DNA of 64,000 nucleotides from assembly GCA_963804645.1 (NCBI GenBank), contig CAWDRG010000015.1:128001-192000 (forward strand), written 5' to 3'. Each line of letters starts with the position of its first letter. Positions within the stretch are counted from its first letter, which is position 1. The translations under genes and the position numbers were made by a program. Of this stretch, positions 1 to 64,000 are shown in pieces. The notes under the pieces were generated by a model. That model did not search any database and was not told where the DNA came from. It saw only the letters and a program-made list of their open reading frames with translations. Source of the DNA: an uncultured Bacillota bacterium (GTDB lineage: Bacteria > Sysuimicrobiota > Sysuimicrobiia > Sysuimicrobiales > Segetimicrobiaceae).

Positions 1-92
1 TACGCACCTCGAGGCGGTCGCGGTGTAGTGAAGAATCGGCCCCAATTCCGTTGCAAAATATGGAGTTTTACCGTCCAACTGCGGAACTTGGG

Positions 93-1868
93 TTAGAGGT
101 CGCGCCGCGGGACGAGCGTCTGGTTCCGGCGGACGTCCCACACGCCGTGGTAGGTGACGCGGATGTCGGGCAGCGAGTCGATCGGCAGAAACAGCAGCGT
201 GTAGTGCGGGTCCGCGTGCGGGTACCCGCGCGCCCGCAGGAACGCGTACAGCGCGCGCAGCCGCTCGGCGAGCGCGGGCAGCGTCCCGGTCGCCATCACC
301 CCGCCGATCGGGAGGGGCAGCTCCAGCACCACGTCGCCGTCCTCCACCGCGACGATGCCGCCTCCGAGCGCGAGCACCCTGCGGGCGGCGAGGGTCATGT
401 CGTCGGGGCGCTGGCCGAGGACGGTCAGATGCGCGATGACGTTGAACGACGACGCCAGTCCGCCCAGCCGTCCCGCGAAGTTGCCGAGCGCCCCGTTCGT
501 GATCCACCGTCCCGCCGGATCGACGAGCGCCACGCGTACGACCTCCGGGGGCCACGCCAAGACGCCGTGGGAGACCGGCACCGTGAGATCGCGTCGGCGC
601 GTGATGACGCTGTTCTCGAGGTGCATCACCGGAAACGCCACGTGCGCCGCGCCGCCGGTGTCACCGGGCAGGTCGGCGGCGCGGGTGTCGAACCACGACG
701 GCTCGGGCGCCCACCCGGAGCGGAACCGCGGCGGGAAGAACCTCGCCCACTCGATCTCGGGAAACGCGGCGACGGTCCGGCCGTCCCGCGCGGCGACGGT
801 CCCGGCGGCCAGCACGAGTTCCGGCGTGGGGTCGCGCACGTCGGCGAGCACGGCGATGTCCGCACGCCGGCCCGGGCCGATCCCGCCGATCTCCTCGTCC
901 AGGCTGAAGTAGGTCGCGGGGGTGAGCGTCGCCATCTGATACGCGAGGACGGGCGGGATGCCGGACATGATCGCCTGGCGGATGGCGTGGTTCATGTGGC
1001 CCTGCTCCACGATCGTGACCGGCTCGGGTCCGTCGGTCACCAGCATCAGCCGCGCCGACATCGCGCGCTCCGTGGTGACCGCCGGGGCGAGCGCGGGGAC
1101 ATCCGGCCGCAGCGACGAGTGCCGCAGCATCGTATAGATGCCGGCCCGCAGCCGCGCCAGGACCTCGTTCGGGGTGATCGCCTCGTGATCCGCGGACCAG
1201 CCGGCCGCGGCGAGCGCGACCAGCCGGTCGTACGACACGCCGGGCGCGTGCCCCTCGATCCGGCGCCCCGCGGCGAGCGCGAGCGAGATTTTCTGCAGCA
1301 GCGTGTCGCTGCCGCGGTACAGCGCGGCCCAGCGCGTCACCTCGCCCACGGTCCGGACACTGTCGAGCTCGAGGAGCGGGGCGAGGTGGTCGAGATCGAA
1401 CATCGTTTCATCGGCGAGCGCGGAGGCCGGATCGAGACGCAGCGACCAGTAGATTCTGACGGGCAGGTCGGCGGTCGTCTCGAGCGCCTCCGGAATCAGC
1501 GCCGGCGGCGTCTGCTGGAGGAAGTGCAGGGTGTCGGCGACCATGGCCGTCGTGCCGGTGCGCAGGACCTCGCGCGCGAACTCGACAGGCGTGGCGATGC
1601 CGGTGATGTGGGTGTGGGGATCGATGTACCCGGGGACGAGCGTCCTGCCCGGTAGGGTGAGGACGTCGGTCTCCGGTCCCACCATCGCGCGGCTGTCGCC
1701 GACGTACGCGATCCGTCCGCGTGCGATCGCCACGCCCGCGGGGTAGAGCTCCCCGCTGTACACGTTGAGGAGGGTGGCGCCGTCGAGGTAGCGGTCTGCG
1801 GGGCGGCGCCCGGCGGCCACCTCGAGCAAGTGTCGGCTGTCTTCGAGCGTCCTGAGCGTGCGTCTCAC
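93..1868 (-). CDS. ade: Adenine deaminase (amidohydrolase family)
   Basis: PGYIDPHTHI metal motif, EGHAPG, SADHE, LVTDG, GIGPGRRADIAVL and C-terminal GG(I)VAV..LPLPIGGVM. Start set at GTG 1868, just after the upstream stop. Confidence 0.85.
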   Translation of the reverse strand: MRRTLRTLEDSRHLLEVAAGRRPADRYLDGATLLNVYSGELYPAGVAIARGRIAYVGDSRAMVGPETDVLTLPGRTLVPGYIDPHTHITGIATPVEFAREVLRTGTTAMVADTLHFLQQTPPALIPEALETTADLPVRIYWSLRLDPASALADETMFDLDHLAPLLELDSVRTVGEVTRWAALYRGSDTLLQKISLALAAGRRIEGHAPGVSYDRLVALAAAGWSADHEAITPNEVLARLRAGIYTMLRHSSLRPDVPALAPAVTTERAMSARLMLVTDGPEPVTIVEQGHMNHAIRQAIMSGIPPVLAYQMATLTPATYFSLDEEIGGIGPGRRADIAVLADVRDPTPELVLAAGTVAARDGRTVAAFPEIEWARFFPPRFRSGWAPEPSWFDTRAADLPGDTGGAAHVAFPVMHLENSVITRRRDLTVPVSHGVLAWPPEVVRVALVDPAGRWITNGALGNFAGRLGGLASSFNVIAHLTVLGQRPDDMTLAARRVLALGGGIVAVEDGDVVLELPLPIGGVMATGTLPALAERLRALYAFLRARGYPHADPHYTLLFLPIDSLPDIRVTYHGVWDVRRNQTLVPRRDL

Positions 1869-1876
1869 CGCGGCGC

Positions 1877-2221
1877 CTAGAAGATCCGCCCGCCGAGCGG
1901 GACCTCTCGCTCCAGGCTGAGCAGGACCACCCGCCCGTCTGGATCGGGCGCCCCGAGGACGAGCACTTCCGAGGCGAATCCCGCGATCGATCGCACTCCC
2001 AAGTTCATCGCGGCGACGACTTGGCGGCCGACGAGGAACGCGGGATCGTACAGGTCCGTCAGCTGTGCGCTGGACGTCCGCTCGCCGAGCGGCCCAAAGT
2101 CGATCCACAGTTGATACGACGGCTTTCGGGCCTTGGGATGGCGCTCGGCGCGCACGATCCGGCCGACCCGCATCTCGACGGCCTGGAACGCGTCGAGCGC
2201 GTGCGCGGGGGTGTCGGGCAC
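1877..2221 (-). CDS. csaA: CsaA-like tRNA-binding / protein-secretion chaperone
   Basis: C-terminal part of ORF 1877..3748: EMRVGRIVRAE..PKARKPSYQLWIDFGPLG..SSAQLT..LVGRQV..N...R.IAGF.SEVLVLG. Confidence 0.85.
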   Translation of the reverse strand: MPDTPAHALDAFQAVEMRVGRIVRAERHPKARKPSYQLWIDFGPLGERTSSAQLTDLYDPAFLVGRQVVAAMNLGVRSIAGFASEVLVLGAPDPDGRVVLLSLEREVPLGGRIF

Positions 2222-2226
2222 GGACG

Positions 2227-3709
2227 CTACGCCGGCGACACGAGGTAGCGGAGCAGCGTGCGCACCCCGAATCCGGTCCCGCCCGAGGAGATGTACGGCG
2301 CGGCGAACTTTTCGTCGTAGAACGCCGGGCCGGCGATGTCGAGATGGGCCCAGGGCGTCCCGGCCACGAACTCGCCCATAAACGCGGCCGCCCGCTCCGC
2401 GCCGGCCTGCCGGCCACCGGAGTTCTTGAGGTCGGAGATCTCTCCCCGCATCGCGTCGAGGAACTCGTCGTACATCGGCAGCTGCCAGATCTGTTCGCCC
2501 GTCTCCGCGCCGGCGCGCAGGATGCGGTCCATCAGCGGCTGGTTGTTGCCCATGAGCCCAGCCGTATGATCGCCGAGCGCGATCACGCAGGACCCGGTCA
2601 GCGTCGCGAGGTCGATCAGTTCGGTCGCCCCCTCGCGCACCGCGAACGCCAGCGCGTCCGCGAGCACGAGCCGTCCCTCCGCGTCGGTGTTGTTGATCTC
2701 GACGGTCTTGCCTCCCAGACCGCGGACGATGTCGCCGGGCTTCACGGCGCGGCCGCTGATCATGTTCTCGGTGGCCGCCGCGATGCCGAGCACCCGCACC
2801 GGCACGTTGTAGGCCCGGAGCCCGCTCATCGCGCCGACGACCGCCGCCGCGCCGCCCATGTCGCCCTTCATCGTGCTCATGCCGCCCGCGGTCTTGATGG
2901 ACAGCCCGCCGCTGTCGAACGTGATGCCCTTGCCGACGAGCGCCACCCGCCGCGTGCCCGTCGTGCTTCCCGGCGGGCTCGTACTCCATGACGATAAACT
3001 TGGCGGGCTGGTCGCTCGCCGCCGCGACCGCGGCGAAGAGGCCCATCCCCATCGCGCGCGCGTCATCCAGTTCGATGATGCGGCACCGCATCTGACCGGC
3101 TTCGGCCACCGCGCGGGCCGTGTCGGCGAGCGCGGTCGGGGTGAGCACGTTCGCCGGTTCGTTGACGAGATCGCGCGCGAGGCAGGTCGCTTGGACCGCC
3201 GCCTCGGCGAGGCGGAGCGCCTCGCCGAGCGCCGTCCGGTCGCCGCCGGAGGCGAGGATCGCCGCCTCCTCGACCGCGGGAGTGCCGTCGCTCGCGCGGT
3301 ACCGGTCGAACCGGTATGCGCCGAGTCCCGCTCCCTCCACCACGGCACGGACGTGCTCGGGAGCCGACGGACCTTCGACGCTGGAGGCGAGCGCGATTCG
3401 CGTCGCGTGGGCGTCGCGCGCGCGCCGAACCGCGACCGCGGCGTAACGCCGCATCGCTTCCGGCGACGGCTGCGCGCCGACGCCGACGAGCGTCACACGG
3501 CGAAACGGCGTGTCGGGGGCAAACAGCGTCGCGGTGGTGCCTCGCTTGCCCGTGAACCCCTCCGCGCGGATCAACTCGGACAGCCGCCCGCCGACCGCTC
3601 GATCTACGGCGGCGGCGGACGCGCTGAGCGTCCCCGGCTCCGGGACAGGCACGGCCAGCAACTCACCGGTCACCTTCTGCAGGGCGGTATCGCTGAGGGT
3701 CACGCGCAT
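2227..3709 (-). CDS. pepA: Leucyl aminopeptidase (M17), split by a frameshift near 2960
   Basis: N-half ARDLVNEPANVLTP in one frame. C-half LVGKGITFDSGG, MKGDMGGAAAV, NTDAEGRLVLAD and WAHLDIAG in another frame. RBS GGAGG before ATG 3709. Confidence 0.85.
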
Positions 3710-3795
3710 CAAAGGACCTCCCGGGTGCGGCCGCTGGACCGACCGCAAGATGGCGCGCGCCTGGCGCGCCCCGCACAGTATTGTCGCCGGTCGCG

Positions 3796-3821
3796 GGAAT
3801 CCCCTCCGCCGGCCTCGCGTT
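3796..3821 (+). promoter_or_regulatory. Putative SigH/SigR-type ECF promoter (GGAAT-N18-GTT)
   Basis: GGAAT 3796-3800 and GTT 3819-3821, 38 bp upstream of ATG 3859. The same motif occurs at 39886 and 43181. Confidence 0.4.
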
Positions 3822-3858
3822 GACCGCGCGTCGGTCCCGGGCGTACACTCGGCGTATC

Positions 3859-4566
3859 ATGACGTGGCGCCGCGCGCTCGCCGCGCTGCTGGTGTTCGCC
3901 TTTGGGTCCGGCATGCCGCGCCCCGACCCCGGGGCGGCGGCCGCCCAGGCCGCGCTCGTGTTCGTGCACGCGGGGCGCAGCCTCGCGGCGCTCGCCCCGC
4001 TGTACGCGCTGCGGCGGCCGCTCGGGCTCGGGATTCTGCCGCGTCACGCCTACTCGGTGGAGATCTCCAAGGACGCGCCGGCGCACGGCGTCGAGCCGCT
4101 GCTGGACGTTCCGATCAGCGGGCTGGGCGCCGGTGGCGCGCCGCGCGACCAGGAGATCCGTCAGGCTGTGCTCGATGAGTTCTTCACCACGCCGGGCGTC
4201 GTCGCGCTGCGCCTTGACGCCGACGCACGGACGGCGCCGGACGCGCGGGTGGTCCGCGACATTTTCGAGGTCGCGCGCGCCCGGGGGGTGTGGTTCCTCG
4301 ACGCGCCCGGCGGCTCGGCCGCCGCCGGCACCGCCGGGGCCCTCGGAGTTCCGGTGCTTGTCGCCAGCGACGAGATCGACGCGACCCCGTCGGACGGGGC
4401 TGTCGCATCACGCGTCCGGGCGCTGATTGCGCGTGCGCGGCGGGCCGGTCAGGCGATCGGCATCGCGCGGCTCGACGGCCCCGCGCTCGCGGTCGTGGCC
4501 CGGCTGCTCCCGGAGTTCGATCGTGCCGGCGTGACGCTCGTGCCGCCGTCAGCGTTTCTGCGATAG
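3859..4566 (+). CDS. Degenerate divergent polysaccharide deacetylase (YibQ-like) family protein, secreted
   Basis: Signal-like N-terminus. Collinear with the 4581..5585 protein (ILPRHAYS, LLDVP, WFLD, AIGIA, LPEFDRAGVTLV) but lacks the DD and H motifs. Confidence 0.6.
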   Translation: MTWRRALAALLVFAFGSGMPRPDPGAAAAQAALVFVHAGRSLAALAPLYALRRPLGLGILPRHAYSVEISKDAPAHGVEPLLDVPISGLGAGGAPRDQEIRQAVLDEFFTTPGVVALRLDADARTAPDARVVRDIFEVARARGVWFLDAPGGSAAAGTAGALGVPVLVASDEIDATPSDGAVASRVRALIARARRAGQAIGIARLDGPALAVVARLLPEFDRAGVTLVPPSAFLR

Positions 4567-4580
4567 GCGCCGCGGACGGC

Positions 4581-5585
4581 TTACTGCACCAACTGCGAGA
4601 CTCCCACCAGCTCGATTCCCGCTTCGTCGAACTCCGCGTACATCGAGCGCAGCACCGCGGCCGTCACCTTGCCGACGTGCCCGATCGCGATCGCCTGGCC
4701 GCGCGTGAGTGCAATTTGGATGAGCGCGTGAAACTGTGCGCGCACCGAGGCGTCCGTGTTCTCGTTGTCGAGGAACACCGCGCGCGCGGCTGTGGGCACG
4801 CCCATCTGACGCGCGACCACGGCGCCGACCGACCGGGATGACGTCATGCTGTCCACGAAGAACAGGTGCCGGGCGCGGATGACCGAGATCACGTCCTGCA
4901 TCACGCGCGGATCCGCGGTGCCGCGGGATCCTTCGTGGTTGTTGGCTCCGATGGCGTTCGGTACGGTGTCGAGATCCCCGGCCACGGTGTCGCGGATTGC
5001 CTGGTCGCTCATGTCCACTGTGACAACGCCGGGGCCGAGCGTGATTGCCGGATCCTCCGGCTGCACCGGGAGATGCAGGATGATCTGCACGCCGTGTGCG
5101 GGTGCCTCCTCGGCGATCGGGGTGGAGAACGGCAGGTGGGGCAGCACCGACATCGTGACCGGGCGGCCCAGCGCCTCGACCTCGCGCGCGGTCAGGATGC
5201 TGTAGCCGGCGTCGTCGAAGATGATCGCCACGCGCGCATGCGGCGGCCGTCCCTGGGTTTCGGGTTCGTGCAGGGCCGGGGGGCCGGGCTCGATCGCCGG
5301 CGCCTCGGAGGCCTCTGGGTTTTGCCGCGGCAGGGGGACGGGCGCAGCCGGGGCTGGCGCTTGGGACACCTCCGGCCGCGGCTGCGGCGCCGGCTTGGCG
5401 CGGTGAGGCTGCGTCGCCGCTGGGTGCCGGGCGGGGTGTGACGAGATCGCGGCGCGGGGAGGGGCCGGCACCGCGTGGCGGAATCCCCACAGGCCTGCGA
5501 GGACGAACCCGGCGCCCAGGATGACGCCGAGGATGAGTCCGGTCAGCCACGATGGGGACCGCCGAGCCGATCGCCGCTTCGCCAT
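4581..5585 (-). CDS. Divergent polysaccharide deacetylase family protein (YibQ-like)
   Basis: IIFDDAG, ILHLPVQP, NNHEGS, FVDSMTS, VFLDN, AIAIGH motifs. N-terminal TM anchor followed by a Pro-rich linker. Confidence 0.85.
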   Translation of the reverse strand: MAKRRSARRSPSWLTGLILGVILGAGFVLAGLWGFRHAVPAPPRAAISSHPARHPAATQPHRAKPAPQPRPEVSQAPAPAAPVPLPRQNPEASEAPAIEPGPPALHEPETQGRPPHARVAIIFDDAGYSILTAREVEALGRPVTMSVLPHLPFSTPIAEEAPAHGVQIILHLPVQPEDPAITLGPGVVTVDMSDQAIRDTVAGDLDTVPNAIGANNHEGSRGTADPRVMQDVISVIRARHLFFVDSMTSSRSVGAVVARQMGVPTAARAVFLDNENTDASVRAQFHALIQIALTRGQAIAIGHVGKVTAAVLRSMYAEFDEAGIELVGVSQLVQ

Positions 5586-5630
5586 GTCGTGATCCTCCAC
5601 GTGGGGTGAGTGTCGGCCTCGAGCGGACTG

Positions 5631-7355
5631 CTACGGCGCCGCCGACTGCTGGGCGGCGAGGTACTGTTGGATGCCCTGAAAGATTCCCTGGGCGATGAGC
5701 TGCTGCTGCCCCGGGTCCCGCAGTTGCTGCTCTTCACGCGGGTTGGTTACGAACGCCGTTTCCACGAGGATCGCCGGGATCTTCGCGTCGTCGACCAGCA
5801 CCTCGAACCGCGCCTGGGTCACACCGCGCGGCGCGAGGCCGGCGGCCCGGCTGACCCCTGTGAGTACGGCCTGGGCGAGCGGCACGCTTTGGGGCGTATA
5901 GTAGAACGTCTGCGTCCCGCGGGCGTTCGGGTCTACCGACGCGTTCGCGTGGATGCTGATGAAGAGCGTGGCGCCCGCGCGCTGCGCCACGACGGCGCGG
6001 TCGTCGAGCGCCACGAAAACGTCGCTCTGACGCACCATGACCGTGTCGATGTGCTGCTGGCTCAGCAGCGCGTAGAGGTCGCCCGCGATCGCCAGAACGA
6101 TGTCCTTCTCGCGCACGCCGTCCGGTCCGATGGCGCCGGGATCGCTGCCGCCGTGGCCGGGGTCGATCGCGACGACCACGGGCCCCCGTGGTGCGGCCCC
6201 CGGCGGCGCCGCCGGCCCGGGACCAGGTGCGCCGGCGGTCGCGGCCCCGAGGTCCAACTCGGTCTGCGTCGCGTCCGCCCGCATCACGAACGCGGTGGGC
6301 CGCGCAAGCTGCACGACGATCCGGACGATGTCCGGCGCCTTGTGGAACTGGGCGGCGCGCACCTGCGTCACCAGCCCGTCGTTCACATCGATCGCCTGCT
6401 TCACCGGGATGAAGATCGCATTCGCGGCGTCGAGCACGATCCGGTCGGGACTCCTGAGCACGTGCTGGCTGAACTGCACGGGGGCGGTGCTGTCGACCAG
6501 GAGCCGTCCCCCGCCGTCCACCTGCTGGTAGGCCACGTTGGTGATTTTGGCCTCGCCGGGCGCGATCGGACCGGCCGGCGCCGGCGCCGCGGTGGGGGGG
6601 AGGAGCGTCAAGACCGCGTGGCGGCCGGCGGCGTCGCCGTGGAACTCGTACGGGACGGGCTCCGTCAGCGTCAGCACGATCTGCGTGCCGGACGGCGAGG
6701 TCGCGACCGCCACGGTGGAGAGCGGTCCCTCGTGGACGTCGACGACGGGCTGGTCGAGTTTCGCGATGGCCCCGATCACGTCGATGACGATGCGGTCCGG
6801 GCCGGAGAGCTCGATCGCCCGGGCGTGCAGCGGCGCGGTACCGTCGAGCTCCACGGCCAGGCCGCCGCCGGCGGCCTGCCAGGTGACTCCCGTGATCTGG
6901 GCGCTGATGCTCAGCGTCTGCGTCGCGGCATCGTAGCTGGTGATGTCTCCGAGTGTGTCGAACACCCACTGGACAGGGATCAGCACGCGTCCGAACACGG
7001 TGACCAGCGGGATCGGAATCGGCCGGCGCTCACCGTTCACGGTGGCGTAGGGATCGTTGGGACGGAGCTGCATCTCGTCCCCGGCCGCGCCGATGAGGGT
7101 GAGCGTTTCGGTGCGCGGATCCCATGCGGCGCGCGCGCCGAGGGGGTCGGCGAGCCCCTGGAACGGGGCCATCACGACGCCGTTCTGGACGATCGCATTG
7201 CCCTGGAGCGGCACGAGTTCGCCGTCGACGATGACGCGCAGCGGGGTCGACTGGGCGAGGGAGGCGGCGGGCTGCAGGACGATGCTCGGCGCCGCGGTCA
7301 GCATGACCAGCAACGCCACGCCGAACGCCCGGCGTGTCCCGGCTCCGATGCGCAC
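5631..7355 (-). CDS. N-acetylmuramoyl-L-alanine amidase (Amidase_3) with copper-amine-oxidase-like N-domain and two AMIN domains
   Basis: IDPGHGGSDPGA, EK, FISIHANA, AILVETAFVTN. Two PDRIV(I/L)D AMIN-like segments. RBS AGGAGG before GTG 7355. Confidence 0.9.
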   Translation of the reverse strand: MRIGAGTRRAFGVALLVMLTAAPSIVLQPAASLAQSTPLRVIVDGELVPLQGNAIVQNGVVMAPFQGLADPLGARAAWDPRTETLTLIGAAGDEMQLRPNDPYATVNGERRPIPIPLVTVFGRVLIPVQWVFDTLGDITSYDAATQTLSISAQITGVTWQAAGGGLAVELDGTAPLHARAIELSGPDRIVIDVIGAIAKLDQPVVDVHEGPLSTVAVATSPSGTQIVLTLTEPVPYEFHGDAAGRHAVLTLLPPTAAPAPAGPIAPGEAKITNVAYQQVDGGGRLLVDSTAPVQFSQHVLRSPDRIVLDAANAIFIPVKQAIDVNDGLVTQVRAAQFHKAPDIVRIVVQLARPTAFVMRADATQTELDLGAATAGAPGPGPAAPPGAAPRGPVVVAIDPGHGGSDPGAIGPDGVREKDIVLAIAGDLYALLSQQHIDTVMVRQSDVFVALDDRAVVAQRAGATLFISIHANASVDPNARGTQTFYYTPQSVPLAQAVLTGVSRAAGLAPRGVTQARFEVLVDDAKIPAILVETAFVTNPREEQQLRDPGQQQLIAQGIFQGIQQYLAAQQSAAP

Positions 7356-7500
7356 AATCGATCCTCCTACCACTGCTGCGATGTCAGCTGCGATCTCTGC
7401 GGCGTCCGCCGGGCCTGCGCAGGGCCGGACCTCGGGCGTCTTGGGCCTTACTACGCCGGACCGAAAGGAACTCCTGCTCGCGCGGACCGGGCGCTCCGTG

Positions 7501-8373
7501 CTATCGGATCCACACCTCGTCGATCGGCGGCTCGTCGGCCCCCCGCCCGAGCGGATCGAGTCCGAGGTTGTCGGTCATGGTGCGGCAGAAACCGTAGTGC
7601 GTGTGGTGGCGCGTGGAGGCGATCCCCCGGCTCACACCGCGTCCCCACCACGCGGCGAACACGCGGTTGCCCGGCCGCCCGTCGTTCTCGTCGTAGGTGA
7701 GAAACAGCGCGGGGTAGCGGCCGGAGCCGTCCGGGGTCGTGAACCAGGGCGACGCCGCGAGCGCGTCGAGCAGGCTGGTGACGTTGCGGTCCGCGAGCGA
7801 GAAGTTGCCGTTGTGCAGGTCGTTGTCGTCGTCCCAGCCTACGTACACCAGCGCGGCGGGCGGCAGGCCGCCGGCAAGGTCCCGACGGAACACGTCGAAG
7901 CCGCGGCGCTGGGCGGCCAGGGGAGCGTGCAGGTCGACGAACGGGTTGTGCCGCGCGGCGATCGTGCCGGCGAGATGGTAGACGTACGTCGGGACCGGCG
8001 GGACGAGCGCCGCGGCGGCGCTCGCCACCGACGGATGGAACGTGTCAACGATCTCTCCGGTGCCCCAGGCTTCTCCCGAGATCATCGCTCGGTAGTTCGG
8101 GCCGGACGGATGGCCGATCGCATCGTAATTCGAGAGCACGGCGCCCTCGCGGGCGAGGCGCACGTGCGACGGCAGCGTCTCGACCGTGGAGTACGCCCGG
8201 TTCTCGAGCACGCCAAAGACGAGGCTGCTCCACCACCGTGCGGCCGCGCGCGCCGGCGCCCTACCCCAGAGGAGCGTCGCGCCCGCCGCGGCGGCGCCCG
8301 CGAGGGCCCGGCGGGTGATGCGTCGGGGTGCCGGGTGCTGCTGGAGGTCGGCCGGTACGAACCCTGCGCTCAT
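7501..8373 (-). CDS. Phosphoesterase / acid phosphatase family protein, probable Tat substrate
   Basis: TRRALAG Tat-like leader; VLENR, HPSGPNYRAMISG, RHNPF, NDLHNG, LTYDE. Confidence 0.7.
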   Translation of the reverse strand: MSAGFVPADLQQHPAPRRITRRALAGAAAAGATLLWGRAPARAAARWWSSLVFGVLENRAYSTVETLPSHVRLAREGAVLSNYDAIGHPSGPNYRAMISGEAWGTGEIVDTFHPSVASAAAALVPPVPTYVYHLAGTIAARHNPFVDLHAPLAAQRRGFDVFRRDLAGGLPPAALVYVGWDDDNDLHNGNFSLADRNVTSLLDALAASPWFTTPDGSGRYPALFLTYDENDGRPGNRVFAAWWGRGVSRGIASTRHHTHYGFCRTMTDNLGLDPLGRGADEPPIDEVWIR

Positions 8374-8451
8374 CGATACTTCCTATAATACAGCGACGCC
8401 GCGGCGCCCTCTCGCGGTTCCGCCGCGCCCGGCCCGAGGGCCCCGGTGTGA

Positions 8452-9342
8452 CTACTCGGGCGTGCTGTTGAGAAATGCGAGGAGGCGGCGCGGCGCCGGC
8501 TGGGGGGCTTGGCAGAAGGCGACCCAGGTCTCCGCGAGCCGCCCGATCGCGTCCGGGTCCAGCGGTCTGCCGGCGACGCCGGCGGGAGCATCCCACCGCG
8601 GCCCGTCGAGCTGCAGGCCGAGCTGGTCCGCATAGTCCATCGCGGCGTCCGCGGTGGCCCGGATCGCGGCCCCGCCTTCCATCGGCCGCCCGGCGCCGTC
8701 TTCGTAGATCGCGACCAGCGTGGTCGTCAGCCCCGCGAGCCCCGCGACCGCGCGGAGCGTGATCCACTGGTCCTGGATGCTTGCCCGGGGGTTCCAGAGC
8801 GTCGGGGGCGCCGCGCCGTTTGCCTGCACGGGGCCGTAGGCCTGGGCGGGCGTTTCCTCCCCGGCCTGGATCGCGCCCACCCACCGCGCGAGCAGCGTGT
8901 AGCAGGTCGACGCGGCCTGCAGCACGCCGCGCGGGCCGTCGCCCTTGCGGTACGCCCGGCTCGTGATGCCCGCCGCGGCGTCGATGACTTTCCCGGCGAG
9001 GTCGGGAGGGGCGAGCCGCGGGAGGCGGACCGTGCGCTCGAACAGCATCTCGGTCATGAGCGTCACGCGGTCCCCGGTGGCGTATCGGTCATCGCGCCGC
9101 TCGGTCTCCCGGCGCAGCGTGTCGCGAAGCCGGGGCCCGAGGGTATGAAAGAGTTCGATGCCGATGCGCACCGGGGCGAAAATACAGACGAGCCAGACGG
9201 TCAGCACGATGAACAGGTGGGCGGGCCCGACGGCGGCCAGCGTGACGAACGCCCCGAGGAGGCACACGGCGAGCCACGCGCGTCCGACCGTGCGCCGCGC
9301 GGCGGGACGGCTCAGGCGGGCCAGACGGGAGCGCAGCATCAT
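8452..9342 (-). CDS. Hypothetical membrane protein
   Basis: Two N-terminal hydrophobic helices followed by a helical soluble region; no family recognised. Confidence 0.55.
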   Translation of the reverse strand: MMLRSRLARLSRPAARRTVGRAWLAVCLLGAFVTLAAVGPAHLFIVLTVWLVCIFAPVRIGIELFHTLGPRLRDTLRRETERRDDRYATGDRVTLMTEMLFERTVRLPRLAPPDLAGKVIDAAAGITSRAYRKGDGPRGVLQAASTCYTLLARWVGAIQAGEETPAQAYGPVQANGAAPPTLWNPRASIQDQWITLRAVAGLAGLTTTLVAIYEDGAGRPMEGGAAIRATADAAMDYADQLGLQLDGPRWDAPAGVAGRPLDPDAIGRLAETWVAFCQAPQPAPRRLLAFLNSTPE

Positions 9343-9477
9343 CGTGCGGCGCGGCGCTTGAGAAGGGTGCGGCGTGGGGCCATGATATCTCCTCGATGAC
9401 GCGCGGCTGCGGCGGGTTTGCTTACAGATCGGCGACCATATGATACCATAAGCGGTGGCGCGTTGAGGAGGGCATGA

Positions 9478-10452
9478 GTGCCGAGCATTGCCGACTCGCG
9501 GTCCCAGATGGTTCAGTTTGTATTTCCCGAGCACACCAACCAACGCGGTAACCTGTACGGCGGCCGGATGATGTCCTGGATCGCGACGGCTGGGACGCTG
9601 GCGGCGTCTCGGTTTGCCCGGCGTGCGGTGGTCCTCGGCGCGATGGACGATTTGGATTTTCTCGCGCCGATTCGCCTGGGCGAGATCGTGACGATGGACG
9701 CGCAGGTGGAGTTTGTCGGGCGGTCGTCGCTCGAGGTCGGCGTCGACGTCCACGCGGAGTCCCCGCGCGGCGGGGACCGGCGCCACGCGACCTCATCCCA
9801 TCTGGCGTTCATCGCGCTCGACGACGCGGCGTGCCCCTGGCCGGTGACGCAGACGCTCGTGCCGGCGTCGGAGCTCGAGGAAGCGCTGTGGAACGAGGGG
9901 GCGGCGCGCCGCGCCGCGCGCCTCGCGCGGCTGCGCGCCCGGCGGGACGGCGCCGATGTGATCCCGAACGCCCGGGTGCGGTACGGGGTGACGCTGTCGC
10001 GCATCGTGCGGCCGGAGGACGCCCTGACCGGCACGCTGATGTTCGCCGGCAAGCTGCTCGAGATGCTCGACGAGGTGGCCGCGATCACCGCCGTCCGGTA
10101 CTGCCGCGGGGGCACCGTGACGGCGTCGCTCGATACCGTTTACTTTTACCACCCGCTGCGGGTCGGCCAGATCGTCGATTTCCGGAGCGCCCTGACCCAC
10201 GTCGCCCGGTCGTCGATGGAGATCGGCGTCCGCATAGACAGCGAGGAACCGCGCACCGGCGTGCGCAGCCACACCTGCACGGCGTTTCTCACGATGGTGC
10301 ACCTCGACGACGAGGGGAAGCCGAGCCCCGTGCCGGCGTTCACGCCCGAGAGCCAGGATGAGCGGCGTCTGTGGGATGAAGCGGAGCGCCGGATCGAGGC
10401 GCGCCGCCAGCGCGTTGAGGCGCTGCGGCACCCCGCCGGATCCGAATGGTGA
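9478..10452 (+). CDS. Acyl-CoA thioesterase, tandem hotdog domains
   Basis: VFPEHTN..GNLYGG / GRSSLEVGV and P.DA..GTLMFAG / RSSMEIGV. RBS GAGGAGG. Confidence 0.85.
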   Translation: MPSIADSRSQMVQFVFPEHTNQRGNLYGGRMMSWIATAGTLAASRFARRAVVLGAMDDLDFLAPIRLGEIVTMDAQVEFVGRSSLEVGVDVHAESPRGGDRRHATSSHLAFIALDDAACPWPVTQTLVPASELEEALWNEGAARRAARLARLRARRDGADVIPNARVRYGVTLSRIVRPEDALTGTLMFAGKLLEMLDEVAAITAVRYCRGGTVTASLDTVYFYHPLRVGQIVDFRSALTHVARSSMEIGVRIDSEEPRTGVRSHTCTAFLTMVHLDDEGKPSPVPAFTPESQDERRLWDEAERRIEARRQRVEALRHPAGSEW

Positions 10453-10904
10453 CCCGATTCCTCCAGGTGATGATGATCTCGCTGCTCCCGTGGGTCGAGC
10501 TTCGCTTCGCGATCCCGTTCGGCATCACCAAGGGGCTGCACCCGGTGTTCGCCTGCCTGGCCGCGCTGGTGGCCACGTGGGCGATGATCATTCCGGTGTT
10601 TCTGTTCCTCGACATGTCGTATCACCGGTTCCTGACCCGCGTGCCCTGGATCCACTGGGGCATCGAGGAGGTGCGCCACCGCGGCCGCAGTTACGTGGAG
10701 CGCTGGGGCGTGCTCGGCGTCGGCATCTACGTCAGCCTGCCGATTCCGGGTCCGGGACTGTACTCCGGCGCGGTCCTGGCCTGGGTGTTCGGCCTGCCGC
10801 GCCGGCAGGCGATGCTCGCGCTTGCGCTCGGCACCTTCGTCAGCGCGATGCTCGTGACGATCATCAGCACCGGCGTGATCGCGCTGGTTCGACGCTTCGT
10901 CTGA
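10446..10904 (+). CDS. Small multi-drug export (COG2426-like) membrane protein
   Basis: SLLPWVELRFAIPFG and LPIPGPGLYSG motifs. Confidence 0.75.
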   Translation: MVTRFLQVMMISLLPWVELRFAIPFGITKGLHPVFACLAALVATWAMIIPVFLFLDMSYHRFLTRVPWIHWGIEEVRHRGRSYVERWGVLGVGIYVSLPIPGPGLYSGAVLAWVFGLPRRQAMLALALGTFVSAMLVTIISTGVIALVRRFV

Positions 10905-10959
10905 CCGCGCCGCGCACAGCCGGACCGCGCGGAGTCGCGCGAGAAGGGGGGAGCAGCCG

Positions 10960-11430
10960 ATGGAGACCCTGGGACACCATTACATCGTCGAAGGATCGGG
11001 CTGCAGCGGCGACGTGATCAGCCGGGTCGAGCAGGTGGAGCAGATCATGGTGCGGGCCGCCGAGGTCGCCAACACGCAGGTGTGGGCGATCTCGTTTCAC
11101 CGGTTCCAGCCGACCGGCGTCAGCGGGGTGGTGGTGATCTCCGAGTCCCACCTCTCCGTGCACACGTGGCCGGAGGCGGGCTACGTCGCGCTCGACATCT
11201 TCACGTGCGGCGACCGCGGGAAGCCGGAGGCCGCGGTGCAGTACGCGCTGAAGGCGTTCGGGGCGACGAACATGCACATCACGGAAGTCACCCGCGGGCT
11301 CGACGAGGGTGACAAGGTCTATTTCCACAGCATGATCACCTGGGAAGAGAACCTGCCGGACAACGTACTCAATCACCGGCCGCGGCGGCGCCGCAGCGCG
11401 ACCCGACGGCGGAAGTCGCTCGCGACGTGA
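10960..11430 (+). CDS. speD: Pyruvoyl-dependent S-adenosylmethionine decarboxylase proenzyme
   Basis: F.PTGVSGVVVISESHLSVHTWPE.GY.ALDIFTCG with the ES cleavage site. Confidence 0.85.
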   Translation: METLGHHYIVEGSGCSGDVISRVEQVEQIMVRAAEVANTQVWAISFHRFQPTGVSGVVVISESHLSVHTWPEAGYVALDIFTCGDRGKPEAAVQYALKAFGATNMHITEVTRGLDEGDKVYFHSMITWEENLPDNVLNHRPRRRRSATRRRKSLAT

Positions 11431-11434
11431 CCCG

Positions 11435-11707
11435 CTAGAAGCCGTACGAGATTGAGAACAGCAGTTGGATCACGAGCCGTCCGACGAACTGCACCAGCAG
11501 CAGCGCGATGATCGGGGAGAGGTCGAAACCGCTGAGCGGCGGAATGACCCGCCGGATCGGCTCAAGGATCGGATCGGTGACGCGCATGATGAAGCGGATC
11601 ACCGGGTGCCCGAGATCGATGCCCGGAATCCACGACAGCACGGCCCGCACGATGATGAGCAGCGTCAACAACTGCACGATGTCGGAGACCAGGCCGATGA
11701 TAAGCAT
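11435..11707 (-). CDS. YggT family membrane protein
   Basis: RAVLSWIP..TDPILEPIRRVIPP..GFDLSPIIA. Confidence 0.85.
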   Translation of the reverse strand: MLIIGLVSDIVQLLTLLIIVRAVLSWIPGIDLGHPVIRFIMRVTDPILEPIRRVIPPLSGFDLSPIIALLLVQFVGRLVIQLLFSISYGF

Positions 11708-11770
11708 CGGGGGTATTGTAACACAGGTGCGGAGGCGGCTGCGTCCGACGCGGGACGGCCGGCTCATCCG

Positions 11771-12979
11771 GTGACGGAGCGCCTGTACTATGGCGATGCC
11801 TACCTCACGCGCTTTACGGCGCGCGTGGTCGAGGTCGTGCCGGCCGACTCCGGTCGGCCCGGGGGCGTGATCCTGGACCGCACCGCGTTCTACCCGACGT
11901 CCGGGGGGCAGCCGCACGACACCGGCCGGCTCGCGGGCGCGCGCGTGGCGGAGGTCGTGGACGCCGGCGAGACCGTCGTCCACGTGCTCGACGGCGCCGA
12001 TCCCGCCGGCGGCGTGGCCCCGGGCGGCGAGGTCGCCGCGGAGGTGGACTGGGAGCGCCGGTTCGATCACATGCAGCAGCACACGGCGCAGCATCTCCTC
12101 TCCGCGGTCTTCCTGGACCTCCTCGGCGCCGGCACCGCGTCGGTGCATCTCGGCGACTCGTGCACCATCGATCTCGACACGCCGTCGCTCGATGCCGAAC
12201 AGGCCGGCCGCGTCGCGGATGCGGCGAACCGCGCCGTGTTCGAGGCTCGGCCGGTGACGATCCGCTACGTGGATGCGGCGGAGGCGGACGCGCTCGGGCT
12301 GCGGCGCCCGCCCCGACGGGAGGGGCTGCTGCGGGTCATCGAGATCGAAGGGCTCGACCGGTCGGCGTGCGGCGGCACCCATGTGCGCAGTACCGCCGAG
12401 CTGGGCCCGGTGCTGATCCGGCGGTGGGAGCGGAGCCGCGGGCGGCTGCGCGTCGAATTCCTGGCGGGCTGGCGCGCGGTGCGCGACTACGAATGGAAGC
12501 ACGCGCTCGTCGGCGAGTGGAGCGCGAAGCTGACGGTGCGCGACCGGGAGTTGGGCGCCGCCCTCGACCGGATCGTCGAGGACAGCCGGGCGCGCGAGCG
12601 CGCCCTGGGGGACGCGGAGAAGCGGCTGCTGCGGTACGAGGCGGCGGAGCACCTCGCGGCGCACGCGGCTCAGCCGGGACGGGGTGTCCTCCGCCTGCTC
12701 TTCCCCGAGCGCGACATCGACGAGGTCCGCGCGCTGCTCCGGGAGATCATCGGGACGGCGCCGGTGGTGGTCCTCGCGGGGGTCGCCGCCACGGGCCGGC
12801 TCTGCTTCGCCCGCGCGGCCGGGGATGGCCCGGATCTCGCGGCGGTGCTCACGCGGGCCTGCCGCGCGGTGGGTGGGCGCGGCGGCGGGACCGCTGAGTT
12901 TGCGCAGGGTGCGGTGCCGTCGGCCGACGCGGTCGCCTCCGCCCTCGACGCGGCCGAGCGGGAGGTCGCCGGTGCCTGA
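11771..12979 (+). CDS. Alanyl-tRNA editing protein (AlaX-like) with C-terminal DHHA1-like domain
   Basis: TERLYY.D.Y, LDRTAFYPTSGGQPHDTG, HMQQHTAQH, CGGTH, GGRGGG. Confidence 0.85.
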   Translation: MTERLYYGDAYLTRFTARVVEVVPADSGRPGGVILDRTAFYPTSGGQPHDTGRLAGARVAEVVDAGETVVHVLDGADPAGGVAPGGEVAAEVDWERRFDHMQQHTAQHLLSAVFLDLLGAGTASVHLGDSCTIDLDTPSLDAEQAGRVADAANRAVFEARPVTIRYVDAAEADALGLRRPPRREGLLRVIEIEGLDRSACGGTHVRSTAELGPVLIRRWERSRGRLRVEFLAGWRAVRDYEWKHALVGEWSAKLTVRDRELGAALDRIVEDSRARERALGDAEKRLLRYEAAEHLAAHAAQPGRGVLRLLFPERDIDEVRALLREIIGTAPVVVLAGVAATGRLCFARAAGDGPDLAAVLTRACRAVGGRGGGTAEFAQGAVPSADAVASALDAAEREVAGA

Positions 12980-13766
12980 GCTGCCTGAGGTCGAAACGGC
13001 CCGCCGCAGCCTGGTCCGGGCCGCCTCGGGGAAGACCATCGAGCGGGCCATCGTCCGCCGGCCCATCGCGGTGCGCACGCACACGGCGACCGCGTTCGCC
13101 CGCGCGCTGCGCGGAGCGGTCGTCGAGGACGTGGCCCGGCACGGGAAGCGGCTCTGGTTTCTCTTGGGACCGCGCGTGCTGGTGTTCCACTACAAGCTGT
13201 GGGGCGTCGTGCGCCACCACGCGCAGGTGCCGGAGCCGGACAAGGGCACGGCCCTGCTGATCGGCTTCACCGACGGGACGGCGCTCGAGTTTCGCGAGCT
13301 GCAGCTGAGCTCGTTTCATCTCACGCGGCCCGGGGCCGGCGCCTCGCTCGACGACCTCGGTCTCGAGCCGCTCGCGCCCACGACGACGTTCGACGTGTTC
13401 CGCCGGGCGCTCAGCCCGAAGGCCGCGGTCAAGGATGCCCTGTGCGACCAGGCGCGAATCGCCGGCATCGGCAACCTCTGGGCGCATGAGATCCTTTTCC
13501 GCGCCCGGCTCCGGCCGGACCGCAGGGTCGAGTCGCTGACCGCGGCCGAGGCACGCGCGCTCTACCGGATGACGCGCGAGACGCTGCGGCAGGCCGTCGA
13601 GGCCGGCGGGGAGCCCGACTTTCGCGACGCGTTCGGGCGCGAAGGGCGCTACCGCCTCGCGGTCTACGGGCGCGCGGGACAGCCCTGCCCGGTGTGCGGC
13701 GGCAAGATCCGAGGCGGGCGGCTGCACGGCCGGCCGACGTTCTTCTGTCCGGTCTGCCAGCGGTGA
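12972..13766 (+). CDS. Fpg/Nei family DNA glycosylase
   Basis: N-terminal PELPEVE, RHGK, DQ..IAGIGN (H2TH), C-terminal zinc finger CPVC...RPTFFCPVCQ. Confidence 0.9.
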   Translation: MPELPEVETARRSLVRAASGKTIERAIVRRPIAVRTHTATAFARALRGAVVEDVARHGKRLWFLLGPRVLVFHYKLWGVVRHHAQVPEPDKGTALLIGFTDGTALEFRELQLSSFHLTRPGAGASLDDLGLEPLAPTTTFDVFRRALSPKAAVKDALCDQARIAGIGNLWAHEILFRARLRPDRRVESLTAAEARALYRMTRETLRQAVEAGGEPDFRDAFGREGRYRLAVYGRAGQPCPVCGGKIRGGRLHGRPTFFCPVCQR

Positions 13767-14980
13767 CGGGTCAGCGGGACGCCGCCACGACGTCGGCGGA
13801 CGGGCCCGCGGTGGATCCGGAGTTCATCACCGAACTCCTCGCGTCGCTCGTTCGGATTCCGTCCGTGAATCCAGCGCTGGTGCCCGGCGGCGCGGGCGAA
13901 GGTGCGATTGCCCGGCACCTCGCGGAGGTCTGCCGCGGCCTGGGGTTGGGCGTTACGGTGGAGAACGCGGCGCCGGGGCGGCCCAACGTGACGGCGCTGC
14001 TCCGGGGCGTCGATCCGGCGCGCGGCCGCCGCCTGCTGCTGAACGGCCACACCGACACCGTCGGGCCCGCGGGCATGCGGGCGCCGTTTGTCCCGGAGAT
14101 GCGCGGCGCGCGCCTGTACGGCCGCGGCGCCGTCGACATGAAGGCCGGGCTCGCGGCGATGATCGCGGCGGTTGCCGCGCTCCGCGCGGCCGGACGCGTG
14201 CCGGCGGGAGATGTGATGCTGACGTTCGCCGCCGACGAAGAACACCTCAGCGTCGGGACCGCGGCGCTCGCGGGGCGGCTCCACGCCGACGGCGCGATCG
14301 TGACCGAACCCACCGGGCTGGACATCTGCATCGCCCACAAGGGGTTTCTGTGGGCTACGATCCGGACCCAGGGCCGCGCCGCCCACGGCAGCGACCATGC
14401 CAGCGGGGTCGACGCCATCGCGCGGATGGGCCGCGTGCTCGAGGCGCTGGAACGGCTGGAGCGCGACGTGCTCCCGCGCCGCTCGCATCCGCTGCTCGGC
14501 CGCGCGTCGCTGCACGCATCGATGATCCGGGGCGGCGAAGGCCTCTCCACCTACCCGGCCGCCTGCGAGCTCCAGCTGGAGCGCCGGACCCTCCCGGATG
14601 AAACCGACGCGGCCGTGCGGGCGGAGTGCGAGGCGCTGCTGCAGCGGCTGCGCGACGACGACGCGACGTTTCGAGCGTCCCTGGAGGTGACCGGCGCGCG
14701 GCCGGGCCTGGAAGTCGACCGGAACGCGGCCGTGGTGACCGCGCTGTCCGAGGCGTACGCCGCGGTGCGCGGGGAGGCTCCCGCGCTGACCGGCGCGGCG
14801 TACTGGACCGACGCGGCGCTGCTCGCCGGCGCGGGCATTCCCACCGTGCTGTTCGGGCCGACCGGCGCCGGGATGCACGCGGATGAGGAGTACGTCGAGC
14901 TGCCGTCCGTCGTCACCTGCGCGCAGGTGCTGGTCGGCACGATCGAGCGATTCTGCGGCAGCGGCGCGACAGGTCGGTAG
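13763..14980 (+). CDS. M20 family ArgE/DapE-like deacylase
   Basis: LLNGHTDTV, GRGAVDMK, DEE, TEPT, GRAAHGS, FGP.G.GMH..EE. Confidence 0.85.
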   Translation: MTGQRDAATTSADGPAVDPEFITELLASLVRIPSVNPALVPGGAGEGAIARHLAEVCRGLGLGVTVENAAPGRPNVTALLRGVDPARGRRLLLNGHTDTVGPAGMRAPFVPEMRGARLYGRGAVDMKAGLAAMIAAVAALRAAGRVPAGDVMLTFAADEEHLSVGTAALAGRLHADGAIVTEPTGLDICIAHKGFLWATIRTQGRAAHGSDHASGVDAIARMGRVLEALERLERDVLPRRSHPLLGRASLHASMIRGGEGLSTYPAACELQLERRTLPDETDAAVRAECEALLQRLRDDDATFRASLEVTGARPGLEVDRNAAVVTALSEAYAAVRGEAPALTGAAYWTDAALLAGAGIPTVLFGPTGAGMHADEEYVELPSVVTCAQVLVGTIERFCGSGATGR

Positions 14981-14992
14981 GGCGGCCCCGCC

Positions 14993-15778
14993 GTGCGCAT
15001 CCTCACGTTCCTGTCGGACTTCGGCGGCCGGTCGCCCTACCCGGCGGCGATGAAGGGCGCCGCCGCGTCCGTCGTGTCCTGTGCCGTCTCGTTCGTCGAC
15101 ATCTCGCACGACGTGCCGGCGCGCGACATCCGCACGGGCGCGTATTTCCTCTGGTCGGCGGCGCCGGCCTTTCCCGCGGGCACGGTGCACTGCGCGGTCG
15201 TCGATCCCGGCGTCGGAACCGCGCGCGTGCCCCTCGCGGTCTTGTCCGGGGGACAGTGGTTCGTCGGGCCGGACAACGGCCTGTTGATGCCGGCGGCCCA
15301 CCGCCTCGGGGTGCCGATGGCGGTGCGCCTCGCCGAGCCGAGCGAGGCACGCGCGTCCGAGACGTTTCACGGGCGGGACGTGTTCGCACCGGCCGCGGCC
15401 CGGCTCGCGTGCGCAGTCCCGATCGAATCGCTGGGAACCCCGGCCGCGGCCGTGGTCGACGCGGAGTTTTCGCCCGGCCGGCGCGCCGGCGGCGTCCTCG
15501 AGGGCGAGGTCCTGTGGGTCGATCCGTTCGGAAACGTGGTCACCACCATTCCGGGCGCGCTGCTGCGCGACGAGGCGCTCGCGTCGGAGTGGCTTGTCGA
15601 GGCCGGCGACGCGGAGCTGCGTGCGGTGGCCGCGCGCACGTTCGGAGACGTGCGCCCCGGCCACGCGGTCGTGCTGGTGGGCAGCGACGGCGTGGTGGAA
15701 GTGGTGGTCAACTGCGGAAGCGCCGCCGCCGCGATGGGCGCGGCGCCCGGCGCGGCGGTGCGGCTCCGGCCGGCCTGA
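14993..15778 (+). CDS. SAM hydrolase / SAM-dependent halogenase family (DUF62)
   Basis: TFLSDFG, DISH, VVDPGVGT, GPDNG, SETFHGRDVFAP, VDPFGN. Confidence 0.85.
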   Translation: MRILTFLSDFGGRSPYPAAMKGAAASVVSCAVSFVDISHDVPARDIRTGAYFLWSAAPAFPAGTVHCAVVDPGVGTARVPLAVLSGGQWFVGPDNGLLMPAAHRLGVPMAVRLAEPSEARASETFHGRDVFAPAAARLACAVPIESLGTPAAAVVDAEFSPGRRAGGVLEGEVLWVDPFGNVVTTIPGALLRDEALASEWLVEAGDAELRAVAARTFGDVRPGHAVVLVGSDGVVEVVVNCGSAAAAMGAAPGAAVRLRPA

Positions 15779-15802
15779 ACCGGCGCCTCTCTCGCCGGAC
15801 CC

Positions 15803-15829
15803 CCATCTGCCGGGCGGTTCGGGACGAAG
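15803..15829 (+). promoter_or_regulatory. Possible SigK-like autoregulatory ECF promoter
   Basis: CCATCT-N15-ACGAAG about 100 bp upstream of the sigma gene; resembles the actinobacterial SigK motif as recalled (CCATCC-N15-CCGAA). Confidence 0.3.
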
Positions 15830-15927
15830 TATGGAGACGAGGGAGGCGGTGCCATGGGGACGCAGTCACAGGAGACCGCGCGGTCGGCGTGCAATCCTCC
15901 GACCGACACGGTCAACGCGAGGTGGCG

Positions 15928-16494
15928 ATGGCGGGCGCGAGCACACACGGGGACGATGACGGGGCACTGCTCGAGCGCATCGCGCAGTCCGACGCCGATG
16001 CGTTTGAAGTTTTGTACGATCGCTACAGCGGGGCGGTGTACTCGGTGACACGCGGCATGCTGCAGGATTCGCAGGCGGCGCAGGAAGTGACCCAGGACGT
16101 GTTCCTCGGGATCTGGCGCGGCGCGCACGCGTTCGACCCCCAGCGGGGGAGCCCCCGGGCGTGGATTCTGTCGCTCGCGCATCATAAGAGCGTCGACGTG
16201 CTGCGGCGGGTCCGGTACACCGTCGTGCCCCTGTCCGAAACGATCGTCGATGATTCCGACGTGGTCGCGGAGACGCTGCGGAAGGTCGAGGGCGTGCGTG
16301 TGCAGACCGCGCTGTCCTCCCTCACGATCGAGCAGCGGACGGCGCTCGTGCTCGCCTACTACGGAGGGTACACCCAGCGGGAGATCGCACAGAAGACCGG
16401 CACGCCGCTCGGCACGATTAAGACGCGGATGCGGGACGGGCTGCTGCGACTGCGCGCGGTGTTGGAGCCAGACCTGCAGGAGATCGGACCATGA
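15928..16494 (+). CDS. ECF sigma factor (SigK-like)
   Basis: AFEVLYDRY, AQEVTQDVFLGIW, FDPQRGS, LAYYGGYTQREIA, PLGTIKTRMRDGL. Confidence 0.9.
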   Translation: MAGASTHGDDDGALLERIAQSDADAFEVLYDRYSGAVYSVTRGMLQDSQAAQEVTQDVFLGIWRGAHAFDPQRGSPRAWILSLAHHKSVDVLRRVRYTVVPLSETIVDDSDVVAETLRKVEGVRVQTALSSLTIEQRTALVLAYYGGYTQREIAQKTGTPLGTIKTRMRDGLLRLRAVLEPDLQEIGP

Positions 16495-17429
16495 CGCACG
16501 CGGACGCCCAGGAACTGATCGCCGCGTACGTCATCAGCGGGCTCGAGCCCGACGAGCAGCGCGCCCTTGAGGCACATCTCGACGGGTGTGCGGAGTGCCG
16601 TCAGGAGCTCGCGCGGCTGCTCGAGGTCAGCGCCGCGATGGCGGCGGGGTTGCCGCAGACGCCGCCGCCCGCGGCGCTGCGGGAGGCGGTGATGGCGGCG
16701 GTGCGGCCGGTTCCGGCCCGGCGTCCCGCCGCGGTCTGGTTCGCGGTCGCCGCGCTCGGCGTGATTGCCGGGGCGATGGTGCAGTTGGCCGGACGGCTGT
16801 CCCTCCTCCTTCCCACCGACTTCGATCGGGCGACGCGGCTCGCGGCGCTGCTCGTCGCGGTGGTGGTGTTCGGGGTGGTCGTCGCGGTCGTGGCGCGTCT
16901 GTTCCAGCTCGTGACGACCGCGTCGTCGGGACGGCTGCAGGCGGTGCCGGCGGCGCGTCCCACGCCGCTGTGGCTCGCGGTGGGGACGGTGATCATCGTG
17001 CTGCTCGGCGCGCAGGTCCTCCTGGTCCAGCGGCAGAACGCGGGGCTTTCCGCCGAGCTCGATCAGCAGTCGCGGCTGCTCGCGATGCTCACGAGCCCGA
17101 CGTCGACGACGATCGCCCTGACCGGATCGGCCCCCGGCTCGGTGCGCCTCGTGGTCAACGTGAAGGTGCACGAGGGTGTGCTGATCGCGAACGGGCTCGC
17201 GTCGCCGACGGCGGGGTCCGTCTACCAGCTGTGGCTGCTCGGCGGGCCGAAGCCCGAGAGCGGCGCGGTGTTCTCGGCGGGGCCGCAGGGGACGACGATT
17301 ACCGTGTTGGGCGCGGATTTCTCGCGCTACCGCGCCGTGGCGATCACCGTCGAACCGGGGCCGCGGGGCTCGCCGCAGCCGACGACCACCCCGATCTTGA
17401 CCGGGAGGCTCCCCGGCGGCAGCGCCTAA
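16491..17429 (+). CDS. Anti-sigma-K (RskA-like) with N-terminal zf-HC2
   Basis: EAHLDGCAEC, PPPAALR, YQLWLL...PES, AITVEP..GSPQPT. ATGA-coupled to the sigma gene. Confidence 0.85.
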   Translation: MTHADAQELIAAYVISGLEPDEQRALEAHLDGCAECRQELARLLEVSAAMAAGLPQTPPPAALREAVMAAVRPVPARRPAAVWFAVAALGVIAGAMVQLAGRLSLLLPTDFDRATRLAALLVAVVVFGVVVAVVARLFQLVTTASSGRLQAVPAARPTPLWLAVGTVIIVLLGAQVLLVQRQNAGLSAELDQQSRLLAMLTSPTSTTIALTGSAPGSVRLVVNVKVHEGVLIANGLASPTAGSVYQLWLLGGPKPESGAVFSAGPQGTTITVLGADFSRYRAVAITVEPGPRGSPQPTTTPILTGRLPGGSA

Positions 17430-17507
17430 CAGGACGTGGGCGGGTCGTCGTGGAACTTCATGAGACTTTCCGGCGCTTGGTCCAGTATCCGTGGACGGGA
17501 GGGTCGC

Positions 17508-18863
17508 ATGAAGCTTCGAGCGCTCGCCGCGGCACTGATCGGCTTGCTCGTCGTACTGGTGGGGCCCGGCATTCCCGGGGCGGAGGCTGCGGACGCCCAG
17601 TTCGTGATCAGCGCCGTCCGCACGCTGGAGGCGCACTACGTCGATCCGCTGGGGACCCCGACGCTGCTCAACGCCGCCCTCGAGAGCCTTCAGACGCAGT
17701 TCCACGTGGAGCCGTTGGGCGGACCGATTCCCGACGGTGCGAGCGCGGCGGACGCCAGCCGCCTGTTCACGCAGCGCTTTGATGAGATCGCGAGCCAGGA
17801 GGGCGGTCGGGCGAGTGCCACCCAGCTCGCGTACGCGGCGGTGTCCGGCATGCTCGCCAGCCTGCACGATTCGCACACGGCCTTCATCCCGCCGGCCGCG
17901 TATCAGGAGCAGCAGCGCCGCGAGGACGGCGCCGCGGCGTTCGTCGGCATCGGGATCGAAACGCTCTACCGCGACGGTCAGGTCTACGTCGACGAAGTGT
18001 ACCCCGAGAGCCCCGCGGAGACGGCCGGCGTCCAGCCGTTTGACCGGATCGTCGCGGTGGACGGCCAGACCGTCGCCGCCATGGATGACGGCGGCGTGAG
18101 CGCGACGATCCGCGGCGCGGACGGCACCCCGGTCGTGCTGACCGTGATGCGGGCGGGGCAGGCCGCTTCGGTCGACATCCGCATCATGCGTGCGCCGATC
18201 CGCGTGCCCCGCGTGTCGAGCCGCCTGCTCGACGGCGGCATCGGGTACGTCAGGATTTACGAGTTCGTCCCCGGCACGGGCGGGGCGTTCCGCAACGCCA
18301 TCTTCGGCCTGCGGCGGCAGGGCATGCGCGCAATGGTGCTCGATCTCCGCGGCAATCCCGGCGGGTTGGTGGACGAACTGCGCGATGTCTCGGCGGCGAT
18401 CCTGCCGCAGCGCTCACCGATCGTCAAGATGCGCACCCGGTCGGGACGGGAAGAGATGCTCGATACGTCGGATCCGCCGATCGTGCCCGCGGACACGCCG
18501 ATCGCGGTGCTGGTGGACGAGGACACGGGATCGGCGGCAGAGCTGCTGTCCGCCGCGCTTCAGGAGCAGTCGCGCGCGGTGATTGTCGGAACACGGACGG
18601 CGGGCGCGGTCGAGATCGGCATCACCGTCCACCTGCCCGAGGGCGCCGGGATGGCGATCACGGTGGCCCGCGTGTGGAGCGGCAAGGGGACGCGGCTTGA
18701 GGGAAGCGGCGTCACCCCCGATGCCCTCGTCACCCTGACGACGGACGCGATGAATCTGGGGCACGACAGCCAGCTCGACAAGGCGGTCCAGGTCGTTCGG
18801 GACAAGCTGGCGGCCGCGAGTTGGACGCGTCCCGCGCCGTTGTGGGCCGCCCAGGCGGCCTAG
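17508..18863 (+). CDS. S41 family C-terminal processing peptidase with PDZ domain
   Basis: Signal peptide; GIGI, SPA..AGV, GIGYVRI, LDLRGNPGG, TGSAAE, GVTPD. Confidence 0.85.
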   Translation: MKLRALAAALIGLLVVLVGPGIPGAEAADAQFVISAVRTLEAHYVDPLGTPTLLNAALESLQTQFHVEPLGGPIPDGASAADASRLFTQRFDEIASQEGGRASATQLAYAAVSGMLASLHDSHTAFIPPAAYQEQQRREDGAAAFVGIGIETLYRDGQVYVDEVYPESPAETAGVQPFDRIVAVDGQTVAAMDDGGVSATIRGADGTPVVLTVMRAGQAASVDIRIMRAPIRVPRVSSRLLDGGIGYVRIYEFVPGTGGAFRNAIFGLRRQGMRAMVLDLRGNPGGLVDELRDVSAAILPQRSPIVKMRTRSGREEMLDTSDPPIVPADTPIAVLVDEDTGSAAELLSAALQEQSRAVIVGTRTAGAVEIGITVHLPEGAGMAITVARVWSGKGTRLEGSGVTPDALVTLTTDAMNLGHDSQLDKAVQVVRDKLAAASWTRPAPLWAAQAA

Positions 18864-18926
18864 CCTGGTCCTCGTGCGTGGTGCGGGAAGGGCGCGGGCG
18901 GTCCCGCGCGCCGGTGTGCGCGGCCT

Positions 18927-19523
18927 GTGACGGCGGCGTTCGAATGTGAGGTCCGGTTCCTCATCCCCGACATCACCGCGTTTCAAGCGCGCCTGGCCGC
19001 GCTCGGGGCGCACGGCATGGAGCGCTACGCGTTTACCGATCATTACTTTCACCCCCGGGAAGGCGCATGGAATCCGCGGACGCACGCGCTGCGCGTGCGC
19101 GAGTGGCGTGAGCCGGCCCGTTCGAGCGAGCTCCTGCTCACCCACATCGAAGCTGTCAGCGTAGACGGGCTGGCGTGCAAGCGGTCGCGCCTGCCTCAGG
19201 GGAAGCTGCGGCTGCACGAGGGATCGATCGACGAGTGCGCCGGTGTCTGCCGTGCGCTCGGCTTCGTCCCGTGGCTCGATGTGGTGAAGACCGACTGCGC
19301 GATCTGCGACCTCCCCGGGTTGGGCAGGGCGATCTATGAGCATGTGGACGGGCTCGGGTGGACGAGCGAAATCGAGGTCGACGGCACCGACGCGGCCGCC
19401 GCGCTCGCGCACATCGGCGTGAAGCTGGCCGCGCTCGGGGTGCCCGTCGGGGCGGTGACCGACACGCCGATGGCGGTCCTCGTCGCGGAACGGATCGGGC
19501 TGCTGCCGTCCCCCCCGCCGTAA
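18927..19523 (+). CDS. CYTH / triphosphate tunnel metalloenzyme-like protein
   Basis: N-terminal ECEVRF (ExExK-like), D.YF, LRVR, LG...EIE. Confidence 0.6.
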   Translation: MTAAFECEVRFLIPDITAFQARLAALGAHGMERYAFTDHYFHPREGAWNPRTHALRVREWREPARSSELLLTHIEAVSVDGLACKRSRLPQGKLRLHEGSIDECAGVCRALGFVPWLDVVKTDCAICDLPGLGRAIYEHVDGLGWTSEIEVDGTDAAAALAHIGVKLAALGVPVGAVTDTPMAVLVAERIGLLPSPPP

Positions 19524-19636
19524 CGTCCGGCGGTCCGGCCGGCGCCGTCTGCGGGAGTATACTGAGGGGTGGTGCCGGCTTCACGAGACGCGCCGCGAGT
19601 TGAGTCGCGGCGGTCGGCGCCATCGGAGGAGTGGGA

Positions 19637-20221
19637 ATGCGCGCCCTCGGCATCGCGGTCTTGATCGTGGTTGTGCTCGGGCTGGTGGTCTACTCGTCGG
19701 TGGCCGGGACGTACAACCGGCTCGTCCAGGCCAATCAGCAGGTCAGCGCGGCACAGGCCGACGTGGAGACGCAGCTCCAGCGTCGGTTCGACCTGATCCC
19801 GAACTTGGTCGAGTCGACCAAGGCGGTGCTGTCGCAGGAGCGCGCCGTGTTCGGGGCGATCGCCGAGGCACGCACGCACTACGCGGGCACGCAGCCGGGC
19901 TCCCCGGCGCGCGTCGACGCCGCGAACCAATACGAGGGCGCGATCGCCCGCCTGCTCGTCGTCGTCGAAAACTACCCCGTATTGCGCAGCAACGAGACGG
20001 TCCAGTCGCTGATGCAGCAGCTCGCCTCGACCGAGAACCAGATCGCGTACGCGCGCCGCAACTACAACCAGGCCGTGCAGGCGTACGATACGATGCTGCA
20101 GTCGTTTCCGACCGTGCTGTTCGCGCGGACGCTCGGGTTCCAGCCGCGTCCGTACTTCGAAGCGCAACCCGGGTCCGAGCAGGCGCCGCGCGTCGATCTC
20201 ACCCTTCCCACGAAGCCTTGA
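19637..20221 (+). CDS. lemA: LemA family protein
   Basis: YNRLV, QLQRRFDLIPNLV, ENYP.LRSN, TENQIAYARRNYN, FP. Confidence 0.9.
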   Translation: MRALGIAVLIVVVLGLVVYSSVAGTYNRLVQANQQVSAAQADVETQLQRRFDLIPNLVESTKAVLSQERAVFGAIAEARTHYAGTQPGSPARVDAANQYEGAIARLLVVVENYPVLRSNETVQSLMQQLASTENQIAYARRNYNQAVQAYDTMLQSFPTVLFARTLGFQPRPYFEAQPGSEQAPRVDLTLPTKP

Positions 20222-21087
20222 CGGCGGCGTGGGCGTCCGCCGGCCTGAGGCGGCCGGCGGCGGCGGTCCTGGTCTGCTGTGCCGTCGCATGGGCGGCCGC
20301 CGCCCTCGCGGGCCCCGCGGCGTTTCCCCAACCCGTCGGATACGTCAATGATTTCGCGAATCTGCTCGCCCCGTCCGCGCGGGCGAGCCTCGACGCGAAG
20401 CTCGCCGCCTACAGCCGCGCGACCGGCAACGAGATCGCGATCGCGATCTTTCCCGACCTCGGCGGCGCGCCGATCGACGACTTCACCGCGCGCCTTGAGG
20501 AGGCGTGGAAGGTCGGCCGCCGAGGTCAAGACAACGGCGTGCTCCTGGTCGTCGCGGTGCGCGAGCGCGAGGTTCGGATCGAGGTGGGGTACGGGCTCGA
20601 AGGTCGGGTGACCGACGCGCAGGCGGGCGAGATTATCCGGCGGGACATCGCGCCGTCGTTTCGCGCCGGTGACTACGCCGGCGGCCTGAACGCGGCGGTC
20701 GACGCGTTGATCGCCTTGATCGGCGGCGCGCCCGGCGCCGCGCCCCCGCCCCCGACTGCCGGCTCCGGCTCCGAGTCCGGCTCGTGGTGGTGGCTGGCCC
20801 CGCTCGCCTGGTTCGGCGTGCTCGGGGTGATGGCGCGCCTGCGCGGCCGGCGCTGCCCGCGGTGCCACGCCCGTCTCGTCGCGTCGGCGGGCGGCGGCAA
20901 CACCGTCGTGTGGTCGTGCCCGCGCTGCGGCTACCAAGAGAAGACCGTGCGGTCGACGGGGCCGATGTTCGTACCGCTCGTGGGCGGGGGCGGCGGGTGG
21001 GGCAGCGGCGGCTTCAGCGGCGGCGGTGGATTCGGCGGGTTCGGGGGCGGCGGATCGGGCGGCGGCGGCGCCTCGGGAGGATGGTGA
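20218..21087 (+). CDS. TPM domain protein with TM helix, CxxC..CxxC ribbon and Gly-rich tail
   Basis: YVNDFANLL, WKVG..GQDNGVLL, RIEVGYGLEG, CPRC..CPRC, FGGGGSGGGGASGGW. Start is approximate. Confidence 0.85.
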   Translation: MTAAWASAGLRRPAAAVLVCCAVAWAAAALAGPAAFPQPVGYVNDFANLLAPSARASLDAKLAAYSRATGNEIAIAIFPDLGGAPIDDFTARLEEAWKVGRRGQDNGVLLVVAVREREVRIEVGYGLEGRVTDAQAGEIIRRDIAPSFRAGDYAGGLNAAVDALIALIGGAPGAAPPPPTAGSGSESGSWWWLAPLAWFGVLGVMARLRGRRCPRCHARLVASAGGGNTVVWSCPRCGYQEKTVRSTGPMFVPLVGGGGGWGSGGFSGGGGFGGFGGGGSGGGGASGGW

Positions 21088-21088
21088 C

Positions 21089-21493
21089 GTGACGAACCGT
21101 GCGCACCGCGCGCTGAGCGGCCCCGAGAAGGCGCGCCTGCGTCATCTCGTCGAGGGCATCGAGCGTGCGACCGGCGCCGAGATCGCGGTGCTCATCGTGC
21201 CGCACGTCCACGACGTCGAGGGCTTTGCGACGGCGCACTTCAATCAGATGGGCATCGGCAAGCGCGGCCACGACAACGGGATTCTCGTGCTCATGGTCCT
21301 CGACCGCCGGGTCGTCCGCATCGAGGTCGGCCGCGGCCTCGAGACGGCCGTGGGCCCCGAGGCCGCCCGGCGGGTGATCGCCGACGTGATGGCGCCGCAG
21401 TTGCGGGCGGGCCGGTACGGGGACGCGGTGCTGCAGGGGATCGAGGCGCTCGGACATCTGATCCGCGCGGCCGAGATCCCCGGCCGTCCGTGA
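21089..21493 (+). CDS. TPM domain protein (short, cytoplasmic)
   Basis: IERATGAEIAV, GIGKRGHDNGIL, RIEVGRGLE. Confidence 0.8.
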   Translation: MTNRAHRALSGPEKARLRHLVEGIERATGAEIAVLIVPHVHDVEGFATAHFNQMGIGKRGHDNGILVLMVLDRRVVRIEVGRGLETAVGPEAARRVIADVMAPQLRAGRYGDAVLQGIEALGHLIRAAEIPGRP

Positions 21494-21497
21494 GCGC

Positions 21498-22103
21498 GTG
21501 AACCTGCCCGGACCGTCGCATCCCCCGCGCGGCGCCGCGACCTACGTGCTCGGCGCCGTCGTGGTGTGCGCGGCGGCGGTCGGCATCTGGGCGTCGGGGA
21601 CGTACAACGCGCTCGTGCAGGCGCGCGTCGCGGTCGACACGCAGTGGTCGCAGGTGGAGGTGCAGTATCAGCGGCGGGTCGATCTGGTGCCGTCCCTCGT
21701 CGCGGCGCTGCGCGGGTATCTCATCCAGGAGCGGACCGTCCTGGAGGCGGTGGCGCGGGCGCGCGAGGCGTATCTCGCGGCACCGGCCGGGTCCACGGCC
21801 CGGGTGCACGCCGCCGGCGCGCTGGAGCAGGGGCTCGGGCGGCTCGTCGGCGTCGTCGAGGCGTCGCCCGCGCTGCGCAGCAACGAGACGGTGGCCGAGC
21901 TGATGGACGAACTGGCCGGGACCGAGAACCGCATCGCGGTGGAGCGTCGCCGCTACAACGACCGCGTGCTCGCCTACAATACGCGGGTGCTCACGCTGCC
22001 GTCGTCGCTCATCGCCCGCGCCGGCGGATTTCAGCCGCGCGAGTACTTCGAGGCGGCGCCGGGCGCCTCGACCGCGCCGTCCGTCACCCTCCCGCCGCGG
22101 TAG
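21498..22103 (+). CDS. lemA: LemA family protein (second paralog)
   Basis: YNALV, WSQVEVQYQRRVDLVP, LAGTENRIAVERRRYN. Confidence 0.9.
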   Translation: MNLPGPSHPPRGAATYVLGAVVVCAAAVGIWASGTYNALVQARVAVDTQWSQVEVQYQRRVDLVPSLVAALRGYLIQERTVLEAVARAREAYLAAPAGSTARVHAAGALEQGLGRLVGVVEASPALRSNETVAELMDELAGTENRIAVERRRYNDRVLAYNTRVLTLPSSLIARAGGFQPREYFEAAPGASTAPSVTLPPR

Positions 22104-22767
22104 TGGGCAGCACCCAGATGAGCTCGGCCGCCTCCCGGGCGACGGTGTGGCGGATGCCGTTCGTGCGGACGATCAGCGGGCCCCGCGGCGTGGCCGCGGC
22201 CTCCACGTGGAGCTCGGCGTCGAGGTGCAGCCCCATCGCCAGCGACGTCCTGAGGACGTCCGTGCGCTCCTCGGGGAGCGCCGTGACCCGCGCGACCGTG
22301 CGGGGTCGCAGCGCGGCCAGGGTCTGATCCGGACGCACGCCGAGCGCGGCGTCCGACCGGGGAATCGGGTGGCCGTGTGGGCACGTCTCGGGATGCCCGA
22401 GCACCGCGTCAAGCCGGGACTCGACGGCAGGGCTGATGACGTGCTCCATCTTGCAGGCCTCGTCGTACACGGCGGGCAGATCCATCTTGAGGACATCGGT
22501 CAGCAGCCGCTCGGCCAGCCGCAGGCGGCGCACCACCTGCGTGGCGATGCCGAGCCCCGCGACCGACAGCCGGGCGCCGTCCTGCGACGGTTCCACGTAC
22601 CCGAGGTGCTCGAGCCGCTTCAGCATTTCGGACGCCGACGGCGCGGACACCCCCATCGCGTCGGCCACGCGGGACGTCGTCACGCGGTGGCCGGCCTGCG
22701 CGATCGTCAGCACGGCCTTCAGGTACATCTCCGTGCGCTCGACCTTGGCGATGTCGTGGGTCGTCAT
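22084..22767 (-). CDS. DtxR/MntR family metal-dependent regulator with FeoA-like C-domain
   Basis: EMYLK.V, VSAPSASEMLKRL, RLAERLL, EACKMEH, P.TCPHGHPIP. Confidence 0.9.
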   Translation of the reverse strand: MTTHDIAKVERTEMYLKAVLTIAQAGHRVTTSRVADAMGVSAPSASEMLKRLEHLGYVEPSQDGARLSVAGLGIATQVVRRLRLAERLLTDVLKMDLPAVYDEACKMEHVISPAVESRLDAVLGHPETCPHGHPIPRSDAALGVRPDQTLAALRPRTVARVTALPEERTDVLRTSLAMGLHLDAELHVEAAATPRGPLIVRTNGIRHTVAREAAELIWVLPTTAAGG

Positions 22768-23021
22768 CGGGCTCACGATCGAGAAGGTTACTTGTGCCGT
22801 TCGAAAGTCCCTGCTGCGCTCGTTGGGCGCGTCGACCGCTGCGCGTCGGGGCGGGCTTCACGGACGGCAGATGCCGGCCAGGAGCCGGCACGCCGACGGA
22901 ACGACCGACCGGGTCCACCGCGGTCCGGAATGCAGGCGCCCTTGGGTGTGGAGGGAAGACAGATGATGAGGCCCGGGCGAGATGGCCGACTCCGAACGTC
23001 GCCCCCCCTTGGAGACACCTC

Positions 23022-26000
23022 ATGATGATCGAAGGGTTCAATCCCGGTGGGCTCAAGACGCAGTCCAACATCTTCGTCGCGCCCGACGGCTACATGTACT
23101 TTCAGGGCACTGATCACGCGGTCTGGCGTGTGAACATCGCCGATGCGAGTGACCGGACCAACTTCGGCGGTCCCAACACCATCAAGACGCAGTCCAACAT
23201 TTGCGTCGGGCCGGACGGCTATATGTACTTTCAGGGAACCGATCAGGCAGTCTGGCGCATGAGTCCAACGAATCCCAGCGATCGGACCAACTTCGGCGGG
23301 CCCAACACGATCAAGACGCAGTCCGACATCTTCGTTGCGCACGACGGCTACATGTACTTTCAGGGGACCGATCACGCGGTCTGGCGCATGAGTCCGACGA
23401 ATCCCAGCGACCGGACGAACTTCGGCGGCCCCAATGTCATCAAAACGCAGTCCGATATCTTCGTCGCGCACGACGGCTATATGTACTTTCAGGGGACCGA
23501 TCACGCGGTCTGGCGCATGAGTCCGACGAATCCCAGCGACCGGACGAACTTCGGCGGCCCCAATATCATCAAGACGCAGTCCAACATTTGCGTGGGGCCG
23601 GACGGCTACATGTACTTTCAGGGAACCGACCAGGCGGTCTGGCGCATGAGCCCGACGAATCCGAGCGACCGGACGAATTTTGGCGGTCCGAACGTGATCA
23701 AAACGCAGTCCGACGTATTGGTCGCGACCGACGGCTATATGTACTTTCGAGGCACCGACGATAAGGTCTGGCGCGTCAACGTCGCCAACGCAAGCGACCG
23801 GACGAATCCGGGCGGGTTCACGACGACGTCCAACGTGCTCTGCGCCGGCGGGTGCATGTACTTCCAGGGGACCGATCAGAAGGTGTGGCAGTTCTACTTT
23901 GTCGATGGGCCGCTGCAGGCCTATGCCCACGCCGCGGCCGAGACGCTGCAGGGCTGGTACAACTGGAACGAGGACCTCTTGGGGAAAAACGCGGGGTTGT
24001 GGCAGGGGACCGGGTGGTGGAATTCGGCCAACGCGCTGAATGCGTTGATTGACTACATGACCATCACGAAAACCCGCAGCTACGTGGACGTGGTCGTCAA
24101 CACCTTCAACAACTGCAAGAGCAACAACTTTCTCAACGGGTATTACGACGACGAGGGATGGTGGGCGCTCACGTGGATCAACGCCTACGATCTGACGCAG
24201 GACACGCGCTACTTGGACATGGCCAAGACCATCTTCCAGGACATCACCGGCGGGTGGGGCGAGCCCTGCGGCGGCGGCGTGTGGTGGGACAAGAGCCACA
24301 CGTACAAGAATGCGATTGCCAACGAGCTGTTCTTGACCATCGCCGTGCGTCTCTACCTGCGCACCACGACGCAGGCGTACTTGGATTGGGCGACGCGCGA
24401 ATGGGCATGGTTCCAGCAGAGCAAGATGATCAATCCGCAGCACCTGGTCAACGACGGGCTGACCGTGCTTGCCGCGAGCAACACCTGCACCAATAACGGG
24501 AAACAAGGCTGGACCTACAACCAGGGTGTCATCCTCGGCGGTCTTGTCGACCTGTCCTTAGCCATGCACGACGGCGCCTATCTCGCGGTCGCCCGGGAGA
24601 TTGCGAACGCCGCCATCGCCGCGCTGGGAAACGCGCAGGGCATTCTGACCGAGCCGGGATCGGGCGGCCCGGATCTTCCCCAGTTCAAGGGCATTTTCAT
24701 GCGCAATCTGGCCTACCTCTACAGTTTCGACGGCCAACCCAACCATTTGACGTTCATACAGAAGAACGCGCAATCGCTCTTGCAGTATGATCGCACCCTC
24801 TCCAACCAGTTCGGCTATGCCTGGGCGGGGCCGTTCGATACGGCGGATGCCGCTCGGCAAACGTCGGCCCTCGACGCGCTGAATGCGGCGATGCGAGTGT
24901 CGTCGCCCGAGGAGGACGGATCGATGGTGGTCGCGCGCACCCCACAGCACATGGACGTGTTCTGGGTGCACCCGGACGGCTCGATCAATTCGACGTGGTG
25001 GGACGCGAACGCGGCGGGCGGCGCGTGGGACCCCGCCCGCGTCTTCGCCGCGACGGCGCCGGGCAAGGCGGCCGGCGGCTGGGTGAGCGTGGTCGCCCGC
25101 ACGCCCGATCACATGGATCTATTCTGGGTGCACCCGGACGGCTCGATCAATTCGACGTGGTGGGACGCGAACGTGGCGGGCGGCGCGTGGGACCCTACGC
25201 GCGTCTTCGCCGCGACGGCGCCGGGCCAGGCGGCCGGCGGCTGGGTGAGCGTGGTGGCCCGTACGCCCGATCACATGGATCTATTCTGGGTGCACCCGGA
25301 CGGCTCGATCAACTCGACGTGGTGGGACGCGAACGTGGCGGGCGGCGCGTGGGACCCCGCCCGCGTGTTCGCCGCGACGGCGCCGGGCGCAGGCGGCCGG
25401 CGGGGGAGTGAGCGTGGTCGCCCGCACGCCCGATCACATGGATGTGTTCTGGGTGCACCCGGACGGCTCGATCAATTCGACGTGGTGGGACGCGAACGTG
25501 GCGGGCGGCGCGTGGGACCCGGCCCGCGTCTTCGCCGCGACGGCGCCGGGCCAGGCGCTCGCGGGGCCGCTTGGGCTGGTCGCGCGCGCGTCGACGCACA
25601 TGGACGTGTTCTGGGTGCACCCGGACGGCTCGATCAACTCGACGTGGTGGGACGCGAACGTGGCGGGCGGCGCATGGGACCCCGCCCGCGTCTTCGCCGC
25701 GACCGCGCCGGGCGCAGCGGCCGGCGGGGGAGTGAGCGTGGTCGCCCGCACGCCCGATCACATGGACGTGTTCTGGGTGCACCCGGACGGTTCGATCAAT
25801 TCGACGTGGTGGGACGCGAACGTGGCGGGCGGCGCGTGGGACCCCGCCCGCGTCTTCGCCGCGACGGCGCCGGGCCAGGCGCTCGTGGGGCCGCTTGGGC
25901 TGGTCGCGCGCGCGTCGACGCACATGGACGTGTTCTGGGTGCACCCGGACGGCTCGATCAACTCGACGTGGTGGGACGCGAACGTGGCGGGCGGCGCGTG

Positions 26001-26052
26001 GGATCCTACCCGCGTCTTCGCCGCCACGAATCCGGGCGCGGCAGTTCCGTGA
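23022..26052 (+). CDS. Modular GH76 glycoside hydrolase flanked by N- and C-terminal repeat arrays; 1-bp frameshift near 25392
   Basis: GH76 motifs WWNSANA, YYDDEGWW, GGGVWW, YKNAIANELF, VNDG, WTYNQGVILGGL, FKGIFMRNL. RBS GGAG before ATG 23022. Confidence 0.8.
23045..23900 (+). repeat. Seven in-frame repeats of 129 bp (43 aa)
   Basis: Unit GGPNxIKTQSxIxVxxDGYMYFQGTDxAVWRMSPTNPSDRTNF; AACTTCGGCGG recurs at 23160 and 23289. Confidence 0.95.
24922..26049 (+). repeat. Seven repeats of 162 bp (54 aa)
   Basis: Unit VVARTPDHMDVFWVHPDGSINSTWWDANVAGGAWDPARVFAATAPG; GTGAGCGTGGT at 25083, 25245 and 25408. Confidence 0.95.
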
Positions 26053-26153
26053 GCTGGTGTGGTCGGCGCGACTTCTCCATCACTCGTTCGACATGCAATA
26101 CGCACGCCCGTGCGAGTCACGGACACGCGCGCGCCGCCCTGAAGAGCGCTTTC

Positions 26154-26182
26154 TTGACAGCCCAGGGGCCGTGGACTACCCT
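26154..26182 (+). promoter_or_regulatory. Putative sigma-70 promoter
   Basis: TTGACA-N17-TACCCT upstream of the DUF4149-lipB-deacylase operon. Confidence 0.5.
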
Positions 26183-26343
26183 AACCCTCGCACGCGCCGT
26201 GTGCATCGACGGAGCGACAGGGCGTGCCGCGACGTTCTCTCCGAGGATGCCGCATCCCGCGCAGGAGTGAACCTGATGCCGGTTGCCGACTCACCCGCAC
26301 GTGCCCGAACGTCCGACCCGCAGGGTGACCGCCGGAGCTTCCG

Positions 26344-26796
26344 ATGATCGCGTTCGCGACGATCGTCCGCACGCTCGCGGTGGCGCTCTGGATCGGCGGC
26401 ATGGCGGCGCTCGACTTCCTGGATGCCCCCGCGCGGTTTGCGCTGCTCAACCGGAACGATGCGGTCCGGGTCGGTCAAGCGCTGTTCGAACGCTTCAATC
26501 GCGTGGAGGTGGCGCTGGCGGTGATCGCGCTCGCCGCCGCGTGGGTCGCGCGCAGCGCCCGCTGGACGATCTGGCTCACGGTCCTCATGCTCGTCCTGAT
26601 CGTGGTGCAGGCCACGTATCTGACGCCCGGGATCTCGCACCTCGCGCAGGGACTCGACTTCGTCCACCGCGTGCCGGGCGACCCGCGCTACGCCGCGATC
26701 CAGCCGCTCCATACCGCCTACGCCGTGCTCGAGGTCGTGATCTTTGTGGCCGGCGTCGTCGTGCTGGCCGCGTGGGCGCGCGGCGCGCGGGACTGA
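26344..26796 (+). CDS. DUF4149/TMEM205-like membrane protein
   Basis: LWIGG....F..AP..F..L.R..A..VG..LF pattern; four hydrophobic helices; late H. Confidence 0.7.
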   Translation: MIAFATIVRTLAVALWIGGMAALDFLDAPARFALLNRNDAVRVGQALFERFNRVEVALAVIALAAAWVARSARWTIWLTVLMLVLIVVQATYLTPGISHLAQGLDFVHRVPGDPRYAAIQPLHTAYAVLEVVIFVAGVVVLAAWARGARD

Positions 26797-26797
26797 G

Positions 26798-27493
26798 ATG
26801 CGCGCGATGTGGCTCGTGGACTGCGGCCGGCTGCCGTACGGGGATGCGTGGACGCTGCAGCGCGCCCTGCTCGCGGCGCGACAGGACGACGCGGTGCCCG
26901 ACGTGATGCTGCTGGTGGAACACCCGCCGGTGGTGACCATGGGCCGCGCCGGCCGCACGTCGAACATCCTGGTGCCGCGCGGCCTGCTGGACGCGCGCGG
27001 CATCGATGTCCACCACGTCGAGCGCGGCGGAGACGTCACCTACCACGGTCCGGGGCAACTCGTCGGGTATCCGATCGTGAATCTGCGCGTCCTCAACGAG
27101 GACGTCGTCCGCTACGTGCGCCTGCTGGAGGCGATGCTGATCCGGGCCGTCGCGGCCTGGGGCGTCGAGGGCGAACGACGGCGCGGGTTCCCCGGCGTCT
27201 GGGTCGGTGGCGCGAAGATCGCCGCGATCGGCGTCGCGGTGAAGCGCAAGGTGACGATGCACGGATTCGCGCTCAATGTCGAGCCCGATCTGTCGCATTT
27301 CGAGTTGATCAATCCGTGCGGCCTCGGCATGCCGGTGACGTCGCTCGCGCGGCTGCTCGGCCGATCGGTGTCCATCGGCGAGGTCCGGCCCGTCGTGGCG
27401 CGGACCTTCGCCGAGACGTTCGAGGTGACGTTCGAGCCGGTCGCGCTCGATGACCTCCGCGCCCGGCTGGGCGCGGCGGCTCCGCGCGCCTGA
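26798..27493 (+). CDS. lipB: Lipoyl(octanoyl) transferase
   Basis: EHPPVVTMGR, RGGDVTYHGPGQLVGYPI, KIAAIG, HGFALNV, INPCG. Confidence 0.95.
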   Translation: MRAMWLVDCGRLPYGDAWTLQRALLAARQDDAVPDVMLLVEHPPVVTMGRAGRTSNILVPRGLLDARGIDVHHVERGGDVTYHGPGQLVGYPIVNLRVLNEDVVRYVRLLEAMLIRAVAAWGVEGERRRGFPGVWVGGAKIAAIGVAVKRKVTMHGFALNVEPDLSHFELINPCGLGMPVTSLARLLGRSVSIGEVRPVVARTFAETFEVTFEPVALDDLRARLGAAAPRA

Positions 27494-27512
27494 GACGCAA
27501 GGGGGGATCGTG

Positions 27513-28469
27513 ATGGCCAGCGAGACGTTGACCGTAGGCTCCGCCGCCGCCGCACCCGGCCGCAAGGCGACGGGGCATCTCGAGGTGCCCGGGACATCGA
27601 TCCGGATGCCGGTGACGGTCGTGAACGGGGCGGCGGCGGGTCCGCGCGTCTGCATCACCGCGGGCGTGCACGGCGGCGAGTACCCGGGCATCGAGGCGGC
27701 GATCCGCACCGCCGCGTCGCTCGATCCGGCGCACGTGCGCGGGCAAGTGGTCGTCGTGCACATCGTGGACGTGCCGTCCTTCCAGGCGCGCTCGATCTAC
27801 ATCTGTCCGCTCGACGGCAAGAATCCAAACCGAGTGTTTCCCGGCAACCCGGCGGGCACGGCGAGCGAGCGCCTCGCGCACACGCTGTTCAGCGAGGTGA
27901 TCGCCCGAGCGGATTACTACGTCGACCTGCACGGCGGCGACATCAACGAGGCGCTCGTGCCGTTCACGATCTTACTCGACTCGGGGACGCCAGAGGTCGA
28001 CGCGGCGGCGATGGACCTCGCGCGGGTGTACGGGATCAAGTATGTCGTGCGCGGGCGCGTGTCGGGCGGCACGTATTCTGCGGCGGCGCAGCGGAAGATC
28101 CCGGCGATTCTCGCGGAAGCCGGCGGGCAAGGCCTCCTCGAGCCCGCGGCGCTGGCGCTGCACCTGCGCGGCCTGCAGAACGTCCTCAAGCATCTCAAGG
28201 TCGTCTCCGGCGCGCCCGAGCCGGTGGAGCCGATCGTGCTGCTCGGACCGCTCCACTGGGTGAGTTCTGAACACACGGGATTGTTTTATCCGAATGTGGC
28301 CCCGGGCGACCGGGTCACGCAGGGGCAGCGTGTCGGGGAGATCCGCGACTATTTCGGCGCATCACTTGCGGAGATTGTGTCCCCGGGGACCGGGATCGTG
28401 CTCTTCACCGTCACGACCCCGGCCACCAATCCCTCGGACCCGCTGTTCGCCGTGGGGGCGCCCGCGTAG
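27513..28469 (+). CDS. Succinylglutamate desuccinylase / aspartoacylase (M14-like) family protein
   Basis: AGVHGGEYPG, DGKNPNRVFPG, DLHGGD, EAGG; C-terminal biotinyl-like fold. Confidence 0.85.
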   Translation: MASETLTVGSAAAAPGRKATGHLEVPGTSIRMPVTVVNGAAAGPRVCITAGVHGGEYPGIEAAIRTAASLDPAHVRGQVVVVHIVDVPSFQARSIYICPLDGKNPNRVFPGNPAGTASERLAHTLFSEVIARADYYVDLHGGDINEALVPFTILLDSGTPEVDAAAMDLARVYGIKYVVRGRVSGGTYSAAAQRKIPAILAEAGGQGLLEPAALALHLRGLQNVLKHLKVVSGAPEPVEPIVLLGPLHWVSSEHTGLFYPNVAPGDRVTQGQRVGEIRDYFGASLAEIVSPGTGIVLFTVTTPATNPSDPLFAVGAPA

Positions 28470-28503
28470 AGGGGATCCCCGGCCGTCCCGTCCCTCCGAC
28501 AAA

Positions 28504-28541
28504 TGCGCGGGCCGGCGCCGCCTAGGGCCCCGGCCCGCGCA
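28504..28541. terminator. GC-rich hairpin between convergent genes
   Basis: TGCGCGGGCCGG...CCGGCCCGCGCA 12-bp stem; no U-tract. Confidence 0.45.
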
Positions 28542-28568
28542 CCGTTCGCGGTTCCGCGTCGTGCGGCG

Positions 28569-29051
28569 CTAGATCGGTTCCTCGTCGTCCTCGTCTTCGA
28601 GTTCAAACTCCTCCTCGTCGTCGTCGACGGCGGGAAGGCTCCACAGCGGCTCCTGCTGCGCCTCCTGCGGTGGAACCGCGGCGCCAAACAGGTCCACCTG
28701 CTCGCGGGTGGACGGTTCCGCCGGCGCGGGCCGGGGCGCGGGTTTTCGCGGCGCAGCGGCAGCCGTCGTGCGGCTGCTCGTCTTCTTCCGCTGCGCGGCC
28801 AGCGCGATCGTCGCCAGTGCCATGGTTTTCTTCTTCGCGGCGGTGCCTTTCTTGGCTGTGGTCCGCGCCGGGGCGCGACCCTTCGCGTTCGACCGCGTCG
28901 CCGCGCGGCTCGAGGCCTTCACGCGGCGCTTCGGGGGTTTGGCCGCGGCCCGACGCGGAGCCGCTTTCTTGACTGCCTTTCGCGGTGCCGTGCGCCGCTT
29001 GGCGGAGCTGGATTTCGCCCGCGAGTTTCGCTGCACCGCTCGTCTTGCCAT
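28569..29051 (-). CDS. Histone H1-like K/R/A-rich protein with acidic C-terminal tail
   Basis: MARRAVQRNSRAKSSSAKRR...KKAAPRRAAAKPPKRR...DDDEEEFELEDEDDEEPI. RBS AAAGGGG before ATG 29051. Confidence 0.6.
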   Translation of the reverse strand: MARRAVQRNSRAKSSSAKRRTAPRKAVKKAAPRRAAAKPPKRRVKASSRAATRSNAKGRAPARTTAKKGTAAKKKTMALATIALAAQRKKTSSRTTAAAAPRKPAPRPAPAEPSTREQVDLFGAAVPPQEAQQEPLWSLPAVDDDEEEFELEDEDDEEPI

Positions 29052-29296
29052 TCTGGGCGCCCCTTTCCCGGTTGGGAACCTGTCCCCACCGGCTGGAATC
29101 GGGCCCCCCTTCGACGGCCGCCGCATCCTTCTCCTCTCTGTCTCGGCGCCGCCCCCGGGGCCTGCCCGGCGGGCCGCCGGCACCGCCGCGCGGCCGACCG
29201 AGGCAGGAGTTCGGCGCCGTTCGACGAAGGGGGGCTGGGTGTTCGGCGGGACCGCATACATCGCACATTTACGTCGAAGTAGCTGTTGAGGCACGG

Positions 29297-30484
29297 ATGC
29301 GAGAGACATCCCGGACACTGGTGTGCGCATGGCTGGCGGCCGCGTTATTCGTGGCCGGCCCGGCGAGTGGCGCATCTCCCCAACATGCGGCGCCTCCCAA
29401 GCCGCATTCCCCGACCGCGCACCCCTCGTTGGTGGCATCGGAGCAGTCGAAGCTCGCCGCGGTGCAGCAGCAGCTCGCCGAGCGGGAGCGGGAGCTCGCG
29501 AAGACGCGCGTCGTGGAACGCCAGGCGCTCACCCAGCTTTCGTGGGCCCAGGACCGGCTCGACCGCGCAAAGGTGAACCTCAAGCAGACGACGGGCGCGC
29601 TTGTCGGTACGCGGCAGGCGGTGGTCGGGGCCACCCGCGCGCTCCGGGCCGTGTCGGCGCGCCTCGAGACGCACGAAGCGATGATGGACGCCCGCCTCCG
29701 CGCCTCGTACGAGCGCGGCTCCCTCGGCTACCTGGACGTGGTGCTCGGCGCCACTAACTTCCGAGATTTTGTCACGCGCTCGTACCTCCTCGGCGTCATC
29801 ATCACCAGCGACCTGCGCCTGTACGAGCAGGTAGGGGCTGAGCGGCAGCAGCAGAGCGTCGTGCGCGAGACCCTCGCCGAGCGCGAACAGCGCCTCGCCG
29901 CGCAGCAGGAGCGCTGGCGCGTCAGCCGCGACCAGATCGCGCAGCTGGCGGAGGCCCGGGCCGATGTCGTCGCACGCGTGCGCGCGCAGCGGCTGGCGGA
30001 GGAAGAAGCGGTCCGCGAACTCGAGACCGAGTCCGTCCAGATCGCCAGAATCATCCAGCAGGCCACGCACGGCGGTCACGTCGGCCCGGTGCCGACGCTC
30101 GCCGGCGGCGCGCTGCTGTGGCCGGTGGAAGGGCGGATCAGTTCGCCGTACGGCTGGCGCGTGCATCCGATCTTCCGCACGCGCGAGTTCCATACCGGCA
30201 TCGACATCGCCGTCCCGTGGGGGACTCCGATTCATGCCGCGGCGGCGGGGACGGTGATCTTTACGGGGTGGATGCGCGGGTACGGGATGCTGGTGATTCT
30301 CGATCACGGCAACGGGCTCTCAACGACCTACTCCCACCTGTCGTCGTATCTCGTCCACGTCGGCGAACACGTTGACCGCGGCCAGGAGATCGCGAAGATC
30401 GGCAGCACCGGCTGGAGCACCGGTCCGCACCTGTTCTTCGAGGTGCGCGAGAATGGGCAGCCCGTCAATCCGCTCGGCAACTAA
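29297..30484 (+). CDS. Coiled-coil M23 peptidase (EnvC/CwlO-like murein hydrolase or activator)
   Basis: Signal peptide and coiled coil; SSPYGWRVHP, FHTGIDI, YSHL, GSTGWSTGPHL.FEVR. Confidence 0.9.
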   Translation: MRETSRTLVCAWLAAALFVAGPASGASPQHAAPPKPHSPTAHPSLVASEQSKLAAVQQQLAERERELAKTRVVERQALTQLSWAQDRLDRAKVNLKQTTGALVGTRQAVVGATRALRAVSARLETHEAMMDARLRASYERGSLGYLDVVLGATNFRDFVTRSYLLGVIITSDLRLYEQVGAERQQQSVVRETLAEREQRLAAQQERWRVSRDQIAQLAEARADVVARVRAQRLAEEEAVRELETESVQIARIIQQATHGGHVGPVPTLAGGALLWPVEGRISSPYGWRVHPIFRTREFHTGIDIAVPWGTPIHAAAAGTVIFTGWMRGYGMLVILDHGNGLSTTYSHLSSYLVHVGEHVDRGQEIAKIGSTGWSTGPHLFFEVRENGQPVNPLGN

Positions 30485-30653
30485 GAACCTATCCCAAAAA
30501 CCTCCGAAGCCAATACTACGACGAGACTTTCGATCGCTACCCTTGAGATTGCGGATAACGATCCTAGTAGCCCGTTACCCGCTTCAACAATCTTCCCAAG
30601 TGCATGCGGCGATTCCGAGGCGGACTCCCGGGCCCGTAGGCCTCGCCGACACG

Positions 30654-31310
30654 TCATGGGCGATTGACATCATTATCCAAGAGTCCGGCACGGATGCCCA
30701 GGATGGCGGCCTGCGTGCGGTCGGCGACACCCAACTTGCTGAGGATTGTGCTGACGTAATTGCGTATCGTTCCCTCCGAGAGGTGGATGCGCGCGGCGAT
30801 GTCTGCGTTGGAAAGCCCCTCCGCCAACAGCGCAAGCACCTCACGTTCACGCTCGCTCAGCTCCGCTAGGGGCATCGTGTTTGTCGGAGCGGTCCGCGCG
30901 ATCCGTGCGAAGACTTTCCCCGCGACCTTCGGGTGCACCGGCGTCTGCCCGGCCGCGACTGCTCGGATCGCGGCAATGAGGTCCTCGGCCGGAGTATCTT
31001 TGAGCACGTACCCGGCCGCACCGCTGCGGATGGCGTCGAAAACCCATTCGTCGTCATCGTAGGTTGTCAGGACGAGGACCCGTACCTTCGGGTGACCTTC
31101 GCGGATCCGCCGCGTCGCCTCAACCCCGTTCAGGCCGGGCATCTTGAGATCCATGAGGATCACGTGCGGCTGAGCCGCGGGGAGCAGGGCCAGGACCTGG
31201 GCACCGTCCTGCGCGGTGCCCACAATCTCAATCTCGGGCACCTCGTTTAGGATGACCCGCAGACCCTCGCGGACGACCTCCTGATCATCGCAAATCAGCA
31301 CGCGAATCAT
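30654..31310 (-). CDS. NarL/LuxR family response regulator
   Basis: ICDDQ, LMDLKMP, LTTYDDD, GYVLK, LSEREREVL..LAEG.SN..IA..L.LSEGT. Confidence 0.95.
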   Translation of the reverse strand: MIRVLICDDQEVVREGLRVILNEVPEIEIVGTAQDGAQVLALLPAAQPHVILMDLKMPGLNGVEATRRIREGHPKVRVLVLTTYDDDEWVFDAIRSGAAGYVLKDTPAEDLIAAIRAVAAGQTPVHPKVAGKVFARIARTAPTNTMPLAELSEREREVLALLAEGLSNADIAARIHLSEGTIRNYVSTILSKLGVADRTQAAILGIRAGLLDNDVNRP

Positions 31311-32524
31311 GCCGGGATCGGAAGAATCAGATTGAGTGAGGTGGGGCCGCCGAGCCTGCTTCTGATCTCAACGGAGCCGCCGAGCATCTCAGCCCGCTCG
31401 TGCATGCCCCTCACTCCCAGATGGTTTCCGCCATCGAGCGCGGCGGGATCGAACCCGCGACCGTCGTCCACGACCGTCAACCGAAGGTTGGCTCCGACTC
31501 GTTCAAGCGCGACGGTAATGGACTTGGCGTCCGCGTGGCGGGCGACGTTCTCGAGGGCTTCCTGCGCCACCCGGTAGACGGACTGCTCGATCTCCGGTTG
31601 AAAGCGGGGTCCCGGTTCGATGGTTCGCACCGTCATCGCCGCGCCCGTTCGCGCGGCGACGGATTCCGCCAGCCGACGCAGCGCCAGCGGCAACCCCAGT
31701 TCGTCGAGCGGCGAGGCGCGTAAGTCGTGCAGGGCACGCCGTGCGTCGGCCACGCCGGTTCGCGTCGTCATCAGCGCCCGGTCCAGCAGGCCGCGCGCCA
31801 CACGCGGATCTGTGTCCCATACGGATCGCACCGCCTCGAGTTGGATGGCCAGTGCGCTCAGCGTGTGGGCGAGCGTATCGTGGAGCTCGCGGGCCAGGCG
31901 ATTTCGTTCCGCCGCGGTCGCCAGTTGCTCCACGGTGGCCGCGTGTCGCGCCAGCTGCTCGTTTTGCCGCAGCAGCGCGCGGCGTCGTTCCTGTCCAGCC
32001 GCGTGGAGGTACACGGCGATATAGCCGCCCATCGCGAGCAGGCCGGTCCGCAAAAACACAAGGGTAAGAACCGAACCAATCCCCGGTCCTCCCAACCGAC
32101 CGCCCGGCCGCGCAAGATACCACAGACTATCCACGAGGGCGGTGCCGAGGACGATCGCATTCACACCGCGGGCGCCGTATTGCTGAGCCGCGACCACCGT
32201 GGGGACCAGCACGGCCACGATGAATCCGGGAGCCGCGATGAGTTCAGGACCGAGAAATTGCGCGGGCGGCGTCACCTGATGGACCACGATCGACAGACCT
32301 ACCGCCAGCGTCAGGGCGGTCGGCACGTAACGGCGCCCGAGTCGCTGAGGCAGTCCGGGCCACAACAGAAAGACCAGGACCAGCAGCCCTTCGGGTACGT
32401 AGAAGAGTACCGTCGGACGGGCCACCGCGAGGACGAGCAACATCCCCAGCTGCAGCCCAATCCCGGTCCGGAAGGTCCGGAGAACCACGGAATCCGGCAG
32501 AACCCCCGGCGCGTACCCTGGCAT
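31307..32524 (-). CDS. HisKA_3 membrane sensor histidine kinase
   Basis: About six TM helices with short loops; ERNRLARELHDTLAH, QEALEN..RHA, DDGRGF, GVRGMHER. Confidence 0.95.
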   Translation of the reverse strand: MPGYAPGVLPDSVVLRTFRTGIGLQLGMLLVLAVARPTVLFYVPEGLLVLVFLLWPGLPQRLGRRYVPTALTLAVGLSIVVHQVTPPAQFLGPELIAAPGFIVAVLVPTVVAAQQYGARGVNAIVLGTALVDSLWYLARPGGRLGGPGIGSVLTLVFLRTGLLAMGGYIAVYLHAAGQERRRALLRQNEQLARHAATVEQLATAAERNRLARELHDTLAHTLSALAIQLEAVRSVWDTDPRVARGLLDRALMTTRTGVADARRALHDLRASPLDELGLPLALRRLAESVAARTGAAMTVRTIEPGPRFQPEIEQSVYRVAQEALENVARHADAKSITVALERVGANLRLTVVDDGRGFDPAALDGGNHLGVRGMHERAEMLGGSVEIRSRLGGPTSLNLILPIPA

Positions 32525-32584
32525 AGTCCAGATTATATCGCCCCCACCGCATCCGCGACACGTGCCCGCGATCACAAGTCTGGC

Positions 32585-32598
32585 ATGACAGCGGTCAT
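32585..32598. promoter_or_regulatory. Palindrome, candidate response-regulator binding site
   Basis: ATGAC-AGCG-GTCAT in the divergent intergenic region between the kinase and the peptide genes. Confidence 0.5.
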
Positions 32599-32713
32599 AT
32601 TCCCACGCTGAGCGGCGCTGCCCCAGATCGTGACGGTGTCCACTACGCGAGGGCCGGAGGGTGCGCTACCATGCGGCCTAGCAACTCAAAAACGCGAGAG
32701 GGAGGGGATGCAA

Positions 32714-32893
32714 ATGGAGCGGCTGCAGAAGGTCGTGGTGAGCGGGCTGGCGTTGATTGCGGTGGGTGTCGCGGTGGCACTGGCGCCCATGACGGCGCGG
32801 GCGGACGAGCAGGTCCCGGGCAACCCCGGCGGCGCGACGCAGATTCCGGCGTCCCAGGTCGGAAACGCCCAGGGCGACGGCAGCGGGCAGTAG
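32714..32893 (+). CDS. Small secreted peptide A (59 aa; predicted 29-aa mature peptide)
   Basis: RBS GGAGG; Sec-type leader ending ARA; mature DEQVPGNPGGATQIPASQVGNAQGDGSGQ. Confidence 0.65.
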   Translation: MERLQKVVVSGLALIAVGVAVALAPMTARADEQVPGNPGGATQIPASQVGNAQGDGSGQ

Positions 32894-33009
32894 GGGAGGA
32901 GGCGCGGGTTATGGACCGCGCCGGAATCACGAGAACGGGAATCTGGCACAGCCAGCGGCGCACGTTCCGCTGGCTGTGCCGCCAACTCGTCGTACAGGAG
33001 GGGAGCGAC

Positions 33010-33165
33010 ATGGAACCGATCAGGACGGCGCTCGGGAGGCTCGTGCTCGGGGTGATACTGATGCTGGCGGCGCCCGCGCTTGCGCAGATCAACGTCACGC
33101 CCGTTCCGCCGGCAACCGGCGGTGTGAGTCAGATCAATGGTCCGGACCAGGGGACCGGACAATGA
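33010..33165 (+). CDS. Small secreted peptide B (51 aa; predicted 26-aa mature peptide)
   Basis: RBS AGGAGG; leader ending ALA; mature QINVTPVPPATGGVSQINGPDQGTGQ. An alternative in-frame ATG lies at 32911. Confidence 0.65.
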   Translation: MEPIRTALGRLVLGVILMLAAPALAQINVTPVPPATGGVSQINGPDQGTGQ

Positions 33166-33887
33166 CTCTTATTCTCACCCAAGTCATCCTACAATCGATC
33201 TCGTCGACGCTCGACTGGGTCGGCTTCTACGTCGGCATCCGCACCGTCCCGGGAGACCAGTCCCGACAGAGATTCTGGATCGTCGCTTCGGCAGTCGTGT
33301 TCGGGGTATGGCTGTTTGCGATCGTGCTGTTGGCCTCGCAGCACGTCTTCCGCAACGATGTCCGGCCCCCGCGCATCCCCATGACGCTGCTCGCGACGCT
33401 CGCCATTGGATATCTCTCTCTCATGTCGCAAACGTTCCGCCGCATCATTGCTGGCATTCCCCAACATTGGCTGATCGGCATTCAAACGTTCAGAATTCTC
33501 GGCGCGGTGTTCCTGATTCGCTATATTCAGGGCCAGTTGCCTGGTGTGTTTGCGATTCCTGCCGGCGTGGGGGACATACTGACAGGAGTCCTGGCACCGT
33601 TCGTCGCGTACTGGTGGTATGCGGGTAAACCCTACGCCCGCGGCGCCGCGATTGCCTGGAACCTGTTCGGCATGGCCGATCTCATCAACGCCCTCACGAT
33701 CGGAGTGCTCACGCGGGGCGGGGGCATCGTGTTTCCCCTCGTGCTCATTCCGGTTTATGCGGTGCCGCGAGCGCTCCTCGTCCACTCGTACTCACTCATC
33801 GGCCTGCTCCGCAACACGTCGCTACGGCCAAAGCCGACAGAGTCACTGCATTACGGACCCGAGATCCCCCGTGGGTCACCGCAATGA
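33162..33887 (+). CDS. Uncharacterised polytopic membrane protein
   Basis: About seven hydrophobic segments; WLIGIQTFRILG, LPGVFAIPAG.GD, WNLFGMADL, FPLVLIP. ATGA-coupled to peptide B. Confidence 0.75.
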   Translation: MTLILTQVILQSISSTLDWVGFYVGIRTVPGDQSRQRFWIVASAVVFGVWLFAIVLLASQHVFRNDVRPPRIPMTLLATLAIGYLSLMSQTFRRIIAGIPQHWLIGIQTFRILGAVFLIRYIQGQLPGVFAIPAGVGDILTGVLAPFVAYWWYAGKPYARGAAIAWNLFGMADLINALTIGVLTRGGGIVFPLVLIPVYAVPRALLVHSYSLIGLLRNTSLRPKPTESLHYGPEIPRGSPQ

Positions 33888-34460
33888 TGTCCGCCACCCC
33901 GATCGGCGCACACCGACCGCCGCTGTGGCTCAAGCTGCCAACAGCCGCCGGCAACGCCGTGCAACTGATCGGGCTCGCGATCGGCGCCGCGCTGACGTAT
34001 GCGGCGACGGCGGCGCACTGGCCCGCAGTGGTTCGGATCGTGTTGATGATGGCGGGGTGGGTCGCCCTCCTTTGGTCCAGCCACGCGATTGCGCATTGGG
34101 GCGTTGGCCGGCTCGTCGGCATCCAGTTTCGCGGGTATGGCATCAGGGGCAGCGACCACCCGGAGATCTATCCTCCGCGAACTCGGGCGTTCTTGGCGCA
34201 CGTTCCTTTCTTTGTTGCGCTCACGAGTAAAGAGCATGAAACGATCTGCTCCAATAGCGAAGGCGCTCATGTTCAGCGCCGGCGAAACGTCGACAACGCT
34301 GTGGACCCTCGTTGCGGCCTGGTATGTGACGCGTGAGCGCGCCCCAGCCGGCCGCGCGCTGTTGGTCTTCACGCTTATCTGGAACCTCGTCGCGACAGTA
34401 CTCACCAGCCGTGCATCGTCGGGAGACTATGCCAAAGCTCTTCGTGCTTATCGGGACTGA
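33884..34460 (+). CDS. Membrane protein with HxxxH...N...GD motifs (site-2-protease/zincin-like), frameshift near 34232
   Basis: SHAIAHW..GRLVGI in the first frame; MFSAG..WN..SSGDY in the second frame. Restoring 2 bp at AAAGAG(AG)C joins them. Confidence 0.55.
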
Positions 34461-34517
34461 TTGCAATCCGAGTCCCTTGATATGATCAAAGACCGTACCT
34501 CGATCGTACAGAGGTTG

Positions 34518-35350
34518 ATGCCGATGGCGGCGCGACACAAGTCGAAGCGACGACTTCGCACGATCTGGCGGATCCCTGAGGAGGTCTGGGCCCAACTCGA
34601 GCCGCTCCTCCCCCCCGAAAAGGCGCCCGGGACGCCCGGGCGCCCGGTGGTTCCCTTCCGCCAGGTCATGGACGGCATCCTGTACGTGCTCCGCACGGGC
34701 TGCCAATGGAAAGCGTTGCCCAGGGAATATGGATCCGGCTCCACCTGCCACCGCCGCTTCCAGGCATGGGTCGACGCCGGCGTCTTCGAGCGGCTGTGGG
34801 GCACACTGCTGACCCGGTACGACGAACTCCGAGGGATCCAGTGGCGCTGGCAATCGCTGGACAGCGCCACGGTCAAGGCGCCGTTGGGGGGGCTCACACA
34901 GGGCCCAATCCGACGGATCGCGGCAAGCTCGGGACGAAGCGCCACACGCTGACCGATCAACGCGGCGCCCCGCTCGCCGTCGTGGTGACCGGGGCCAACT
35001 GCCATGACATGAAAGCGGCGACGGCCACACTGGATAATCTCCCCATCCGGCGGCCCCGGCCGACGCCTGAGCATCCGCAACATCTGTGCCTCGACAAAGG
35101 ATATGACTATCCGGAGATCGAGGTGGCCTTGCGGAAGCGGCATTACGTCCCTCATATGCGCCATCGCGGTGAATGCCTCCCGAGACGTCGCCGGCATCCG
35201 GCGCGTCGCTGGGTCGTGGAACGCACCGGCGCCTGGCACAACCGGTTTCGGAAACTTCTCGTCCGCTACGAGAAGCGGATGGAAAATTACCATGCGTTGG
35301 TGCATTTCGCATGCGCCCTGATCGTCTACCGGCTCACGGTTTTGGGATAG
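34518..35350 (+). CDS. IS5 family transposase in two ORFs joined by a likely -1 frameshift at a G7 run (about 34886-34892)
   Basis: ILYVLRTGCQWKALP..YGSGSTCHRRFQ.W, LDS; GPNPTDRGKLGTKRH, LDKGYD, RWVVER..AW..RFRKL. Confidence 0.9.
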
Positions 35351-35386
35351 GTTCTAAGGCGGATCGCGGCGACGCGCCGGGCCTGG

Positions 35387-36202
35387 TCACACCCGATCGA
35401 GAAACGCGCGCAGACGGCTGAAGAGGGCGTCCGGCTCTTCCGCCTGCGGGGAATGCCCGCTGTGCTCGAACACATGCAGCTCCGCGTGGGGCAGCAGCCG
35501 CTGAATCTCCAGTGACTCTTCGACGGGGCAGATCCAGTCGTGGCGGCCGACGCCGATGAACGCCGGGACCCCGACCTTCGATAGGACCGGCCGCACGTCG
35601 TAACGCGCATAGTCGAGGATCAGCGCGCGCCGGGTCTCCGGGTCGAACGACCGCCCCGCAAGGCTGGTGGGGGCGCGGCGCTTATCGTAGTAGTAGAGCG
35701 GTTGGATCGTCTCGAACGCGCGCTGGAATGCCGCGGCCTCACGGAGCGACCCGTCCCACAGCCGTCGGTACGCCGCGATGATCTCCGGCGTGCCCTGGCG
35801 TTCGGCGTTCTCGGTCGCCCGAGCCATGAACCCGCCGCTCGGGGCGGTCCCGATCAGCACCAGCGCGCGCGGCTCGGACGGATACCGGGTTGCGTAGACG
35901 AGTGCGGCGAAGCCGCCGGCCGAGGTCCCCGCCACGATGGGATGCTCCAGGCCGAGCGCGCCGATCAGCGCGTGCAGGTCCTCCGCCTGGTCCGCGATCG
36001 TGTACGTCTCGATCGGAGCGCGCGACGACGCCCCGTGCCCGCGGTGTTCGTAGGCGACCAGCTGCACGCGGTCTGCCAGGGACCGATAGGGGCCGATCCG
36101 GTCGGGATGGCCCATCCCGGGTCCTCCGTGCACGAGCACGTACGGCGGTCCTGCCCCGGTCGTGTCGTACGACAGCTCGACCCCGCGCACGCGCACCTTC
36201 AT
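35387..36202 (-). CDS. Alpha/beta hydrolase (proline iminopeptidase-like)
   Basis: HGGPG, RGHGAS, GTSAGG, GRHDWICP, SGHSP. Confidence 0.85.
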   Translation of the reverse strand: MKVRVRGVELSYDTTGAGPPYVLVHGGPGMGHPDRIGPYRSLADRVQLVAYEHRGHGASSRAPIETYTIADQAEDLHALIGALGLEHPIVAGTSAGGFAALVYATRYPSEPRALVLIGTAPSGGFMARATENAERQGTPEIIAAYRRLWDGSLREAAAFQRAFETIQPLYYYDKRRAPTSLAGRSFDPETRRALILDYARYDVRPVLSKVGVPAFIGVGRHDWICPVEESLEIQRLLPHAELHVFEHSGHSPQAEEPDALFSRLRAFLDRV

Positions 36203-37081
36203 CGGCGTCTGGGGTCGAGGGCGTCTCGGAGGCCGTCGCCGAGCAGATTGATGCTCGCGACCGTGAGGAAGATCGCGGTGCCCGGGAATGTCGCGATCCA
36301 CCACGCGGTATCCACGTAACGCCTCCCGTCGACCAGCATGTTGCCCCAGCTCGGTGCCGGGGGCTGAATCCCGAACCCGAGATAGCTCAGTCCTGACTCG
36401 ATCAGAATGGCTTCCGCCATGAACAGCGTGGCTTGGACAATCAGCGTCGGCATCACGTTCGGCAGCAGGTGAGCTCGGATCACCCGCCGCGCACGGGCGC
36501 CCAAGGCGACGGCCGCCTCGACGAACTGATGCTGCCGCACCCGAAGCGCTTCCCCCCGCACGATGCGCGCGGTGGGGGGCCAGTAGACCAGGCCGATGAC
36601 CAAGATCGTGTTGCGCAGGCTCGGCCCGAAGAGCGCGATGATGAGCAGCACCAGCAGGAGCGGGGGGATGCCGAGCGCGAGTTCGGTCAAGCGCGTCAGC
36701 CAGAGGTCGGACGGGCCCCGAAAGTATCCGCTGAGCGCCCCGATCGTCGTGCCGACCATCATGGCGAGCGCGGTGGCGATCGCGCCCGTCGCCAGCGAGG
36801 CGCGCGCGCCCACGAGGATCCGGCTCAGGACATCGCGTCCGTACGCGTCGGTCCCGAGCAGGTGTACCGCGTCGGGGGGCGCAAGGCGCCGATCGAGGTC
36901 TCTGGAGATCCGGCTGGAACGGGACGATCCACGGGGCGGCGATCGCGACGACGAGAATCAGCATGAGGGTGCACGAGCTGACGACCGCGACGCGATTGGC
37001 GGCCAGCGTGCGGATCGCAGTCGCACGCGGCGAGCGGGTGCCGCCGGCGTGGGTACGCAGCAGGACGGTGGGCGTGCTCAT
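36199..37081 (-). CDS. Peptide ABC transporter permease (DppC-like), frameshift near 36885
   Basis: N-terminus in one frame; HLLGTDAYGRD..ARIVRG..FVEAAVALGA..HLLPN..LSYLGFG..PSWG in another. Confidence 0.85.
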
Positions 37082-38028
37082 TGCCACACGATGCGCGGGT
37101 CGGCCAGCGAGTACAGCAGGTCGGTGAGCACGTTGCCGAGGATCACGGCCAGCGCGATCAGCAGGTTGAGGCCCAGCAGCAGCGGATAGTCCCGGCCGAT
37201 CACCGCGTCCACGGCGAGCCGGCCGACACCCGGCCATGCGAACACCGTCTCCGTGAGGACCGCGCCCCCGATGAGGAACCGGGTCGACAGGCCGAGCAGC
37301 GTGATCAGCGGAATCAGGCCGTTGCGGAACGCGTGCCGCAGCAGGACCCGCGCCGATCGGAGCCCTTTGGCCCGCGCCACCGTGACGTAGGGCTGCGCCA
37401 GCGCCTCGAGCAGGCTCGAGCGCGTGAACCTGAGAAACGAGGCGATCTGGGTGCTCGCGAGCGTGAGCGTGGGAAGCACGAGATGGCGCAGGTGGTCGGC
37501 GAGGCCACCGGTGGTCCCGTAGTCTCCGTAGCCGGAAGCCGGCAGCCATCGGAGCGTCACCGCGAAGAGCAAGATGAGGAGAATGCCGAGCCAGAAGCTC
37601 GGGAACGAGACGCCCGCGAGCGCCAGGCTCGTGGCGCCCCGGTCGACCCACGTGTTCGGCCGCGTGGCCGAGACGATGCCGAGCGGCACGGCCACGGCCA
37701 GGGCGAGCGCGAGCGATCCCGCGGCGAGCTGGACCGTGGCGCCGATATGCTCGCCGACCACCCCCAGCACCGGCGTCCCCTGCAGGTACGAGATTCCGAA
37801 GTTGCCGCGGAGCGCGTTGAGGAGCCACCGCACGTACTGCACCGGCAGCGGCTGGTCGAGGCCGAGGCTCCGCCGCAGTGACGCGGCGTCCTGCTGGTTC
37901 AGGTCGCCCCCCAGCAGTGTGGCTTCCGGTCCGCCGGGCGCCACGTGAATCAGGATGAACAGAACGACCGAGACGCCGAGGAGCATGGGCAGCGCTCCCA
38001 GCACCCGGCGTGCGAGGTACGCGCTCAC
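37078..38028 (-). CDS. Peptide ABC transporter permease (DppB-like)
   Basis: GLDQPLPVQY, PSFWLG, ARAKGL, HAFRN, ETVFAWPGVG, DPRI. Confidence 0.95.
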   Translation of the reverse strand: MSAYLARRVLGALPMLLGVSVVLFILIHVAPGGPEATLLGGDLNQQDAASLRRSLGLDQPLPVQYVRWLLNALRGNFGISYLQGTPVLGVVGEHIGATVQLAAGSLALALAVAVPLGIVSATRPNTWVDRGATSLALAGVSFPSFWLGILLILLFAVTLRWLPASGYGDYGTTGGLADHLRHLVLPTLTLASTQIASFLRFTRSSLLEALAQPYVTVARAKGLRSARVLLRHAFRNGLIPLITLLGLSTRFLIGGAVLTETVFAWPGVGRLAVDAVIGRDYPLLLGLNLLIALAVILGNVLTDLLYSLADPRIVWQ

Positions 38029-38035
38029 GGGTCTC

Positions 38036-39706
38036 TTAGGACTGCCAGGAGGCCTTCCGCAGCGATTGGTAGATCGCCGCCTGGGCGGGAATCAGCGCGA
38101 CGCCCCGCAGCCGCTTGTCGTAGACGTACATTTCCTTTTGATAGAAGCCCCAGACGTACGGCGCGTCCTCCGCCAGTACCTGCTGCATCTTCACGTAGGC
38201 CGCGCGCCTGGTGGCGCGGTCGCGCCCGCGCCGCCCCGCCTCGAGCAGTTGGTCGACCTGCGGGTTCTTGTAGTGCACGAAGTTGCGGCCGTTCCACTGG
38301 CTGCTGTCCCAAATCGTGTAGTTGAAGGGATCGGGGTCGGGGTGGCCGGTCCAGCCCACCAGGATCGCCTCGAAATCGGACGCGAACAACTGGCGCACAA
38401 ACGTCGGCCAGTCGAGCAGCGCGATGTCGGCCTGGACGCCCGCCAGGGCGAGTTGGGCTTGGATGATGACGGCGGAGTCCCGCACCGATTGCGAGCTCTG
38501 ATCGCCCTTGATGCCGAAGCGGAGCGGCTGGCCGTTCCGCTGCATGATCCCGTTCGGGCCCGGCGTAAAGCCCGCTTCGGCCAGCAGGCTCTTCGCCTGC
38601 GCCGGATCGTAGGCGTAGCGTTTGACCTGCGGGGTGTAGGCCCAGCTCGTCGGCGGGATCGGGCCGGTCGCCGGCAGCGCGTAGCCCAGCAGCACCTTGT
38701 GGACGATTGCGTCGAAGTCCACCGCGTACGAGAGCGCCTGGCGGACGCGCACGTCGTTGAACGGCGGCCGGTCGAGTTTGAACCCGAGATACTCGTAGCT
38801 CGGCGTGTAGATGCCGGCGACGGTGTAGTCGTTCTTGAGGCGCTCCAGCTCGTCGATCGGCGGGTCGTCCAGCATGTCGATGCCCCCGGTGCGCAGCGCT
38901 TGAGTGCGCACCACGGGATCCGGGATCACCCGGAAGATCACTTGGCGGATCGCCGGGCGGCCGCCGTAGTACCGGTCGAACGCCTCGAGGGTGATGCTGT
39001 CGCTTTTCCGCCACTCGACCACGCGGTACGCGCCGTTCCCGACCGGCTTCGAGTTGAACGGCCCGGTGTTGATGTCCTGGCCCTGCAGCGCGTGCCTCGG
39101 GATGATGCCGCCGCGGGGGGCCGTGAGCACGCCCAAGAAGGCGGCGTACGGGTAGCTCAGATTGAACCGCACGGTGTGGGGATCCAGGACCTCCACCGGC
39201 CGCTTCGGCAGTGACGCCGGATCGGCGGGATGGTCGGGATTGGTGAGCTCCGCGTATCCCGCCAGCGCGCCGAAGAACGCGCGAGATGCGGCGTGTGTCT
39301 TTGGGTCGAGCATCGTGTAAAACGTGAACGCGACGTCGTCCGCGGTGAACGGGGTCCCATCGTGCCACACGACGTCCGTACGGAGGTGAAACGTGTACGT
39401 CTGCCCGTCCGCCGACACGTCCCACCGTTGGGCGAGCATCGGCCGGATCCCCAGGGTTTCGTCGTATTCGACCAGGCCGTCGAAGACCGGCCACTCAACT
39501 TTGTACGACTGACCGTCGCTGGCGATCACCGGGTTGATGAACGAAATGTCGCCGCCGATCCCAATGACAAGCGAGTCCTTCGGCTGGCCCGGCCCAGACG
39601 CCGCGTCCGCCCGCCGAAGCGGCGAGGACACAGCCGTGCCCAGTGCGATCCCCGCGCCGACGGCTCCCGATCGTGCCAGCAACTGCCTTCGAGTGAGCCT
39701 GGCCAT
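38036..39706 (-). CDS. Peptide ABC transporter substrate-binding protein (family 5), Tat signal
   Basis: LTRRQLL; WHDGTPFTADDV, PVGNGAY, DVRVRQAL. No ATPase genes adjacent. Confidence 0.95.
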   Translation of the reverse strand: MARLTRRQLLARSGAVGAGIALGTAVSSPLRRADAASGPGQPKDSLVIGIGGDISFINPVIASDGQSYKVEWPVFDGLVEYDETLGIRPMLAQRWDVSADGQTYTFHLRTDVVWHDGTPFTADDVAFTFYTMLDPKTHAASRAFFGALAGYAELTNPDHPADPASLPKRPVEVLDPHTVRFNLSYPYAAFLGVLTAPRGGIIPRHALQGQDINTGPFNSKPVGNGAYRVVEWRKSDSITLEAFDRYYGGRPAIRQVIFRVIPDPVVRTQALRTGGIDMLDDPPIDELERLKNDYTVAGIYTPSYEYLGFKLDRPPFNDVRVRQALSYAVDFDAIVHKVLLGYALPATGPIPPTSWAYTPQVKRYAYDPAQAKSLLAEAGFTPGPNGIMQRNGQPLRFGIKGDQSSQSVRDSAVIIQAQLALAGVQADIALLDWPTFVRQLFASDFEAILVGWTGHPDPDPFNYTIWDSSQWNGRNFVHYKNPQVDQLLEAGRRGRDRATRRAAYVKMQQVLAEDAPYVWGFYQKEMYVYDKRLRGVALIPAQAAIYQSLRKASWQS

Positions 39707-39885
39707 GGTCATCACCCTTCACGGAGCAGAATGAGTGGCGTGATCTCGGGCCTGGTTCGTGCGGCCCGGCGGCCGACCCGGACGCCGAGCGTTTCGCTAA
39801 TATTGGCGCTTCCCGGCCGTCTCCCTGCGTGTGGGCGGCGAGGACCGGATGACATTTGCACTCGGTGACGGTCCGCGCTGCGGCG

Positions 39886-39911
39886 GGAATAGGCGGGCGG
39901 CGGCGCACGTT
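39886..39911 (+). promoter_or_regulatory. Putative SigH/SigR-type ECF promoter for the cysteine operon
   Basis: GGAAT-N18-GTT (GGAAT 39886-90, GTT 39909-11). Confidence 0.5.
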
Positions 39912-40083
39912 CGTGCTGGGTGAATATGGGGAACTTCTGTATCTGTACGAAGGCATACGGTCCGGTGACGGGGGGTGTCGCCGGGGCTGAATAGTTGGGC
40001 GCCTTTGTGTCCTTGCAGGATCCGGACGGCCGCGGCGCCCTACACCGCGGCCGCGATCTTTGTGTAGGAGAGGAGACGATCCG

Positions 40084-40362
40084 ATGGCGGAAATTTATCT
40101 CCCGACCCCGCTTCGGCGGCTGACGGAGGGACACGCGAGAATTCCCGCGGAGGGCGGTACCGTCGACGAGGCCCTGTCCGCGGCCGAGCGCCGATATCCA
40201 GGACTCCGCGAGCAGCTGCGCGATGCCTCCGGTGAGGTGCGTACCTTCATTAACATCTTCGTGAACGGCACGGAGATCCGTTCGCTCCAGGGAGGGGCGA
40301 CCCCGCTCGGGGCGGCGGACGAGGTCACGATCGTGCCGGCGATGGCCGGGGGCGTCCGGTAG
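40084..40362 (+). CDS. MoaD/ThiS/CysO ubiquitin-like sulfur carrier with masked C-terminus (GG-VR)
   Basis: LPTPLR, INIFVNG..IR.LQG..T.L...DEVTIVPAMAGGVR. Confidence 0.9.
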   Translation: MAEIYLPTPLRRLTEGHARIPAEGGTVDEALSAAERRYPGLREQLRDASGEVRTFINIFVNGTEIRSLQGGATPLGAADEVTIVPAMAGGVR

Positions 40363-40366
40363 GAAC

Positions 40367-41227
40367 ATGGACGTCTCCGTTCGAGCGCCTCAGCGGACCG
40401 GCCGCACGACGCCGGTGCTCCGCGTCGTCGACACCTCGCAGTTGCTCCTGCATGAGGAAGTGGACGCCGCGCGGGTGAGCCGGCTGTCTCACGCACTCCG
40501 GCGGGAGGGGGTGCTCCGCAACCCGCCGATCGCGGCCGGGCTCGCCGACGGCCGCGCGATGGTGCTTGACGGTGCCAATCGCGTGACGGCGCTCGCGGCA
40601 CTCGGGGTGCGCCACGCCGTCGTGCAGGTCGTGGACTACGGCGACCCCGGTGTGACCCTGGGGACGTGGCGCCACTACGTCCGCGAGCCCGGCGCCCGGC
40701 CCGGGGCCGCGCTGCGGGACCGCGCGGCGGCGCTGCCCGGCAGTTGGGTGGGTGTACGTGCCGAGCATGGGGACGGGGATGCGCACCTCGAGGCTGGTCG
40801 GGCGGCCGCGGTGATCATCACCCGTAATGCCTCGATCTTGATCGGCGGCGGAGCGCTGTCGGAGATCGCGGCGCGGCTCCGTCAGCTCGTGGCGCTGTAC
40901 CGAGATCGGGCAGAGTTCTACCGCGTGGAGACCGGGGATTTCGCCGCGCTCGAGGCCGAGTACGGTCCGGGGAGCCTCGTGGTATTCCCCCGGTTCTCGA
41001 AGGACACGGTGATGCGCTTGGCGCTGGGCGCGGACTTCCTCCCCGCGGGCATCACCCGGCACGGGATCCAGGGGCGCGTCCTGCGGCTCAATACGCCGCT
41101 CGCGTGGCTGTCGGAGGCGGGCGCGGCGGCGGCGAAGCAGCCCGAGCTCGACGCGATGGTGCAGCGCCGGTATCTGGACCACGGTGTGCGCTACTACTCG
41201 GAGTCCACGTTGCTGTTCGATGAGTAG
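40367..41227 (+). CDS. ParB/Srx-fold protein resembling SbnI/SerK free-serine kinases
   Basis: LLLHEE..R...L...G.LRNPPI....DGRAMVLDGANR.TAL..LG and C-terminal P..SK..V......LPAGITR..I.GR.L.L..PL..L...RYY.E...L.D, matching the SbnI layout as recalled. Confidence 0.65.
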   Translation: MDVSVRAPQRTGRTTPVLRVVDTSQLLLHEEVDAARVSRLSHALRREGVLRNPPIAAGLADGRAMVLDGANRVTALAALGVRHAVVQVVDYGDPGVTLGTWRHYVREPGARPGAALRDRAAALPGSWVGVRAEHGDGDAHLEAGRAAAVIITRNASILIGGGALSEIAARLRQLVALYRDRAEFYRVETGDFAALEAEYGPGSLVVFPRFSKDTVMRLALGADFLPAGITRHGIQGRVLRLNTPLAWLSEAGAAAAKQPELDAMVQRRYLDHGVRYYSESTLLFDE

Positions 41228-42149
41228 CGGCGGTCCGGATCGCGGGTCGCTGCTCGACCGCATCGGCCACACGCCGCTCGTGCGTCTCAGGCGCGTCACG
41301 CAGGACCTTCCCGACGCGGTCGAAGTCTACCTCAAAGCGGAATGGTTCAACCCCGGCGGCTCGGTGAAGGACCGGCCCGTGCTGCGCATGCTGGACGACG
41401 CCGAGCGAGACGGGCGGCTCGAGCCGGGGAAGACGATCCTGGATTCGACCTCCGGCAACGCCGGGATCGCCTACGCGATGATCGGCGCCGTCAAAGGATA
41501 CCCGGTGGAACTCGTCATGCCGGCCAGCGCAAGCGAAGAGCGCAAGCGCATCATCGCGGCGTACGGCGCGCGCATCACCCTGTCGGATCCGCTCGAGGGG
41601 AGCGATGGAGCGATCGTGCTGGCGCGGGAGATTCATGCCCGGGCCCCCGAAACGTACTTCAAGCCCGACCAATACAACAACCCGTCAAACTGGCGGGCCC
41701 ACTACGACACGACGGGTCCCGAGATCCTGGAGCAAACCGGCGGCCGCGTGACCCACTTCGTGGCGGGGCTCGGGACGACGGGCACGCTCGTCGGGACCGG
41801 ACGCCGCCTGCACGAGGCGGACCCGCGCATCGAGGTCGTGGCGGTCGAGCCGGACCGCGCCCTGCATGGGCTCGAGGGGATGAAGCACCTCGCGAGCTCG
41901 ATCGTGCCCGGCATCTATGATGCGGCCGTGCCCGATCGGACGCTGGCGGTGTCCACCGAGGCCGGCTACGCGATGGCGCGCCGCCTCGCACGCGAGGAAG
42001 GGTGCTTCGTCGGCGAGTCCTCGGGCGCCGCGGTCGTCGGGGCGCTGCTCGTGGCCGGCGCACTCCGGTCGGGCGTCGTCGTCGCGATCGCCCCGGACGG
42101 GGGAGACCGGTATCTGAGTACGCCCCTGTGGCGCGCCGACGCGGGGTGA
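41220..42149 (+). CDS. cysM: PLP-dependent cysteine synthase (CysM-like)
   Basis: IGHTPLV, KAEWFNPGGSVKDR, TSGNAG, DQYNNP.N, GLGTTGT, SSGA, PDGGDRYLS. Confidence 0.85.
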   Translation: MSSGGPDRGSLLDRIGHTPLVRLRRVTQDLPDAVEVYLKAEWFNPGGSVKDRPVLRMLDDAERDGRLEPGKTILDSTSGNAGIAYAMIGAVKGYPVELVMPASASEERKRIIAAYGARITLSDPLEGSDGAIVLAREIHARAPETYFKPDQYNNPSNWRAHYDTTGPEILEQTGGRVTHFVAGLGTTGTLVGTGRRLHEADPRIEVVAVEPDRALHGLEGMKHLASSIVPGIYDAAVPDRTLAVSTEAGYAMARRLAREEGCFVGESSGAAVVGALLVAGALRSGVVVAIAPDGGDRYLSTPLWRADAG

Positions 42150-42219
42150 GCTCGCGGTGCCATCGGGCTCCCACGGCGAGGATGATTTCGGTTACAATAT
42201 TGTGAAGGAGAGGTCGCGG

Positions 42220-42738
42220 GTGACGATTCGACTGACTCGTGCCCAACTGGAGACGATGCTGGCGCAGGCGTACACAGAGGCCCCGCGCGAGTGCTGCGGG
42301 TTGCTCCTCGGCGTCGGCGATGTCGTCGCCAGGGTGCTGCCGGCGCAGAACAAGGCGGCGGAGCTTCCGGAGCCGCGCGACCCCCGAGTGTACTACTACG
42401 TCGACGATCGCACCCAGTTGGACGCGGTGCGGTTGGAGCGGGAACACGGGTGGGAGGTGGTCGGCATCTACCACTCGCACCCAGCGACCGCCGCGCGGCC
42501 GAGCGAGACCGACCGAGCGCTCGCGGTGTGGCAGTCGCCGCACTACGTGATTATGTCGCTGGCCGATCCCAGCCGGCCGGATGTGCGGGCGTTCCGCATC
42601 ACCGACCGGGTGGAGGAGCACGGGTCCACCGTCACAGACTCGCAGGGACGGCCGGTTCGGGATGTGGTGCATGAAACGATCGTGGTGACACGCAGGCCGG
42701 CCAAGGACGTCGTGAACGAGGAAGTGGTGGCGAGATGA
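42220..42738 (+). CDS. M67/JAMM metallopeptidase (Mec-like)
   Basis: PRECCGLLLG; YHSHP....RPS.TD. Confidence 0.9.
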   Translation: MTIRLTRAQLETMLAQAYTEAPRECCGLLLGVGDVVARVLPAQNKAAELPEPRDPRVYYYVDDRTQLDAVRLEREHGWEVVGIYHSHPATAARPSETDRALAVWQSPHYVIMSLADPSRPDVRAFRITDRVEEHGSTVTDSQGRPVRDVVHETIVVTRRPAKDVVNEEVVAR

Positions 42739-43163
42739 AGGTGAGCACCCGGGCAGAGTACGGCATCCGCGCGTTGATCGATTTGGCCAGACACTACGGA
42801 CAGGGTCCTATCCAGAGCCATGACATCGCCCGCCGTCAAGGACTGCCCGAGCCGTACCTGAACCAGCTCATGATCACGCTGCGGCGTGCCGGGCTCGTGC
42901 AGAGCAAGCGCGGACCGAGCGGCGGTCACGTCTTGGCGCGCGCTCCCGAGTGCATCACGATCGGGGAGGCGTTTCTGATTCTCGAAGGCAGCGTCGCTCC
43001 GTGGCTGTGCGTGGAAGAGACCGACGCGCACTGCATCTACGCCGCGGGCTGCGGGCTGCGTCCGGTCTGGCAGGCGGTCAAGGCGGCGACCGAGGATGTG
43101 CTCAACCGCACGACGCTGGCCGACATTCTCCGGCCATCGCTCGTCTCGGTCGGCGACGCGTGA
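42735..43163 (+). CDS. Rrf2 family transcriptional regulator (IscR/CymR-like, three C-terminal Cys)
   Basis: MKVSTRAEYG, YLNQL...LRRAGLV.S.RGP.GG..LAR, LEG....C......C....C. Confidence 0.9.
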   Translation: MKVSTRAEYGIRALIDLARHYGQGPIQSHDIARRQGLPEPYLNQLMITLRRAGLVQSKRGPSGGHVLARAPECITIGEAFLILEGSVAPWLCVEETDAHCIYAAGCGLRPVWQAVKAATEDVLNRTTLADILRPSLVSVGDA

Positions 43164-43180
43164 GAACCGCGAGCGGATGC

Positions 43181-43206
43181 GGAATCGACGGGGAGGCGCA
43201 GGCGTT
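43181..43206 (+). promoter_or_regulatory. Putative autoregulatory SigH/SigR-type promoter
   Basis: GGAAT-N18-GTT directly upstream of the ECF sigma start. Confidence 0.6.
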
Positions 43207-43239
43207 CTTCACAGTGGACGGCTCGACGAGGTCTGCGGC

Positions 43240-43869
43240 GTGAGCGACGTCGGCGGACACCAGCCGACCCCGGGCGGCGCGGCGACGCCGGACGAGGCCC
43301 GTGAGGCGCGGGCTCGGTTCGAAGCACTCGTCGGGGAGCACCTGGACGGCCTGTACCGTGTGGCCCTGCGGCTCTCGCGCAACCCGACCGTGGCGGAGGA
43401 TCTGGTGCAAGAGGCGATGCTCCGGGCGTGGCGATCGTTTCATACGTTTCGCGAGGGGACGAACATTCGGGCGTGGCTCTACCGTATTTTGATGAACGCA
43501 CACGTTGATCGGTACCGGAAGGCGGCGAGGACGCCGGAAGTGCTCGAAGAGGAGATCGGCGACGAGTACTTGTACGCGGGCGCCCGCGACGGAGACGCGT
43601 TGAGCCAGGCGGGCAACCCTGAGGTGGAAGTGCTCGACCGCATCATGGACCAGGAAGTCCGGGAGAGCCTGGATGCCCTGCCGCTCCCGTTTCGCGCAGC
43701 CGTCATGCTGGTGGACGTCGAAGGGTTCTCGTACAAGGAGGCTGCGGAGATTCTTGGGGTGCCGATCGGAACCGTGATGTCGCGCCTGTCGCGAGCGAGG
43801 CACGCGTTGAAACGCCGGCTGGCGGCGTTCGCGCGGGACCGGCACTTCGTGCAGGGAGAGCCGGCATGA
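43240..43869 (+). CDS. ECF sigma factor (SigH/SigR-like)
   Basis: AEDLVQE, F..F.EGTN.RAWLYRIL.N, DVEGFSYKE.AEI...PIGTVMSRL. Confidence 0.9.
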   Translation: MSDVGGHQPTPGGAATPDEAREARARFEALVGEHLDGLYRVALRLSRNPTVAEDLVQEAMLRAWRSFHTFREGTNIRAWLYRILMNAHVDRYRKAARTPEVLEEEIGDEYLYAGARDGDALSQAGNPEVEVLDRIMDQEVRESLDALPLPFRAAVMLVDVEGFSYKEAAEILGVPIGTVMSRLSRARHALKRRLAAFARDRHFVQGEPA

Positions 43870-44090
43870 ACTGCAGCGAGGCCGTGGAAAAGCTCTGGCA
43901 GTACCTCGATCGGGAGCTCGAGGGCGACAAGGTGGTCGAGATCGAACTGCACCTGCAAGAGTGCCGCGGCTGTTTCTCCAAAGCGGAGTTCGAGCGGCAC
44001 CTCCGGTCGTTACTGCGAAGGTCGTGTGGCTGCGATCAGGCACCGCCAGAGCTGCGAGCGCGTCTGACCCGGCTGCTCCGAATGTTTTGA
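43866..44090 (+). CDS. Cytoplasmic zinc-binding anti-sigma factor (RsrA/RshA-like)
   Basis: C.....L..YLD.E......HLQECRGC...AP.ELR; no TM. Confidence 0.85.
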   Translation: MNCSEAVEKLWQYLDRELEGDKVVEIELHLQECRGCFSKAEFERHLRSLLRRSCGCDQAPPELRARLTRLLRMF

Positions 44091-45049
44091 ACACCACGCG
44101 CGCGCCCCGCCGTGCCGCGATCGACGTCGGCACCAACTCCGTCCGTCTGCTCGTGGCCGATCTCCCAGGGTGGACCCCAGGAGCGCCGACGATGCTCTCG
44201 CCCGGCGCGCAGGGTCCGATCCTCCGTCCGGTGCTCCGCCGTCTATCGATTACCCGTCTGGGTGACGGTCTCGATGCCACCGGCGCCCTTCGACCCGGCT
44301 CCGCGGCGCGGACGGCGGTCGCGATCGAAGAATTTGCCGCGGCGGCGTACCGCCTCGGCGCGCCGAACCCGGTCGTGCTGGCCACGTACGCGCTGCGCGC
44401 GGCGAGAAACCCGCAGGAGCTGCTGTCGCGAGTGCAGCGACCCGTGCGGATTCTGAGCGGGGAAGAGGAGGCGCGGCTCGGGTTCTTGGGCGCGGTTGCG
44501 GCGCTGGCTCCGCGGCACGTCGCGCCGGGCGTCCTGGTGGTCGACATCGGGGGCGGCAGCGTCGAGCTGACCTGGGGGACTCTGCGAGGCATCGAGGGAA
44601 CCCACTCGTTCCCCCTCGGATGCGTGTTGTTGACCCATCGGTTTCTCAAGCACGACCCGCCAGAGGCCGCGGAGGTCGAGGCGCTTGAGAGCTACCTCGA
44701 CGAGACGCTCGGCCCGGTGCTGGAGCGGCTGCGCACGATTCCGCACGCGGTGATCGGCGTGGGGGGGACCATCACCACGCTGGCGGCGATCGACCAGCGA
44801 CTGGAGCCGTACGATCCGGATCAAGTCCACGGCTACCGTCTTTTGGCCGATCGGGTCCGCGTGATTCTCGTAGATCTGCTTGGCCGGTCGCTGGTGGCCC
44901 GACAGACGATTCCCGGGCTCCAGCCCGAGCGCGCGGATGTGATCGTCGCCGGCGCGCTCGTGCTGCAGCGCGTGCTTGACGGACTCGGCGGGCGCGCGAT
45001 TCAAGCGAGCGAGGCCGACCTGCTCTGGGCGGCGCTGCTGGGCTACTAG
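44087..45049 (+). CDS. Ppx/GppA exopolyphosphatase family
   Basis: IDVGTNSVRL, ITRLG, ILSGEEEA, DIGGGSVE, GGTITT, RADVIVAG. Confidence 0.9.
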   Translation: MNTTRAPRRAAIDVGTNSVRLLVADLPGWTPGAPTMLSPGAQGPILRPVLRRLSITRLGDGLDATGALRPGSAARTAVAIEEFAAAAYRLGAPNPVVLATYALRAARNPQELLSRVQRPVRILSGEEEARLGFLGAVAALAPRHVAPGVLVVDIGGGSVELTWGTLRGIEGTHSFPLGCVLLTHRFLKHDPPEAAEVEALESYLDETLGPVLERLRTIPHAVIGVGGTITTLAAIDQRLEPYDPDQVHGYRLLADRVRVILVDLLGRSLVARQTIPGLQPERADVIVAGALVLQRVLDGLGGRAIQASEADLLWAALLGY

Positions 45050-45354
45050 CGGGGTCCACGACGTTCGGGTATCAGTGAAGACGGGCCGAGCGGAATGGAG
45101 CCGCGCGGGTTACGTTACGCCCCGTTACGCCCAGCCCTAAAGAATAGGCAATTTCTCGCACCACAGCCCTTTCGGCGAGCCGTTTGTCGCAGGGGTCCTG
45201 TGGGTTTTTGACCGAACGCGGGTCGGCCCCCCATAATTTTTTCTTCGCAGCAGGATTTTGGGGGGAGATAACTGAAAGATAGTACTAAGGCATTTCAGTC
45301 ACCAAAGCCTGGCGCCCAGCGGATGACCCGAGACGGGTGTCGAAGGGAAGGCCG

Positions 45355-45708
45355 ATGCGGATTCCCACCCACCCGACCCTCCTCCGGCGGCAATTGGACG
45401 CCCGCGTGCAGCAGTTGGCGGCGCAGGGGCCGGTGCTGGCGGCCAGTTTAGTGAAGATCGCGCGCCGCTGCGGGCGGCCGGGCTGCCACTGTACGCAGGG
45501 CGCGCTGCACGTGGGCCATTACCTGTCGTACAAAGTAGCGGGCAAGACGCGGATGGTGTACGTGCCGGTCGACCTCGTCGAGGAGGTCCGGGGGTGGGTC
45601 GCGGAGCACCGCCGGCTGCGCCAATTGACGCAGGAGATCACGCAACTCACGCTGGCCCAGATCCGCGGGCACGTGACGGCGCGGAAGCGGCGGGCCGGCC
45701 GGGCCTAA
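45355..45708 (+). CDS. DUF6788-like IS accessory protein
   Basis: RRCGRPGCHC..G..H...YLS....GKT...YVP. Confidence 0.7.
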   Translation: MRIPTHPTLLRRQLDARVQQLAAQGPVLAASLVKIARRCGRPGCHCTQGALHVGHYLSYKVAGKTRMVYVPVDLVEEVRGWVAEHRRLRQLTQEITQLTLAQIRGHVTARKRRAGRA

Positions 45709-47055
45709 GCGCCCTCGGGCAGACATTCCACCACACGATCCAGCACTTCTGGCCGGCGTTGAACCAGTGGCTGGCCGCGCTGCCGGACACGCGCCATCAG
45801 TCGTTCATCGAGTACGACCCCGAGTTTCTCGCCTGGTGGGGGCTCTTGCTCTTCTGCTGTAAACTGGGCAGTCGGCGCCAGTTGGACTTTGACTTGCGCG
45901 ATCCGGCGACGCAGGTGCTCCGCAATGTGAACCGGCTCGCCGGGACGCAGCACGCGACCTTGCCGGTGCACGACACGTTGGACCACTTCTTGCACCATCT
46001 GGGGAGTGCGCCGCTGGCGGCGCTGCGGACCCAGATGGTGCGCCGCCTGATTCGGATGAAGGTGTTGGATGGCGCGCGCCTGCTCGGCCGCGTCGTCGTC
46101 GCGATCGACGGGACGGGGCATCTGCACTTTCGGCGGCGGCACTGTCCCCAGTGTTGGGTGCGGCAGCATCCCGCCTACGACGCGTATCTGCACATGGTCG
46201 AAGAGGCGAAACTCCTCGGCCCCGGCGGGCTCGGGCTGTCCCTCGGGACGGCCTTTATTGAGAACGCCGATCGTCCGTCGCCGGTGGACCGGGACCCGGA
46301 CGGCGTGGAAGCAGGACTGCGAGCTGGCGGCATTCCGCCGCCTGGTGCCGGCCCTGCGGCAAGCGTATCCCCAGATGGCCTTCTGTGTGACGAGCGATGC
46401 GCTGTATGCGTGCGCGCCGGCGGTACGATTGGTCGAAGCCCAGGGGTGGAGCTATGTGTTTACCTTCAAGGCGGGGAACGCGCCGACGGCCTGGGCCGAG
46501 TTTCAGGCCGTGATGGCGTTGTGCCCGGAGAATGTCCTGCGGCTGACCCTCCCCGACGGGACGCAGCAAGTGTACCGCTGGGCGACAGGGATGTCGTCGG
46601 ACGATGGGACCGGGCGCAGCGCGTATGGGTTCAACGCCCTGCGGTGCGAGGAGACGGTGAAGGCGACGACGACGACCTTCGTGTGGATGACGAACCTCCC
46701 GGTGAGCCGGGACACGGTGGTGGAGATTGCGACGAAAGGAGGGCGACGCCGCTGGACGATTGAGGCCGGGTTCAATGTGCAAAAAAACAGCGAGCTCAAC
46801 CTGGAGCACGCCTACAGCACCGATCCGGAATTGATCAAGGCCTACTACTATCTCCTCCAGATCGCGCATATGATGCTGCAACTGCTGGAGCGCGGGAGTT
46901 TGCTCCGGCGCTTGGCCCAGCGGCACGGCAAAACGCCGGTGGCCCTCTTTGGCAGTCTCAAGAACATCGCCCGCCGGCTCCTCGAGGCGCTCCGCCACCA
47001 CGTCCTTCCCGACGAGCCGAGACCGGCCATCCAAATCCGCTTCGATACATCCTAA
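45705..47055 (+). CDS. DDE transposase; frameshift near 46305; start unclear
   Basis: VAIDGTG, CPQC, KQDCE..AF.RL, SDALYA, GR.RW.IE.GFN.QK....LEH. Confidence 0.75.
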
Positions 47056-47230
47056 GAGCGGTTCGCTGGCGGCTGCTCCGGCTCTCGTACTCGCTGTGCT
47101 CGCTGCTATGTTCCGCTTCTCGAAGTCATCGCTTCGAGCTCCCTCCCTATCACGCTCGTTTGACCCTTCCGCGATGCGGTCCCAGCCCTCCGGCTTGCCA
47201 GGTCCTATTCCTCATCGCTGCGTTACGCCA

Positions 47231-48528
47231 GGTAGTGTCAACTCTTTTGTGTAGTTTCGCATGACCCGTATCGGTATGCGTAGCGCTCATTGAGCGCCCG
47301 GATGATGGCAAAGATGATGCGCTCGCAGCTGGCCGTGTTGGTGAAGCAGGTCATCGGGCGCGTGCGGCGGCGGATCTCCCGGAAGACCCGTTCGATCGCG
47401 TTTGTAGTTCTCACTTTCCGCCAATCGGCTTCCGGGACGTCAAGGAACTTCAGCAGCGCATCCCAGTCGCGGAACAGGGTGGCGACGGCGCTGGGGGCGG
47501 TGCGCTCCCAAGCTTGCCGCCAGCGCTGCAGCGCGCGTTCCGCGGCCGGCCGGGATCGGGCTTGGTAGATACGGCGGGCCATGCGCAAACACTCGTCCCG
47601 ATCGCGGACGCGCAGGCGGTTAGAGACATTGCGGAGGACGTGGACCCAGCAGGCCTGGCGGGGGACGTCCGGATAGATGTAGTCGAGGGCGGCATGGAGC
47701 CCGCGGTGCCCGTCGGTGGTGATGAGGCGCAACTGGCTGCCGGCGAGGCCGCGCGCGGCGAGGGTGAGGAGAAAGGCGTCCCAGGTGCTGTGGCCCTCTC
47801 GGCGCACGAGCCGGAAGTCCAGGAGCTGGCGGCGGCCATCGGCCCTGAGGCCATAGGCCACCAGCGCCACGCGGCGGCGGGTGCCGTCGGGGGTTTTGGT
47901 GCGGAGGCTGACGGCGTCGAGGAAGAGATAGACCCACTCATCGGACAGAGGCCGACGGTGAAAGGCCGCCACCGCCTGGTCCAGGGTGCGGGTGATGGCG
48001 GAGACCGTCGTGGCGCTGAGGCGGTCCTCGAGCAGCTCGGCGAGCAGGGGGCCCACTTGGCGGGTACTGACGCCGCCGAGGAAGACGCTGCGGACCAGCG
48101 TATTGACGCGGTCGGTGCGGCGCTGGTAGCGGGGGAGGACCGAGGGCGTAAAGCCGTGGACCCGGGCGCGCGGGACAGTGAGGGGGAGAGTGCCCCAGGT
48201 GGTGGTGAGGCGCCGGACGTAGGAGCCGTTGCGATAGCCGCGGCGGTAGGAACTGCGGTGGTACGAGGCGGCTTTCAGATAGTGGGTCAACTCATCTTCC
48301 ATGCGGTGTTCGAGGAGACATTTCACCGCGCGGAGGCTCTCGCGGGAGATGTCCCCCCAGAGGGTGGCTTCGTCCTTGACCTCCTTCCACAGATCCGATA
48401 CGGTGAGATCGGTCAGTGCGGCAACACTGGCCACGGGCGTATCCTCCTTTCTATGGGGTAGTGGGTGGAGGGTACGCCCCCTCCCTTTCGGCGCCCTCTC
48501 GAAAGTCCACAGAGAAGCGTACACTACC
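47231..48528 (-). mobile_element. IS256 family element
   Basis: Ends GGTAGTGTCAACTCTTTTGTG / GGTAGTGTACGCTTCTCTGTG. 8-bp duplication TTACGCCA at 47223-47230 and 48529-48536. Confidence 0.9.
47238..48434 (-). CDS. IS256 family transposase
   Basis: YRNG...R.L, GVSTR, YLFLDA, TDGHRGL, Q.CWVH..RN, RTTNAIER.FREIRRR. Confidence 0.95.
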   Translation of the reverse strand: MASVAALTDLTVSDLWKEVKDEATLWGDISRESLRAVKCLLEHRMEDELTHYLKAASYHRSSYRRGYRNGSYVRRLTTTWGTLPLTVPRARVHGFTPSVLPRYQRRTDRVNTLVRSVFLGGVSTRQVGPLLAELLEDRLSATTVSAITRTLDQAVAAFHRRPLSDEWVYLFLDAVSLRTKTPDGTRRRVALVAYGLRADGRRQLLDFRLVRREGHSTWDAFLLTLAARGLAGSQLRLITTDGHRGLHAALDYIYPDVPRQACWVHVLRNVSNRLRVRDRDECLRMARRIYQARSRPAAERALQRWRQAWERTAPSAVATLFRDWDALLKFLDVPEADWRKVRTTNAIERVFREIRRRTRPMTCFTNTASCERIIFAIIRALNERYAYRYGSCETTQKS

Positions 48529-48543
48529 TTACGCCACCCGCGT

Positions 48544-48571
48544 TTGACAGGTCCGGTCGCGGTGTTATAAT
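48544..48571 (+). promoter_or_regulatory. Consensus sigma-70 promoter of tRNA-Met
   Basis: TTGACA-N16-TATAAT with extended TG. Confidence 0.85.
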
Positions 48572-48604
48572 GACTAGTGCACTTCAAATTACATACGGTT
48601 GCGG

Positions 48605-48681
<77 letters not shown>

Positions 48682-48694
48682 AGTTCACAGAGGC

Positions 48695-48728
48695 GACCCG
48701 CTCGGTAGACTCCGAGCGGGTCCTTTTT
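48695..48728 (+). terminator. Rho-independent terminator after tRNA
   Basis: GACCCGCTCGG...CCGAGCGGGTC followed by CTTTTT. Confidence 0.8.
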
Positions 48729-48748
48729 GTGTTTCGAGGGACGCGATT

Positions 48749-48799
48749 TTGACAAACTTCCACCGGCCGTGTTAAGGTACGTAGTAGCTATTGGCTACT
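48749..48799 (+). promoter_or_regulatory. TA operon promoter and operator
   Basis: TTGACA-N18-TAAGGT and palindrome AGTAGC-N5-GCTACT (48783-48799). Confidence 0.5.
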
Positions 48800-48819
48800 T
48801 ACTCGTAGAGGTGTTGGCC

Positions 48820-49089
48820 GTGGGAATCGTGACGGCGAAGCAGCTCAAGAATAGTACTGGTGAGGTCTTGCGCCGCGTGCGATCCGGCGAGATCGTAACG
48901 GTTACGATCCGTGGCACAAGCGTGGCGCAGTTCATCCCCCTGCGCGGTAGGGCCCAGGTACAGCATTTACGCCAGGCGCGTGCATCAAAACAAACTGTCG
49001 TGCGGTCCGTCGCTGGACGGTACCGGGGTGTGGGGACCCTGCGGGAATTTCTCAAGGACAAAGCTCAGGAGATTAGACAGGAGCGATAG
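48820..49089 (+). CDS. Phd/YefM family antitoxin
   Basis: VTAKQLKNSTGEVLRRVRSGE.V.VT.RG..VA..IP. Confidence 0.85.
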   Translation: MGIVTAKQLKNSTGEVLRRVRSGEIVTVTIRGTSVAQFIPLRGRAQVQHLRQARASKQTVVRSVAGRYRGVGTLREFLKDKAQEIRQER

Positions 49090-49092
49090 GCG

Positions 49093-49509
49093 GTGCCCCC
49101 ACTATTCGTCCTGGATTCGAGTGCAGTGCTGGCGTTCCTTTATGGGGAGCGTGGCCGGAATCGGGTTGAGCAGCTGCTCCTCGAGGCCGCCGAGGGCCGC
49201 GCAACGATCCGATTACATCGAATCCATCTTGGGGAAGTGTACTACGTCTTCTACCGCAAGGGTGGGGAGCGGACTGCCGAGGCCATGCTCGATGACGTCG
49301 GGCAACTACCAGTGGAAGTCGAAGATCGCGTTTCGCCCGCCCTAATGCGCGAGGCGGGCAGGATCAAGGCTTCGTACCCTATGTCTTATGCCGATGCCTT
49401 CGCTGCGGGACTGGCACGGGTTCGGAAGGGGATCCTGGTTTCGGCCGACCGCCTCGAGTTTGGACCTGTTGAATCGGCCGCCGAGCTCTCGGTCTTGTGG
49501 GTGCGGTGA
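49093..49509 (+). CDS. vapC: VapC PIN-domain toxin
   Basis: VLDSSAVLA, LGEVYY, MSYADAF, SAD.LEF. Confidence 0.85.
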   Translation: MPPLFVLDSSAVLAFLYGERGRNRVEQLLLEAAEGRATIRLHRIHLGEVYYVFYRKGGERTAEAMLDDVGQLPVEVEDRVSPALMREAGRIKASYPMSYADAFAAGLARVRKGILVSADRLEFGPVESAAELSVLWVR

Positions 49510-49721
49510 GGGAAGACACGGATCGCCACGCGGAACACAGATCAGCATAGAACGATCGCATCGCATGCTGCTGGAAGCGCGGCAAGTGGTAGGCAAAATT
49601 GTTCTGATTCCCTAAAGGAGAAGTAGGCCACTGCGTGACGCAAGGAGACGGCCCGATCGTCAAGGAACCAGTTCATCGCTATACACCATCACCGATTGGG
49701 GGTCCGCACACAGGTCCGCAC

Positions 49722-49830
49722 TGTCAACGCCGGGTTAGAAGTGACCCCACTCCTGCCGCTTTTGAATTGACCCACCCCACGCGGCCACCGCATCGCGGGC
49801 CGCCGGTTTAGAATTGACCCACCCCCCTTC
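49722..49830. mobile_element. Isolated IS21-family end
   Basis: Starts TGTCAACGCCGG and has three internal repeats of (T)T(A/T)GAA(G/T)TGACCC; no istA/istB seen. Confidence 0.55.
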
Positions 49831-50052
49831 GGCGCTCACGCCTTGCCCGGCGCAGCGGCTGGCTCGGCCTGGCATCGACTCCAGTCGTTCCTCGAAGCAC
49901 AGAGCTGCCGTAACAGCAAGACTTATGCACACAAAGTCCCTGGCGGGTTTATCTTCGTATGCGGGGACAACCCCCCGGGTCTATGCCTTTGGGCGATGAG
50001 GATCATCCGCGGCTCTTGAGGATATCGGAGTCGTCAGAACGTAGCTTGCGGC

Positions 50053-50069
50053 CTACGGCGCTGCCGTAG
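50053..50069. promoter_or_regulatory. Operator-like palindrome before brnT
   Basis: CTACGGC-GCT-GCCGTAG. Confidence 0.5.
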
Positions 50070-50076
50070 TACACTA

Positions 50077-50385
50077 ATGTGTGTGGCTGGTCCGGATGAC
50101 TTTGACGGCTTCGAGTGGGATGAGGAGAAGAGCGCGCGCTGCTATGAGGAACGTGGTTTCGACTTCGACTACGCAGCGAAGCTTTTCGACGGCGATTTTA
50201 TCGAGTGGGAGGACCGGCGCCGCGACTGGGGTGAGCCGCGAGTCGTCAGCGTCGGAGAGGTCGAGGGACGAACCCTCACCGTTATCTGGACACCGCGCGA
50301 GACCCTGAGGCGAATTATCTCGGCGCGACCGGCATCGCGGTCGGAGAGGGAGAGACTGCATGGCAACCGTGAGACGCAGCAATAA
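50077..50385 (+). CDS. brnT: BrnT family toxin
   Basis: FEWDEEK.....RGFDF..A..LF, D.R.D.GE.R, RIISAR.A...ER.. Confidence 0.9.
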   Translation: MCVAGPDDFDGFEWDEEKSARCYEERGFDFDYAAKLFDGDFIEWEDRRRDWGEPRVVSVGEVEGRTLTVIWTPRETLRRIISARPASRSERERLHGNRETQQ

Positions 50386-50710
50386 GGAAATTCGTGAAGG
50401 GCGCGGTCGCGCGCATGGGGAGAAGATCGCATCTTTCACGGAAGCCGACGTTGACCGCTTCGCGCGGGACGACGAGAGCGACACGAGTGGACTCGGTGCG
50501 CCACGGTATGTCCCACCGCGCACTGATGTCCGTGCACTGCGCGAGCGACTTGGCCTCTCACAAGAAGAGTTTGCGCGGCGCTATATGCTTTCGCCGCGCA
50601 CCATTCAGGATTGGGAACAGCGGCGGCGCGAGCCGTCGGACGCTGCACGCGTGTTACTGTTCGCCATTTCGCGCAACCACGAGGCCGTCGAGAAAGCCCT
50701 ACACGGATAA
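50360..50710 (+). CDS. XRE/HigA-like HTH antitoxin
   Basis: DVRALRERLGLSQEEFA......RTIQDWEQ.RREP..AARVLL; overlaps brnT. Confidence 0.85.
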   Translation: MATVRRSNKEIREGRGRAHGEKIASFTEADVDRFARDDESDTSGLGAPRYVPPRTDVRALRERLGLSQEEFARRYMLSPRTIQDWEQRRREPSDAARVLLFAISRNHEAVEKALHG

Positions 50711-50779
50711 GGTCCTCGCTGCGAGCATCACGCGCTTCGGGTGCCAGCATTCACGTTGGATGCCGTGCTCGATCTTTTG

Positions 50780-51098
50780 ATAGTGCCGGTAACCTCCTCG
50801 GCATCGAAGTCCCGAATCCCTGGTTCAGGGCTCCTGGCCAGCGCTCGATGTTGACCACTACATTCCCGGGATTCTTGCCAGAGTGTTCGGTACTCGACGT
50901 TGGATGAGCGAACTTGGGCGCAAGGGCGGCATTGTCCGCAGTGCGGCAAAGACCGCGGCGGCACGTGCCAATGGCCTCAAGGGCGGACGGCCCCAACGTA
51001 GTACCCGTGCCGTAGCGGGGTCTGCCCTTGAAGTCCAAAGGAGAAGCAAGCGTCGGACACGCGTCGCCGCACGACGGCTGAGGTCCCGGGCTCGGTGA
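50780..51098 (+). pseudogene. DUF2442-like protein remnant
   Basis: From 50835: WPALDVDHYIPGILARVFGTRRWMSELGRKGG...AAARANGLKGGRP; 5' part disrupted. Confidence 0.55.
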
Positions 51099-51269
51099 GA
51101 CGCACTGCTGCGGTAACTGCCTGCGACCGGGTCGGCAGCCGAGTGTTACGGGCACGAGACAGCCCGATCTTCCAGAACCAATTCAGCGCGCAGTTCACTA
51201 TCGCCGGTCGGGGGTCCGCACACAGGTCCCGCACAAGGTAAGGATCCTCGGAAAGGCCTATAATAGATC

Positions 51270-52501
51270 CGGCATTTTCGGGATTCCCAGGAAATGCGGC
51301 CATGATCTTCAGGAAGAAGTAGCCATCGTCTCGGTAGCCGTATCCCATGCGCTTGAGGACCTTGATCTTGTTGTTGATGCCCTCGAGGAGGCTGGTGTGT
51401 AACGGATAGCGACAGTGCGCGATGATCCCGGGGAGCCGCATCTTGAGATGGCGGGCAAACGTCTTGAGTGGTTGAATGCGACTGCGGATGGCACGGTGGT
51501 ACCAGTCCGTGAAGAAGCGGGTGGCGGCGCCAGGATAGGTATAGTCCCACATCTGCTTGAGATCATCCTTCAGCACGTAGACGGCCGCAAGCCGCCGGTT
51601 GGCTGCCAAGAGGTCCTGGAGTCGTACGCGATCCTCCGGCTTGACGTTCTCACGATTGCGCAAGAGGAGCCACCGCGCGCCTTTGATCACCTTGCGCGCT
51701 GCTTTGTCGCGCGCACGCGATTGGCTTCGTCCACGCGCACCCGGTCAATGACTTCGCGCCGTACTTGGCGACGACGTGGAAGAGGTCATACACAAGGACC
51801 GCGTGCGGACAATGGGCGCGCACTTCTTCTTCGTAGGCCGTGTTCATATCCATCACCACCGCCTGTAGACGCTTGCAGCCCTCGCCACCTAACAGCGCGA
51901 AGAAGGGACGGACGGCGTCGCGGCTCCGGCCTTCGCCGACCCAGAGCACGCGTTTGCGCTGGGGCTCGACCACCACCGTGGCGTAGCGGTGGCCCTTTCG
52001 CAGGGCGAATTCATCCATCGCAATCGTCGTCACGTTGGAGAAGTCGACCGGGAGCAACTCCTCTGCCAACGCGGCCACGTCCAGGTTTTTCACGGTGTCC
52101 CAGTCGAGGCCGTAGAACTCGGCCACGTGCTTCACCGGCAGGATGCGGCAGAGCCGGACCACGCTCTCCGCCAGGCGCGTGGTCACCCGGTCCCAGGCCG
52201 ACAGCCAGGACAGGGCCTCCAGTTTGGGGCCGCACGTGGGACAGGCAACGCGGTAGCGCGGCACCCATACGTGGGTCTCGGCGTCGAGCAGCGGCAGATC
52301 CCGGATGCAGCGGACCACCATCTCATGCGCCTTGGCCGTCTCTTGGCCGCACCCGGAGCACCGGAAGGTCCGCTTCTCGCGGGCCAGCGTGATCTCCACC
52401 CGCGGTTTGCCGGCGCCCGTCGTTGGTTCGATGCGCTCCACCAGCTTCACCCGATAGCATTCCCACCCGACCAGCACATTGGTAGACTGATCTCGAGGCA
52501 A
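51270..52501 (-). pseudogene. ISL3 family transposase with frameshifts near 51700-51760; ends not resolved
   Basis: CSGCG, RDLP, CPTCG, AMDEFALRKGHRYATV, MDM..AY, DLFHVV; LEGINNKIKVLKRMGYGYRD..YFFLKI. Confidence 0.85.
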
Positions 52502-52615
52502 GGTGCTCCCCCTTCCCTGAAGCGCCGTGTTCGCAGCACGTGCTCAAGGATAGGGGTGTGGTACCTTGCCTTCAACTTACACGGATAAATAAGGGCGTTC
52601 CGGGCAGGGGAGGTT

Positions 52616-52663
52616 GGGCTCATAACCCGAAGGTCGGAGGTTCAAATCCTCCCCCCGCTACCA
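52616..52663 (+). repeat. 48-bp duplicate of the tRNA-fMet 3' part (att-like site)
   Basis: GGGCTCATAACCCGAAGGTCGGAGGTTCAAATCCTCCCCCCGCTACCA, identical to 48634-48681; followed by hairpin GGGCTCGCTC...GAGCGAGCCC. Confidence 0.95.
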
Positions 52664-52881
52664 GTACAGAGGGGGCTCGCTCGAAGCATCAGAGCGAGCC
52701 CTTATCTTCTTTAAGATTATGTGGTCTCTCAAGCCGGTAACTTCCAAGCCTTCTTCGGCGAAGTAAGGGTAGCCATCTGGTCTGGTCAGGTTGACAGCAC
52801 CTTCTTCAAGTAGTGCTTCTTGTGTCCAATGGGGTAGCCATCGAGGACACCGATTTCTGCGTAGCCGAGCTTTTCATAAAA

Positions 52882-54341
52882 GGTGATGTGCTAGTCTTCC
52901 TGTAAAAGTTGACGGTCTGGGCTACCCTAATGGTGTCGCCAAACACCAGCTCCTTGTAAGGGGAGCAGAAGAGGAGCCCAGACCAATGCCCAGGATAGCA
53001 CCCAGCACCAAGATTCGGGAAGAGATCAAGCGCCTGCTTCAGGACGGCGTGGCGGAGGGCGAGGATGTGACGGGCCTGCTGTTGCGCTTGGGGGCCCAAC
53101 GGCTCGCGCAGGAACTGCTCGAGGAAGAGGCCACCGATTTTCTCGGGCGGGACCGCTATGTCCGGCACCAGCGCGCCGAGCCCCATCGCGGCTACCGGAA
53201 CGGCTACGAACCCAGCCGGGTCCGGACCGCGGAAGGCGACGTCCCGCTGCAGGTCCCGCAGGTGCGGCAGACGCCGATGCCCTACCAGTCCCGGCTGCTC
53301 AGTTTCCTCCGCGGCCATACCGATGTGCTGAAGCGGCTGGTGGCCGAGATGTACGCGCGCGGGCTGTCGACCCGGGATATTGAGGACAGTTTCCGCGACG
53401 TCACCGGCAAACGCTTGATCAGCGCCAGCGGGGTCAGCGCCGTGACCGAACGGCTGTGGGAAGAGTATCAGACCTTCACGCGGCGGGACCTCTCCGGGTT
53501 TGCCGTCGAGTACCTGTTTGTGGACGCGATCTACGAATCGCTCCGCCTCCAGGCGGGCGGGGCCGAGGCCTTGCTGTGTGCGTGGGGCATTCTCGCCGAC
53601 GGGCGGAAAGTGTTGCTGCACTTGACGTTGGGGAACAAGGAAAGCTACCGTGGCTGGCGCGGCATGTTGCGGGACATGGTCCGCCGCGGCCTGCGCCCAC
53701 CGGTCAGCATCACGAGCGATGGGGCGCCGGGCTTGCTGCGCGCCATCAAGGAGATGTGGCCGAAGAGTCTGCGCTTGCGGTGCTGGGTGCACCGAATGCG
53801 GAATGTGTTGGACAAAGTCCCCGACGCGGCGCGGGCGGAGGTGAAGGCGCACGTCGCCGCGATCCGCGATGCCCCGACCTATCAGGAAGGCACCCAGACG
53901 GCCCAGGCGGTGCTGGCGCGATTCGCGCGTCTCTACCCGACGGCGATGGCCTCTCTCAGTGACGATCTGGAGGCCAGCCTGGCGCATCTGCGCCTGCCGG
54001 TCGGCCATCGGAAGTATGTCCGGACGACGAACCTGATCGAGCGGAGTTTTCTCGAAGAACGCCGGCGCACCAAGATCATCCCGCGCTTCTTCGATGAACG
54101 AAGCTGTCTCACGCTGGTGTACGCGACCTTGGTGCGTGCCAGCCAGCGGTGGCAGCGCATTCACTTCACCGATGCTGAACGTCTCCAGTTGCACCGACTC
54201 CGTCAAGAACTGGGCCTCAGACTCCATCGTGAGCTTGTTCCATCGACTCGCACTATCGTGAAGCGCTCTAAGAGGAGGAGAGCTGCGTAGCATGCACCAC
54301 GCCCAGACCGTCAACTTTTACAGGAAGACTGGGACTTGACC
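52882..54341 (+). mobile_element. IS256 family element, 1,460 bp
   Basis: 30-bp perfect inner IR AGTCTTCCTGTAAAAGTTGACGGTCTGGGC. 9-bp duplication TTCATAAAA at 52873-81 and 54342-50. Confidence 0.95.
52986..54290 (+). CDS. IS256 family transposase
   Basis: GYRNGY, GLSTRDI, YLFVDA, SDGAPGL, RCWVH..RN, RTTNLIER. Confidence 0.95.
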   Translation: MPRIAPSTKIREEIKRLLQDGVAEGEDVTGLLLRLGAQRLAQELLEEEATDFLGRDRYVRHQRAEPHRGYRNGYEPSRVRTAEGDVPLQVPQVRQTPMPYQSRLLSFLRGHTDVLKRLVAEMYARGLSTRDIEDSFRDVTGKRLISASGVSAVTERLWEEYQTFTRRDLSGFAVEYLFVDAIYESLRLQAGGAEALLCAWGILADGRKVLLHLTLGNKESYRGWRGMLRDMVRRGLRPPVSITSDGAPGLLRAIKEMWPKSLRLRCWVHRMRNVLDKVPDAARAEVKAHVAAIRDAPTYQEGTQTAQAVLARFARLYPTAMASLSDDLEASLAHLRLPVGHRKYVRTTNLIERSFLEERRRTKIIPRFFDERSCLTLVYATLVRASQRWQRIHFTDAERLQLHRLRQELGLRLHRELVPSTRTIVKRSKRRRAA

Positions 54342-54691
54342 TTCATAAAAACCAGGTGCCTGAAAACTATGTGTCTCGAGAGTGGCGATGTGGCAACCTC
54401 TGCGGATCGCCTCCTGTTCAACGGCGCGCATCAACTTTGATCCAAGTCCCTCTCCACGGAAGTCCTCGTGCACCCACAAGAATCGAATGTCGAGGCACCC
54501 ACCCCATGTATACGCACGGATTCCGGCGATGAGCTGCCTCATGGAATCGCGCAAGAAGATCGCGAGGTCCCCGTAGTCGTAGATCTTTGTCTCCTCGACG
54601 TTGAATGTGTCGACGTGGTCCCTGAGAGACTCGATGTCCCTGGGGTCGGGGTTGACCTCAATGTCGAATTGGAACCGCTACCAAGTTCACA

Positions 54692-54729
54692 GAGAGGACT
54701 CTCCTGGGTAACGCCGGGCGAGTCCTCTC
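54692..54729. terminator. Long hairpin
   Basis: GAGAGGACTC...GAGTCCTCTC. Confidence 0.4.
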
Positions 54730-54827
54730 GCGTTTCGATCCGCTAATCGACCCATGCTAGATTAGGCGTGCATCTTGCATATCCGCAAAAATATCTTGTA
54801 TGTTGAAAACGCGGATGATGATCGGAG

Positions 54828-55049
54828 ATGAAAACCACGGTTACTGTGAGGGGTCAGACGGTAATCCCTGCGGCGCTACGTAGGGCGCACCGTATCGTCC
54901 CTCGGATGAAGCTGGAATGGGTGGATGATGGACAAACCATCCGAGTGATCCCTATTCACGCGGATCCGATTGCCGCCGCTTGAGGCGCATCGAAAGGGCT
55001 CCGGTCGGCGCTGCTGACCGACCGCAATCACGAGCGTCGGCGTGGCTGA
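54828..55049 (+). pseudogene. AbrB/MazE-type antitoxin with internal TGA at 54981-54983
   Basis: MKTTVTVRGQTVIPAALR...LEWVDDG..IRVIP..DPIAAA*GASKGLRSALLTDRNHERRRG. Not in the supplied ORF track. Confidence 0.75.
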
Positions 55050-55476
55050 GCGGTATGTCCTCGATACGTCGGCCATCCTGGCCTTTCTCGGAGATGAGAA
55101 CGGCGCCGCCAGGGTTGAACGTCTGTTGCGTGGCGGTCGAGCTGGCCAATGTGACGTGCTTGCTTGCTCGATTACTCTTATGGAGCTGTTCTACGCGGCG
55201 ATGCGGGAGAAGGGGGAGGATGAATCCTACAGACTGGTTGCGCTTGTAAAGGCGTGGCCGCTCGAATGGGTGTACCCAGACAATAGGGTGCTTCTCCAGG
55301 CTGGCCGGCTGAGGGCAACATATCGCCTTTCTGTCGCCGACGCGCTGATTGCTGCTGTGGCAAAGTTGCATGACGCGACGCTGGTCCACAAAGATCCCAA
55401 ACTGGATGAGTTACAGGGGCTGAACAAGCTGATGACGCTACCTTTCAAAGGGACGCCGGGAGCAAGAGGTAACTAA
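55042..55476 (+). CDS. vapC: VapC PIN-domain toxin
   Basis: YVLDTSAILA, LMELFY, LSVADALIAA, LVHKDP. Confidence 0.85.
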   Translation: MAERYVLDTSAILAFLGDENGAARVERLLRGGRAGQCDVLACSITLMELFYAAMREKGEDESYRLVALVKAWPLEWVYPDNRVLLQAGRLRATYRLSVADALIAAVAKLHDATLVHKDPKLDELQGLNKLMTLPFKGTPGARGN

Positions 55477-55749
55477 GTCATCGTCATCGATGGCCCGTCA
55501 CACAGGCGGTGATCACGGCAAGAGAACTCAGGCTCGACTAGCCGCCACCGTCGCTCTTCTTTACCGCAAATTAGTCCCGAGTAATACTTAAGTAGGGCGA
55601 AGCCGGCTGCCCGGATGCGCTACGGTTGTAGTGTATCCGGGCAGCCGGCGCCTAGAACCTCGGCGATCGTCACCGGGGGATGTCTTGTATGCCAGCGTCC
55701 TGGGTGTCGTCGGGCACACGATCGGACGAACGTGAAGGGCCACGAGCCA

Positions 55750-55990
55750 TGGTGAGCGATATCGGCAGGAGCGCGCCTGGTAACGTGATTCGCGCGCACG
55801 GAATGTCGGGGTCCGCCTCGTCAGCATGGTTTGACGGGCGCACGCCGTGCACGATTCGGTCGGGGACGCCATTCTCTCTCCGGCGAGGTCGCGGACCGAG
55901 CCGAGTTCTACGGGGTAATCAGTCGTGCACGCGATCTCGGCCTGACGATCGTCAGCGTCGAACGACATGGGGCAACCCCGAGCGGATTGG
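55750..55990 (+). pseudogene. Probable frameshifted small hypothetical protein
   Basis: VIRAHG....SAWFDG in one frame and LSGEVADRAEFYGVISRARDLGLTIVSV in another resemble a common ~70-aa hypothetical family. Confidence 0.35.
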
Positions 55991-56130
55991 CGGGAAAAGA
56001 CGTGAGTCCTCACGTCTCGAGATTCCGTGATGGGCGGTGCGGATCTGATCCGTACGGGCACGAAAGCGGAACTCTCGACTACAATCGCGTGTCGGAAGGT
56101 CTTCCAGGCCTTCCATGTGGAGGTGGCGTA

Positions 56131-56598
56131 GTGCGATTCGGTATCCCGCTGGCCGTGGCTCTCATGCTTCTCCTTCCCGTCTCGGCGTTCGCCGCCGGGA
56201 CCGTGCGCATCGTGCAAAGTGACGGCTCCGCCCAAACGTACATCGGCGTGATCATGAAGGTGCAGAATCAGACGACCTTGGCGATCTCGTCGGCCGACGG
56301 ACAGTCGACGATGACGCTTGCGGTCAAGGCCTCCGACTGCGCGCCTGCAAACGGCATCGTCTACTGCTGGGCGGGCCAGATGGCGTTTCAGAACAACGGG
56401 AAGTCGTACACGATTCCATTCAAATCCGCGAAGTTCTACCTCAACCAGACCGACCAGGAACAGCCGTCGGACCCGCTCGCCGCGGTGTTGGCTGCGGCCG
56501 GATGCCAGGTCGTGTCGAAGGTCGCGCCACACTCCGTCGTGTTCGCGGTCCTGACCAAGAGGGGCACGCACATCACAGGCAACGGCACGTTAAATTAG
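56131..56598 (+). CDS. Secreted hypothetical protein
   Basis: RBS GGAGG; signal peptide ending AFA; beta-rich with three Cys. Confidence 0.65.
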   Translation: MRFGIPLAVALMLLLPVSAFAAGTVRIVQSDGSAQTYIGVIMKVQNQTTLAISSADGQSTMTLAVKASDCAPANGIVYCWAGQMAFQNNGKSYTIPFKSAKFYLNQTDQEQPSDPLAAVLAAAGCQVVSKVAPHSVVFAVLTKRGTHITGNGTLN

Positions 56599-56610
56599 GA
56601 GGACGCGGCC

Positions 56611-57522
56611 ATGAGGACGATCGCGGTCACCGTCATAATCCTCGCGCTCGGGATGGTCGCACCGTTCGCCGGCGCGGCGCCCAATGGAGGGAACCGGGGG
56701 GGCAGCGGTGGTGGGGCCGCCTCGCGCCCGTCGGCCCCGCCGCAAAAGGGCGGCGGCGGGTTCAACCTCAACAACGACACGGGATCACGGCCGAACGGCG
56801 GCAGTCGACCTCAGGGTGGGAACGGCCAGGGCGGCTTCGACCTCAACAGGGATATCCAGGGTTCCACCCCGGCGGGCAATCGCCCCGGCAATAGCGGCGC
56901 CACTCGGCCGGCGAATCCGCCTGCCGGCAATCGGCCGAGCAACAACCCAGGCGGCAGCAACGCCACCGGCAATCGACCCGGCAATGCCGGCGCCACTCGG
57001 CCCGCGAATCCGCCTGCCGGCAATCGGCCGAGCAACAACCCAGGCGGCAGCAACGCCACCGGCAATCGCACCGGCAACGGCAACGGCAACGTCAACGTGA
57101 GCGGCAACAACGTCAACATCAACCGCAACGGATACGGGTACAACGGCCGGGTCGTCGTCAACCCGGTGTACCGGGGGCCGGCCTGGGGATGGAACCACGG
57201 GGTCGTGTGGGCGCCCCACGCAACGTACTGGGGCGGAGGGTTCTGGGGCCCCTTCGCGGCCGGCGTGGCCACTGCGGTTGTTATGGGCGCGATCGTGAAC
57301 GCGGCCAACCATCAGACGTACACATCCTATAGGGTCAGCCAGGACAGCCCGGGCGCGCAGCTACTAATGAACTATCAACTCCAGCAGGTGTCGTGTGGCC
57401 CACCCGGTCTCGTGGAGATCTACGGACCCGACAACGGCGTGATCTGCGCGCGGCCGAACAATCTCGTGGCCGCCGGAACCTATGCGGTGGACATCGACAC
57501 CCTCACACTGCAGGCGCCGTAG
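56611..57522 (+). CDS. Secreted Gly/Asn/Pro-rich low-complexity protein with globular C-terminus
   Basis: RBS AGGAGG; signal peptide; WGWNHGVVW..YWGGGFWG; C-terminal domain with two Cys. Confidence 0.7.
   Translation: MRTIAVTVIILALGMVAPFAGAAPNGGNRGGSGGGAASRPSAPPQKGGGGFNLNNDTGSRPNGGSRPQGGNGQGGFDLNRDIQGSTPAGNRPGNSGATRPANPPAGNRPSNNPGGSNATGNRPGNAGATRPANPPAGNRPSNNPGGSNATGNRTGNGNGNVNVSGNNVNINRNGYGYNGRVVVNPVYRGPAWGWNHGVVWAPHATYWGGGFWGPFAAGVATAVVMGAIVNAANHQTYTSYRVSQDSPGAQLLMNYQLQQVSCGPPGLVEIYGPDNGVICARPNNLVAAGTYAVDIDTLTLQAP
56875..57060 (+). repeat. Two near-identical 93-bp tandem repeats
   Basis: GNRPGNxGATRPANPPAGNRPSNNPGGSNAT twice (56875, 56968). Confidence 0.9.
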
Positions 57523-57594
57523 CATCCACCCGGGCAAGTATCGAAGACATCACTTGCTGAGGAGTGGGTGCCATGAGACGACGTGATGCATTCG

Positions 57595-57850
57595 AGCGCT
57601 GGCGGCTCCCTTGACCGTCAACACGGTCCCGGAGGCCACGCTCAAGGCGTTCGCGGACCAAGGCGACGTCCCGACGCTGATGCGAGCAGACGGCGGAAAC
57701 TGCGAACAGGTGCTGAGGCAATTCGCCGAGGCGGGGGTCGATCTCCACGCACTGGCACGATGGCTCCAGACTGAGGGGGCCGAATCGTTTGTTCAGTCCT
57801 GGAATACGCTGATGGGCGTGATCTCCTCGAAGAGCGCTGCGCTCACATAG
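57595..57850 (+). pseudogene. tal: Transaldolase C-terminal remnant
   Basis: ALAAPLTVNTVPEATLKAFAD.G...GVDL..LA..LQ.EG..SF..SW..L. Confidence 0.75.
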
Positions 57851-57878
57851 AAGAAGGTCGAATGGGGGGGCTTCTTCG

Positions 57879-58604
57879 ATGAAAGTACTGGTGATAGATA
57901 TCGGCGGGACAAACGTGAAAATCCTCGCCACGGGACAAACCGAGGCCCGGAAGTTCCCTTCGGGGCCAACGATGACTCCCCGGAAACTGGTAGCCGGAGT
58001 CCTGCGGCTCGCCGGGGACTGGACGTACGATGTGGTCGCCATCGGCTACCCTGGACGGGTCGTCGGAGACCGTGCAGTCACTGAGCCCCGCAATCTCGCC
58101 CGCGGCTGGGTCGGATTCAACTTCGCGGCCGCGTTGAAGCGCCCCGTGAAGGTCATCAATGATGCTTCGATGCAGGCCCTCGGGAGCTATAAAGGTGGAA
58201 CGATGCTCTTCCTCGGCCTCGGGACTGGACTCGGCTCCGCCCTGATGGTGGACGGGCACATCGTGCCGATGGAGATCGGCGCCCTCTCCTACAAAAACGG
58301 CACCGTTGAGGACTACCTGGGTCTTCGAGGGCTCAAGAAGCTGGGAAAGAAGAAGTGGGGGAAGACCCTCAAGTTGCTCGCGGCGCGATTCCAAACCGCA
58401 CTGTTCCTCGACGATTTCGTCATCGGCGGAGGAAATGCCAAGAAGCTGAAGACGGCGCCCCCAGGGTGCCGGCTGGGCGACAACGCCAACGCGTTTATTG
58501 GCGGGTTTCGACTGTGGGAGTCAAACGGGGAACAGCACGCCACACACTCCCCCAAACGGCCTTCTCTTGATCGGGTGAAAAAGACGAAAAGCGGGCGACA
58601 ATGA
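57879..58604 (+). CDS. ROK family sugar kinase (polyphosphate glucokinase-like)
   Basis: IDIGGTNVK, IGYPG, NDA.MQALG, GLGTGLGSA, IGGGNAKK. Confidence 0.85.
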   Translation: MKVLVIDIGGTNVKILATGQTEARKFPSGPTMTPRKLVAGVLRLAGDWTYDVVAIGYPGRVVGDRAVTEPRNLARGWVGFNFAAALKRPVKVINDASMQALGSYKGGTMLFLGLGTGLGSALMVDGHIVPMEIGALSYKNGTVEDYLGLRGLKKLGKKKWGKTLKLLAARFQTALFLDDFVIGGGNAKKLKTAPPGCRLGDNANAFIGGFRLWESNGEQHATHSPKRPSLDRVKKTKSGRQ

Positions 58605-58708
58605 CGCCGAAAACCCAATCGCTGACTGCACGCCAAGCATGGAAGGCGCTCGTCACCCATCCCACGCAGGTCCGGGACGTCCACCTACCCACGATCGAGA
58701 AGAAATAG
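58601..58708 (+). pseudogene. pgi: Glucose-6-phosphate isomerase N-terminal remnant
   Basis: MTPKTQSLTARQAWKALVTHPTQVRDVHL followed by a stop; fits the position in a tal-glk-pgi-gnd-zwf cluster. Confidence 0.55.
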
Positions 58709-58794
58709 CAGCAGCGATCACGCGGTCGAGAGACTGTATCCACCCGCGTTTGAACCAGACATCGGGGTGAGGAACCCGGAAGGAGTACAACACG

Positions 58795-59838
58795 ATGCAA
58801 CTTGGAATGATCGGATTGGGACGAATGGGCGCGAATATGGTCCGGCGGCTTCTCACGGGGGGCCATGAATGCGTGGTCTTCGACATGTCGCCCCAAAAGG
58901 TCAACGCGTTGGTCCAGGAGATGGCGGTGGGCGCTTCGTCCGTCCCGGACCTGGTGAAACGGCTCGCAAAGCCGCGGGCCATCTGGTTGATGGTGCCAGC
59001 TGCGGCGGTGGACAACACGATCGCCGCGATTGTTCCCCATCTCGACGCCGGAGATATACTGATCGACGGTGGCAATTCGTATTATGTCGACGACATTCGC
59101 CGGGCGAAGGAACTCGGCGCCAGGAACATCCACTACGCCGATGCGGGAACCAGCGGTGGCGTCTGGGGGCTGGAACGAGGCTACTGCATGATGATCGGCG
59201 GTGAGAGCGAGGTCATCCAGCATCTCGATCCAATCTTCGCGTGTCTGGCGCCCGGAGTGGGAGACATCCCGCGCACTCCGGGCCGCGACAAGCTTCCCGG
59301 AACCGCGGAACAGGGCTATCTGTACTGCGGACCGATTGGCGCCGGCCATTTCGTGAAGATGGTGCACAACGGCATCGAATACGGCTTGATGGGTGCTCTG
59401 GCCGAAGGGTTCAATATCTTGCGCGGCGCCAATGTGGGCAAGCAGGAACACGCGATCGATGCAGAGACGACGCCTCTGCGAGATCGGGAATACTATCAAT
59501 ACGACTTCAATCTCCGCGACATTGCAGAACTTTGGCGACGGGGCAGTGTCGTGGCATCCTGGCTGCTGGATCTCACCGCTATTGCGCTGACGGAAGAGCC
59601 ATCGCTCGCGAGCTTTTCGGGACACGTTTCAGATTCTGGCGAAGGCCGCTGGACCATCAAAGCCGGCATCGATGAGGGGGTGCCCACACCGGTGCTTGCC
59701 ACCGCGCTATATGATCGCTTCAGCTCTCGCGGCGAGGATGATTTCGAGAACAAAATGCTGTCTGCCATGCGCTTTCAGTTCGGCGGACACCACGAGAACC
59801 CGGCTGGGAAGGCGCAAGCTCGTAGGACGCCGTCATGA
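58795..59838 (+). CDS. gnd: 6-phosphogluconate dehydrogenase (decarboxylating, short type)
   Basis: [47 protein letters not shown]. Confidence 0.95.
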
Positions 59839-61244
59839 ACGGATGTCCATCGGATGCATTGGTCTTCTTCGGGGCAACCGGAGACTTGGCCTACAAGAAG
59901 ATATTCCCGGCGCTTCAGGCAGCCATCAAGCGAGGGCATCTCGATGTGCCGATCATCGCAGTGGCGAAAGAGGGCTGGGACCTGGAACGGCTCAAAACCC
60001 GCGCGCATGACAGCCTGAAGAACTACGGCGGCGGTGTTGATGCTGCGGCGTTCGCAAAATTGTGCGACCGGCTGCGCTATGTGGATGGCGACTATCAAGA
60101 TCCGGCCACCTTCAACGCCATCCGTCGTGAACTGCAGAATGCCGTGCATCCGGCGCACTACCTCGCCATCCCGCCGCGGTTATTCGGAACTGTCGTACAG
60201 AATCTGGCCGCGGCGGGTTGTGCCGAGGGCGCGCGCGTCATTATCGAGAAGCCGTTTGGTAACGATCTGGAATCGGCGCGAGAACTCAATCGCACGCTGC
60301 TGGCGATCTTCAAAGAATCCGCGATCTTCCGCATTGATCATTATCTCGGGAAGCGGCCGGTGCGCAACCTGTGCGTCTTCCGCTTTGCCAACATCTTCGT
60401 GGAGTCCTTTTGGAACCGTAATTTCGTTGAGAGTGTACAGATCACCATGGCAGAAAACATCGGCATTGAGGGTCGCGGCGCGTTTTATGACCAGACGGGG
60501 ACAATTCGCGACGTGGTGCAGAACCATCTGTTCCAAATCCTGAGCAATCTGGCGATGGAGCCGCCGGTGGCGACTGACAGTGAATCGATTCGTGACGAAA
60601 AGGTCAAAGTGCTCAAAGCCATCCCACCACTGGGAGCAACAGACCTTGTGCGCGGCCAGTTCCGTGGATACCGGAGCGAGAAGGGCGTGGCGCCCGATTC
60701 GCAGGTGGAGACGTTTGCGGCGTTGCGACTAGAGGTCGACTCATGGCGCTGGAAAGGCGTCCCGTTTTATATCAGAGCGGGAAAGTGTCTGCCCGCGCAA
60801 TGCACAGAAATCGTAGGCCGCTTGCGCAAGCCTCCAACGGTGATCCGTGAGAGCGCCCTGACGTCGAATTACCTGCGGCTGCGGCTCAGCCCCGACGTCG
60901 TCATTGCCATGGGCATGATGGTGATGGCGCCCGGCGATGAAATGGTGGGGCAGTCGGTTGAAATGCTGGGCAGCAGGTCGCCGCGGGTTGGCGAGGTGGA
61001 TTCGTACGAGCGGATACTCTGTGATGCAATGGAGGGAGACGCCACGTTGTTTGCTAGGCAGGACTACGTGGAGGAAAGCTGGCGGATTGTTGATCCGGTA
61101 CTGAAAGCAAACACGCCCGTATACGAGTACGACGCGAACACCTGGGGCCCAGCCGAAGTGGAGCGCGTCACGCCTCCCGGTGGTTGGCACAACCCGGTCA
61201 CCACAGAACAGGAACAGGCCGGTCCTGCGGTGCAAGTTGCCTGA
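59835..61244 (+). CDS. zwf: Glucose-6-phosphate 1-dehydrogenase
   Basis: [38 protein letters not shown]. Confidence 0.95.
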
Positions 61245-61292
61245 TGCACATCCGGGCATCGCGCAGGCGATGCCTCGTTCCTGGCCTGCCTC

Positions 61293-61433
61293 AAACCCAA
61301 GCAGATGGAGTAGCTTCTCTCCATCAAGACAGTATTTCCCGGGGCCGGCGGCCGCGTATGGTATGACGACGAGCGGGAGGTTCACCGCCAGATTTTTGAA
61401 CGTATGGATATCGTGGATGACGCGTTCCTAGTG
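61293..61433 (+). pseudogene. Possible fragment of a putative restriction (HNH-type) endonuclease N-terminus
   Basis: KPKQME*LLSIKTVFPGAGGRVWYDDEREVHRQIFE..D..DDAF; similarity is recalled only. Confidence 0.35.
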
Positions 61434-61464
61434 AAGCGATTCCATCACTTTGTTGGGAGGGCCC

Positions 61465-62775
61465 ATGGGTACGCGCGAGGTGTGGGGGATCTTACGAGGA
61501 ACGGAACGGGCGCCGGTGCTCGCGGCCGCCGTGGCAATCGTGGTGGTCGGTGCGGCAGCGGTCGCGGGTGGTGCGGTCGCGGCCGAGGGGGTGCGGTCGC
61601 TCGGTTCAATGGCACCCGAGCCGCTCGCGACGAGCGAGCCCGCCGCGAGCGGCGGGTCGGATGCGTTTGGGTCCGTGATGAGTTCGGCCTGGCCCACGCT
61701 GCCCGGCGCCGCCCCGGTGGTGTCCATGTTCTCCCTGACAGCCGTGCCTGCGGTCCAAGCCTTGGGCTCGACGTTCACGTTCGCGCCCCAGGGTGCTACG
61801 CCGGTGGCGAACGTCCCAGAGCCGGCACCCGGGTGGACCAAGACGCCGAGCGTGGGGCAGACCTTCGACGGTGTGACACCCTGGACACCGCTCACGAGAC
61901 TCGTTGCACCCCTGCCCGTGCTATTCGACCAGCCCACCGTCGCCGGGCCGCGAGTGCCGGGCGACGATGGCGGGACCCCGCTGGCGCAGAGCCCTTCCTC
62001 TGGCGACGCGACGGCCACCCCAGACGAGGAGGCGCTCGACGCTAAGCTGGCCACGGAGCTCCAGAACCCTCTCGCTACCCTCATCAGCGTGCCGTTTCAG
62101 CAGAACATCCAGTTCGGCATCGGGCCCGCGAACGCGGGGTCGTAGGATGTGATGAACATCCAGCCGGTCGTCCCCTTCAGCATCAGCCGGGACTGGAACC
62201 TGATCGCACGCATGATCATGCCGGTGGTGTATCAGAACGAGATCTTCCCCGGCGCGGGGAGCCAGTTCGGGATCGGCGATACCACGTTTCAGTTCTTCTT
62301 TTCGCCGAAGGCCCCCACGAAGAGCGGCGTCCTCTGGGGGGTCGGCCCGTCGTTCTTCGTCCCGTCGGGGGCGTATCTCTTGTCCACGAACACGTGGGGA
62401 GCAGGCGTAAGCGCGGTCGTGCTGAAGCAGGTCCCCATGCCGTACATAGGGGGCGGAGTGCTCACCTACGGTACGCTCGTGAGCCAGACGTGGCCGGTCT
62501 CGGGCCCGGCCCCGATCAACATCTTATACGTGCAGCCGTTTGTCGCATATACACTCAAGAACAGCGTCACCTTTAACATTCATGCCGAGGCCCCGTACAA
62601 CTGGACCGAGAATCAGTGGACGGTCCCGTTGGTCGCGTTCGTCGGCAAAGTCTACAATTTCGGGGGGCACCCTGCGCAGATCGCCCTGGGCGTCAAGTAC
62701 TATGCCGTCCGACCCGTCACCGCGCCACAGTGGGGGATCCAACTCTGGGTGACGCTGCTCTTCCCCAAGCAGTAG
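61465..62775 (+). pseudogene. Outer-membrane beta-barrel/transporter-like protein interrupted by in-frame TAG at 62143-62145
   Basis: LATELQNPLATLISVPFQ...GPANAGS*DVMNIQPVVPF..WNLI.R..GIGD..WGVGP..WTVP..LLFP; both ORFs are in the same frame. Confidence 0.7.
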
Positions 62776-63007
62776 CTGCCTCGCGGCAGCCGGCGCGCGT
62801 CGGTACCCACGGCCGGCAGAAGTCTTCCGCGCCGCCACGAACTTCGCGGAGGACGTGACCAGTGGTAGTGGACTTTATTGCTACCGCGTGAATACTCGCG
62901 CGCTAGGCTTCATAAGGGAATGCGCGAACCTGGTGAACCGTTAGTACGATCCGCCGCTCGGCGGCAGGGCACGTTCACATATCTTGATTCGTTGTCTCAA
63001 AATGAGA

Positions 63008-64000
63008 GAGCGCCGTGAAAAGGCGCGAGTCCTCTAGCGGGGGAAGGTCCCGCCCGAGGAGTTGTCGGGACGCCTCGGTAGCTACGGAGGCACGGTGATC
63101 TGGCAACGGATCATGGTGAAGCCCTCCGGAAAGGAGTCTGAATAAGTCAGACTCTGCAACCCTGCGGGCTGCAGCGCGTAGCGAGACTCTAAGCAGGCCC
63201 CGAAATAACGGATGCGAGAGCCGACCCGCCTCTCATTCGGGGAAGGCCGTTGCGCTCAGGAGATGAACCCGACGGAGCCCTGAGCGTCTCGCCGGGGTAG
63301 TGGAGGCGGCACGCAGGGAGAGCGAGGACCGCGCAACACGGGAAGTCTCCGGCCAGGACGAGGTCCAGGAGCTTTGGGCTCCTGTTGGGCGGAGATGGCG
63401 GAGAGGCGCGTAGTACCGATGAGTCCGGCGAAAGCCGGCGGAGGGAAGGGGCCTCAGTTCTGAGGTGCTGTCCAATGGAGGCGAGATGATCGGGGATTGG
63501 CGATGAGCCTAGCAACTCCGGAACGGATTCGGATCCTCCAGCGGCGGCTGTACGCCAAGGCGAAGAAGGAGCCACAGTTTCGCTTCTACACCCTGTACGA
63601 CAAGCTCTCTCGGTGGGACATCCTGGAACACGCGTACCACCGGGCGCGGGCGAACGCTGGCGCGCCGGGCGTGGATGGGGTGACCTTCGAGCAGATCGAG
63701 GCGGCCGGGGTGGAGTCGTTCTTGCGGGAGATCCAACGAGAACTTCAGGAGGGGAGTTATCGCGCGGACCCCGTGCGGCGCGTCGAGATTTTGAAAGCGG
63801 ACGGCAAGAGTTTGCGTCCGTTAGGTATACCGACGATCCGGACGCGGGTCATCCAGACGGCGGCGCTTCTCGTGCTCGGTCCAATTTTCGAAGCCGATCT
63901 CCCAGACAATGCTTGGGGTTACCGCCCCAAGCGGTCGGCACTGGGAGCAGTCAAGCAGGTGCATGCGGACGTCAAGGCGGGATACACGGACGTGGTGGAC
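63008..64000 (+). mobile_element. Group II intron, 5' part (boundary approximate, runs off the window)
   Basis: About 500 nt of structured non-coding RNA including GTAGTACCGATGAGTCCGGCGAAAGCCGGCGGAGGGAAGGG (domain II/III-like), upstream of an RT ORF. Confidence 0.8.
63503..64000 (+). CDS. ltrA: Group II intron reverse transcriptase/maturase (partial)
   Basis: [59 protein letters not shown]. Confidence 0.95.

Follow-up and report, generated by a model that had tools for sequence, protein, structure and literature searches.

Among described systems, those closest to the locus reported here are the envelope-stress systems LiaFSR, VraSR and MadRS of Bacillota, which, like it, combine a HisKA_3 histidine kinase that lacks a large outer domain and has its sensor embedded in the membrane, a NarL/GerE-type response regulator and an adjacent target operon for small or membrane proteins. 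Within this group, LiaS has two transmembrane (TM) segments. Peptide-based circuits offer a second set of comparisons: in ComQXPA the peptide gene lies upstream in the same operon, and the ComX pre-peptide has no Sec signal peptide and carries a modified Trp, while Phr/RRNPP pro-peptides are Sec-exported and their C-terminal part is the active signal. MadRS, for its part, is described as a membrane antimicrobial peptide defense system (PMC10614854).

The window is the whole 64,000-nucleotide stretch of DNA that was analysed; its host is an uncultured soil bacterium. The features of the locus are given below, with positions counted within the window, RR and HK denoting the response regulator and histidine kinase, and G001 a sister species used for comparison.

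30654..31310, minus strand: RR, NarL/GerE-type response regulator, 218 aa (Pfam Response_reg 1.4e-27, GerE 1e-18)
31307..32524, minus strand: HK, HisKA_3 histidine kinase, 405 aa from ATG 32524 (Pfam HisKA_3 2.4e-17, HATPase_c 2.5e-13)
32525..32713, no strand: shared divergent control region, 189 bp, with conserved blocks aligned with G001
32585..32598, no strand: 5-4-5 palindrome ATGAC-N4-GTCAT (ATGACAGnnGTCAT), candidate regulator binding site, both half-sites kept in G001
32714..32893, plus strand: pepA, 59-aa precursor: predicted Sec signal peptide, then an acidic mature peptide of 29 aa with GNAQGDGSGQ at its end
32945..32980, plus strand: 14-bp perfect hairpin 3' of pepA (inverted repeat I2; -36.4 kcal/mol, z -5.28), without a T-tract
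33010..33165, plus strand: pepB, 51-aa signal-peptide ORF, ATGA-coupled to mem1
33162..33887, plus strand: mem1, polytopic membrane protein, 241 aa, from a widespread family that lacks annotation (E<=1e-3 for 920 homologs)
33884..34460, plus strand: mem2, frameshifted copy of a rare membrane protein family of about 190 aa, motif SHAIAHW ... GDYAKA
34461..35352, plus strand: IS5-family transposase region in two reading frames (NCBIfam transpos_IS5_3, 119.6 and 143 bits, above the cut-off of 110)

The original prediction of a HisKA_3/NarL two-component pair holds: both genes have intact domains, the kinase scoring 63.7 bits for PF07730 (cut-off 24) and 50.9 bits for PF02518 (cut-off 26.4) and the regulator 96.5 bits for PF00072 and 67.1 bits for PF00196, so that the kinase and regulator domains that define this class are both present. 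The two genes overlap in ATGA and are translationally coupled. The kinase was also expected to have several TM segments and no large external domain, and hydropathy places 5-6 hydrophobic segments, with short loops between them, in its first 190 or so residues, consistent with a membrane-embedded N-terminal sensor; as the sensor consists of membrane-embedded segments only, the kinase, like LiaS, MadS and DesK, would most likely monitor membrane or envelope state and not a soluble ligand. The number of these segments, the lack of a LiaF-like gene and the placement of pepA and mem1 in unannotated families set the locus apart from LiaFSR, VraSR and MadRS. The best NCBIfam matches of the pair include MadR, MadS and LiaS, yet all three lie far below the equivalog cut-offs, with 170.5 bits against 300 for MadR (the best match of the regulator), 78.5 against 500 for MadS and 70.2 against 450 for LiaS, and the pair cannot be assigned to any of these equivalogs. 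An ortholog of the kinase sensor domain is found in two of 61 related genomes (G000 and G001), and a metagenome scan with the kinase as query returned only five distant relatives (37-42% identity) and no further orthologous loci.

The palindrome previously noted in the shared intergenic region, ATGACAGCGGTCAT, is present at 32585-32598, its only occurrence in the window (0.05 expected). Genome-wide it has four matches (about 1.1 expected), and its sister-species form, ATGACAGTTGTCAT, is kept amid diverged flanks. Finding a 5-4-5 palindrome somewhere within 189 nt is no unusual event a priori (we estimate about 0.2 with the spacer fixed), and as only two genomes carry the block, both of the same genus, conservation of gene order and of the palindrome is weak evidence. 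A simple consensus scan of 32450-33250, which includes the control region, returned no sigma-70 consensus promoter, and a terminator scan of the same interval called none; the latter requires a T-run and for that reason passes over the hairpin downstream of pepA. This hairpin is retained in G001 with both arms changed (GGCAC/GTGCC to GGTAC/GTACC), and is a candidate attenuator, terminator or RNA-stabilising element.

As had been proposed, pepA and pepB look like real small genes, each having a strong ribosome-binding site and an AxA signal peptide. For pepA, the Shine-Dalgarno (SD) sequence GGGAGGGG lies 6 nt 5' of ATG 32714, which is better placed than ATG 32708 and gives the MER start seen in most homologs. 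Its signal peptide has n-, h- and c-regions with a predicted cut at ARA|DE, and the mature part contains no Trp. The pepB SD, AGGAGGGG, stands about 6 nt 5' of ATG 33010, and its signal peptide is predicted to end at ALA|Q. That high-GC DNA holds many spurious ORFs could in principle make both small ORFs chance open frames rather than genes. This is extremely improbable given that pepA homologs keep their length, signal peptide and C-terminus in six genomes and in metagenomes, that GGAGG-type SDs precede the family copies whose upstream sequence was inspected, and that pepB in soil contigs shows only synonymous substitutions (3/3, by our own count of codons) and no indels.

Eight predicted homologs of pepA are 63-100% identical to it. 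We define a GNAQGDG family by a signal peptide followed by C-terminal (Y/W/F)(Q/L)xGN(A/S)QGD..G(Q/R/K), and mature pepA scores 37.6 bits against a family profile built without pepB, which places it within the family. Members are predicted Sec-exported peptides of 44-113 aa ending GNAQGDGxG(Q/R/K), in which a signal peptide and a variable middle precede a C-terminus that is near-invariant across paralogs, a layout shared with plant CLE peptides and their conserved C-terminal motif. The family is multi-copy and confined to one genus, where it occurs in six of seven genomes, and only 29 family clusters were found among 1.84 billion proteins. No Pfam or NCBIfam match was obtained, the ESM Atlas returned only unnamed clusters for pepA (0.80), and a literature search yielded no paper containing the motif. 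The expectation of a real and unrecognised peptide family is thus borne out for the pepA family, which, as judged from its sequences, is a new family of Sec-exported peptides. One 3520-aa hit, P0159, matches the C-terminal part of the profile in 23 stretches; it is a collagen-like repeat protein, and we take the match to be one of low complexity. Reading the motif as that of a lasso peptide or another RiPP was likewise rejected, given the Sec-type leader and the lack of maturation genes among the scanned neighbours.

In the same profile comparison, pepB does not behave as the paralog of pepA that it had been taken for: the whole protein reaches 9.8 bits, mostly from the signal peptide, and its mature part 1.9 bits, and the family C-terminal motif is missing. 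By these scores, pepB is not a demonstrable paralog and falls outside the family. The sequences closest to it are small peptides of a different kind from genome G010 (54-58% identity), and in G001 it is absent, leaving a 90-column alignment gap.

A peptide gene divergent from a polytopic HisKA_3 kinase that has no other obvious ligand domain invites an autoinducing loop, in which processed pepA or its C-terminal 13-mer or so would be sensed by the multi-TM kinase and would raise pepA through the regulator, as in a ComP/ComA- or Agr-like quorum circuit. Co-inheritance of the two-component genes with pepA and mem1, and the resemblance of the signal peptide, variable middle and invariant C-terminus to pro-peptides with an active C-terminal signal, are consistent with such a loop. 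However, the HisKA_3/NarL pair stands beside only two of the 18 family loci examined, the window and its ortholog, and the other 16 have no two-component system; the kinase sensor is restricted to 2/61 genomes, against peptides in six of the seven genomes of the genus; and a C-terminus common to many paralogs argues against paralog-specific signalling. Nor does the locus hold a ComQ-, AgrB- or TPR-receptor-like gene. ComQXPA also has a polytopic HisKA_3 kinase, a NarL-type regulator and a small peptide gene nearby, but no polyprenyl synthase domain (ComQ) occurs in the ten proteins between 28985 and 35350, and pepA, with its classical Sec signal peptide and Trp-free mature part, is divergent from the kinase rather than upstream in one operon. 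Unlike Agr, the window has a GerE-type and not a LytTR regulator, and mem1 and mem2 have no Pfam AgrB match at E<=0.01. The pepA family resembles Phr/RRNPP peptides in small size, signal peptide, variable spacer and conserved C-terminal end, but a Pfam scan of the locus finds no cytoplasmic TPR receptor gene beside pepA, and the Phr/RRNPP ends are paralog-specific where those of the pepA family are not. At one paralog locus (L028), a MalT-like TPR/GerE regulator is encoded nearby. A structure-based complex test of kinase sensor residues 1-205 with mature pepA scored 0.00 and is evidence neither way. Detection of pepA by the kinase, and with it the autoinducing loop, is a minority hypothesis that we consider improbable. 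Still more doubtful is a broader version in which the GNAQGDG peptides would be genus-wide secreted pro-peptides whose C-terminal 13 or so residues are released as a common signal or ligand, each paralog being wired to a different regulator and the window kinase sensing the peptide and driving its production.

Downstream, the predicted ATGA overlaps of pepB with mem1 and of mem1 with mem2 are confirmed. The mem1 family gave no Pfam match in 50 members. A first model from a shallow alignment (pLDDT 47.1) was discarded, and the AF2 model retained (pLDDT 92.7) has no Foldseek match at E<=0.001 and no specific PDB match; VIA-align returned generic helical-bundle matches only (Z<=11.8) and the ESM Atlas only unnamed clusters (0.91). 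A DoxX relationship was rejected at an hhalign probability of 0.2. Proteins 65-82% identical to mem1 occur in other phyla and genera, where they are paired with TetR, and at 19 of 28 close loci outside the genus a TetR gene lies beside mem1 in divergent orientation (representatives confirmed by Pfam). Overall, the usual partner is a TetR or HxlR one-component regulator, and the two-component pair, pepA and mem2 are each absent from all of 79 loci with mem1 outside the genus. Relative to these TetR/HxlR cassettes with a single membrane protein, the window and G001 keep the same mem1 family and have the two-component pair plus pepA in place of the one-component regulator. From this distribution mem1 looks horizontally transferred, and because one-component regulators control it elsewhere, it could be a late insertion in the cassette.

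The membrane gene with an HxxxH...GD motif proposed downstream is present and coupled to mem1 but is not intact: the frame changes between 34231 and 34233, and between them the two frames match, over the full length, intact homologs that are single ORFs of 179-201 aa. The frameshift marks either a pseudogene or an assembly error; soil DNA contigs cover parts of the stretch only, and 33950-34600, with the frameshift site, is in none of them. An assignment of mem2 to Peptidase_M50 (site-2 proteases) was rejected, as two of eight homologs match, at best with 22.5 bits and below the cut-off of 27.2, and all members have HAxxH without the Glu of HExxH. The adjoining IS5 element has a second copy on contig C9, 90% identical and matching window positions 34572-35352.

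The conserved unit at this locus comprises four genes, RR-HK divergent from pepA-hairpin-mem1, with a second occurrence in one sister species, G001. Ortholog identities there are 77% (RR), 69% (HK), 71% (pepA) and 78% (mem1), with the block order kept and pepB and mem2 missing. DNA homology between the two species extends exactly over window positions 30638-32989 and 33152-33881, GC content is 60-66% in the block and 70-73% outside, and an IS5-family element abuts it. The genomic neighbourhood of the block differs in the sister species, the genes flanking it mapping to other contigs. Since homology ends exactly at the block edges and the flanks map elsewhere, the four genes travel together, which supports RR-HK, pepA and mem1 as a cohesive block that has moved. 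Of the six-gene mobile module in the original prediction, this part stands, while pepB and mem2 do not belong to the orthologous block; co-occurrence of peptide, two-component and membrane genes was checked as well, and homologs proved to occur largely independently of the two-component system. On sequence comparison, the six genes do not make up a single conserved system, and the proposed module splits into parts with independent histories. The best explanation is a portable cassette of about 3.25 kb, here also with pepB and a now-broken mem2, adjoining the IS5 element.

These independent distributions also fit a mosaic without functional linkage, in which pepA would stand alone, mem1 (and mem2) would be acquired cargo that landed downstream, and the two-component system would regulate something else or only itself. 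The poor native codon scores of mem1 and mem2, the close TetR-paired relatives of mem1 in other phyla and genera, a mem1-like gene and mem2 divergent from HxlR in genome G009 (confirmed by Pfam) and the strong hairpin separating pepA from the genes behind it point in the same direction. We consider such a mosaic unlikely, because these four genes adjoin one another in both species despite differing surroundings, the intergenic sequence is conserved, and mem1, with neither a TetR nor an HxlR gene beside it here, needs other control.

The best reading of the locus, which we hold with evenly balanced confidence, is an envelope-stress-type two-component cassette with pepA-mem1 as its output. In this view pepA would be an output, and a role for it as input is hypothetical. 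From the domains present, the kinase would phosphorylate the regulator, which would bind the conserved palindrome in the 189-bp region and from there control pepA-(pepB)-mem1 and probably its own operon. The pepA precursor would be exported by Sec and cut after ARA, releasing an acidic peptide of 29 residues that has a high content of Gly, Asn and Gln and the family-invariant C-terminal GNAQGDGxGQ, and the strong hairpin behind pepA may keep peptide levels high relative to those of the membrane protein.

Should control of pepA-mem1 by the regulator prove real, the locus would couple a two-component system of the envelope type with secreted peptides of a family described in no database, and would give a first regulatory handle on two unannotated membrane-protein families, that of mem1 having over 900 homologs that reach unusually high identity in different soil phyla. 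The peptides, multi-copy, restricted to one genus and invariant at the C-terminus, form a clean unknown that is open to testing, in an uncultured lineage of high-GC Bacillota.

The window comes from contig C15 of G000, a 5.3-Mb genome of 69% GC, and the proposed module with its downstream neighbor spans 30654-35352, arranged as follows:

30654-31310, minus strand: RR, a NarL/GerE response regulator (domain search)
31307-32524, minus strand: HK, a HisKA_3/HATPase_c kinase (domain search)
32525-32713: shared control region, with the palindrome ATGACAGCGGTCAT at 32585-32598
32714-32893, plus strand: pepA, small secreted-peptide ORF
32945-32980: strong hairpin
33010-33165, plus strand: pepB, second small ORF
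33162-33887, plus strand: mem1, membrane protein of 241 aa
33884-34460, plus strand: mem2, second membrane gene
34461-35352: IS5-family transposase in two frames, the first with DUF4096 and the second with DDE

The features on which the original prediction drew are mostly present as described, and their interpretation as a peptide-signaling system is partly supported. Both small ORFs have ribosome-binding sites and n-h-c signal peptides with AxA ends (ARA before DE in pepA, ALA before Q in pepB); the pepB/mem1 and mem1/mem2 pairs each overlap in ATGA, as do RR and HK; the palindrome lies in the shared intergenic region; and HK residues 1 to ~190 form five to six hydrophobic segments joined by short loops, in agreement with a kinase with several TMs and no large external domain. 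The closest named NCBIfam families are MadR, NarL and UvrY for RR and MctS, UhpB, NarQ/X, MadS and LiaS for HK, every score falling far below the family cut-off; MadRS is described in PMC10614854 as a membrane antimicrobial peptide defense system. The IS5-family element has a second copy in the genome, 90% identical, at G000:C9:1396332-1397105.

The start of pepA is best placed at ATG 32714, 6 nt downstream of GGGAGGGG; most homologs begin with MER, and a soil variant alters 32713. A word-indexed search returned eight predicted homologs (52-62 aa, 63-100% identity). HMMER, run in full against 1.84 billion cluster representatives, detected just 29 proteins at E<=0.001, almost all of them 44-113 aa long and laid out like pepA. 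When 61 related genomes were searched in six frames with the profile, the family was matched in G000 and five of the six other genomes of its genus, with weak and partial matches only outside it; across 94 genomes of the order, all 24 matches reaching the C-terminal end of the model belong to pepA's genus. An HMM run on 17 loci yielded 22 ORFs, 17 of which (one a pseudogene with an in-frame stop) end in (Y/W)(Q/L)xGNAQGDGxG(Q/R/K) or a near variant and four in YLQ(N/Q)NQ, the last matching through its signal peptide only. The copies whose upstream sequence was inspected all have GGAGG-type ribosome-binding sites. A decayed copy (G000:C11:20525-20716; L003 6023-6181), interrupted by an in-frame TAA and no longer having an intact signal peptide, retains the end GNAQGDGNGQ. 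No Pfam or NCBIfam model matches the family, and none of the papers searched contains the GNAQGDG motif. The pepA family is a real, previously undescribed peptide family. At one locus in a related genome (L025, G004:C18, 6126-7536), a unit of a 58-60-aa signal-peptide ORF (MRKILAIV...) followed by a 65-aa GNAQGDG-family peptide occurs twice in tandem within 1.4 kb, and at another (L001, G000:C10) a 64-aa secreted ORF lies just upstream of a family member.

We examined 18 peptide-family loci, the window and 17 others, leaving out the matches on G001:C10 and G003:C10. The expected co-occurrence with a HisKA_3/NarL pair was seen in two, the window and its ortholog in the sister species G001; of the two membrane families expected alongside, mem1 is present at these same two loci and mem2 at no examined locus but the window. 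The remaining copies adjoin unrelated genes, among them regulators (Crp-like, GerE solo, MalT-like LuxR, HxlR), AhpC (twice), a cupredoxin propeller with HMA and a DCC1-like gene, and no consistent partner gene emerged among the 18 loci. The idea that the kinase senses the peptide is a less probable alternative that finds no positive support here, and the invariant C-terminus found in many scattered paralogs suggests that they share a partner or a processing step, more than that it is a private signal for this kinase.

The proposed paralogy of pepB with pepA could not be demonstrated: against a family profile built without pepB, its mature part scores 1.9 bits versus 37.6 for mature pepA, and the 9.8 bits of the whole precursor come mostly from the signal peptide. 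Nevertheless, pepB, whose start at 33010 is preceded by AGGAGGGG, looks like a genuine gene, because two soil contigs span it without indels and, by codon count, all three soil substitutions (33022, 33054, 33120) are synonymous. Its closest relatives are three different small signal-peptide ORFs in G010. At L147 (G010:C92, 969-2550), HxlR is divergent from two of these pepB-like signal-peptide ORFs, which lie in tandem and are followed by a DoxX membrane protein. The window shows this layout too, a regulator, then small secreted peptides and then a membrane protein, but built from different parts.

Mem1 has 920 homologs at E<=0.001. Identity is 56-78% across phyla (56-70% in Alphaproteobacteria, Verrucomicrobiota and Acidobacteriota) and reaches 82% in a different genus of G000's own family. 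There was no Pfam match among 50 members, and structure comparison of the confident AF2 model (pLDDT 92.7), which places the invariant polar residues Q108, R111, D138 and H208 inside predicted helices, found no specific structural relative and none in the PDB. A TetR-family gene lies near mem1 in 19 of 28 close loci (representatives domain-checked), usually divergent from it (L038-L117), whereas pepA, mem2 and the kinase/regulator pair are absent from all 79 mem1 loci outside the genus. Relative to native genes, mem1 and mem2 have low codon scores. Mem1 has a separate history. In four of the Acidobacteriota loci (L054-L057, L063), mem1 is immediately preceded by an ORF of ~148 aa whose beginning resembles a signal peptide, and a secreted partner may therefore recur in that position with unrelated sequences. 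Metagenomic homologs of pepA (P0007) and mem1 (P0028) were each found on a 1307-nt JGI contig; they may share one contig, which would be a third instance of pepA beside mem1.

The predicted HxxxH...GD membrane gene, mem2, appears to be broken in the window: its two frames, changing at about 34232, together align end to end with intact homologs, each of which occupies one ORF of 179-201 aa. The family is tiny (nine hits). Peptidase_M50 was rejected as an assignment, with sub-threshold matches in only two of eight members and the Glu of HExxH missing from the family's SHAIAHW motif. At L123 (G009:C365, 6853-8798), a mem1-like gene (39% identity) is divergent from HxlR with an intact mem2 4 nt on; the mem1 and mem2 families therefore recur paired without peptide or two-component system.

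G001 preserves the order RR, HK, then pepA, hairpin and mem1, with identities of 77% (RR), 69% (HK), 71% (pepA) and 78% (mem1); pepB is absent there, a 90-column alignment gap with possible remnants at both ends taking its place. DNA homology extends over 30638-32989 and 33152-33881, ending where the block ends, the genes flanking the G001 block have their best G000 matches on other contigs, the HK sensor domain was found only in G000 and G001 among 61 genomes searched, and GC falls to 60-66% over 30200-35400 against 70-73% outside. RR-HK-pepA-mem1 therefore behaves as one movable block. The palindrome half-sites are conserved in G001. So is the hairpin, whose stem is 14 bp long (-36.4 kcal/mol, z -5.28) and differs in both arms between the two genomes.

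Overall, the best-supported reading is an envelope-stress-type two-component cassette with a divergent output operon, pepA-mem1, to which pepB and mem2 would be lineage-specific additions. The locus brings with it a family of small peptides that is genuinely new and two families of membrane proteins that lack annotation.

Follow-up and report, generated by a model that had tools for sequence, protein, structure and literature searches.

A candidate operon for carrier-dependent cysteine synthesis with a likely free serine kinase in an uncultured Sysuimicrobiota bacterium

How could a bacterium make cysteine without the serine acetyltransferase CysE? The question is raised by five genes on the plus strand of the window (the whole stretch of DNA analysed here, 64,000 nucleotides), which encode a sulfur carrier, a ParB/Srx-fold protein, a cysteine synthase, a JAMM peptidase, and an Rrf2 regulator (Table 1). 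This order, with short gaps or overlaps, had been claimed in a first-pass annotation, and all five reading frames were indeed found, spaced from the carrier to the Rrf2 gene by +4, -8, +70, and -4 nt. Pfam assigned a family to each product except the ParB/Srx-fold protein. Neither a sigma-70 promoter 5' of the operon nor a terminator within it was found, nor any riboswitch between positions 36000 and 50000. A redox sigma/anti-sigma pair lies after the operon. Four peat metatranscriptomes from one study show nothing either way: 6-10% of words were present, and short contigs spanned segments of the JAMM gene, the Rrf2 gene, and genes further downstream, with neither the carrier nor the kinase gene on any of them.

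Table 1. Genes of the candidate cysteine operon
Feature	Coordinates	Strand	Best-supporting model
CysO-like ubiquitin-fold sulfur carrier, 92 aa	40084..40362	+	Pfam ThiS, E 1.8e-12
SbnI/SerK-fold protein, likely free L-serine kinase, 286 aa	40367..41227	+	NCBIfam SbnI, E 1.2e-17
CysM-type PLP cysteine synthase, likely O-phosphoserine-using, 309 aa	41220..42149	+	Pfam PALP; TIGR01136 cysKM
JAMM/Mec-like metallopeptidase, 172 aa	42220..42738	+	Prok-JAB, E 1.2e-23
Rrf2-family regulator, 142 aa	42735..43163	+	Rrf2, E 1.1e-37

Judging from the sequences, we consider it probable that the operon makes cysteine without CysE: serine would be phosphorylated, the O-phosphoserine condensed by CysM with the thiocarboxylated carrier, and cysteine freed by the JAMM peptidase. 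In this scheme the kinase, whose fold and catalytic residues are recognisable, would convert serine and ATP (or ADP) to O-phosphoserine. The JAMM peptidase would cut the -VR tail, which is visible in the carrier, back to Gly-Gly, and a MoeZ-type protein encoded on another contig may adenylate and sulfurate the carrier by analogy with mycobacteria. CysM, with fitting residues and a modelled mode of binding, would form carrier-Cys, from which the JAMM peptidase could release cysteine, while the Rrf2 protein is the putative regulator of the operon.

Kinase fold and catalytic residues

The motifs previously attributed to the 286-aa protein are present: LHE at residues 28-30, VLDGANR at 66-72, and PAGITR...GRVLRLNTPL at 226-245. 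In addition to the SbnI match in Table 1, the protein matches the NCBIfam SerK model (E 2.7e-8), and it misses the curated cut-offs of both (64 of 350 bits for SbnI, NF033589; 33 of 380 bits for SerK, NF053625). By its sequence, the kinase is thus a member of the SbnI/SerK superfamily, but of another subfamily than either equivalog. A profile search against the PDB matched the protein along its length to SbnI (9.5e-39) and SerK (5e-16), compared with 0.16 for ParB and 0.64 for sulfiredoxin. The predicted structure (pLDDT 91.9) was matched to SbnI by Foldseek with E 2e-19 and TM 0.66-0.73, and the two-domain SbnI/SerK architecture extends past the ParB core (E 2e-19 to 1e-14, TM 0.65-0.73); ParB, Noc, and Srx align with the model over ~80 residues only (TM 0.21-0.25). 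Profile and structural comparisons therefore bear out the suggested assignment to SbnI/SerK over ParB or sulfiredoxin. DNA-partitioning ParB and sulfiredoxin were both rejected as identities for this protein, given that the structural match is confined to the core, that Pfam matches neither the HTH nor the dimerisation domain of ParB, and that the sequence contains no cysteine. Sulfiredoxin catalysis requires a cysteine.

Kinase residues E30 and D68 align with E20 and D58 of SbnI, which are reported to be needed for kinase activity (PMC9641203), and likewise with the catalytic pair E30/D69 of SerK, whose R73, W102, and TRH also have aligned counterparts. E30, D68, G69, and R72 are invariant in 124/124 kinase homologs. 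Staphylococcus SbnI (PDB 5uje, 5ujd, 6nr6; NF033589) shares with the kinase the whole fold, the E20/D58 pair, and the W-x-H and PAGxTR motifs, whereas the kinase differs in its low identity (~20-22%), its score far under the cut-off, its lack of cysteines, and its place in a cysteine operon instead of a siderophore cluster. The kinase family, for which no Pfam model was matched, numbers 1,102 representatives with an E value no higher than 1e-10, and no relatives were found in viral contigs. In a protein atlas, its clusters are mostly labelled 'hypothetical'; one at rank 25, named 'ATP-dependent L-serine kinase family', is a lead only.

Synthase, carrier, and associated proteins

The synthase scores over the cut-off of TIGR01136 cysKM (347 versus 344 bits) and under that of TIGR01138 cysM (374 versus 394). 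Y152 and K222 are invariant in 34/34 synthases, and K222 aligns with R210 of Escherichia coli CysM and, via Nonomuraea CysM, with R220 of mycobacterial CysM. A basic residue such as mycobacterial R220 binds the substrate phosphate. At the position of Y152, next to a conserved Gln, enzymes using O-acetylserine carry Phe (PMC12800425), which was also seen in five plant enzymes. Given that Tyr also occurs at this position in cystathionine beta-synthases, and that R210 of E. coli CysM has been proposed to bind thiosulfate (PMC9547175), neither residue by itself identifies a phosphoserine user; Tyr152 and Lys222 nevertheless lend support to the phosphoserine-type synthase that had been proposed. 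In sequence, E. coli CysM (E 6.5e-74) is a closer match for the enzyme than its mycobacterial counterpart (1e-60). The enzyme stops 9 residues past YLST, where the Nonomuraea enzyme continues for ~20. We take it to work like the actinobacterial CysO-dependent CysM without filing it as a member of that group, as the C-terminal tail is absent. Two more cysteine-synthase-like genes in the genome were set aside, since they carry QF or QL and lack the basic residue.

The carrier ends in AMAGG-VR, so that exposure of Gly-Gly would need two residues to be trimmed; PAMAGG is invariant in 28/28 aligned carriers, and among proteins of known structure the carrier is closest to mycobacterial CysO (3dwg_C, E 4.3e-14). 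A model of the carrier-synthase complex scored 0.61 against 0.00 for the best control, a pass that may reflect similarity to the known 3DWG structure (the mark is reached by 116/157 solved complexes and 2/215 mismatched pairs). At least 55% of contacts were common to runs, partner pLDDT was at least 85, and the modelled contact on the synthase is the 213-226 loop. Together with the CysO-like carrier and fusions of CysM to JAMM in three loci (L023, L076, L078), this model supports the predicted carrier-synthase link. The JAMM protein has the E...HSHP...PSxxD motif and is 33% identical to the Mec-like gene product of the Nonomuraea mec-cysO-cysM locus. The Rrf2 protein, with cysteines C92, C100, and C106, possibly binds an Fe-S cluster; it falls under the cut-offs of CymR (104 of 195 bits) and IscR (78 of 208 bits) and is assigned to the Rrf2 superfamily only.

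Of the CysO/CysM/Mec pathway, the genome encodes a Gly-Gly carrier, a JAMM peptidase, and a MoeZ-type activator. The only MoeB/MoeZ-type activator is a MoeB-rhodanese protein on a separate contig (C5), and searches of the genome for PAPS reductase and sulfite reductase found neither; the earlier description of the route as 'self-contained' was too strong.

Distribution and competing explanations

We surveyed 61 genomes of the CSP1-3 (Sysuimicrobiota) lineage, 44 of them high-quality. The kinase is found in 44/44 high-quality genomes, and it adjoins cysM on the same strand, with a gap of at most 98 nt, in 51/51 genomes with both genes (61 searched). Given this adjacency and the SbnI/SerK profile matches, the association within the operon is not due to chance. 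cysE over the cut-off was found in 0/61 genomes (control positive in 8/14), as expected if CysE is bypassed, and serB in 0/61. The bypass of SerA holds for this genome but not for the lineage: serA is deleted cleanly here between its two normal neighbours and kept in 5/5 congener loci, while a full-length serA lies behind a serC-like aminotransferase gene in 40/61 genomes, where the two might provide phosphoserine as well. Because serA is lost, the kinase is the likely source of phosphoserine in this genome, and serine would be taken up or made from glycine by GlyA. In 9 of 13 high-quality genomes without full-length serA, kinase and cysM are adjacent. Canonical SerC was not found in this genome and the serC-like aminotransferase is kept; ~28 other 2-hydroxyacid dehydrogenases are encoded, and a hidden short SerA may be present. 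Searches of this genome for DUF1015, TrpB2, and full-length CBS found none. A MetX-like gene at the end of a peptide ABC operon, matched in 6/31 genomes, was rejected as a serine acyltransferase, being below all cut-offs and without the Gly-Leu-Ser-Ala/Pro motif.

The gene-neighbourhood survey that had been suggested also pointed beyond the lineage. Kinase-carrier-CysM-MoeZ clusters recur, in other gene orders, in two Anaerolineae (L090, L121), a class in which cysE is present in 15/55 kinase-positive versus 57/96 kinase-negative genomes (p 1.8e-4, kinship not corrected). Among 80 loci, carrier, CysM, and JAMM occur together in 24, 14 place a distant kinase homolog no more than 700 bp from TrpB2 (two separate branches), and 22 have no scored neighbour (CysM, CBS, carrier, JAMM, or TrpB2). 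The substrate of TrpB2 is O-phosphoserine (PMC11917138). Scanning of 21 long kinase homologs revealed two ThiS-kinase fusions, one JAB-kinase fusion, and nine fusions to 2-hydroxyacid dehydrogenases, three of them matching best as PGDH (357-382 bits).

These dehydrogenase fusions favour what is, though unlikely, the strongest alternative, in which the kinase mainly joins the serine and phosphoserine pools, either by running backwards in place of SerB or by assimilating serine in the forward direction via SerC and SerA, and CysM is fed mostly by SerA/SerC. The lack of serB alongside frequent serA fits this explanation, as do the complementation of serB by the SbnI-like family SerBK/DUF1015 (GapMind 2026, PMC13759103) and the assimilation of serine by Thermococcus SerK (PMC5120207). 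However, this genome, which has lost serA, retains an intact kinase gene flanked by cysO and cysM, the lineage's kinase gene adjoins cysM rather than serA, and the reverse reaction is unfavourable (K ~4e-4; PMC13759103); a pool-linking role may also be a second job, compatible with a cysteine operon. It is likewise improbable that the kinase supplies phosphoserine to a synthase using free sulfide or thiosulfate (compare Thermococcus CysK and S-sulfocysteine synthase), with carrier and JAMM serving other sulfur pathways. The grouping of carrier, CysM, and JAMM, the CysM-JAMM fusions, the modelled interface, and the carrier's closeness to CysO all argue for a dedicated carrier, against which stand the synthase's closer similarity to E. 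coli CysM, its missing tail, and the thiosulfate-binding position of K222. Two loci (L106, L108) further encode CysM and JAMM but contain no gene for the carrier within the locus, and in genus g10, where four genomes have the kinase without this CysM, JAMM remains after CysM loss.

We regard it as very improbable that the ParB-fold protein acts in regulation or redox chemistry (as a DNA-binding ParB, a sulfiredoxin, or a heme sensor like SbnI) instead of as a metabolic kinase. It does share the ParB/Srx core, a heme-linked regulatory role has also been ascribed to SbnI (PMC9641203), CTP binding by a SerK-like fusion was recorded in a survey (PMC12704722), and the sigma/anti-sigma pair downstream is redox-related; yet the short core alignment, the missing HTH, and the absence of cysteines speak against such a role, and the operon already has its Rrf2 regulator. 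Least credible to us is another product, such as 2,3-diaminopropionate, or another hydroxy-amino acid as substrate. The known job of SbnI is indeed in the SbnA/SbnB route to 2,3-diaminopropionate, but the SbnA model gives the synthase 197 bits against a cut-off of 350, below all cysteine synthase models, no SbnB-like gene is among the five, and the neighbours are sulfur-transfer genes.

Relation to known systems

The route from serine through phosphoserine to cysteine is known from Thermococcus and the carrier route from mycobacteria, and all parts of the operon have known relatives. Their pairing, i.e. a free serine kinase with carrier-dependent cysteine synthesis, was not found in the literature searched; the main text of the Sysuimicrobiota paper has 0 matches to serine or cysteine, and in the CSP1-3 soil paper cysteine comes up a single time, with no mechanism given. 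SerK and CysK of Thermococcus kodakarensis (PMC5120207; PDB 5x0b-5x0k) likewise lead from serine to cysteine without serine acetyltransferase, but SerK is archaeal and ADP-dependent, serK lies outside an operon, and no carrier protein has been described; it is reported to have no clear-cut homologs in bacteria (PMC5120207). The mycobacterial mec-cysO-cysM locus with MoeZ (PDB 3dwg; PMC3227635, PMC12910592) resembles the operon in having a CysO-like carrier and a JAMM peptidase, in a PLP synthase that carries QY and is basic at the R220 position, and in encoding MoeZ elsewhere. Here, in contrast, the genes for carrier and synthase are separated by that of the kinase, the synthase belongs to another subgroup (GLEGxKH loop, tail absent), and the carrier is C-terminally extended. 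CysO-type CysM is considered actinobacterial only in a review (PMC9547175). Predicted operons of ThiS/MoaD, E1, JAB, and cysteine synthase (Iyer et al. 2006, PMC1779556, Table 1 row 4c) also cluster carrier, JAB, and synthase outside Actinobacteria, including Chloroflexus and Acidobacteria; neither a kinase gene nor one for a ParB-fold protein is mentioned for them (the main text has 0 occurrences of 'ParB'), and in our case the E1 lies apart. The remotely SbnI-like SerBK/DUF1015 proteins (GapMind 2026, PMC13759103) have been proposed as serine kinases too, but constitute another Pfam family, sit with serA and serC, and are missing from this genome.

Beyond this operon, we lean, with some reserve, towards a broader view. 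A widespread bacterial family of free serine kinases might feed whichever phosphoserine user its host has (carrier-dependent CysM or TrpB2), and could have replaced CysE across the CSP1-3 phylum, providing the sole entry to cysteine in this serA-less genome; JAMM might also cut ubiquitin-like carrier fusions (carrier-CBS, carrier-kinase) in the manner of polyproteins. If true, this would suggest where TrpB2 obtains its phosphoserine and would give a function to a kinase family without a Pfam model. The carrier-protein route to cysteine would then reach beyond Actinobacteria, and the cysteine gap would be filled for a phylum without cysE that is abundant and uncultured.

Operon structure and the putative serine kinase

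All five genes of the operon lie on the forward strand in the order given by the first-pass annotation (CysO-like sulfur carrier, 286-aa ParB-fold protein, CysM-type synthase, JAMM peptidase, Rrf2 regulator), with intergenic distances of +4, -8, +70 and -4 nt. Pfam assigns ThiS, PALP, Prok-JAB and Rrf2 to four of them, and no Pfam model matches the 286-aa protein. In NCBIfam it matches two models only, that of SbnI at E 1.2e-17 and that of SerK at E 2.7e-8, each far below cut-off, and the motifs previously named for it, LHE among them, are present. The proposed kinship to these kinases, over ParB or sulfiredoxin, is borne out by profile and structure: with a profile built from 124 homologs, E is 1e-38 for SbnI (positions 8-275 of 278) and 5e-16 for SerK, whereas ParB gives 0.16 and sulfiredoxin 0.64, and the top structural matches of the AlphaFold model (pLDDT 91.9) are three SbnI and six SerK-type entries (E 2e-19 to 1.5e-14, TM 0.65-0.73). 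E30 and D68 correspond to E20 and D58 of SbnI, on both of which kinase activity depends as stated in PMC9641203 (citing Verstraete 2018), and the residue mutated in the SerK PDB entries is SerK E30. H29, E30, D68, G69, R72, G228 and R237 are invariant in 124/124 homologs, H232 being conserved in 86 only. Five of the 120 homologs listed carry the JGI label 'L-serine kinase (ATP)', and the family link has therefore not gone wholly unseen. In the kinase tree, the window protein groups with three Sysuimicrobiota entries.

The window is part of contig C15 of a 5.3 Mb genome (G000; completeness 96.8%). Given that sigma and anti-sigma genes lie downstream and that sigH occurs in 22 of the best 80 of at least 526 kinase-homolog loci, thiol stress may regulate the operon. 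At 23 of these best 80 loci (L064-L139), lipB is found close upstream of the operon.

Locations of the operon and of neighbouring or related features
Feature	Location	Remark
Five-gene operon	window 40084-43163	+ strand
Putative kinase gene	window 40367-41227	+ strand
SigH-like ECF sigma factor and RsrA-type anti-sigma (above cut-off)	window 43219-44090	directly 3' of operon
Ppx/GppA gene	window ~44096-45049	after sigma/anti-sigma genes
lipB-like ORF	window ~26800-27490	~12.5 kb upstream of operon; transposase and ABC transporter genes intervene
Transposase-like ORFs	window 34461-35350, 45337-48641, 51653-54287	either side of region; some frameshifted
tRNA-Met	window 48605-48681	
Antitoxin/PIN-like pair	window 48727-49509	after tRNA-Met; from reading translation
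Aminotransferase and serS-like genes	G000 C10:37219-39690	23 nt apart, mid-contig
Second aminotransferase copy	G000 C9:818519-819643	76% identical
Second CysO-like carrier (region)	G000 C17:548602-550137	55% identical; ends GG-AR; after threonine-synthase-like gene broken over three frames in assembly
Carrier with ~100 aa beyond Gly-Gly	L090:7071-7652	in frame

The synthase and the carrier

The synthase scores above the NCBIfam cysK/M subfamily cut-off and narrowly below that of cysM, and is closer in sequence to E. coli CysM than to mycobacterial CysM. Its Y152 occupies the position of a Phe in O-acetylserine users; according to PMC12800425, phosphoserine users usually have Tyr there and O-acetylserine users Phe. 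Five aligned plant enzymes have Phe at this position and mycobacterial CysM has Tyr. K222, aligned via the CysM of a Nonomuraea mec-cysO-cysM locus, corresponds to mycobacterial CysM R220, which has a role in binding phosphate. Both Y152 and K222 are invariant in 34/34 aligned synthases. Assignment to the phosphoserine type is limited because the Tyr is shared with CBS enzymes, because K222 also aligns with E. coli CysM R210, linked to thiosulfate in PMC9547175, and because the synthase, unlike actinobacterial CysM, lacks a C-terminal tail.

CysO is the closest solved relative of the carrier. Since the carrier ends in GG-VR, and only 6/49 carrier hits in loci (some genomes counted twice) stop at GG, the JAMM enzyme probably has to trim it. 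A model of the synthase dimer with the carrier scored 0.61 (best control 0.00; shared contacts at least 55%, partner pLDDT at least 85), passing a mark reached by 116/157 solved and 2/215 mismatched pairs, counts only roughly valid here; resemblance to 3DWG, the solved mycobacterial CysO-CysM complex, may account for this pass. CysM-JAMM fusions occur at three loci. In-frame read-through past the carrier Gly-Gly into CBS is seen at L023, L072, L076 and L086, and two homologs (P0105, P0131) are in-frame carrier-kinase proteins. As in ubiquitin fusion precursors, the carrier here continues past Gly-Gly into whole proteins, from which JAMM could free it; these could alternatively be separate starts in one frame.

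Distribution and companion genes

Among 61 genomes searched (one order, 7 families), the kinase is found in 56, including 44/44 of high quality, and a CysM ortholog in 52; the two adjoin in all 51 genomes having both (in G013 counted from a C-terminal fragment). PMC11962464 gives the same make-up of one order and 7 families for CSP1-3, and with the kinase tree this places G000 probably in that phylum (Sysuimicrobiota). The proposed bypass of CysE agrees with cysE being above cut-off in 0/61 genomes (best score 53 of 211 bits; 8/14 controls pass). A MetX-like gene is present in G000, but its features do not fit a serine acyltransferase. The bypass of SerA holds for G000 and fails for the lineage, in which 40/61 genomes have full-length serA. 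At all five congener loci fetched (L155-L159), an aminotransferase gene is followed by serA and a gene read from translation as seryl-tRNA synthetase; in G000 the aminotransferase gene directly precedes the serS-like gene, and the best SerA match reaches 37-39% over the catalytic part. Given this mid-contig junction and poor match, serA is deleted from G000 rather than missed by assembly, and the kinase operon is intact despite the loss. Because about 28 other 2-hydroxyacid dehydrogenases remain, one could conceivably stand in for SerA; GlyA is also found.

Full-length serA is absent from 13/44 high-quality genomes, some absences possibly being misses because at most 19 candidates per genome were scored. 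Nine of the 13 keep the kinase-cysM pair; the remaining four, all of genus g10, keep the kinase and lack CysM. JAMM and Rrf2 still lie beside the kinase in the one g10 genome inspected closely. In three of the four, the phosphoserine-using TrpB2 is the sole TrpB match and is encoded at a distance of 6-12 kb from the kinase gene, and their other cysteine synthase has Phe.

More distant loci are the best 80 of at least 526, many close kin, from a scan covering 39/64 parts. Among these 80, CysM, carrier and JAMM occur jointly in 24, a CBS-like gene in 19, and TrpB2, whose substrate is phosphoserine (PMC11917138), within 700 bp of the kinase homolog in 14 and farther in 4; 54 have at least one of these PLP enzymes, and 22 show none of the five neighbour types (CysM, CBS, carrier, JAMM, TrpB2). 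TrpB2 adjacency arises in two branches, Anaerolineales and Betaproteobacteria. In freshwater Betaproteobacteria (L079, L085, L088, L089, L093, L094, L096, L102, L114, L124, L137), kinase and trpB2 lie beside serB, placing kinase, phosphatase and phosphoserine user side by side. Outside the CSP1-3 set, carrier-CysM-MoeZ clusters occur in two Anaerolineae (L090, L121). Across 151 Anaerolineae genomes, cysE is present in 15/55 kinase-positive versus 57/96 kinase-negative genomes (p 1.8e-4, kin not independent); at the 30 best loci, TrpB2 adjoins the kinase in 4/11 cysE-positive and 0/19 cysE-negative genomes, and CBS, carrier or JAMM in 0/11 and 7/19, respectively. Of 21 long homologs scanned, nine contain a 2-hydroxyacid dehydrogenase (three PGDH-like), two ThiS and one JAB. 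Phosphoserine is the common thread of these neighbours and fusions.

Proposed route and its alternatives

From the genes, folds, residues, co-occurrence and losses observed, we infer each reaction of a route from serine to cysteine: the kinase would convert serine to phosphoserine, JAMM would trim the carrier, the MoeZ-type protein encoded elsewhere in G000 would sulfurate it in trans, CysM would form carrier-Cys and JAMM would release cysteine, the mycobacterial scheme outlined in PMC3227635 being the template for the order of carrier steps. This reading is probably correct, although the route is not self-contained, the MoeZ-type gene being on another contig (C5). PAPS reductase and sulfite reductase were not found in the whole G000 genome, whereas PMC11962464 describes assimilatory sulfate reduction as commonly encoded by the CSP1-3 phylum.

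A mainly SerB-like or assimilatory role of the kinase is unlikely; it would fit the finding of serB in 0/61 genomes, but the kinase adjoins cysM in every genome having both. Slightly more doubtful is a synthase working with sulfide or thiosulfate, a reading to which the R210 alignment lends itself. That the ParB-fold protein is a regulator appears highly improbable: it shares that fold, but Noc, ParB and Srx align with its model over ~80 residues only. Least probable is another product of kinase and synthase together.

The first-pass annotation knew of no description of a serine kinase joined to a carrier-dependent cysteine synthase, and none came up in our searches of open-licence PMC and bioRxiv articles. 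A SerK-CysK route was already known in Thermococcus (reported in PMC5120207), as were carrier-JAB-cysteine synthase operons outside Actinobacteria (reported in PMC1779556). The operon is genuine, coherent and conserved, and connects parts already known in a new way. The window contributes a clean serA loss, the pattern of g10 and TrpB2, the contrast within Anaerolineae and the fusion proteins.
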